NCBI GenBank assembly: GCA_964510585.1
Contig: CAZECW010000065.1
Coordinates: 1-24,880, forward strand
Direction: 5' to 3'
Source: an uncultured archaeon
Lineage (GTDB): Archaea > Asgardarchaeota > Jordiarchaeia > Jordiarchaeales > Jordiarchaeaceae
DNA length: 24,880 bases
The translations under genes were made by a program, and so were the position numbers. Below the pieces are notes generated by a model that worked only from the letters and a program-made list of their open reading frames with translations, had not been told where the DNA came from and made no database searches. Within the stretch, counting starts at the first letter, position 1; every line of letters begins with the position of its first letter. Below are positions 1-24,880 of the stretch, one piece after another.

Positions 1-176
1 AGAGGAGAAACTGCGCCTCTGTAGCCTGAATTAAGCCTCAGGCTCCTCGGAGGAGGGTTTAAGAGGACTGTGTGGGAGAAAATATGCTTCAAGAAGGTCT
101 TTAAGGCGTTACGTACCAAGGTTGTTGGGCAATCCAATCCCAAAGTGCACTAAAAACTTTTTATGCTCCTCCTTTT

Positions 177-1445
177 TTAAATTTGAAAATCACTAATTCT
201 TTTTGAAGCCTTCATCTGCGAATCTAAAAGCCCCCAAATCTTGCCGCCGCGGCCGATTTCATATAAATCTCTGAGCATATCCTTGTCTAAGGGTGCAGGT
301 TTGCTTTTAGCTAGGGGCGTTCCCACAAGCGGTATGAAATAGTGAAGTCTAGCTTTAACTTCACGCTTCTTCAGCAAATTTTTAATGACCTCATAAGTTT
401 TGTATTGGTCTTCCCTTGTTTCTGAGGGGAAACCCAGAAGAAAATCTACAGAGACTCCCAAACCATTTTTTACTGCGCAATCCACTGCTGTGTAAACATC
501 CTCTACCGAGTGTCCCCTATTCATTAATTTGAGTATGCGGTTGCTTCCAGACTGAGCCCCTATGGCAACAGTTTTGTTACTGCAGTACTCCGAAATGATT
601 CCAGCCACTTCTTCATCAAAGTTTTCAGGTCTACCTTCTGAGGGAAACGTGCAGAAAAAGACCCTAGTATTATCGTATGATTTTATGGTTCTTAGTAAAC
701 CTTCGATAGCTTTGGGGTCTGCCTTTTTTCCGTCTTGGGAACCGTAGCAGAGCGAGTTTGGACTAATAAATCTAATATCGACGCTTCTTCTATTTCTAAA
801 CCGTTTTTGGTAGGCTTCTACATGTTTTTTTACGGATTCTAAACTTCTATGAAGCATTTTTCTGCCGAAAATATAGGACACTTCACAATACTTGCACCCA
901 TGAGGACAGCCCCGGCTAATCTCAATGGGCGGAAACATATCAAACTTTTCCGAGAAACCACAAAACTCATCTAAAGATAATTCTTTTGCCTTGTTTGTCA
1001 CCACTTCGTTGTTAAGAAGATAAGCGATTCCGGGAGTATTAAAAATGGGATTATCCACTTGAATATTATGGATTAGGTCTAGAAAACTAGCTTCACCGGG
1101 ACCTACGACTACCACATCAAAACCCATTTCCAGAGTTCCTCTAACGTCTCCAGTGGCGTGGGGCCCCCCCGCAACTAGGATAAAGTTCTCTCTCCCAAGC
1201 TGGTTAATGCAACCTAAAATTTTTTTTAGCTCTACCAGAATTATCGGAGTCTGCGTAGTGAAAAAAGAATATGCAAAAACTACTCTCCCATACTCTTCGA
1301 ACATCCTTCTGATGCCGTCCTCTGTTAGAACTCTGGCATCTCTAATGATGCTTATGGGCGTAGTACCAAACCTTTTATCACTTTCCAGCGCCCCAAGCAG
1401 GGGAGCAAAACTGTACCAATTTTGTTTAAAAATTCTTAGAACCAA
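177..1445 (-). CDS. B12-binding domain / radical SAM protein (MJ1487/TIGR04013-like)
   Basis: Radical SAM CxxxCxxC motif (RGCPHGCKYC), N-terminal cobalamin-binding-type segment (GGPHATGD...GFDVVVVGPGE), AQSGSNRIL and DFLLGFPSET motifs. TTG start. Confidence 0.85.
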   Translation of the reverse strand: MVLRIFKQNWYSFAPLLGALESDKRFGTTPISIIRDARVLTEDGIRRMFEEYGRVVFAYSFFTTQTPIILVELKKILGCINQLGRENFILVAGGPHATGDVRGTLEMGFDVVVVGPGEASFLDLIHNIQVDNPIFNTPGIAYLLNNEVVTNKAKELSLDEFCGFSEKFDMFPPIEISRGCPHGCKYCEVSYIFGRKMLHRSLESVKKHVEAYQKRFRNRRSVDIRFISPNSLCYGSQDGKKADPKAIEGLLRTIKSYDNTRVFFCTFPSEGRPENFDEEVAGIISEYCSNKTVAIGAQSGSNRILKLMNRGHSVEDVYTAVDCAVKNGLGVSVDFLLGFPSETREDQYKTYEVIKNLLKKREVKARLHYFIPLVGTPLAKSKPAPLDKDMLRDLYEIGRGGKIWGLLDSQMKASKRISDFQI

Positions 1446-1780
1446 TAGAAACTTCTTCCACCCCTTTTTTGGGCTAAAAGGGCACTAGGCAAATCAATCG
1501 TACACAGTATTCTAAAAAAATAAATTTTTTCAACTATTTTTTGCGGGCGATTTTCCCTAGCTTAATCAAAGAAGGCAACCACAATCCAATATCCTATTCC
1601 CACCTCTTAGTCTTTCATTGAGTTTCGGAACTTAAATAAATATGGAAGCCAAAAATACTATTGACATTCAATGGGAATCCATTGTTCTAAAAGAAAAAAA
1701 TGCAAAATTTTATTTATTCAAATAGAGGCGCCCCGAATTAGAAAAGCTAGTCCTTTACTCGAACTGTAGGAGGAAGGACA

Positions 1781-2377
1781 TTGCCCGGTTATGAAAAAAA
1801 ATACATTGGACTAAACACAAACATGGAAGCGGTTTTTGAGGATCTTAAAGCCTTTTTCACGGATCAGGGATTCAAAATTAAATCCTTAAATAAAAAAAAG
1901 GGAATTATGGAAGTCCAAACGGAAAGTGACGTGGATAAGAGCTATGGCAAAATTTCTTTTATTGGGAACCCTAATGATTACATAGCCCGGGTTGACTGGG
2001 AAGCAACGCTCAGAAAAGTTTTCTGGATAAATTTCAGCAATAAGTTACACGACCAGATAAAGAAAAATAGCAACCCTGAAAAGCAGGGAGAAATAAAGGG
2101 AGAAAGTTGGTCCCCCTCAGAAGAGGTTATAGGAAAACTGGATTGGAGGAGGATGCCAGACGATCCAGAGTTAGCAAAGTTGAGAAAGGAAGCAGAAAAG
2201 GAGCTGGACGGTAAACGCAGTGTTCTTCTTGCACAAGCGGAAACCTACGAGATAGAAGGAGAAATAAAGGAAGCATTAAAACTCTACAAAATGGCAATTA
2301 TTATATCAAAAGACTTGGGTGAAAACGTCTACGCCGAAATGTTTGAATCAAAAATTAATGAACTCCAAAAAAAGTAA
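1781..2377 (+). CDS. Hypothetical protein: N-terminal alpha/beta domain plus C-terminal TPR/MIT-like helical bundle
   Basis: 198-aa ORF with TTG start after AGGAGGAAGG. The C-terminus LLAQAETYEIEGEIKEALKLYKMAIIISKDLG...KINELQKK has a TPR/MIT-like pattern. Confidence 0.7.
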   Translation: MPGYEKKYIGLNTNMEAVFEDLKAFFTDQGFKIKSLNKKKGIMEVQTESDVDKSYGKISFIGNPNDYIARVDWEATLRKVFWINFSNKLHDQIKKNSNPEKQGEIKGESWSPSEEVIGKLDWRRMPDDPELAKLRKEAEKELDGKRSVLLAQAETYEIEGEIKEALKLYKMAIIISKDLGENVYAEMFESKINELQKK

Positions 2378-2720
2378 ACAAGTAAAAATTTTCCATTCAA
2401 CGTAAAAGTACAACGCGCTTACCAACATTTTTGAGAAATGCCAATTGGCAAATCCAAGTTTTCGGAGAACTATTTTAGGTTGTTTTTCTCAGGAATTCTC
2501 GCCGCCTAATTACTTCTCCAGAAGATTCTATTTCCTCGAAAACTTTTACGTGTTTATTTTTGTCGGACTTTTTTCCCTCCGCTCTATCTTGTAGTGCAGC
2601 CCACTTGTCCAAAATCTCTAGTACATACATTTGGTTTCCTCTGTTTCTCAGTGTAATTAAAATACATTTTCAATTCTTTTAACATTTCAGTGGAAATCAA
2701 CCTCTAGTAAAGAAGGATTC

Positions 2721-3263
2721 CTATTCTAGGGTTTTTACGAAGTCTTCTGCCTTTTTTCTGAACCTATAGAACGATACGGTGATGAGTGCGGGTGCCAGTA
2801 TGAGGGAGGAGATTACTGGAACTAGGAAAATCGGGTTATTAAATATAGCATAGTTATTGTTTATAACCGCCCAGACGAAGCAGACAAGGGTGAGGTATCC
2901 TGCGTAAAGAAGCGCTGCTACAGCGATGGCAATGTAGCGCCAATCTTCCCATAAATCGCTCTTTGAAACTAGGGAAGATAGGTTCCATGTCTGAATGACC
3001 GCTACTGTGAATAGTATTAACCCCGTGGCCAGAACTACCATCACAACGGGGCCCACAAGTGGATTCATCCCAAAGAATTCACTTAGAGTCATAATGTCTC
3101 CAGTGGTTGAAAGGACTAGAATAAAGGGTCCCAAAGGGTACTCTATGCCTGTGGCTAGCCTTATGGAAAACTTTAAGACGGGGGCAGGGGTTAGTGCCAG
3201 CAATATAACAGGTATGATAAGTAATACCAATACAATTATTATTGATTTATACGCCAACCTCAT
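2721..3263 (-). CDS. Hypothetical integral membrane protein (~4 TM helices)
   Basis: About four long hydrophobic stretches and a basic C-tail. ATG directly follows the upstream stop (GAA TAA ATG), with GGAGGT just upstream. Confidence 0.7.
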   Translation of the reverse strand: MRLAYKSIIIVLVLLIIPVILLALTPAPVLKFSIRLATGIEYPLGPFILVLSTTGDIMTLSEFFGMNPLVGPVVMVVLATGLILFTVAVIQTWNLSSLVSKSDLWEDWRYIAIAVAALLYAGYLTLVCFVWAVINNNYAIFNNPIFLVPVISSLILAPALITVSFYRFRKKAEDFVKTLE

Positions 3264-4205
3264 TTATTCAACCTCCCTTAACCATTCTATTGAGTTTCCT
3301 ACTCTTTCAAGAATATTTACGAGTTTAGTTTCAGGAATTTCAAGGAGACTAGCAATTTCTTCTAATGTTCTTTTTCCATTGCAGAGTCTTCTGAGCTCCT
3401 TGTAAAAATTAATGTAAGAGGGGTCAATTCCAAAGAGTAATAAACTTCCCCTATCCAGTCTTTTAATTAGAGGATACTGCTTAACCCTTTTAACTATGCT
3501 TTGACTTATTCCTCGCTGGATGGTTTTCCTAACTAATTCTAGTGGAATTCCTGTTTTTTCAGCTATTTCCTGAACTGTTTTTTTACCATCAATTTCCTCT
3601 AATACTTTCAGCTCTACCTCATTAAAAACCTCCAAAAGTTTACTTTTTTGTTCATTAGTTTGGAAAACTGGGGTAAAAATTTCATGTCGCAAAATTTCTG
3701 ATTTAGATCCATCAAGCGTAAATTTTTCATATAACGTTAGGCACTCTTCTGGAGGGAGAGAACTCAACTTTACAACTATTTGATCGATTTTTTTCGAAAA
3801 ATGCATAATGTAGGGTGTTTTAGATAACAATGCTCCCAACCCCCCTTCAGTATAACTTGTAATTGCAGCGTTATCTGACAGCTTCCAAATAATTAGAGAG
3901 AGATCGCTTCTAGGTATGGCATAACTTCCCTTGGGGTAAGATTCGTGATTTTTTTGCACGTAGTCTGATATGAAATTCAGTATCTCTCTCCTCTGAGCTC
4001 TGCTGCAATAAAATATTTTGCCTTGGGTATTTAAAATGCAAATGTTTGCTTTTGGAAAGGTTCCGATGGCGCTTTCAATTTTTTGGGCAATCTTTTCGAG
4101 CTTGCGGAATAACTTTTTTTTCTCCTTCTCATCTAAGCCATCCTTTTTTAATTCCCTTAATTTATCAAATCCCCAACTTCTTGAATAGGGGAAATTGTTC
4201 ATCAA
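3264..4205 (-). CDS. Putative profilin/longin/roadblock-like domain plus tandem winged-helix domains (NPRL2 C-terminus-like)
   Basis: Two repeats of an HTH motif (EEIDGKKTVQEIAEKTGIPLELVRKTI; RLCNGKRTLEEIASLLEIPETKLVNIL). The N-terminal half has alternating beta/alpha pattern (NICILNTQGKIFY...LIIWKLSDNAAITSYT). SD-like GGTGGGAG upstream. Confidence 0.7.
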   Translation of the reverse strand: MMNNFPYSRSWGFDKLRELKKDGLDEKEKKKLFRKLEKIAQKIESAIGTFPKANICILNTQGKIFYCSRAQRREILNFISDYVQKNHESYPKGSYAIPRSDLSLIIWKLSDNAAITSYTEGGLGALLSKTPYIMHFSKKIDQIVVKLSSLPPEECLTLYEKFTLDGSKSEILRHEIFTPVFQTNEQKSKLLEVFNEVELKVLEEIDGKKTVQEIAEKTGIPLELVRKTIQRGISQSIVKRVKQYPLIKRLDRGSLLLFGIDPSYINFYKELRRLCNGKRTLEEIASLLEIPETKLVNILERVGNSIEWLREVE

Positions 4206-4332
4206 AAGTTACTCCCACCTACAAAAATTGTAGCGCACTTGATCCTCTATACCCTAAACCGCTGCTCCAATTTTCTAAACTTAATACCTTTTAAACAATT
4301 TTTACCTATCTTATATGCACCAAATTTGGTAT

Positions 4333-4743
4333 TTAAACCGGAAGGAGTCTACCCGTATCCTTCATACTCATTAACCTATCAAAGATCTTTCTACTAATTA
4401 TCCCCACGATTTTATCACCGTCCTCTACGGCAATCCTCTCCGCATCTGTCTGCTGAAAAATCCTCTCAACCTCTGTAATGGGAGCATTTCTATTCACCTT
4501 ATAGACTGGACTTATCATCACATCCTCCGCTATAAGATCCTGCGGGTTCTCTCCCTCAGCTATCACCCGAAAAATTTCCCTATCTGTCACTATTCCCACA
4601 ATTTCTCCTGAATCATCCTCAACTAAAAGGGAACCAACTTCCTCATTAACCATCATTCTCGCAACCTCTGGGAGAGGATCGTCGGATTTACAGATAACCA
4701 CATTTTTTCTTGCTATGTCATAAGCTATGGACACGGTTTTCAA
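4333..4743 (-). CDS. CBS domain pair protein
   Basis: EVARMMVNEEVGSLLVEDDSGEIVGIVTDREI and IAVEDGDKIVGIISR are canonical CBS repeats. TTG start. Confidence 0.9.
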   Translation of the reverse strand: MKTVSIAYDIARKNVVICKSDDPLPEVARMMVNEEVGSLLVEDDSGEIVGIVTDREIFRVIAEGENPQDLIAEDVMISPVYKVNRNAPITEVERIFQQTDAERIAVEDGDKIVGIISRKIFDRLMSMKDTGRLLPV

Positions 4744-5091
4744 CCCTCAATTCAATGCATTAAAATTTGATTTAATGAAGCTTTATTACCCTTAAATTTG
4801 TTACCCTAAAATTATGAGCAATTACTAATTGGCGAAGCCATTTCAAGAAACTATCTATCAGCACGGATTAAAAAATTTATGGATAAAATATTTTCATCCC
4901 ATTTCCCATACTCAGGTTTACTCTGTAGGTTTCACAAGTCTGTGGAGAAAATTAGAAGACTTCGGAAATATCTCAATCCTTGTTAGACGAGTAATTGCGA
5001 AAATGGAAAAGTTGCAAAGGGCAAGAAACATTACCAAGAAATAGATTTCTAGAAGGGGACTGTTATAGCGTTTGGCTATAAATTGTCCCGT

Positions 5092-5550
5092 CTAATTTTT
5101 GGTGTTTGGAATAAATTTGTGGCACCTTATGCATTCGAACCCGATGGGTTTCTCTTCTCCCACTAATAGTAAGGCGTCGGATTCGCCGAGTTCCCCGTCG
5201 CCGCAAAGGTGAAGAGCAGTAATTTTTGAGGTGTTCCCACAATGGAAACATTCATACTCGTACTCCACAGAGGATACGTTCTTGACTTTATCAATGGATA
5301 CCACATACTTTTCTATGAACATTCTACGACACACAGCACAGGAGTATACTATTTCATCGGCAATTATTGTTGTCGGGCAACCGCAACGGGGACAATTTTT
5401 GTGGGGCCTTTTAACCCGGGATCCAAATAGGCACTTGGTCTCTAATTTTTGATACCATCCACACCATTTGCAGACTTCGTGTAGAGGTGCGTCAGTTTCG
5501 GGTGAGCTGATCCTTTTGAAAACCTTTATGAGCTCGGCTTTTTTCCACAT
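5092..5550 (-). CDS. Cysteine-rich multi-zinc-ribbon protein
   Basis: Five CxxC pairs (CKWC, CPRC, CAVC, CFHC, CIRC). Start moved to the ATG at 5550 (MWKK), which is preceded by GAGGGT. The ORF track starts at 5595. Confidence 0.7.
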   Translation of the reverse strand: MWKKAELIKVFKRISSPETDAPLHEVCKWCGWYQKLETKCLFGSRVKRPHKNCPRCGCPTTIIADEIVYSCAVCRRMFIEKYVVSIDKVKNVSSVEYEYECFHCGNTSKITALHLCGDGELGESDALLLVGEEKPIGFECIRCHKFIPNTKN

Positions 5551-5881
5551 CGCTTTACCCTCATTGCATAGCCTTACGCAGGAGTATTTCTGCATATTCG
5601 CTTGTATAACAAAATTGGCTGAATATGTATATATAGCTTTCTCATCTAATTGAGAATTTCACAATAATTAAAAGTATAATATGCGAAAATCACAAAAAAC
5701 TATATAAAAATAATAGAAAAAATGACGTCCCACCACAAAAATAGTAAAAAATCACATAAAAACAAATGTTTAAAACATTATAAATTCTAAACAAACCTAA
5801 AGGAATTTTTAGAGGGAAAAGACAGAGGTAGATAACACTGTTTTTTCTTACGTGGCTTATAAAAAATTTGATTAACCCTAT

Positions 5882-6265
5882 TTACTGGTTTCGCTTCCAG
5901 AATTGGTTAACCCGTGCTGCGAGACTTCTTAGACAAGAAAGTTTGGAAGGATTGCCACTATATTTATGCATTATGCTCTCAGCGTAAGTCATGAAGCTAT
6001 CAATATCTACTCCTCGTTTAAGAAATAGACAGAGAAGGTTATATTTGTATGAAGACACAACCACATTTTTATCCTTAAAAACTATGGCTTTAGGCAAGAT
6101 GTCGCGATGCATCCCTACCATAAACATGGTGTAAAACTCAGCTATCATTTCCTTTACTGATGTCTCTCCGTCAAGACTCGTTTCCCATTTTAACATTGGA
6201 CCATATTCCTGATCCATACCAATTAATGCCACTGCCTTCAACCCATAATCTTTCAGCGACTCCAT
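5882..6265 (-). CDS. Stand-alone uDENN/NPR2-type longin-like domain protein
   Basis: N-terminal LKAVALIGMDQEYGPMLKWET matches the beta1-(F/M)DxxxGP-beta2 hairpin typical of uDENN/NPRL2/FLCN-type longins. 127 aa. SD GAGGA upstream. Confidence 0.6.
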   Translation of the reverse strand: MESLKDYGLKAVALIGMDQEYGPMLKWETSLDGETSVKEMIAEFYTMFMVGMHRDILPKAIVFKDKNVVVSSYKYNLLCLFLKRGVDIDSFMTYAESIMHKYSGNPSKLSCLRSLAARVNQFWKRNQ

Positions 6266-6534
6266 TTTTAATCCTCCTCTATGCTACTGAGGAAAATTAA
6301 CATAAAGTTATATTAAACATAGTATTTTTTAGATAATATTCAAAGAACCTTTTCTTGAAAATCCAAAAACTCTTATTACGCTTCAAATTATTCTTAAGTA
6401 TTAGAATTCAATAGTATGCAAATATTTAACGAAATGATTATATACAATGCTAAATTAATTATCTAAAATTTTTCTTATTCCCCAATGGAAAAATTAAAAA
6501 GATTCCAAATTAAGGGAAAAAACAGGGAAACATA

Positions 6535-6966
6535 ATGGCCATAAGAAACCTGTATGTCTTCAAATCTTCAGGTCTCCTGCTGTTTCACAAAGACTACCAA
6601 GCAGTCAGTGTAGACTCTAATCTAGTATCAGGCTTCTTCTCAGCGATACAATCGTTTGCCGAAACACTCTTACAGGAAAAAGAAACAGAACTCCACAGTA
6701 TGAATCTAGGCAAATACACATTTATATTTCATTCAGAAGACGATTTAGAAATCACAACAGTAATTGTGGTTGATGACATAAAAAGGGATCAAGAAAACGC
6801 TAAAAGAATTATAGATGCAGTAAATAAAATACTCAAAGAAAAAAAATCAATTGTAGAAAACTTTAAAGGAAATCTTGAAGATTTTTCTGATGTTTCGCAG
6901 AAACTGGATGAGATAATTAAACCAGAAACCCTAGATAAAAGAGCCATAAAAGCCCTATGGGAGTAG
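6535..6966 (+). CDS. Longin domain protein (sedlin/TRAPP/AP-sigma-like, common in Asgard archaea)
   Basis: IRNLYVFKSSGLLLFHKDY...DSNLVSGFFSAIQSFAE...SMNLGKYTFIF is the typical Asgard longin signature. Confidence 0.85.
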   Translation: MAIRNLYVFKSSGLLLFHKDYQAVSVDSNLVSGFFSAIQSFAETLLQEKETELHSMNLGKYTFIFHSEDDLEITTVIVVDDIKRDQENAKRIIDAVNKILKEKKSIVENFKGNLEDFSDVSQKLDEIIKPETLDKRAIKALWE

Positions 6967-7135
6967 CCGAAGAAAAGCAATAATCCAAAAAAGAAGAAAA
7001 GTGATAGATCCAAAATTACAAATTTTTAGCCTCAGAATCTAAACTCCACAACTAGAATGAAGCCTTCTTCAACAAATTAATTTTCAAATTTTAAAAAAGA
7101 CAAAAAAATGTGGTGGATGAAGGGCATCTGAGAGC

Positions 7136-7633
7136 TCACCATTCCCTAGTAATTAAGCCGCCTATCATGCCTAGACCTGCTGGCAGTCCAAAGAGAAGCG
7201 CATAATCCCAACCAGAAACACCTGTAATAATGCCGAATATCGAGCTCCAATCTAGGTGACCGGAAACACCCCAGACAAAGTAGGCGATCACCACTATGAA
7301 GGAGCATATTATCCCAATTATTATAGCCTTTAGAGGATGTTTCGTAATGAGGCCAGAAATGAAGCCTGCAAGACTAAGGGCTGCAATAGGAACAAATGTC
7401 TGTGCAGGTGGACCGGTGGTGGCTAATGTGTGGGGGCGTATCAAGTAGTCCGTAACTGCAAATCGTACAGTAGACCAGAATGCTGTATACTGTCCACCGC
7501 TCTCCCAGGGTAACAGCCACAAACTGTAAGCGTTGTATAGGTTCATCAAAGTGTGCCCCATAGCTACGAAGTAGATAATTCCGAACATTGTCGCAAGACA
7601 TACTATAAAAGCTAAGATATGTCTCAAAATCAT
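7136..7633 (-). CDS. Hypothetical integral membrane protein (~4 TM, glycine-rich helices)
   Basis: Hydrophobic helices with small-residue motifs (AGFISGLIT, GLGMIGGLIT). GGGAG upstream of ATG. Confidence 0.75.
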   Translation of the reverse strand: MILRHILAFIVCLATMFGIIYFVAMGHTLMNLYNAYSLWLLPWESGGQYTAFWSTVRFAVTDYLIRPHTLATTGPPAQTFVPIAALSLAGFISGLITKHPLKAIIIGIICSFIVVIAYFVWGVSGHLDWSSIFGIITGVSGWDYALLFGLPAGLGMIGGLITREW

Positions 7634-7939
7634 TCTTTAATCGCTCCCTTTTTCGTTTTTCTATGTTGATATATTCTTTCAGCTCGTTAAAAATGTGCCG
7701 TTTAAGGCATTCTTTAACTCCGTATAAAACTCGGTTTCTAATCTTCAAATATTCGTAGAATGATTACTTTTAACCCCCACTTTGCAGACTCGGATATTTG
7801 GATAATTGTGCTACTCTCAAATATGTTCAGCAATATTTTGGCTTTTCCGCAGACTTATTGGTTTCCTCTGAGAGATAGAAAGTTTATCTGTGGTGGAAGG
7901 TTCAGCAATAATGCAGAAAATCTGAAAATGGATTTTTAT

Positions 7940-8905
7940 TTATTCTTCACTTGTTTTCTTTTCTGGGTTGGATGCTTTGCCTCCGAATGCTTTTCCAATT
8001 TGACCCGTGATGTTTAGTAGCTCCGTAGGGATGACATATTTTCGAGAGTTTCCAGCAGCCATGTTTCTGAGGGTATCCAAGTATTGTATTCCTAGTGTTT
8101 TGGTATCTATATTCTTTGCCACTCCTTGAATGATTTCCAGAGCTTGGGAGTAGCCTTCTGCCTTTAAAATGGATGCCTGCCTCTTAGCCTCGGCCCTAAG
8201 GATGAGGGCCTTCTTTGCGGCCTCCGCTCTCAAAATTGTTGCCCTCTTTTGTCCCTCTGCCGTTTTTATAGAGGCCACCCTTGTTCCATCAGCCTCAGTG
8301 ACGGTGGCTCTCCTCATTCTTTCTGCTTCCATTTGTTTTATCATTGCTTCAAGAACTTGTGATGGGGGCAGTATTTCCCTTATTTCGACACTTGTAATTT
8401 TAACGCCCCAACGGTTTGTGACTTCATCCAATTTTTCTCTGAGTATATTATTTATGCGTTCCCTCTCAGCCAGAATCTCATCAAGATTTATATCACCCAC
8501 CACCGACCTAAGGGTGGTTTGAGATAATCCCACGGCAGCCCCCTTCCAGTCTGCAACCTTGATGACTGAATCATAGGCGTCCATAATTCTGTGATAAATT
8601 AAAACATCGATCTCTGCAGGAGCATTATCCTTTGTTATGCATTTCTGCCTTGGCACATCAAAGAAGCTCTCTCTCAAATCCACTTTAACGGCTCGGTCTA
8701 TGATAGGAATTACATAGATTAGTCCCGGGCCTTTAGCTCCTGGTAGTGCTCTCCCCAAGCGGAATATTACCGCTCGCTCATATTCTCGGTATACGCGGAG
8801 TCCACTTATAATAACTAGTAAAATGAGTATCAAAACTATTATAAACGCTATGAATATTGGGTTTTCCAACAGTGAGGTTTGAAATTGTAGTGGAGTTGTC
8901 AACAT
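7940..8905 (-). CDS. SPFH/band-7 membrane protein (QmcA/paraslipin-like)
   Basis: N-terminal TM, then YERAVIFRLG, GPGLIYVIPIID, ITKDN, QTTLRSVVG, WGVKITSVEIREI, and an EA-rich coiled coil (EAEG-like repeats). Probable start ATG 8905 after AAGGAG. The ORF track starts at 8956. Confidence 0.92.
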   Translation of the reverse strand: MLTTPLQFQTSLLENPIFIAFIIVLILILLVIISGLRVYREYERAVIFRLGRALPGAKGPGLIYVIPIIDRAVKVDLRESFFDVPRQKCITKDNAPAEIDVLIYHRIMDAYDSVIKVADWKGAAVGLSQTTLRSVVGDINLDEILAERERINNILREKLDEVTNRWGVKITSVEIREILPPSQVLEAMIKQMEAERMRRATVTEADGTRVASIKTAEGQKRATILRAEAAKKALILRAEAKRQASILKAEGYSQALEIIQGVAKNIDTKTLGIQYLDTLRNMAAGNSRKYVIPTELLNITGQIGKAFGGKASNPEKKTSEE

Positions 8906-9139
8906 TTTCTCCTTCTCCCTTATGTTGTATTTACCCTTGCTTTTATATTCCTTCACTGGACTTTTAAATCTTTATAATTATGCATAGCAACTTCTGACAT
9001 TGGACTAAAAGGTTCCAATCAACTTTTTTGTGTGGACATTTCCATTTAGTTATTTTGGTTTGGTTTCCACAGTGTTTAAAAAGTACTTTTACAATTTTAA
9101 TCTTAGGATTTTTGCTAAAATCGCGCTATTTAGAGGTAA

Positions 9140-11818
9140 ATGACATTGTTCCTTGCCCGCTGTGTAGATGATGGAACACTGAATGATTTTTACCTTGTTG
9201 ATGTTCACATGCATTTGGGTGTTGAACGAGGCCCGCCTATAAGGAATTATAATCGCGATAACTTTTTCAAGTTTTGTCAATCAGTGGAGAAAGCCTTTTT
9301 CAAGGAATTGTCTGGTGGATCCCCAAGCATTAAATATAGGCTAGAGGGGGGTAGTGTTCCCAGTAAGTTGGTTAGTTTTCCTATCTTTTTGGAAGGTAGG
9401 GCGAATTCACAAACTTTGTTTGACGAGTTTTTTGTGGCTCCCTACGTGAGTAAGATTGCCTCCGTCAGTGTAGGCCGCATAAAATTTGAAAATGATGAAG
9501 CCCAGGTTTTAGGGAATAATAATTTAATTTTGAAGTGGAGCGCTCTTCCTAGCCTGGAACGTTTCACAACTTTCAAATATGTTATTTTGTCTAAAACAAG
9601 CTCGATAGAGAATGAGATTCGATTGGCTCAGAGTGAGGGTTTTTCTGGTATCAAGGCCAAATTTGACTTTTTAGAAGAATCATTCAAATCTTTACTTAGA
9701 CTCCTGCAGAATAAGAATTTGCCACTCATGATAGAGATGCTGGGTTCAAAAAAATTTGAAACATTTTATGAATTATTAAATGATGCCCGGTTAGAAATTG
9801 GTGGTAATTCAACTCCAATTATCCTCAATTCTTTCGAGTATGATTCAAATGAGGATTTGCTCTGGAAAATTCTAGAAGAGGATAATGTTTACGTGGACCC
9901 ATTTGGCTTGGAGTTTAAAAACCTAGTTTCCTTCATAACTTCGATGAAGAGCAACGTTTCTAATTGGTCTAGGAAAATATTATTCGGCACCAACTATCCT
10001 TTTTGCAAAATTGGTGACACTTTAAAGATTTTAAGGTATCTTTTTAGTTATGATTTTGTGGGGAACGCAACTGATCTTAGGAGAATAATGGGAGCTAACG
10101 CACTGGGACTAATTCCTCCCCGTTACAGTTCAACGGGGGGTTCGGTGGAAGAAAAATGCATCATGGCTATTGATGAGTATTCCGAGCAGGCAGCGAAGAC
10201 ATTCGAAGAATTATTGAGCTACTATATAAAAAGGGGCGCAATAAAAATTAGTTCCTGTGATTTTTTGGCAAGAAGTGAAGATGGAGTTGTCGATGTCTCG
10301 AAGTATTTACTAACTTTAAAGTCTACAAGGGAAAAGGAAAACGGTGTTACCATCTTGTTTATGAAATCTCGAGGAGGCAAAACTCGTGACGCCCTAGCAT
10401 TAGCGGTGCTAAGTCCTAAAACCTTAAGCGGGTTTAAAAATAAAACAATCGAAAATGTTGGAAACAACGAAAACTTGAAGAATCTGCTAAGACAAGCCCA
10501 CTTTATCTCCTCGGATAGTGAAGTTAAAAAAGTATCCGAATTAGTTACTGAGGCACTCTACAAAACCAACACAATCGAAAGAGACGAACTCAAAACATAC
10601 ACGCTCTCTGCGGCTCCGCTCAGCGAAAAGGTTGTAGGAATCAATCCCAAAGATATGCAAGCCCTCGGCCTAAATGACTATGATGTAATCATCGTGGAAC
10701 CTACCGCTACAGGGGACTGGTACGCCGCTCTGGTGAAAAGCTTTGAAGATGTTTCTCTAGGAGACCTGCAAGTTAACGAAGAACTTATGAACGATTGGTA
10801 CGTTTTCGAGGGAGACACAGTAAAAATAGAAAAATATAGTGGCAAAATTGACCTTCTCAGACAAGTGGACTTTGCAATAGAATCTTCAGAAGAAATGAAA
10901 CTACCAGAATTCTTAGTGAAAATTAAAGATAAGATGGATCTACTCTATGAAAAACTAGATGGACTCTACATAGGAAAAGACATGAGACTTATACTATCAA
11001 TGCTATTTTTGGAAACCCCCACCATTATAAGGCCCATTCATTTTCAACCTGAGCTTGAAGACAGAAAGCTTGGAATTATCAAAAAGGGAAAGACCGTAAT
11101 TAATTTTGTCTCTAAAAAATTGATTAAACCATACAATTTACTACTAGTCATAGACGTATCTGAAATTATGAAAGAATCAGAAGTACCCGTTGACGAATTT
11201 GAAAAAATGACGGATCTATTTACTGCACTGGATGCAAATCAAGTGGAGAAATTAGAAAAACAAATCCATAACGGAAAAATCAGAAAAAACAACGCTGTAG
11301 CTTTAATTGGGATTTCCTGCTTAAAGAATCTTTCAGAACAAAGCAATCTAAACAAGGCATCTGTTATATCCTATTCTAATCAAAGCAGTTTGTTCACCAT
11401 ACTAGAAAAAACAAAGGTAATACCCTACATGGATTTCAGCGCAAATAGGAAAAGTTTCTCTCTAAAAGTGCTTTCATCACATATAATTGACAAATGCCAG
11501 TATCCTGAGGGGAAAGCAGACCTCAAAGAAGCAGGAAGCAAAGTTAAAGAGTTCACTGAAAAAATAGGGGGAAAAATTCCAACCCTAATTGTAATAATCA
11601 CCTCTTTGGAAAAAGCAGAGAACTTCGAAGTCTTCCAAGAAATCGCAGATAAAGACCCAAAAATAAAATTCGCATTAATACAAATTGGCCAAACCGAAAA
11701 TGAAAGCGACTTGAGGAAAGCCGTAGAATCCATAAAAGGTAAATATATTCACATCAGAAAAATAGACCACCAAACCTTAGAAATCGATTTAGCATCTATG
11801 CTAATCGACCTTTTATAA
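9140..11818 (+). CDS. Multidomain protein: degenerate amidohydrolase_2 barrel, unknown domain, Cdc48/Ufd1-type N domain, degenerate vWA
   Basis: DVHMHLG, GFSGIK, NVYVD and KILFGTNYPF match amidohydrolase_2 strands. VVGINPKDMQALGLNDYDVIIV...LQVNEELMNDWYVFEGDTVKIEK matches the double-psi beta-barrel pattern. NLLLVIDVSEIM...ASVISYSN...TLIVIITS...FALIQIG...GKYIHI matches the vWA strand order. Confidence 0.78.
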   Translation: MTLFLARCVDDGTLNDFYLVDVHMHLGVERGPPIRNYNRDNFFKFCQSVEKAFFKELSGGSPSIKYRLEGGSVPSKLVSFPIFLEGRANSQTLFDEFFVAPYVSKIASVSVGRIKFENDEAQVLGNNNLILKWSALPSLERFTTFKYVILSKTSSIENEIRLAQSEGFSGIKAKFDFLEESFKSLLRLLQNKNLPLMIEMLGSKKFETFYELLNDARLEIGGNSTPIILNSFEYDSNEDLLWKILEEDNVYVDPFGLEFKNLVSFITSMKSNVSNWSRKILFGTNYPFCKIGDTLKILRYLFSYDFVGNATDLRRIMGANALGLIPPRYSSTGGSVEEKCIMAIDEYSEQAAKTFEELLSYYIKRGAIKISSCDFLARSEDGVVDVSKYLLTLKSTREKENGVTILFMKSRGGKTRDALALAVLSPKTLSGFKNKTIENVGNNENLKNLLRQAHFISSDSEVKKVSELVTEALYKTNTIERDELKTYTLSAAPLSEKVVGINPKDMQALGLNDYDVIIVEPTATGDWYAALVKSFEDVSLGDLQVNEELMNDWYVFEGDTVKIEKYSGKIDLLRQVDFAIESSEEMKLPEFLVKIKDKMDLLYEKLDGLYIGKDMRLILSMLFLETPTIIRPIHFQPELEDRKLGIIKKGKTVINFVSKKLIKPYNLLLVIDVSEIMKESEVPVDEFEKMTDLFTALDANQVEKLEKQIHNGKIRKNNAVALIGISCLKNLSEQSNLNKASVISYSNQSSLFTILEKTKVIPYMDFSANRKSFSLKVLSSHIIDKCQYPEGKADLKEAGSKVKEFTEKIGGKIPTLIVIITSLEKAENFEVFQEIADKDPKIKFALIQIGQTENESDLRKAVESIKGKYIHIRKIDHQTLEIDLASMLIDLL

Positions 11819-11893
11819 CAAATTCATAATGAAATATGGCAGCAGAAAATTGTAGGCTAACCTTTTTTGGTGAAAATCGTTTTTCCAAAATGT

Positions 11894-12895
11894 TTACCAG
11901 TAAAACAGGGAGAACAGAAATATTCTAATCACCAATAGCGCTGAGAAAACCACAAGCCATACTGGAAATTTCCACCTCATAACTTTGAGGCCGTCTAGGG
12001 GTCCGAAAGGTAACATGTTGAATATTCCTATATCTGCGTTTATACTCGCCCCCACAATCAATATTTGATATAAGTTCACCTGCGAGAATAAAGATTGAAC
12101 AGTGGAATTTTGGAAAACAAAGGATAATCCGAGTAAAATTATGCCTAGTACCAAGTTAACTAAAGGTCCTGAAAGAGAAGTCTTGCCTACAGTATGCCAA
12201 TCGCTAGATCCAGAAATCATCACTGCGCCTGGCGCCAGGAACTTTAAAGGAGAAATAATGGAAACTAGTGTCACAAGAACCCCACTAAATATTAATCTAA
12301 ATTCTGCTCGAAGACCATACATTTCGGCAACAAATTTATGGGCGAATTCATGTAGTAGAAAACTCACCACAACAATGGCTCCTAACCACAAAGCATTATC
12401 GATTTGAAAGACCAGCAGAAAGTTTGACAACCATGGTACAAAAGAAACCAACCAGGTTAATCCACTGAGGACCATCCAGATAAGAGTTCCAAACACAAAA
12501 TTGCCCAGCCCACTACTCAAAACCCATACTACACTGTAAATTAAACTTGAAAACACAACAACCAAAACAATGAACGTGGCAATAGAGATATGGGCGACTT
12601 CCTTTTTTGAAGGCACTATTCTTGCCAATCTAGCAGCGGGCTTATCATATATGATGCGTTTCGGAACTATATCCCTATCAAAGGTTCTCTCCTCATGTTT
12701 TGTTTCCATCTTCGCTGGTGTTCTTCCCAATTTGTTCCCTTTTTCTGAAACTAAAAGCGTCGAAGTACAATTATGGTTTTCTGGGAGACGATGTTCTATG
12801 CAAAAGTAACCCCCACAATTTCGGCACCTGAAAGGTAGGTAGTCTTCCTTACCACAGAAATCACACTTGACCACTTCATAATCCTCCGCAACCAT
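11894..12895 (-). CDS. AN1-type zinc finger fused to M50 (site-2) intramembrane metalloprotease
   Basis: CDFCGKEDYLPFRCRNCGGYFCIEHRLPENHNC (AN1), HEFAH (HExxH), NMLPFGPLDG (NxxPxxxxDG) and multiple TM helices. Confidence 0.92.
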   Translation of the reverse strand: MVAEDYEVVKCDFCGKEDYLPFRCRNCGGYFCIEHRLPENHNCTSTLLVSEKGNKLGRTPAKMETKHEERTFDRDIVPKRIIYDKPAARLARIVPSKKEVAHISIATFIVLVVVFSSLIYSVVWVLSSGLGNFVFGTLIWMVLSGLTWLVSFVPWLSNFLLVFQIDNALWLGAIVVVSFLLHEFAHKFVAEMYGLRAEFRLIFSGVLVTLVSIISPLKFLAPGAVMISGSSDWHTVGKTSLSGPLVNLVLGIILLGLSFVFQNSTVQSLFSQVNLYQILIVGASINADIGIFNMLPFGPLDGLKVMRWKFPVWLVVFSALLVIRIFLFSLFYW

Positions 12896-13013
12896 CCGAA
12901 TTCATAAAACCTTAAACACTAAATAGACCAAACACCTCTTCAAGTCTTAGGGGAATTATAAAAAACAAAAATTTAAGTCTTTACCCCAAAAATATCCAAA
13001 AAGTTTCTTTTAC

Positions 13014-13290
13014 AAAACCTTGGCGAGAAAGCCCCCGACTTTAGTTGTGGTGATGAATCGCCAAAAAGCTTATTTGAAAGTAGGGTATACTAATAGTTGT
13101 TGGTAGCTGAAGGGTTTGGCTTGGGCTTAAGAGGCTAAACAAGACGCAGCCCCCATGAGGGTGCCAACATAGACGCCGTTCCCTTGAGGGAAGGGCGTGT
13201 TAACCGGGTGATGGCACACCCATTGCTTCCTAAGGCTCCCGATGAGCCAGAAGCAAGAATCCCCGCAACTTTAGTCGCGGAGAGTGTCAA
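13014..13290 (+). mobile_element. Non-autonomous IS200/IS605-family element (PATE-like; both ends, no tnpA/tnpB)
   Basis: Follows TTAC (13010-13013). Left-end stem TTGGCGA/TCGCCAA (13020-26/13058-64) encloses the hairpin CCCCGACTTTAGTTGTGG. Right end GAATCCCCGCAACTTTAGTCGCGGAGAGTGTCAA finishes in TCAA. TTAC and TCAA are the IS608-type cleavage tetranucleotides. Confidence 0.82.
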
Positions 13291-13306
13291 ACCCCTATCG
13301 AAGTCA
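13095..13306 (+). ncRNA. Candidate TnpB omegaRNA (reRNA) scaffold plus 3' flank-derived guide
   Basis: Nested stems TTGGC/GCCAA and GGGCT/AGCCC; hairpins ACGCCGTTCCC-TTGA-GGGAAGGGCGT, GGGTG-ATGGCA-CACCC and TTGCTTC..GGCTC-CCGAT-GAGCC.GAAGCAA; then the right-end hairpin. Both boundaries are estimates. Confidence 0.5.
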
Positions 13307-13430
13307 ATAATCTTTATTAAAAAAATTATAATAAACTTCGATAAGAAACATTGGACCTAAAAAGGTTCAAGTATATTTTTGGGTTTGAGACACATTTGAA
13401 GGGACGGGGAATCCCCTCAAAAAGGGGTCT

Positions 13431-13617
13431 CCATATGTTCAAGCCGCACTCCTATATTTGTGTGGGTTCCTTTTTTGCGGCTGGGCTCCCTGAAAAATTC
13501 TCCCAATTTTTAGCACGAATATGTATAAAAATGAGGGTTTAGGGGAATGGAGAAGCGGGGGGCCAGAACAGGGTCACACCACAAACCAGCCAATAGGAGT
13601 TTTGTTTGAATATATGG
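13431..13617. mobile_element. MITE copy A (187 bp)
   Basis: Imperfect ~22-bp TIRs (CCATATGTTCAAGCCGCACTCC / GGAGTTTTGTTTGAATATATGG) flanked by the direct repeat GGGTCT (13425-30, 13618-23). Confidence 0.72.
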
Positions 13618-13713
13618 GGGTCTTAGTCCTGGAGGTGAAAGAAGCACTATTTAGACTCCCTTTGCCAAAAGGGGGAATGATAGGGGAGAAAAACCAGTCA
13701 CAAAGGGCAGCAA

Positions 13714-13898
13714 CCATATGTTCAAGCGGTACTCCCATTTTGTGGGATTCTCTTTTTTTGTGGTTGAGTTCTTTTAGGGAAAATCCTAATTTTAGCACAA
13801 AAATGTGTAAAAATTGGGCTGAAGGGCATGCAGATGCGACGGGCCAGGGCTGGAACAGCACAAAAACCAGCCATATGGAGTCCTGCCTGAACATATGG
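13714..13898. mobile_element. MITE copy B (185 bp), same family as copy A
   Basis: TIRs CCATATGTTCAAGCGGTACTCC / GGAGTCCTGCCTGAACATATGG flanked by the 7-bp direct repeat GCAGCAA (13707-13, 13899-905). Colinear with copy A over its whole length. Confidence 0.8.
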
Positions 13899-14012
13899 GC
13901 AGCAAGTCAATCTGAGGATGTTCTCCAGCGATTTTTCACCGACCTTTTCACGACCAAAACCTTTTTCCTAACATCGAGATTAAAAATATATACAGAGCAG
14001 GTTATAAAAAAA

Positions 14013-14049
14013 TAAAAACAAATAAATTGGCTAAAAACAAATAAATTGG
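14013..14049 (+). repeat. Exact 18-bp direct repeat TAAAAACAAATAAATTGG x2 (period 19), just upstream of a putative TATA box
   Basis: Copies at 14013-14030 and 14032-14049, followed by TTAAAACATTATAA (14050-63) ahead of the ATG at 14098. Confidence 0.8.
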
Positions 14050-14097
14050 TTAAAACATTATAATAATACAACGAGTGTTGAATTTTGAGGGAACTTT

Positions 14098-15261
14098 ATG
14101 TCTTCAGAAGAGGATAACTCCGTGGTTTTTGAACCATGGAGTAGAAAAGCAGGCATAGCAGGAAGCTCATACCTAGTACAAATAGGAAAAGTGAATGATT
14201 ACTGGTCCATAGCTATATTCCGGGGAAAAGACTTAATATCCGTAAAAAAAGTAGGCACACTTGACCCCAACGTGCTTACCAGCGTTATAACCAGCAGTAT
14301 ATCCTTACCTCTAATGTCCCCTTATGCAATCGTGAGAAGCTTGGGAAACATTATAAACGAAGCAAAAGTGAGAAAATTTCCCATAACTTACACCCCAGGT
14401 CCCACTGAGGAACAACCAACCATTCCCACCCCAGAGACCTCTCTTGAAGCCGCTCCCACTCCTGCCCCTACTCCTACTTCTGCTGCTGTAGAGGAAGCCG
14501 CTCCAAAACCTCAAACAGATTTTGAGGCGCTAACTGGCTTAAAAAGGGTAGAGCCGTCTAAGGTTGCTGTTCAGGAGGAGTCTGCCAAAATTGCTAAATC
14601 CGAAGTTGAGATAAGTGAAACACTGGGTGAGCCTGAATTGGAAGAGGCGGAGGCACCTAAAACCGAGTCCTCAGAGGATATGTTAAGTGAGTTCGCTACG
14701 GGACCCAGCACCGCTTTTCGTTCTATGTTCGAAGAGGGAATTCCAGCCGAGCCCAAGGTTCGTAAAACTACTGCTCCCATGATAGAAATTCCCACCTTGT
14801 CTCCTTCAGAAATGTGGCAGAAAGGGATTTCTGGTTTAACCTTCTTTTTGGCAATAGCAATATCTTTCGTGAGGAAAAGATATGGTAAAGATTTGGACAA
14901 GCTTTGGCAGTATTATTTGGAGGTGGAGACTAAATCTTGGAAGGCTGCTAAAGACATGAAATTTGAAGAGGTAGTGAAGACCATAGTAAATATTGAGAGG
15001 TCTATGGGTTCAGAATTAGAGGTACAAGAGTTTACTGATAGTACCTTTAAAGCCAAAGTCACAAAGTGCCTAGGTAAAAACTACAAAGAAAAATACAAGT
15101 CAGCACTCCAGCTACCTGACGAGTTTCCCTGCATACTATGTAAAATCAGAGGTGAGGCAGTTAGTCGCAACCTTGGGTATTCCTTTAAACTCATAGAATC
15201 GCCAGAAGGATGCCAGCTAGAAATGAGTTCCTCCCCCAAAAAAGAAAAACTAATTATCTAG
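14098..15261 (+). CDS. Hypothetical protein: N-terminal globular domain, long P/E/T/A-rich linker, C-terminal V4R/ATC-hydrolase-like Cys-containing domain
   Basis: Linker roughly aa 95-235 is low complexity. The C-terminus ELEVQEFTDSTFKAKVTKCLG...FPCILC...SPEGCQLEM has the V4R-clan cysteine spacing. Confidence 0.7.
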   Translation: MSSEEDNSVVFEPWSRKAGIAGSSYLVQIGKVNDYWSIAIFRGKDLISVKKVGTLDPNVLTSVITSSISLPLMSPYAIVRSLGNIINEAKVRKFPITYTPGPTEEQPTIPTPETSLEAAPTPAPTPTSAAVEEAAPKPQTDFEALTGLKRVEPSKVAVQEESAKIAKSEVEISETLGEPELEEAEAPKTESSEDMLSEFATGPSTAFRSMFEEGIPAEPKVRKTTAPMIEIPTLSPSEMWQKGISGLTFFLAIAISFVRKRYGKDLDKLWQYYLEVETKSWKAAKDMKFEEVVKTIVNIERSMGSELEVQEFTDSTFKAKVTKCLGKNYKEKYKSALQLPDEFPCILCKIRGEAVSRNLGYSFKLIESPEGCQLEMSSSPKKEKLII

Positions 15262-15764
15262 ATTACAAACCAAAAATCTGCTATGAAAAGCATGTTTCCC
15301 TTTCATCCAAAGGAGCCTATTTAAGTCTACTATTTGAACCTAATGACAATTCCCCGCAACTCGAAAAATTTAGTATCTAGCGAGTGGGCTTCACTAAAAG
15401 TTTTAACCCTAACCTTTTTTAATTTCTGCAAAACACTTACCCTAAATAAACTTCACCGTAGGGTTTGGCACTGTTACCTCAGCGTCACTCATTGTGGGTG
15501 TCCATTCTTAGAAAATGTGTTGGAAACTCTAAAAGCGGCGTGTTTGATCTTTTTGACGAGTTCCACCTATTTTTGGGCATTTAACTATTTTTTAGTAATT
15601 ATTTTGGAACTACCATAAAGGGCTTTAGCTTGCATTGAGCAATCAGCAAGAAAAAATGAGGAGATAGGTTAAAATTTAAGCTAATATTCAAGAGAATATG
15701 GGCCAAAAAGGGTGCCTATACTCTCTTCTTATCAAATCGGCGCATATATTGCTGCTGGTACACT

Positions 15765-17396
15765 TTATTTTATTCCCATTTTCTGTTTTTCCTGTGCTAT
15801 CAGTTCTCGTCGAAGAATCTTGCCCGAAATTGTCTTTGGTATGCTTTCCACAAACTCTACTTCACGAATCTTTTTGTATGCCGCTATTCTCTCGGCGACC
15901 CAATCCATGATCTCTTGTTCTGTGACTTTGCCCTTAGATTCAGGTTTAAGAATTATGAAGGCTTTAGGAATCTGGCCAACGTCGGGCTCTGTTGACGGTT
16001 TGCCAATGACTGCCGCGTCAAACACATGCGGGTTTCTGAAGAGGAGGTCTTCTAATTCTGCAGGAGCTATGGACCATCCCTTGTATTTGATCATTTCCTT
16101 TAAACGGTCAACAAGATGCTCATAGCCTTCCTCGTCAATATATGCCACATCGCCGGTTCTTAGCCATTTCAAGCCAGTTTTGGGGTCAGTCCAAAAAGCA
16201 TTTTCAGTATCCTTAGGTCTGTTCCAGTATCCCTTCATAACTTGGGGTCCCATAACAACTAGTTCGCCCACCTGACCCGGTTCAGGGAGCTCCTCTGAGG
16301 TTTCAATATCAATTATTTTGTGGAATGTGTCTGGAAGCAGGGTGCCTTGGGATTCCATCTTGCGGCGATACATGGGATTAACCGCAACTACTGGTGAAGC
16401 TTCTGTTAAGCCCCAGCCATGCTGCACTATAACGTTTTGTGCGTTGCATTTCTCTTTAGCCAATTTGTCAAACTTTTCAAGAAGGTCCAGCGGTATTGGT
16501 GCTGCGCCATTATTGAAGATTTTAAGATCTGACCAGTCATAGCCTTTCACATTGGGGTCTTCTAGGTGCCTCACTACTGCTAGAAATATTGGGGGTACAC
16601 ATAGGCTGTATGTTACTTTGTATTTCTCAATTAGTTCACAGAATTCTTTAACATCGAATCTCGGTACAACTACTTGTGCTGCACCAGTCCATATTGCTGC
16701 ATTCATGCAGCATGTCATACCGTAAATGTGGTATAGTGGGAGTACCGTCATTGCAATGTCTTCTTCGCTTACTTCGAAAATTTGAGATATTTGGAGCACA
16801 TTTGATACTAGATTATAGTGGGTGAGCATTGTTCCTTTTGGTAATCCTGTTGTTCCGCTGGTGTATACTAGTGCCGCAAGGTCTTCTTTTGCATTGTACT
16901 CATATTCTGGAGGGTCTGGTTTCGTTTTCTCCATGAGTTCTGTCCAACCGATTGTGCCCTCTGGTTTAGGGCCGAACTCTTGAACAATTATGTTTTTGAG
17001 TTTTGTCTTGTCTTTAACTGCTGCTACGTTGGGATACATGAGTTGGAAAACTATCATTGTTTCTGCTCCCGAGTCCACTGATTCATACTCAACTTCATGG
17101 GATTTGAATAATGGGTTCATGGGGACTACGATGCCGCCTGCCTTTGATATTCCGTAGAAGGCTATTTCCCACTGGATTAGATTCGGCCCATACAACGCTA
17201 CCCTGTCTCCTTTTTTCACCCCTAGATTTTTCAGCGCAGTGGCGAATTTATCTACCTGTTCTTTAAATTCCTTAAATGTCATTTTTACGGGATGTAGAAA
17301 TGCTGGTCTGTCTGGGAATCTTTCGGCAGTCCAATCCAAAATTTTGTGGACAGGCACTTCGGGATAGTATAGGTGGCCTCTCTTATATTTTACCAT
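15765..17396 (-). CDS. fadD: Long-chain-fatty-acid--CoA ligase (ANL adenylation family)
   Basis: YTSGTTGLPKG, HGWGLTEASP, WLRTGDVAYIDEEG, DRLKEMIKYKG, PKTISGKILRR. ATG at 17396 lies 6 nt after GGAGGTG, so the ORF-track GTG at 17405 is probably part of the SD. Confidence 0.93.
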   Translation of the reverse strand: MVKYKRGHLYYPEVPVHKILDWTAERFPDRPAFLHPVKMTFKEFKEQVDKFATALKNLGVKKGDRVALYGPNLIQWEIAFYGISKAGGIVVPMNPLFKSHEVEYESVDSGAETMIVFQLMYPNVAAVKDKTKLKNIIVQEFGPKPEGTIGWTELMEKTKPDPPEYEYNAKEDLAALVYTSGTTGLPKGTMLTHYNLVSNVLQISQIFEVSEEDIAMTVLPLYHIYGMTCCMNAAIWTGAAQVVVPRFDVKEFCELIEKYKVTYSLCVPPIFLAVVRHLEDPNVKGYDWSDLKIFNNGAAPIPLDLLEKFDKLAKEKCNAQNVIVQHGWGLTEASPVVAVNPMYRRKMESQGTLLPDTFHKIIDIETSEELPEPGQVGELVVMGPQVMKGYWNRPKDTENAFWTDPKTGLKWLRTGDVAYIDEEGYEHLVDRLKEMIKYKGWSIAPAELEDLLFRNPHVFDAAVIGKPSTEPDVGQIPKAFIILKPESKGKVTEQEIMDWVAERIAAYKKIREVEFVESIPKTISGKILRRELIAQEKQKMGIK

Positions 17397-17686
17397 TAAT
17401 TGCACCTCCCAATCGTGTTTAACACTTACAAAATAAGAATATATTTAATTTTCGTAAAGTATTGCCATAATTTACCTGTTAAGCCAGATTTCTATAATAA
17501 TTAACTATTTTGCTTATCTAAACAATTTATTCATACAGATTTGTTTTGAGATAGCCTCTTTTACGCGGGCCGATATTGAGAGTATCGTCTTAGATTTTCT
17601 TCTCCTCTCCATTGGTAGTGTGAGAAGTCAATAGAGGAAATCTACATCTTTATGGAGTTCAAAAAGTGACTCTGCTGTGTTATCTG

Positions 17687-19255
17687 TTATGTTAATTTTA
17701 CTTTGTGTGCTAACTTTTGGAGGTCAGGATTGATTCCTGGAACTCCTTTTGCTCTAGCTATGGTTTCTATGTATAGCTTTAATGCACTATGATACCCATA
17801 TTCTTTACTTAGGTTTTTATTGAACCCATTCATTTCAGCTAATTTTTCCAAGAGTTTTTTGGATGAAGAACCATACTGTATAGCTACTTTTGAGCGATTC
17901 ACCAGAGAAGGGGGTAGCTCTATTTTTTTGGCAATTTCCCTCAAAATAAACTTCCTTATATAATCTGAATTGGTTCTCGCGATTTTGTACTGGGGAGGAA
18001 TGGATGCGACATATTTTACCATGTCATAGTCTAGGTAAGGTAGTTTCAGTTCTATTGAATTGGCCATGCTTGCTGCGTCATCCCTTTGAATATTTGCTTC
18101 AGAGATTTCTTTGACATCTCTGAAAAGTTCTCTGTGTAGGGCCTCATAACCCTCCTGTTTTAAGACTCGTATGTATCTTGCGTATCCCCCGAAAAGTTCA
18201 TCTGCCCCGCCTCCAGACGTGATGAAGCTTAGGCCTTCTTTTTTGGCTTGTTGCGTCGAGAAATATAACGGTAGTGCTATGCTTACTTGGGATGGATTAG
18301 TTTCCTCTATCATATAGATTAATCTTGGTAGGTTTTCCTCAACTTTCTGTATTGTCATATACTTTATTTTGAGGGGCAAATCTAGTTCCTCTGCGGCTTG
18401 GACTGCTCCTATAACATCTTTTGAATTTTCCGCACCTGAACAGTAAAGAGTTGGTTTGTACCCCAAGTTTTGCATAGTTTTGGCTAAAACCGCGCTGTCT
18501 AACCCTCCAGAAAAAAGCACCCCCACCCTCCCATTTCTAACCCTTTTTTCCACCGCTTTTTGAAGAAGCTTTATTACCCTATTCTGCGCGGTTTTGAGGC
18601 TTACTTTCCTATTGTATCCCTCTTTGAGACTTTCTAAATAATTAACTTTCACCCCCGATTCTCCAATTATTGCCCAGGATGAGGGGGGTAAAGGGCGGAT
18701 GTCAAACATTCCTATACTCCAGAGGGCCTTCCTCTCGCTGGCGAAAGCTATCCTCTTCTCATCTTCAGATAAATAAAGGGGTTTGACGCCAATAGGGTCT
18801 CTGGCTATGAGAAATGAATTTTTGTAAAACAGTGCAAAAGAGTAAACACCATCTAGAAGCCTTATGGTCTCCCACATCGCGTATGAAATATTTGGTTTTG
18901 ATAAAAAGAATTTCTCGAAGAGACGTAAAATTGATTCCTTATCGCTCAAAATCTCTCTATTTGCTAATTGCTCTAAATCCTCTTTATTGTAGATTTCTCC
19001 GTCACAAACGAGTGATAATTCCAGTTCTTTGCTGCTGAAAGGCTGACCCGCAGTGCTTGAAGCTACTCCTATACCCTTGGAGCCTTCCACAACCTGAACT
19101 GATAACCTGTCAATCTCCTGAGCTCTGTAAATATCATGGTTAAGGTCTACTCCTACAAAATTTGGGCCTCTATGCAGTGTTTCCCGTATCATTTTTATAA
19201 TTTGCTGAAAGATATTTTCTCCCCTTTTACTATAAACACCAGCTATTGAGCTCAA
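17687..19255 (-). CDS. asnB: Asparagine synthetase B-like protein with altered glutaminase domain
   Basis: DGEIYN, ARDPIGVKPLY, FASERKAL, LFSGGLDSA, GADELFGGY and LPYLD. The N-terminus is MSSIAG rather than MCGIAG. Confidence 0.82.
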   Translation of the reverse strand: MSSIAGVYSKRGENIFQQIIKMIRETLHRGPNFVGVDLNHDIYRAQEIDRLSVQVVEGSKGIGVASSTAGQPFSSKELELSLVCDGEIYNKEDLEQLANREILSDKESILRLFEKFFLSKPNISYAMWETIRLLDGVYSFALFYKNSFLIARDPIGVKPLYLSEDEKRIAFASERKALWSIGMFDIRPLPPSSWAIIGESGVKVNYLESLKEGYNRKVSLKTAQNRVIKLLQKAVEKRVRNGRVGVLFSGGLDSAVLAKTMQNLGYKPTLYCSGAENSKDVIGAVQAAEELDLPLKIKYMTIQKVEENLPRLIYMIEETNPSQVSIALPLYFSTQQAKKEGLSFITSGGGADELFGGYARYIRVLKQEGYEALHRELFRDVKEISEANIQRDDAASMANSIELKLPYLDYDMVKYVASIPPQYKIARTNSDYIRKFILREIAKKIELPPSLVNRSKVAIQYGSSSKKLLEKLAEMNGFNKNLSKEYGYHSALKLYIETIARAKGVPGINPDLQKLAHKVKLT

Positions 19256-19336
19256 ATTTGCGACATCCTTATTTTCCCTAAATCGTGCTATTTATATCAT
19301 CTATCTAAGATTTACGCTCTGAGAGGATAAGGGCAA

Positions 19337-20632
19337 ATGCCTGAAGAAAACATAGTGGAACCCCTTTTCGAAGGCCTGGATCTCTTCTGTCCAAACTACA
19401 ATCAAAATATATTTATGACTATTCCCACAGCCTTTAGAATGTTGGGTGTCAATGTTAAAGACAGAAAGACTCTTCTCGAAAACAAAAATTGTAAAAGTTT
19501 GTTTGAGGATAACGATTGCTTGGATGCTGAGAACGTTATTAATGTTATTGTAGACTCTATGGGCACCCAGCAGTTTCCGCTGGCAAGTAGACTCCCAAGA
19601 ATTTATGAAAAGCTAAATGGGATAGTGTTAAGCTCAATATTTCCAACAATCACTTCCGCCGCCATTCCTTCCATCCATTTCGGTTTACCCCCAGAAAGAC
19701 ATGGTGTTGTGGGACACAAAATCCTCTTCCCTCAACTAGGCACCGTAGTAGACACTCTTAAAATGGCTTCCATTAATGCTCCCAGCTACGATCTCCTATA
19801 CAAGAGCGGAATCGACGTTAAACTATTACTGCTAGAACGGGGAATATACAAAGTGTTGGAAGAAGAGAATGTGGTCCACGCTGAACTATTACCCTGGGAA
19901 ATAGCCGGCACTGGGCTCTCACATTTACTTGAAACGGAAAAAGTAAGTTTAGGCTATTCAGACATAATAGACGGTTTTTCCCAGGCTAAGAGAATCTTGG
20001 AAAAGTATCGGGGTAGTAAAACTTTAATTAACATATATGTGGGTTTACTGGACTCCATGAGCCATGTTTACGGTCCTTACAGTGAGGAGTACAAGTACGC
20101 CATAGACCACCTTGAAAAAACATTTCTTAATTTTATTAGACGTTTAGATGATAGTATCGCTGAGAAATCTGTTGTAACCATGTTTAGCGACCATGGTCAG
20201 GATGGATTGGAAATGGAAAAAAAGATAACTCTGGGCGAAGAAGAAATTCAAGAAGTTTCAAAGTTTCTGAGATTTCCACCCGGAAGGTCGGGACGCGTGC
20301 TACACTTCTACGTTTGGGAAGACTGTTTACAGGATTTGGTGGACTGGCTTACGAGAAAAGTAGGTGCGAACGGTCTAGTGTTAACATTCAAAGAAATTAA
20401 AAGCAAGCTTTTGCCAGAAACTAGAGACGCAGACACTATTCGATCCAGAATCGGCGACGTAGTACTTATAATGAAGAGGGGGGCTGAAATGAAAACAGAA
20501 AAAGAGGAGGAGGAGAAGGCGGAAATAATAGAGAAGACATTTTTGGGGTCTCATGGCTCCCTAACGTTTAACGAGATAACTGTTCCCTATTTTGCCTCAA
20601 ATATTAATAAGGTAAAAGAGCTCATCGATTGA
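19337..20632 (+). CDS. Alkaline phosphatase superfamily protein (nucleotide pyrophosphatase/phosphodiesterase type)
   Basis: VIVDSMG, SIFPTITSAA (Thr nucleophile), PERHG, DSMSHVYGP, SDHG and GSHGSL metal-ligand motifs. Confidence 0.87.
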   Translation: MPEENIVEPLFEGLDLFCPNYNQNIFMTIPTAFRMLGVNVKDRKTLLENKNCKSLFEDNDCLDAENVINVIVDSMGTQQFPLASRLPRIYEKLNGIVLSSIFPTITSAAIPSIHFGLPPERHGVVGHKILFPQLGTVVDTLKMASINAPSYDLLYKSGIDVKLLLLERGIYKVLEEENVVHAELLPWEIAGTGLSHLLETEKVSLGYSDIIDGFSQAKRILEKYRGSKTLINIYVGLLDSMSHVYGPYSEEYKYAIDHLEKTFLNFIRRLDDSIAEKSVVTMFSDHGQDGLEMEKKITLGEEEIQEVSKFLRFPPGRSGRVLHFYVWEDCLQDLVDWLTRKVGANGLVLTFKEIKSKLLPETRDADTIRSRIGDVVLIMKRGAEMKTEKEEEEKAEIIEKTFLGSHGSLTFNEITVPYFASNINKVKELID

Positions 20633-20647
20633 TTAGAAAATTTTTGT

Positions 20648-21364
20648 GTGGCGAATGGAATGGTGAAAATATCCGTCATCATCCCCACCCTTAATGAAGA
20701 GCGGTATCTGCCTGGTTGCATTAAATCTGTTTTAAATCAGACCCTACACCGCGACGATTATGAAATAATTGTTGCGGATAGTCATAGTTCTGATAAGACT
20801 CGGGAAATCGCGAAAAGGTATGCCGACCATGTGTTAAATCTTCCAAGAGAGGGAGCTGGAGCCGCCCGGAACGCAGGGGCTAAAATCGCTCGGGGAGAAA
20901 TCCTACTATTCCTCGACGCCGACACAATAATATGTAAGAATTTTTTGGAGGAAGTTTTGAAAAATTGTGATGAAAACCAAATTGTTGGTGGTACATGTGA
21001 TATTTATCCTAGTGACGGCACTCCCTTCGGGAACGCGTTCTTCAAGTTAATTAATATGATTTACAAATTGGTTTTCCTTCTTGGTAAGCCGCATGCCCAA
21101 ACCAAGTGTTGCTTCTATAAAAGGAATGCTTTCGTTAAGCTGGGGGGATTTAATGAGAATTTGATTGTTACCGAGGATCAAGAGATGGCGTGGAGGGCCG
21201 CTAAAATTGGCAAAATCCTTTACCTGAAAACCACGGCAGCATACTCTTCCATGAGGAGAGAGAAAACTTTAGGATATGTAAAAACTGTACTTCAATGGCT
21301 AAAAAATTATGTTAGCGTCCTCCTCTTTAAAAAATCGGAACATTTTTGGCGCCCCATAAGATAA
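20648..21364 (+). CDS. Family 2 glycosyltransferase
   Basis: ISVIIPTLNEE, IIVADSHSSDKT, GAARNAGA, FLDADT (DxD), GGFNE...TEDQEM. Alternative start ATG 20660. Confidence 0.92.
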   Translation: MANGMVKISVIIPTLNEERYLPGCIKSVLNQTLHRDDYEIIVADSHSSDKTREIAKRYADHVLNLPREGAGAARNAGAKIARGEILLFLDADTIICKNFLEEVLKNCDENQIVGGTCDIYPSDGTPFGNAFFKLINMIYKLVFLLGKPHAQTKCCFYKRNAFVKLGGFNENLIVTEDQEMAWRAAKIGKILYLKTTAAYSSMRREKTLGYVKTVLQWLKNYVSVLLFKKSEHFWRPIR

Positions 21365-21421
21365 CAAAACCCAAACAATAAACTCAAAAAACACCCCACG
21401 GACTTGCAGCATTTCTTCATA

Positions 21422-21584
21422 GAAACCTTGGCGAGAAAGACCTCATTTCGATGTTGAGAGCGAATCACCAAACTTATTTATATAATATGATATATGGTAA
21501 CTTGAAGAACCTAGGCGTCTGGCCCTGGCTTTAAAGGAGTAAATAAAACCAGCGCCGATTACAGTGCCGAGATAGTTGCGTCAA
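21422..21584 (+). mobile_element. Decayed or truncated second copy of the IS200/IS605-type element at 13014-13290
   Basis: AAACCTTGGCGAGAAAG...GAATC(A/G)CCAAA...CTTATTT is shared, followed by a recognisable TGGC..GGCT..TAAA..CAGC..GTGCC..ATAG segment. The copy ends near a TCAA at 21581-84. Confidence 0.62.
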
Positions 21585-21721
21585 ACAAAGGTCGGCATAT
21601 TTATGAGTTATGGCGGATCAAGTTTGGAAGGCTCTTTTCGAAAAAGGATTACACATAATGGTTCCCCTAACCTCGGCGGGTTCGATTTATTTCCTGAACT
21701 GGAATCTTAATAGTGGTTTTA

Positions 21722-22339
21722 ATGAGCATAGTAGATATGCATGTTCACACCACGTTTTCACCCTGTTCCAAAATTAGCATCTACGAAGCTATGGTGACCG
21801 CACTTGACCTTGGGTTGTCGGGTATAGCAATAACGGATCACGACACTTTAGAAGGAGCGTTAAAGGCATGTCGCGTTGCAAGCAAATATGGAATCAGTGT
21901 TTTCGTGGGGTGCGAGGTGTCTGCCTTTGAAGGCCACATCTTGGCGTATGGAATTTCGGAAACCATACCGTTAAACCTTTTTGCTGAAGATGCACTCGAT
22001 AGAATTCATGATCTTGGGGGAGTGGCTGTAGCTGCACACCCCTTCAGAAATCTGGAAAACAGTCTAAACAATAAAATATTTGAACTTCCTCTAGATGGTG
22101 TCGAAGTATTTAACCACGTGTCAAAAAGAAGCGTTAACAAAGAGGCCAAGTCTGCTGCTGTAGAACTGGGTTTAGCGCAGATAGGGGGAAGCGATGCACA
22201 TGAGGCTAAATACATAGGCAGAGTAGCAACACTCTTCAAAGAGGAAGTGTATAATGAAGATTCTCTTGTTGAAGCCATAAGGAAAAGAACATGTAAGCCC
22301 ATTGTGCCAAGAAAAAGTCCAAGGCATAGAGCAAGGTAA
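21722..22339 (+). CDS. PHP-family phosphoesterase
   Basis: DMHVHT, AITDHD, GCEVS, GHILAYG, AAHPFR and GGSDAH. ATG 21722 is preferred over GTG 21713. Confidence 0.92.
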   Translation: MSIVDMHVHTTFSPCSKISIYEAMVTALDLGLSGIAITDHDTLEGALKACRVASKYGISVFVGCEVSAFEGHILAYGISETIPLNLFAEDALDRIHDLGGVAVAAHPFRNLENSLNNKIFELPLDGVEVFNHVSKRSVNKEAKSAAVELGLAQIGGSDAHEAKYIGRVATLFKEEVYNEDSLVEAIRKRTCKPIVPRKSPRHRAR

Positions 22340-22438
22340 AATATGGGTGTCCTCTTTTTTGGGAAAACAAGGCTTGGTGTAATATTTAAAAGTAAAGCTT
22401 TTGTTACATAAATCCACGTGTAAAAGGAGGCACGCGCG

Positions 22439-23569
22439 ATTAATTTTGCTTCTACTGGGTTAGGCAGCCACCCCATAGCTGATGCAAAGCAAATTGCACT
22501 TGACATAGTTAGCTCCGGGACAAAGATCCCATACTTCCCTCAAACAGTCGAGGATAATATGACATTTCAGTTTCACAACATAATTCCCGGACTCATTTTG
22601 GAGAAAGGGTCTGCCAGATTGAACCTTAATGACTACCAGGTAGTTAAGGGACTAGAAGATCTTCGAGGCAAGTTAGTGCTTAAAAAAATAAATATAGAGC
22701 CTGGCGGGTTGCCACTAGAAAAAAGGTATCTTAGAGGTTTATATTCCTTGGAAGAAGTCCTTCAAGAAACAGAGGCAGACATTTGGGGCGTTAAAGGAGA
22801 AATAACAGGCCCCCTAACAGAGGCTTACAGTGTGGAGGTATTGCCCGGAAGAAAGAAGGCAATACTAGATGAAGAACTTTTTAAACTAGTTTTAGACGTG
22901 ACCGCAGAGGTTGCATATTGGCTATCCAAAGAATTGCAAAAACTCTCAAGGAAATTCCTAGGTAAAGGGGGAGAAACCATACTGTTTCTCGATGAGCCGC
23001 TGTTACCCCTATGTCTTAGAGACAGTGTCGAGCCAGAGGCAAAAGTAAGGGCCATAGAATCGGTTCTATGTAGGATTCGATGTAAAAAGGGTATTCACAT
23101 ATGTGACAACCCCTTAACTGTCATAGATAATGTACTTAAATTAAACATAGATTACTTCTCATTTGACGCAAGAAGGTATCCTGATACTCTTGAAAAGACA
23201 GACAGTGAAACCTTGGAAAAATATTTGCGGAGAGGCAGAGGATTCGCTTTTGGTTTAACACCCAACACCCCTGAAGAACTTTTCGGAGAAGAAAATATAT
23301 ACGATATACAGAGGGGGGTAAAAGATCCGTTTGATTTTATCCCCAAGGCAAGTGATATTACAAACAGGATGGAGCATATAGTTTCCCAGATGGAATCCAA
23401 AATTGATGTGGTATTTTTACTTCATCATTCTCTCATTACCCCTCAGTGTGGATTTAGAAACTTTAACATCCCAAACCCCTCTGTGGGAGAAAAGATAGTA
23501 AAGAGACTTTTAGAAATTCAGGAGAAAGCGGCTGAGGAGGTGAGAGAAAAGTACAATATTGGTTTTTAA
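22439..23569 (+). CDS. Core (MetE C-terminal-like) cobalamin-independent methionine synthase-like protein with a probable non-canonical start
   Basis: VKGEITGPLT, FLDEP, GIHICD and ITPQCGF (putative Zn ligands His, Cys, Cys). The open frame extends 40 codons upstream of ATG 22559 and encodes ASTGLGSHP...IPYFPQ, behind AAGGAGG. Confidence 0.78.
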   Translation: MNFASTGLGSHPIADAKQIALDIVSSGTKIPYFPQTVEDNMTFQFHNIIPGLILEKGSARLNLNDYQVVKGLEDLRGKLVLKKINIEPGGLPLEKRYLRGLYSLEEVLQETEADIWGVKGEITGPLTEAYSVEVLPGRKKAILDEELFKLVLDVTAEVAYWLSKELQKLSRKFLGKGGETILFLDEPLLPLCLRDSVEPEAKVRAIESVLCRIRCKKGIHICDNPLTVIDNVLKLNIDYFSFDARRYPDTLEKTDSETLEKYLRRGRGFAFGLTPNTPEELFGEENIYDIQRGVKDPFDFIPKASDITNRMEHIVSQMESKIDVVFLLHHSLITPQCGFRNFNIPNPSVGEKIVKRLLEIQEKAAEEVREKYNIGF

Positions 23570-23576
23570 ACCGTTT

Positions 23577-24428
23577 CTAACCCTTTTCTTTTTCTCGCTT
23601 AAATGCACCTACCAAGTCGCGAAGATGAGCTACCATCTCTTCCTTCAATGGTTCAATAGATGAATAATCAATGTCGGGGCTTTCCTTTAGGAACTCGACA
23701 GCCTGAACAACCCCATTTTCTACTAGCACTCTGGGAATAAAATCTTCAGCCAAAAATATACCCTCTGGGGGATTAACACGCTCCAATTTCCTTTCAATGC
23801 TTTCCTTTCCGAAAATGCTTGTTTTACTTTCCTTAACTGCATATAGTGAGTGCCCAGAAATAACTAGTTCTCTGACGAAACCTTGCGGTACTTCAATTTT
23901 ATCCAGCCTAGCCATAATTTCATCTTCACTTAAAATATTTGGCTCCGGCTGAGCTACAGTAACCTTGGGCTGAGCTACAGTAACCTTGGGCTGGGGCTGA
24001 GTCTTAACAACCACTTTAGGCTCTGGTTCCGGTGGTGGTTCTACTGTTATTGGGGATGGTTCCGGTTCTGGTGTTGGTGATGTTACGGGTATTGGTGCCC
24101 TTTCAACGGATGTTGAGATTAGTTTTGATGCTTTGCTTGGCTTCATTCCTATTAGGGCTAGGAAGTCTGCTTCTTCGTCAGACTCGTCCATAGCTACTAC
24201 TTTGTAGCCAAATCCATATTCGGTTCTGAGGGCTGCGGCTTTTCGTGCACCTACAAATTTTTTTCTTACCGGGCTGTTTTTTCCCTTCCAGAGATAGATT
24301 TTTTTGTTATTCTCAGCGATAACTATAAGTACTCTATCACTTGATAAGATGCTTTTGTCGAGTTGGTCTATATTATCAATTTCTCCGTCTCCCTTAACAT
24401 CATAGACTAGGAGGCTCATCATAATCAC
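23577..24428 (-). CDS. Gelsolin-domain protein (one gelsolin domain, Pro-rich linker, C-terminal domain; 1DGelX-like)
   Basis: LSSDRVLIVIAENNKKIYLWKGKNSPVRKKFVGARKA...MDESDEEADFL is a gelsolin repeat. It is followed by a PEPEP-rich linker and a C-terminal PQGFVRELVISGH...PEGIF...PRVLVENG domain. Confidence 0.85.
   Translation of the reverse strand: MIMMSLLVYDVKGDGEIDNIDQLDKSILSSDRVLIVIAENNKKIYLWKGKNSPVRKKFVGARKAAALRTEYGFGYKVVAMDESDEEADFLALIGMKPSKASKLISTSVERAPIPVTSPTPEPEPSPITVEPPPEPEPKVVVKTQPQPKVTVAQPKVTVAQPEPNILSEDEIMARLDKIEVPQGFVRELVISGHSLYAVKESKTSIFGKESIERKLERVNPPEGIFLAEDFIPRVLVENGVVQAVEFLKESPDIDYSSIEPLKEEMVAHLRDLVGAFKREKEKG
23947..23993. repeat. Perfect 21-bp in-frame tandem duplication in the gelsolin linker (QPKVTVA x2)
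   Basis: GGCTGAGCTACAGTAACCTTG x2 plus GGCTG. Confidence 0.95.
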
Positions 24429-24666
24429 TTTCTCACACTTTTCTACATCAATATTTGGATTTTGTAAGTATAAAACATTTTCCTTGTAATTTTAATTATT
24501 TCCGAGATTTTTTTGTCTTTCGGGCTTAAATTTGAGCCCATTATTCCACTAAATAGTTTTTTGGGCTATTCCCTAATTTGCGACTCTTATTTTTAGGGCT
24601 TCAGGAACTTAAAAGTGTTTTAAGTCCGAGTTAAGTATATATCTACGTTTCCCATATTTATGTATT

Positions 24667-24880
24667 ATGTTACCGCAGAAGTTAACCTTATCCAGGAGAG
24701 AGGAGGCGGAAATCAGGAAATTCATGGCAGAAACCAAAAGCAAGGAGGAGTATAGAAGGGCGGAGGCAGTCCTCTACAAGGCGGAGGGACTCTCCTACAG
24801 AGCCATCGCAAAGAAGAGGGAACTCACCGAAAAACTCAAACAGGAGACCAAGCTGCTCTACGCCGCATACCTCTCAATGT
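24667..24880 (+). mobile_element. Partial ORF resembling the N-terminal HTH of an IS630-like transposase; runs off the window
   Basis: Translates as MLPQKLTLSRREEAEIRKFMAETKSKEEYRRAEAVLYKAEGLSYRAIAKKRELTEKLKQETKLLYAAYLSM. RRAEAVLYKAEGLSYRAIA fits the IS630/HTH_23-type pattern, and GC is higher than in the flank. Confidence 0.5.

Follow-up and report, generated by a model that had tools for sequence, protein, structure and literature searches.

Eukaryotes have their closest known relatives in the Asgard archaea. Conserved, Asgard-specific multidomain proteins composed of 'eukaryote-style' parts, such as Cdc48-N domains, vWA domains and ubiquitin-like heads, are candidate precursors of eukaryotic regulatory machines. 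The N domains of Cdc48/p97/VAT, PEX1 and NSF/Sec18 have a two-lobed fold in common with the UT3 domain of Ufd1, and in Cdc48/p97-type proteins AAA+ modules follow it. In Rpn10, a vWA domain used for protein docking is followed by UIM motifs, and the archaeal ArnB/VWA2 proteins (5a8j, 8s05) contain the vWA fold without a Cdc48-N domain. Rpn8-Rpn11 and CSN6-CSN5 (MPN-/MPN+) are pairs of a dead and an active paralogue. In DEPDC5/Iml1, a component of GATOR1/SEACIT, the NTD is Sec18/NSF-like and the SABA domain Sec23-like (PMC8534245). The closest relatives of the protein considered here are found in the Asgard archaea themselves. They are encoded by a pair of genes whose only annotations are 'amidohydrolase family protein' and 'VWA domain-containing protein', and a literature search retrieved no paper on this split family or on its fused counterpart.

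The fused gene and the split gene pair

In the window, i.e., the whole stretch of 24,880 nucleotides analysed, 9140..11818 on the plus strand is one 892-aa ORF (P0001). The Shine-Dalgarno-like motif GAGG lies 4-8 nt 5' of its ATG at 9140, and the AT-rich TTTAAAAA ~60 nt 5' of the same codon. A sequence-only reading of this DNA had proposed an 892-aa protein with four parts, and the ORF, its translation and the domains were confirmed. The domain order is an Amidohydro_2-type barrel, an alpha/beta domain, a Cdc48-N domain and a vWA domain lacking the MIDAS. The protein alone gave no direct Pfam match reaching threshold and nothing significant in NCBIfam; the architecture, as had been supposed, belongs to no catalogued family of either collection. 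The PADLOC defence models matched neither the fused protein, nor the split pair, nor the GCS2 giant discussed below. Fourteen full-length orthologues share 55-97% identity with the fused protein, and phmmer recovered ~25 clusters of further fused homologues (850-907 aa, 16-30% identity). Database entries for the orthologues are named 'hypothetical', 'VWA domain-containing' or 'amidohydrolase family', and precomputed Pfam domains are absent from them.

The main point had been missed in the earlier reading: Asgard archaea have an active module encoded by two genes, and the 892-aa protein is its paralogue, fused into one chain and inactivated. The split module is pan-Asgard and consists of a 470-510-aa amidohydrolase gene followed by a 425-450-aa Cdc48N-vWA gene. 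It presents the same four domains in identical order, and both halves are homologous to the fused protein in phmmer searches; unlike the fused protein, it is distributed over two genes, with metal ligands and MIDAS intact. The two genes are adjacent or nearly adjacent in four lineages. In Asgardarchaeum they are separated by a 46-bp gap, and in the window's own genome (contig C47, amidohydrolase gene at 3712-5247, Cdc48N-vWA gene at 8441-9769) only an AbiEi/AbiEii insertion stands between them; adjacent or near-adjacent pairs occur in Thorarchaeota and in the genome sampled from family f26 too. The new result, then, is that a gene pair found across Asgard archaea has a fused paralogue, with the ligands intact in all sampled split copies and in none of the fused ones.

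The split pair occurs across Asgard lineages, and the fused gene is confined to four sampled families. Full-length fused ORFs are present in 10/10 sampled Jordarchaeia/Freyarchaeia genomes (five of five in each of families f1 and f2), in ~67 of 76 Thorarchaeota genomes (f7) and in the single f26 genome (1/1). The split genes are present alongside the fused gene in every genome inspected.

Domains and metal sites

The N-terminal domain (aa 1-335, 9140..10144, plus strand) is assigned by homology to stand-alone amidohydrolases, and sequence comparison places it in the (beta/alpha)8 barrels of the amidohydrolase superfamily. Residues 12-396 of the protein alone match stand-alone amidohydrolases in phmmer (E 7e-15), in agreement with the amidohydrolase_2-like barrel recognized earlier. 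The direct match to Amidohydro_2 (PF04909) covers aa 242-322 at E 4e-3, with 17.5-19.7 bits, below the cut-off of 26.4. The stand-alone relatives match the same family at E 8e-15, and the barrel family profile matches LigW/ACMSD-type structures (E 7e-5). The claim that only the first HxH of the metal ligands is kept stood for the strand-1 motif (H23, H25), for strand 8, where FGTDYP reads FGTNYP and the Asp has become N285, and for 'ILAH', which reads ILNS (N230/S231), its His absent. It was corrected at two positions, with K174 replacing the His of 'GLKLHP' and E199 the D/H of 'PVIFD/H'. The window's own clade retains HxH, D21, D95 and E199, and N285 is invariant in it; across the 26 fused clusters this last position is occupied by N, A, G, S, L or T. 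Hydrolase ligands are intact in 21/21 sampled split copies, all of which carry D21, H23, H25, K172, H174, D/H199 and D285, versus 0/26 fused copies; H174 and D285 are both missing from 26/26 of the latter.

The following alpha/beta domain (aa ~338-486, 10151..10597, plus strand) was delimited by alignments with stand-alone amidohydrolases, in which it also forms the C-terminal extension. The earlier reading had left aa ~340-485 unrecognised, and no family was found for it here: a 30-sequence profile had no match in the PDB (best E 0.14), Pfam gave none, and the ESM Atlas none that was usable.

The third domain (aa 487-664, 10598..11131, plus strand) is a Cdc48/p97-type N domain according to an AlphaFold model and fold searches. 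CDC48_N from Pfam matches aa 496-567 directly at E 2e-3, with 18.5 bits, below the cut-off of 35.1. The segment 486-664 is modelled with pLDDT 92.1 and pTM 0.85, and Foldseek aligns the model with Cdc48-type N domains at E 1e-11 to 3e-9 over 175-190 columns (TM 0.6-0.7). The N domains of Cdc48, p97, SPATA5, NSF, PEX1 and Ufd1 are matched over both lobes. Fold-comparison Z scores are 15.2 for CDC48A-N, 15.0 for PEX1-N, 13.2 for VAT-N, 11.8 for the DEPDC5 NTD and 11.4 for UFD1; across the Cdc48/p97/VAT, PEX1, NSF/Sec18 and Ufd1 UT3 group, the fold is shared over ~160-190 positions with Z 15.2-12.6. The model scores higher to Cdc48-type N domains than to Ufd1, whose UT3 domain ranks 28-29 (E 8.5e-9, TM 0.61-0.64). 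The model thus predicts a complete two-lobed Cdc48-N/Ufd1-type fold, with a double-psi beta-barrel Nn and an Nc lobe, and the proposal of such a fold at 495-655 is borne out. Sequence identity to this group is only 12-20%. Unlike Cdc48/p97-type proteins, the fused protein has no AAA+ module, as stated before: no Pfam AAA match appears at E up to 10, and only the vWA domain stands between the N domain and the stop codon. A Ufd1-type tail is likewise absent, its place being taken by the vWA domain.

The C-terminal domain (aa 665-892, 11132..11815, plus strand) was recognized through homology to the split proteins. Direct VWA_2/VWA_3 matches of the fused protein stay below the Pfam threshold (E ~0.1). 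Residues 499-869 of the protein alone match stand-alone Cdc48N-vWA proteins in phmmer (E 2.5e-12), and these relatives match VWA (PF00092) at E 3e-10 and CDC48_N at E 2e-6; the CDC48_N match of the paralogue encoded in the window's own genome reaches 39.5 bits, above the cut-off. The vWA family profile finds the archaeal vWA structures 5a8j and 8s05 as its best PDB matches (E 1.5e-8 and 1.7e-7). A full-length AlphaFold model built with 15 close orthologues as input is poor (pLDDT 48); its vWA region displays a beta-alpha-beta pattern at pLDDT 60-82, which lends weak support. On the homologies, the C-terminal domain is assigned the vWA fold. The MIDAS motif DxSxS reads D672-V-S674-E-I676, the domain lacks the MIDAS Thr, and ITS stands for TDG, as the description of a dead-MIDAS vWA domain had it; in most fused orthologues D672 itself is replaced by N. 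As in Rpn10, the domain apparently serves to dock proteins and not to bind through a MIDAS. The MIDAS is intact in 12/12 split proteins versus 0/27 fused copies. The ligand loss, proposed from one sequence, is therefore conserved among aligned orthologues at both sites.

Phylogeny, selection and gene neighbourhood

In the tree of the C-terminal half, a single branch parts fused from split sequences (SH-aLRT 99), and the tree of the N-terminal half, independently, separates them by a single branch as well. A grouping of the Jordarchaeia fused with the Jordarchaeia split sequences is rejected by the AU test (p 6e-12). Since the fused sequences evolve fast, long-branch attraction could have helped to produce the single branch. 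The dN/dS of the fused gene is 0.11-0.20 overall and 0.06-0.25 per domain, at dS 0.17-0.49, with omega 0.15-0.23 for the barrel and 0.06-0.25 for the middle domain; all four domains are under purifying selection.

The divergent neighbour of the fused gene is an SPFH/Band_7 gene (stomatin/HflK-like; 7940..8956, minus strand), conserved in head-to-head arrangement in both Jordarchaeia clades. The region between them (8957..9139) comprises 183 bp, is AT-rich and may contain the promoters of both. A 387-aa protein without Pfam match is encoded at 14098..15261 on the plus strand; in the second Jordarchaeia clade its homologue (37% identity; 10628-11659 of locus L009, also in L034) is the next gene 3' of the fused one and has the same orientation. 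In Thorarchaeota, the fused gene stands head-to-head with the active split pair, with a common spacer of 124 bp in locus L011. In four of five Thorarchaeota genera, 6.2-6.6 kb separate the fused gene from a Band_7 gene; these are genera whose genomes contain only 2-4 Band_7 genes each, and there is none near the fused gene in genome G244 or in the f26 genome. Synteny inside Thorarchaeota does not constitute independent evidence. An NPRL2-like protein was rejected as a conserved neighbour, since outside the window's own genus its homologues are encoded on other contigs or >800 kb away. A 381-aa Thorarchaeota neighbour, considered as a homologue of the 387-aa protein of the window, has no similarity to it.

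Function of the fused protein

With both metal sites lost, the fused protein is most likely a non-catalytic scaffold or regulator, and we consider it probable that it acts as the inactive paralogue of the Asgard two-protein module. A non-catalytic role had already been favoured; ligand loss in all orthologues together with purifying selection keeps it the best reading. The active module would consist of a metal-dependent Amidohydro_2 enzyme with its C-terminal alpha/beta domain and of an adaptor combining a Cdc48-type N domain with a vWA domain that has a MIDAS. The gene pair would have been duplicated long ago and one copy of it fused into a single chain, which would have lost its hydrolase ligands and its MIDAS, while the four folds were retained under purifying selection. 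The product would most likely imitate the enzyme-adaptor complex in a fixed, inactive form and may still bind a protein or peptide ligand through the Cdc48-N cleft and the remnant pocket of the barrel. It may act in the active pair's pathway, probably in the vicinity of SPFH/stomatin membrane scaffolds. We infer a complex between the split proteins, partners or ligands that the fused copy has in common with them, and a functional SPFH link.

A similar situation is known for Rpn8-Rpn11 and CSN6-CSN5, in which an inactive paralogue is also selected beside an active one; in Thorarchaeota the fused gene and the active pair are even encoded adjacently. The folds differ, and here two sites are dead and former partners have been fused. 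By a 'Rosetta-stone' argument, the fusion speaks for cooperation between amidohydrolase and Cdc48N-vWA protein, and the fused protein would be a natural example of a pseudo-complex retained for hundreds of millions of years. SPFH/stomatin proteins, the GCS2 ligase, the ubiquitin system and NPRL2-like proteins are testable candidate partners. The value of these results lies in an undescribed Asgard module made testable, not in a solved mechanism.

It is conceivable, with a probability well short of even, that the fused protein is a regulatory or pseudo-subunit of a 'ligase-hydrolase-vWA' module. Such a module might attach and remove an amide-bond mark by means of a GCS2-type ligase, the amidohydrolase and the Cdc48N-vWA protein, and the fused copy would read or protect this mark and leave it in place. 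A GCS2 giant (carboxylate-amine ligase type) adjoins the split pair in the window's own genome and in Asgardarchaeum, adjoins the split amidohydrolase in a Heimdallarchaeon, and in the second Jordarchaeia clade is found at a distance of 7 kb from the fused gene. However, neither in Thorarchaeota nor in the window does a GCS2 gene come within 8 kb of the fused gene, and this proposal is a special case of the inactive-paralogue explanation and not a true alternative to it.

A role as adaptor or substrate receptor of a Cdc48/proteasome/ubiquitin-like pathway, as the sequence-only reading had suggested, is unlikely. The N domain would bind ubiquitin-like tags or substrates, matching Ufd1 UT3 as well as Cdc48 N, and the MIDAS-less vWA domain might dock, by analogy with Rpn10, onto a proteasome or an AAA machine. 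Five active split relatives (~580 aa) have an N-terminal ubiquitin domain (PF00240), and one of them adjoins Ub, ThiF/E1, UQ_con/E2 and JAB genes. The window's own genome holds four Cdc48 genes and two Ub/E2 clusters, and the downstream neighbour of the fused gene in its own clade carries an AN1 zinc finger, a domain that occurs in eukaryotic p97/proteasome cofactors. However, those Cdc48 and Ub/E2 genes are all on contigs other than that of the fused gene, and in no lineage examined does a Cdc48, PAN, proteasome or Ub-system gene lie near it; neither an FHA partner nor a proteasome context is present. The AN1-M50 neighbour is limited to the closest clade, and the ubiquitin heads and the operon belong to the split, MIDAS-active relatives, so that the fused protein is linked to the ubiquitin system only indirectly. 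Unlike Rpn10, the fused protein has no UIM motifs and no UIM-like tail, because the chain ends with the last vWA helix at residue 892. Fold resemblance alone does not identify a partner, and a shared Cdc48-N fold does not imply Cdc48 binding. Nothing links the fused protein to Cdc48, PAN or the proteasome, and its conserved neighbour is the SPFH/Band_7 gene.

Less probable again is that the fused protein is still an enzyme, either metal-independent or with a rebuilt site (HxH, D21, D95, E199), to which the Cdc48N-vWA half would deliver substrate. Loss of the canonical ligands is compatible with metal-independent or different chemistry, and LigI is a metal-independent member among amidohydrolases. 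Neither D21 nor D95 varies among the fused and split proteins, E199 is frequent, H23/H25 are found in the window's own genus, and the barrel is one of the domains under purifying selection. Against this, the HxH has been lost from 20 of 26 fused clusters and survives in just 6, and it varies even within the genus, position 23 being R in the complete genome G038. At the lost 'KLHP' His and strand-8 Asp, moreover, the fused copies of Jordarchaeia and Thorarchaeota have no replacement residue in common.

The weakest proposal, which we regard as very improbable, sees in the MIDAS-less Cdc48N-vWA half the archaeal counterpart or evolutionary source of the NTD-SABA module of DEPDC5/Iml1, which is the scaffold subunit of a Rag-GTPase GAP complex. 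IML1 (PF12257) matches neither the fused gene nor its paralogues and has only a chance-level match elsewhere in the own genome, the fused-only C-half profile finds no DEPDC5 or Sec23 in the PDB, the SHEN, DEP and CTD domains are absent from the fused protein (no DEP match; chain ending after the vWA domain), and proximity of NPRL2-like genes to the fused gene is limited to its own genus. If true, this half would dock NPRL2-like longin/winged-helix proteins and small GTPases at SPFH-organised Asgard membrane sites. The two proteins appear alike in layout, a MIDAS-less vWA-like domain coming after a Cdc48N-like one, and the N-domain model is matched over both lobes by the DEPDC5 NTD (residues 6-167, Z 11.8 and 11.2) and by residues 103-275 of the Sea1 NTD (Z 9.0).

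Domain composition of the fused protein

The longest open reading frame of the window (9140-11818, + strand) runs uninterrupted for 892 codons, and a GAGG motif lies immediately 5' of its ATG. Queried alone, the encoded protein gave sub-threshold Pfam matches only, to CDC48_N (496-567, E 2e-3), Amidohydro_2 (242-322, E 4e-3) and VWA_2/VWA_3 (E about 0.1), and as a sequence query it found no match in the PDB. When 1.8 billion cluster representatives were searched exhaustively with phmmer, 69 relatives emerged, of three kinds: full-length proteins (about 25 clusters; 850-907 aa, 16-30% identity), stand-alone proteins of 470-560 aa aligning to residues 10-400 (best E 7e-15), and stand-alone proteins of 420-450 aa aligning to residues 495-875 (best E 2.5e-12). 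Searched member by member, the N-half family matches Amidohydro_2 in 21 of 31 sequences (best 8e-15), and the C-half family matches VWA in 14 and CDC48_N in 8 of 39 (best 3e-10 and 2e-6). The N-half profile leads to LigW/ACMSD-type amidohydrolase structures (E 7e-5), the C-half profile to the archaeal vWA structures 8s05 and 5a8j (1e-8), designed double-psi barrels (6e-8) and p97 N domains (2e-3). Through these stand-alone relatives and family profiles, the amidohydrolase barrel and vWA domain proposed in the sequence-only reading are confirmed. The middle domain (338-486) is common to the active, split amidohydrolases.

The Cdc48/Ufd1-type N fold, on which that reading had been staked in advance, was also recovered. 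With a 37-sequence alignment as input, residues 486-664 folded into a confident model (pLDDT 92.1, pTM 0.85), for which the top 50 Foldseek matches in the PDB are solely N domains of SPATA5, p97, Cdc48 and NSF (E 1e-11 to 3e-9; 175-190 aligned columns; TM 0.6-0.7). An independent all-against-representatives structure search returned the N domains of CDC48A (Z 15.2), PEX1 (15.0), Sec18 (13.5), VAT (13.2) and NSF (12.6), together with UFD1 (11.4), and among Swiss-Prot models archaeal Cdc48 ranked top and Ufd1 at 28-29. Because the N-domain matches span 175-190 columns, whereas barrel-only double-psi structures align just to the first 80 residues, the modelled segment holds both lobes of a Cdc48-type N domain. 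A double-psi barrel with a weak CDC48_N match also occurs at the N-terminus of an AMP/thymidine-phosphorylase-type protein on another contig of the same genome (C98, locus L006, 1429-2997); it matches PDB 4ga5, itself among the barrel-only structures. The unnamed 724-aa AlphaFold DB entry A0A5B9D9Q0 carries a Cdc48-N-type domain at 315-481 (TM 0.70) and may represent a further N-domain-array architecture lacking an AAA module.

As had been supposed, the architecture is uncatalogued: no Pfam or NCBIfam family covers the amidohydrolase-Cdc48N-vWA fusion, a literature search found no description of it, and database names are generic, e.g., "VWA domain-containing protein" for an 848-aa AlphaFold DB entry. 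The protein, which is of real interest for Asgard biology, is best classed as a putative pseudo-enzyme/adaptor scaffold whose constituent folds are known.

The split pair, the fusion and the loss of metal ligands

Genes of the two stand-alone families lie next to each other. On one Asgardarchaeum contig, a 482-aa amidohydrolase with the motifs DAHHHVG, GLKLHP, AHCG and FGTDSP ends 46 bp before a 426-aa Cdc48N-vWA gene. The window's own genome carries both genes on one strand of contig C47 (locus L013, 3712-9769; 511 and 442 aa), separated solely by an AbiEi/AbiEii-type toxin-antitoxin pair (5984-7950), and in this Cdc48N-vWA copy the MIDAS site is intact and the CDC48_N score passes the cut-off. 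Next come a convergent 1371-aa GCS2-type ligase and genes for an ArsR-type regulator, a Cdc48 ATPase and Hsp20. Given this adjacency, the 892-aa protein is a fusion of both partners of a conserved gene pair, and a Rosetta-stone argument suggests that the amidohydrolase and the Cdc48N-vWA protein act together. In Thorarchaeota the fused gene and the split pair are arranged head-to-head, with 124 bp between them in locus L011 (GCA_021498125.1), and when 301 genomes of the phylum were searched with a profile, dozens of them had the two on opposite strands at a distance of 1.7-3 kb. The split Cdc48N-vWA gene of L011 (5023-6381, - strand) is annotated with 367 aa and a start within the double-psi barrel. 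Since about 65 further open codons upstream encode the missing N-terminal strands, its true start is probably a non-ATG codon.

In the alignment, the split amidohydrolases retain D21, H23, H25, K172, H174, D/H199 and D285 in 21 of 21 sequences. The window protein retains D21, H23 and H25, with K174, E199 and N285 at the other positions and "IILNSF" lacking a His. Among fused clusters the HxH persists in 6 of 26, all of the own clade. H174 and D285 are absent from all 26. The split Cdc48N-vWA proteins keep DxSxS, the MIDAS Thr and LTDG (12/12), and the fused sequences do not (0/27): the window protein reads D672-V-S-E-I, with ITS where TDG is expected, and position 672 is N in most orthologues. 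Full ligands in orthologues would have refuted the sequence-only reading; orthologues do not retain them, and the predicted inactivation of both sites is family-wide.

Unrooted maximum-likelihood trees were built independently from 60 C-half and 50 N-half sequences; in either tree a single branch (SH-aLRT 99) sets all fused copies apart from the rest. Forcing Jordarchaeia fused copies with Jordarchaeia split copies was rejected (AU test, p 6e-12). With one fused/split branch in each tree, the data fit a single ancient duplication and fusion, after which the two halves co-evolved; the fused sequences are long-branched, and long-branch attraction could also lie behind this branch. Nei-Gojobori comparison with same-genus orthologues (dS 0.17-0.49) gave dN/dS of 0.11-0.20 overall and 0.06-0.25 in each of the four domains, so the seemingly inactivated domains are maintained by selection. 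Full-length fused frames occur in 5/5 other sampled genomes of the genus, 5/5 of another family in the order, about 67 of 76 in the Thorarchaeota family f7, to which matching coordinates assign the L011 assembly, and one genome of a further family, f26. Remaining families of the phylum gave split-type matches only in the 301-genome search. Stand-alone Cdc48N-vWA proteins spread far wider, with named examples in Loki/Promethearchaeota, Sigyn-, Hod-, Heimdall- and Odinarchaeota that share 43-62% identity with the Freyarchaeial copy. The fused gene coexists with the split pair, without replacing it, in every genome inspected.

Genomic surroundings and resemblance to DEPDC5

The closest homologues carry the source names Candidatus Freyarchaeota, Jordarchaeaceae and Lokiarchaeia, and Asgard hallmarks (longin proteins, a gelsolin-domain protein, an NPR2-like winged-helix protein) surround the fused gene. 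An AT-rich spacer of 183 bp separates it from a divergently transcribed SPFH/Band_7 gene (7940-8956, - strand). The two Jordarchaeia clades, with fused proteins 63% and 30% identical to the window protein, both have this divergent neighbour. Four of five Thorarchaeota genera have a Band_7 gene at a distance of 6.2-6.6 kb, their genomes containing just 2-4 such genes, and NfeD accompanies it in L011; none is near the fused gene in genome G244 or the f26 genome. Downstream, a convergent gene for an AN1-type zinc finger fused to a multi-pass M50 (site-2-protease-like) membrane domain (11894-12895, - strand) is kept in the closest clade only (L008, L030). For the 387-aa protein at 14098-15261 (+ strand), with a Pro/Glu/Ala-rich linker and a Cys-containing C-terminal domain, no family match was found; in the second Jordarchaeia clade its homologue directly follows the fused gene on the same strand. 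Three lineages have a giant GCS2-type carboxylate-amine ligase alongside the split pair, and in that second clade such a ligase lies 7 kb from the fused gene.

A tandem winged-helix NPR2-like protein (3264-4205, - strand; Pfam NPR2 E 7e-4) and two small longin-type proteins (5882-6265, - strand; 6535-6966, + strand) are encoded 3-6 kb upstream. Homologues of the former occur in the same Asgard families as the fused gene and a few others, with synteny confined to the genus. The trunk of Sec23 is vWA-like. In DEPDC5, according to a review, the N-terminal domain resembles Sec18/NSF, and SABA resembles Sec23 and binds NPRL2 (PMC8534245; see also PMC9646525). The N-terminal half of DEPDC5 therefore has a layout in common with the fused protein: a MIDAS-less vWA-like domain after a Cdc48N-like one. 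Across both lobes, the N-domain model matches the N-terminal domains of DEPDC5 (Z 11.8 and 11.2) and yeast Sea1/Iml1 (Z 9.0). However, the SHEN, DEP and CTD domains are absent, no IML1 signal was found with the Pfam family in the own genome or with a fused-only C-half profile against the PDB, and no NPRL2-like genes were found near the fused gene outside the genus. Beyond the layout these comparisons lend no support, and kinship of the Cdc48N-vWA half with DEPDC5/Iml1 NTD-SABA is unlikely.

Proposed role and the ubiquitin connection

Domain anatomy and comparative genomics are what the data show; every interaction considered here is an inference. The fused protein probably mimics an amidohydrolase-adaptor complex in an inactive, covalently joined form, and would no longer coordinate the canonical barrel metal or a MIDAS ion. 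It retains the Cdc48-N cleft, the conserved barrel-pocket remnants D21, D95, W276 and Y286-P287, and the middle domain. Within the active pair's pathway, such a protein is proposed to be a regulatory subunit or a scaffold, and it might bind the pair's ligand without turnover. Alternatively, it may pair with the active proteins themselves, by analogy with dead/active paralogue pairs in eukaryotic complexes. It is possibly located at SPFH membrane scaffolds.

The Cdc48/proteasome pathway initially proposed is only partly supported, since the ubiquitin link concerns the active split relatives. The surroundings of the fused gene contain no Cdc48, proteasome or ubiquitin gene; all four Cdc48 genes of the genome and both Ub/E2 clusters are on other contigs, and on C47 a distance of 5 kb separates one Cdc48 gene from the split Cdc48N-vWA gene. 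The strongest indirect link is that five split relatives (about 580 aa) bear an N-terminal ubiquitin domain, and one of these, a 587-aa protein of Hodarchaeota (GCA_048886965.1), adjoins a ubiquitin/ThiF-E1/UQ_con-E2/JAB operon in the stretch 3503-9764 of locus L028. A coiled-coil protein is encoded directly upstream, and an Arf/Gtr1_RagA-like GTPase 7 kb away.

What the first reader, a model, noticed from the sequence alone, without database searches (positions are those of the whole stretch)
13010..13310. Protein-less IS200/IS605 mini-element that looks like a self-contained omegaRNA (guide RNA) cassette
Seen: TTAC, a left-end stem-loop, an AT-rich promoter-like segment (AAAGCTTATTTGAAAG, ~13066-13080), about 190 nt folding into at least five stems, a right-end hairpin and TCAA. 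There is no tnpA or tnpB. One frame reads ..GRVNRVMAHPLL.., loosely reminiscent of TnpB tails (weak recall). Established: TnpB omegaRNA derives from the right end, its guide is the 3' flank, and its TAM equals the left target tetranucleotide. Inference: the element dropped the proteins but kept the RNA scaffold right behind a promoter. It could load a trans-encoded TnpB with guide ACCCCTATCGAAGTCA and target the empty allele TTAC|ACCCCTATCG, acting as a parasite of both TnpA and TnpB.
Basis: partly seen in the sequence, partly recalled or inferred. Interest (0 to 1): 0.75.

Follow-up and report, generated by a model that had tools for sequence, protein, structure and literature searches.

The report
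Gene-less IS605 mini-transposon carrying guide-RNA scaffold
This is one of about 70-80 copies of a 277-base, protein-free offshoot of an IS200/IS605 transposon in a hot-spring archaeon that keeps the transposon's promoter and the folded guide-RNA scaffold of its TnpB nuclease; it is a clean, well-documented example of a kind of element already described, not a new principle.

Summary
Window 13014-13290 (+) is a 277-nt mobile element inserted just 3' of TTAC (13010-13013), without target duplication. Two congeneric genomes carry the exact empty site, TTAC followed directly by the right flank.

The own genome holds 91 left-end and 75 right-end junctions, 90 of 91 preceded by TTAC, and 29 copies assembled whole.

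- **Left end.** The first ~65 nt are ~95% identical to the left end upstream of tnpA in an autonomous IS (IS-A) in the same genome. They include what looks like the tnpA TATA box.
- **Right part.** The last ~125-145 nt are homologous to the 3' end of tnpB plus the right end. A degenerate reading frame (..VNRVMAHPLL..) matches the TnpB C-terminus.
- **Fold.** A covariance model of this region hits the window copy at 96 bits. Its four hairpins are kept by compensatory changes across 39 tnpB-linked and gene-less copies from many archaeal genomes.

[quoted passage not shown] Transcription and TnpB loading remain untested. Stand-alone omegaRNAs working in trans are already published (PMC10691335, PMC10055086).

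This scan has reached the same conclusion before on other copies of this family in the same genome.

The parts
13010..13013 (+). TTAC target tetranucleotide. It is the left cleavage site for TnpA and the presumed TAM for TnpB. It is not part of the mobile DNA.
   Evidence: It stays at the empty sites of G003 and G004. It precedes 90 of 91 left junctions.
13014..13290 (+). The mobile element itself: 277 nt, no ORF. It is a PATE of an IS608-like IS200/IS605 family.
   Evidence: Absent exactly between TTAC and the right flank in G003 and G004. Boundaries are shared by 29 full copies with unrelated flanks. No ORF of 60 aa or more.
13028..13052 (+). Left end: AAAG (13028-13031) at the foot of an imperfect hairpin (13032-13052, CCCCCGAC / TTTA / GTTGTGGTG). 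This copy has two changes in the 3' arm against the family consensus GTCGTGGGG.
   Evidence: Sequence; consensus of 29 copies; about 95% identical to the left end upstream of tnpA at C169, C7 and C162.
13086..13093 (+). TATA-like box: TATACTAA here, TATATAAA in most copies. It corresponds to the tnpA promoter of the parent IS.
   Evidence: In the parent (C169) the matching box lies about 26 nt before the tnpA ATG, which fits a leaderless mRNA. 58 of 84 copies carry TATATAAA. The genome encodes TBP, so it is an archaeon. The function is inferred.
13112..13152 (+). 5' hairpin of the presumed RNA. The start predicted from the TATA box (about 13113-13117) falls at its base.
   Evidence: RNAalifold on this family plus a PATE family with unrelated ends from G038 and G047: 15 pairs, 3 with compensatory double changes. 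Only two lineages, so support is moderate.
13154..13290 (+). 3' module of the omegaRNA-type scaffold. It comprises stem A (13173-13198), stem B (13206-13221), stem C (13223-13256), the GAAT linker (13257-13260), the right-end hairpin (13261-13282) and the tail AGTGTCAA (13283-13290).
   Evidence: Covariance model R1 hit: 96.4 bits, E 3e-25. Covariation across 39 distinct sequences. Homology to the tnpB 3' ends of IS-A and IS-B.
13170..13290 (+). Degenerate remnant of the tnpB 3' coding region. The frame reads ..HEGANIDAVPLREGRVNRVMAHPLL.., with a stop codon just upstream of that stretch.
   Evidence: Translation of the consensus compared with the TnpB C-termini of IS-A (..ALNIGAVYNGGHVNWAMAHPLEV) and IS-B (..DNWVVAHPLLL). 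tblastn with IS-B TnpB hits PATE copies.
13287..13290 (+). TCAA right cleavage site, the last four bases of the element.
   Evidence: All 29 full copies end in GTGTCAA. The junction is confirmed by the empty sites.
13291..13306 (+). Presumed 16-nt guide (ACCCCTATCGAAGTCA), which is the 3' flank of the element.
   Evidence: Inferred from the established omegaRNA layout. The same sequence directly follows TTAC at the empty sites of relatives, with 2 mismatches in G004 and more in G003.

Best explanation
Window 13014-13290 is a non-autonomous IS200/IS605 element (a PATE) of an IS608-like family.

**How it arose and moves.** An internal deletion removed tnpA and most of tnpB from an autonomous tnpA-tnpB element. 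Three things were kept: (i) both ends that the Y1 transposase TnpA needs, (ii) the tnpA promoter region, and (iii) about 180 nt of the tnpB 3' end and right end, which in this family fold into the TnpB guide RNA (omegaRNA) scaffold. TnpA made by the IS-A copies elsewhere in the genome excises the element as single-stranded DNA. It then re-inserts it 3' of TTAC.

**What the RNA most likely does.** Transcription from the retained TATA box probably gives an RNA of about 190-200 nt. It would start near 13113-13117 and run through the scaffold into the flank, so its last ~16 nt (13291-13306) form the guide. Loaded in trans onto a TnpB from IS-A or IS-B, it would direct cutting of the empty allele (TTAC plus the flank). 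The occupied allele would be spared, because TCAA sits where the TAM should be. That favours re-copying of the element and its retention.

**Shown here:**
- mobility and exact boundaries;
- ends shared with a tnpA-bearing IS;
- homology of the interior to tnpB 3' ends;
- the conserved, covarying fold;
- the presence of TnpA and TnpB genes.

**Inferred:** promoter use, transcript ends, TnpB loading, and cleavage.

This particular copy looks slightly decayed. It has two changes in the left hairpin, one mismatch in the right hairpin and a weakened TATA box.
For: **Mobility and boundaries**
- 138 matches in the own genome, with common ends and unrelated flanks.
- 91 left and 75 right junctions; TTAC before 90 of 91.
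- Exact empty sites in G003 and G004, 93-95% identical in the flanking gene.

**Family**
- AAAG and GAAT sit at the feet of the left and right hairpins, and the cleavage sites are TTAC and TCAA. As I recall it, this is the IS608 rule; the sequences themselves are seen.
- The left end is about 95% identical to the one upstream of full-length Y1_Tnp genes at C169, C7 and C162.

**omegaRNA origin**
- Consensus positions 112-279 align to the IS-A tnpB 3' end plus right end and to IS-B.
- A coding remnant matches TnpB C-termini.

**Fold**
- Model R1 hits the window at 96.4 bits and gives 86 matches in the genome.
- On 39 distinct sequences, tnpB-linked and gene-less, 89.8% of cells pair, against 65.6% in shuffles (0 of 500 reach it) and 42-59% when the partners are slid.
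- 28 of 30 pairs change on both sides.
- Gene-less families in G004 and in G038/G047 keep the scaffold although their frames are broken.

**Promoter**
- The TATA box lies at the same place as in the parent, where it sits about 26 nt before the tnpA ATG.
- TBP is present in the genome.

**Partner proteins**
- IS-B TnpB is an open 424-aa frame with OrfB_IS605 and Cas12f1-like_TNB domains. It has Asp in both the RuvC-I and RuvC-III motifs.

**Literature**
- Stand-alone omegaRNAs function in trans (PMC10691335, citing Altae-Tran 2021).
- PATEs often encode omegaRNAs (PMC10055086).
Against: - **No transcript is shown.** The only RNA-library record is one 217-nt contig at about 94% identity, from a different copy or organism. 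It has a different 5' part, and DNA carry-over cannot be excluded.
- **No curated RNA family matches.** Rfam gives nothing at gathering or permissive thresholds.
- **The scaffold differs from both resident nucleases' RNAs.** It is only about 75% identical to the IS-A scaffold, with indels. It lacks the ~60-nt insertion of IS-B in stem C, so compatibility with either resident TnpB is unproven.
- **IS-A tnpB is incomplete in the assembly.** It is assembled only as N- and C-terminal pieces, and one copy (C7) is frameshifted.
- **The TnpB catalytic site is non-canonical.** IS-B TnpB and its whole clade have Gly where the canonical RuvC-II Glu sits. Published models call this a rearranged but active site (PMC10691335), which is not tested here.
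- **Conservation among the ~75 copies says little.** It is mostly recent common descent, not selection.
- **This copy has defects.** The changes in the left hairpin, the right hairpin and the TATA box could make it immobile or silent.
- **The alignment favours the model.** The alignment used for pair counts was fitted to the model's own structure.
Confidence: 0.72

Rival explanations
1. Inert deletion derivative. The element is mobilised by TnpA, but the tnpB-derived interior is only passenger DNA left by the deletion. No functional guide RNA is made, at least not from this decayed copy.
For: - Identity of 92-97% among copies reflects recent spread, not constraint.
- The G004 family keeps only about 115 nt of the scaffold.
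- Seven copies lack the TATA box altogether, and this copy has a weakened one.
- This copy has hairpin defects.
- No transcript was shown.
Against: - TnpA needs only the subterminal hairpins. Yet three independent gene-less families, in G000, G004 and G038/G047, retain the upstream stems.
- Differences between these families, and against tnpB-linked copies, are largely compensatory, while the reading frames are destroyed.
- The deletion joins the scaffold to a promoter at a distance that puts the predicted start at the base of the 5' hairpin.
Confidence: 0.2
2. The conserved hairpins act in single-stranded DNA, for TnpA-mediated excision or integration or for replication-fork targeting, and not as RNA.
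For: - IS200/IS605 transposition uses single-stranded DNA hairpins at both ends (established knowledge).
- The right-end hairpin is one of the covarying helices.
Against: - Only the subterminal left and right hairpins are known TnpA sites. Stems A to C lie inside the tnpB coding region of the autonomous elements.
- G-U type pairs are frequent in stems A to C: for example UG in 8 of 12 sequences at one stem A pair and two G-U pairs in the IS-A stem C. These pair in RNA but are mismatches in DNA.
Confidence: 0.07
3. An unrelated structured non-coding RNA gene or regulatory element, such as an sRNA, riboswitch or CRISPR-like repeat, that only resembles a transposon.
For: The region folds well (z = -3.4). 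There are weak sub-threshold Rfam matches to CRISPR repeat models at E 0.49 and 6.4.
Against: - No Rfam family reaches threshold.
- About 75 dispersed copies at TTAC sites, exact empty sites in relatives, and ends shared with a tnpA-tnpB element all show a transposon.
Confidence: 0.01

Closest known systems
PATEs (palindrome-associated transposable elements) of IS200/IS605. They were named in Haloquadratum walsbyi (PMC3119063) and reported as omegaRNA-bearing in Geobacillus stearothermophilus (Meers et al. 2023, PMC10055086).
   Same: - Gene-less, a few hundred bases long and multi-copy.
- Keeps the left and right hairpin ends of an IS200/IS605 element in the same genome.
- Presumed to be mobilised in trans by TnpA.
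- Meers et al. state that PATEs often encode omegaRNAs that TnpB from other IS copies must act on in trans.
   Different: - The host is an archaeon with TBP and a eukaryote-like actin gene; earlier notes of this scan call it an Asgard archaeon.
- Copy number is high (about 70-80), against a handful of tnpA/tnpB copies.
- The scaffold sits directly behind the retained tnpA TATA box.
- The scaffold has diverged about 25%, with compensatory changes, from that of the resident autonomous IS.
Stand-alone omegaRNAs of OMEGA systems (Altae-Tran et al. 2021, as summarised in PMC10691335)
   Same: Mobilised omegaRNA loci without an effector or transposase gene, found in genomes that also hold effector-containing loci. 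They were shown to work in trans with compatible effectors. The guide is the sequence just outside the transposon end.
   Different: Trans function is not tested here. The likely partner TnpBs belong to a clade with Gly at the canonical RuvC-II Glu position, which the paper describes as a rearranged catalytic site.
IS608 of Helicobacter pylori (the IS200/IS605 prototype)
   Same: - Target and left cleavage site TTAC; right cleavage site TCAA.
- AAAG and GAAT tetranucleotides at the 5' feet of imperfect (bulged) left and right hairpins.
- Insertion without target duplication. I recall the IS608 side of this comparison from the literature and did not check it in a paper here.
   Different: IS608 encodes tnpA and tnpB, while this element encodes nothing. 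The sequences are otherwise unrelated, and the host is an archaeon.

Membership tests
IS200/IS605 non-autonomous element (PATE) | Insertion 3' of a specific tetranucleotide without target-site duplication | tested here: met
   Empty sites in G003 and G004 read TTAC followed directly by the right flank. TTAC precedes 90 of 91 left junctions.
IS200/IS605 non-autonomous element (PATE) | Subterminal imperfect hairpins at both ends, similar as direct repeats, instead of terminal inverted repeats | tested here: met
   Direct repeat D1, 13023-13053 against 13253-13283, contains the two hairpins. Both are conserved in 29 copies.
IS200/IS605 non-autonomous element (PATE) | IS608-type guide tetranucleotides at the hairpin feet: AAAG with TTAC, and GAAT with TCAA | tested here: met
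   AAAG at 13028-13031 and GAAT at 13257-13260. GAAT is invariant in the 12-sequence alignment. The rule itself is recalled from the IS608 literature.
IS200/IS605 non-autonomous element (PATE) | No protein-coding gene | tested here: met
   No ORF of 60 aa or more. All three forward frames of the consensus contain stops.
IS200/IS605 non-autonomous element (PATE) | Ends shared with an autonomous element that encodes a Y1 transposase in the same genome | tested here: met
   The left end is about 95% identical to the one upstream of Y1_Tnp genes at C169, C7 and C162. The last 24 nt of the right end are identical to IS-A at C8.
IS200/IS605 non-autonomous element (PATE) | Excision and insertion by TnpA supplied in trans | not testable with these tools
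   Supported only indirectly, by about 75 dispersed copies and by empty sites.
TnpB omegaRNA (OMEGA guide RNA) | Encoded by the 3' end of tnpB plus the right end | tested here: met
   DNA alignments to IS-A and IS-B. Coding remnant matches TnpB.
TnpB omegaRNA (OMEGA guide RNA) | Conserved secondary structure shared with tnpB-linked copies and supported by covariation | tested here: met
   R1 hit of 96.4 bits. 89.8% of cells paired against 65.6% in shuffles; 28 of 30 pairs have double changes. Caveat: the alignment was fitted to the model.
TnpB omegaRNA (OMEGA guide RNA) | Transcribed, with a 3' end about 16 nt beyond the right end | tested here: inconclusive
   One 217-nt contig in one RNA library covers 13137-13291 of a related copy at about 94% identity and ends 11 nt past the right end. 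Contigs cannot show RNA ends or exclude DNA.
TnpB omegaRNA (OMEGA guide RNA) | A compatible TnpB encoded in the same genome | tested here: inconclusive
   IS-B TnpB is an open 424-aa frame with both Pfam domains and with RuvC-I and RuvC-III Asp, but Gly at the RuvC-II position. IS-A TnpB is only partly assembled. Compatibility is untested.
TnpB omegaRNA (OMEGA guide RNA) | Guides TnpB to cut TAM-flanked targets that match the flank | not testable with these tools
   Needs biochemical or interference assays.
Any curated Rfam family | Score at or above the gathering threshold | tested here: not met
   No match at gathering thresholds in the window. Only chance-level matches at E up to 10.

The most novel reading that the evidence does not exclude
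The element could be a self-promoted guide-RNA gene that spreads on its own and exploits both TnpA and TnpB as shared goods.

- About 75 guide loci would stand against a handful of nuclease genes, so the PATE RNAs could dominate or titrate the cell's TnpB pool.
- Its 5' hairpin module is shared, at 73% identity with compensatory changes, with a PATE family that has unrelated ends in another family of the same phylum (G038 and G047).
- That sharing would mean omegaRNA scaffold modules are exchanged between transposon lineages, or are kept for a role beyond homing.
Probability: 0.15. Interest if true: 0.55.

Novelty: new member of a known kind. Interest (0 to 1): 0.3.

Why it matters
It gives a very clean natural example of a guide-RNA-only transposon derivative: exact empty sites, about 75 copies, a retained promoter and a covariation-backed fold. 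The host is an archaeon close to the eukaryotic lineage.

- It supplies a ready omegaRNA structure model for an archaeal TnpB clade with a rearranged catalytic site.
- It supplies about 75 natural guide/target pairs with a TTAC motif, which could be used to test trans-loading and homing.
- For annotation, it explains most contig breaks in this assembly.
- It also shows that the "intergenic" structure here is a transposon, not a host regulatory RNA.

The principle itself is already published.

Tried and rejected
- **Rfam.** Nothing at gathering thresholds. Sub-threshold CRISPR-repeat and sRNA matches (E 0.49 to 6.4) were rejected as chance.
- **Sigma-70 promoter scan.** Rejected as irrelevant, because the genome encodes TBP. 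Its one hit, at 13284-13311, is no better than in shuffles.
- **Public sequencing runs.**
  - Only one true RNA library held any of the element. It gave a single low-depth contig from a non-identical copy, so transcription is neither shown nor excluded.
  - No contig joined across the element, so these runs give no empty-site or excision evidence.
  - Summed contig depth over the repeat is not a copy number.
- **Exact 17-mer scan of all genome contigs.** The pattern was too short for that much DNA, and the 81 loci are almost all chance hits in unrelated bacteria. Of the four archaeal loci re-checked with the model, only two contigs of a Methanomethylicota MAG were real.
- **Search for the missing middle of IS-A tnpB.** Not in the assembly, so the intactness of IS-A TnpB could not be settled.
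- **Alignment upstream of consensus position ~150.** The local alignment of the PATE to IS-A and IS-B there is not trustworthy and was not used. Only the protein-level remnant supports homology that far.
- **Search for a tnpB gene carrying the PATE's own 5' module.** None was found in the 60 relatives searched by DNA.

Full report
**What is there**

Window 13010-13310 lies between two divergently oriented ORFs: 11894-12895 on the minus strand (AN1 zinc finger plus M50 peptidase) and 13521-14015 on the plus strand. The sequence shows the following, left to right:

| Feature | Coordinates |
|---|---|
| TTAC | 13010-13013 |
| AAAG | 13028-13031 |
| Imperfect left hairpin | 13032-13052 |
| AT-rich stretch with a TATA-like box | 13086-13093 |
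| Densely paired region | about 13110-13260 |
| GAAT | 13257-13260 |
| Second imperfect hairpin | 13261-13282 |
| Tail AGTGTCAA, ending in TCAA | ends at 13290 |

The two hairpin regions are direct repeats of each other (D1). There is no ORF of 60 aa or more. The plus strand folds better than its shuffles (z = -3.4).

**It is a mobile element with exact boundaries**

BLAST of the region against the window's own assembly (3.78 Mb, 217 contigs) gives 138 matches.

- 29 copies are assembled whole. All begin TTAC|AAAACCTTGGCGAG and end GGAGAGTGTCAA|, with unrelated flanks.
- Most other matches are about 140-nt stubs at contig ends, so this repeat causes most contig breaks.
- Counting junctions with the 279-nt consensus gives 91 left and 75 right junctions. 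Of these, 81 left and 69 right junctions carry the PATE interior, and TTAC precedes 90 of 91.

The orthologous locus in three congeneric genomes is 93-95% identical through the upstream gene and up to TTAC.

- In G003 and G004 the alignment jumps from TTAC straight to the window's right flank..TTTCTTTTAC|ACCCCCTATTGAAG.. and ..TTTCTTTTAC|GCCCCTATCGAAGCC...
- The mobile DNA is therefore 13014-13290 (277 nt).
- It inserted 3' of TTAC without target duplication.

**Family**

These features are those of IS608-type IS200/IS605 elements: TTAC and TCAA as cleavage sites, AAAG and GAAT at the 5' feet of bulged left and right hairpins, and no duplication. I recall the IS608 rule from the literature; the sequence features are seen here.

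The genome encodes full-length Y1 transposases (Pfam Y1_Tnp) at C169, C7 and C162.

- Each is preceded by a left end about 90-95% identical to PATE positions 1-65.
- Each is followed by a tnpB start (MKRTNTF..).
- The matching tnpB 3' end and right end lie at the starts or ends of C8, C45, C54 and C152. I call this element IS-A.
- The middle of its tnpB is missing from the assembly, and the C7 copy is frameshifted.

A second relative, IS-B on C81, has a degenerate tnpA fused in frame to an open 424-aa TnpB. That TnpB carries the OrfB_IS605 and Cas12f1-like_TNB domains.

**The interior is a tnpB 3' end**

- PATE consensus positions 112-279 align to the last 150 nt of IS-A, at about 75% identity with indels. 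The terminal ~45 nt are nearly identical.
- The same region aligns to IS-B.
- One frame of the PATE reads ..SPHEGANIDAVPLREGRVNWVMAHPLL... Compare IS-A ..HRDVAGALNIGAVYNGGHVNWAMAHPLEV and IS-B ..DNWVVAHPLLL.
- tblastn with IS-B TnpB hits PATE copies.

The frame is broken by a stop just upstream of that stretch and by deletions, so no protein is made.

**The fold is the conserved fold of this TnpB clade's 3' region**

I collected tnpB 3' ends from 30 genomes of the phylum, together with gene-less relatives. Single-sequence folds repeatedly give four hairpins, A to D, upstream of the cleavage site.

A covariance model (R1, 124 positions, 30 pairs) gave these scores:

| Target | Score |
|---|---|
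| IS-A copies | 126-130 bits |
| Most PATE copies | 104-110 bits |
| This window copy (13154-13290) | 96.4 bits, E 3e-25 |
| IS-B | 69 bits |
| tnpB-linked copies from other genomes | down to 22 bits |

There are 86 matches in the own genome.

On the 39 distinct aligned sequences:

- 89.8% of cells form standard pairs, against 65.6% in shuffles (0 of 500 reach it) and 42-59% when the partners are slid.
- 28 of 30 pairs show changes on both sides.
- Stem B, for example, reads GGGTG/CACCC, GGGCG/CGCCC, GGCTG/CAGCC, GGCTC/GAGCC or GGCCG/CGGCC in different lineages.

One caveat: this alignment was fitted to the model. The independent MAFFT/RNAalifold run on 12 sequences already showed 11 of 23 pairs with compensatory changes. 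G-U type pairs are common in stems A to C, which favours RNA over single-stranded DNA.

**Independent gene-less families keep the scaffold**

- G004, in the same genus, has a ~210-nt PATE with the same ends. It carries only the 3' ~115 nt of the scaffold, closest to IS-A.
- G038 and G047, in another family of the phylum, have a PATE with unrelated ends. Its interior is nonetheless 73% identical to PATE positions 97-186.
- Aligning that family with this one predicts a fifth, 5' hairpin (window 13112-13152). It has three compensatory double changes. With only two lineages, this is moderate support.

**Promoter**

The genome encodes TBP (two genes) and a eukaryote-like actin at 456 bits. It is therefore an archaeon, consistent with earlier notes of this scan that call it an Asgard archaeon. 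TATA-box promoters apply.

- In the parent IS-A (C169) a TATA-like box lies about 26 nt before the tnpA ATG, as expected for a leaderless mRNA.
- The PATE keeps the homologous box: TATATAAA in 58 of 84 copies, TATACTAA in this copy, and a TATA-less variant in 7 copies.
- The same spacing puts the start near 13113-13117, at the base of the 5' hairpin.
- The predicted RNA would then be about 175 nt of scaffold plus the flank-derived guide.

This step is inferred.

**Expression evidence is weak**

Of the public runs that hold the sequence, nearly all are hot-spring DNA metagenomes.

- One metatranscriptome holds a single 217-nt contig covering 13137-13291 at about 94% identity. It has a different 5' part and a different 11-nt 3' flank, so it comes from another copy or organism. 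Contigs cannot show RNA ends or exclude DNA.
- DNA contigs of two runs bridge the left junction of this very insertion.
- No contig joins across the element.

**Partner nuclease**

IS-B TnpB has the RuvC-I Asp (MDLGV) and the RuvC-III Asp (NAD, aligned to solved TnpB 9nzp). Like every homologue I aligned, it has Gly at the canonical RuvC-II Glu position. PMC10691335 describes large TnpB clades with exactly this Glu-to-Gly change. Structural models there predict an alternative Glu and retained activity. I did not test that here.

**This copy**

Compared with the consensus, the window copy differs at these points:

- two changes in the 3' arm of the left hairpin;
- one A-C mismatch in the right hairpin (it belongs to a CCGCGAC subfamily);
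- a weakened TATA box;
- C instead of T at 13205, next to stem B.

It scores among the lowest PATE copies with R1. It may be an older, less mobile or less expressed copy. The four 3' stems and the 5' hairpin are intact.

**Comparison with the literature and novelty**

- PATEs were named in Haloquadratum (PMC3119063).
- PMC10691335 summarises that mobilised stand-alone omegaRNAs occur alongside effector loci and were shown to work in trans.

Earlier follow-ups of this scan on other copies of the same family in this genome reached the same verdict, and my independent tests agree.

- empty-site proof at this locus;
- a covariation-backed model across archaeal tnpB loci and three gene-less families;
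- the link of the TATA box to the leaderless tnpA promoter.

I rate the finding a new member of a known kind, of modest interest.

Noticed in passing
window 13431-13617 and 13714-13899: Two copies, 71% alike, of a different ~187-nt repeat of MITE type. Its termini are inverted (CCATATGTTCAAGC ... GAACATATGG). Both are absent from the orthologous locus of G004. There are 5-8 copies in this genome and many in G004 and G003. They fill much of the 'ORF' 13521-14015, which is therefore probably not a gene.
   Followed up: partly
G001:C407 (L083) and G001:C396 (L087), orthologous to window 13010-13300: In G001 the sequence after the same TTAC is neither the right flank nor this PATE. Both contigs break there. 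This suggests that a different element inserted at the same TTAC site.
   Followed up: no
G000:C58:28221-28557, C107:6922-7233, C32:13043-13218, C21:221-398: A second, longer gene-less family (about 310-340 nt) in the same genome. Its scaffold is of the IS-B type, with a ~60-nt insertion in stem C. It scores 60-72 bits with model R1.
   Followed up: partly
G000:C81:5075-6787 (L090): IS-B has a degenerate tnpA remnant fused in frame to an open 424-aa tnpB that reads through the right-end hairpin to the last bases of the element. This TnpB and all 27 aligned homologues have Gly at the canonical RuvC-II Glu position.
   Followed up: partly
L046, L055, L061 (G038) and L047 (G047): A PATE family with unrelated ends (hairpins CCCCTCAAC../..GTTGAGGGG and CCACCTAAC../..GTTAGGTGG, ending GTTCAC). 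It shares a 90-nt interior module, at 73% identity, with the window's family. This hints at a common or exchanged scaffold module.
   Followed up: partly
L129:5266-5440 and L130:1-134 (Methanomethylicota MAG WYZ-LMO10): IS-B-like scaffold modules (86 and 71 bits with R1) occur in an archaeon of another phylum, so this IS lineage crosses archaeal phyla.
   Followed up: no
right junctions of all copies in G000: The first base after TCAA is A in 43, T in 17, C in 14 and G in 1 of 75 junctions. This could be a target preference beyond TTAC, or an ambiguity of one base at the right boundary.
   Followed up: no
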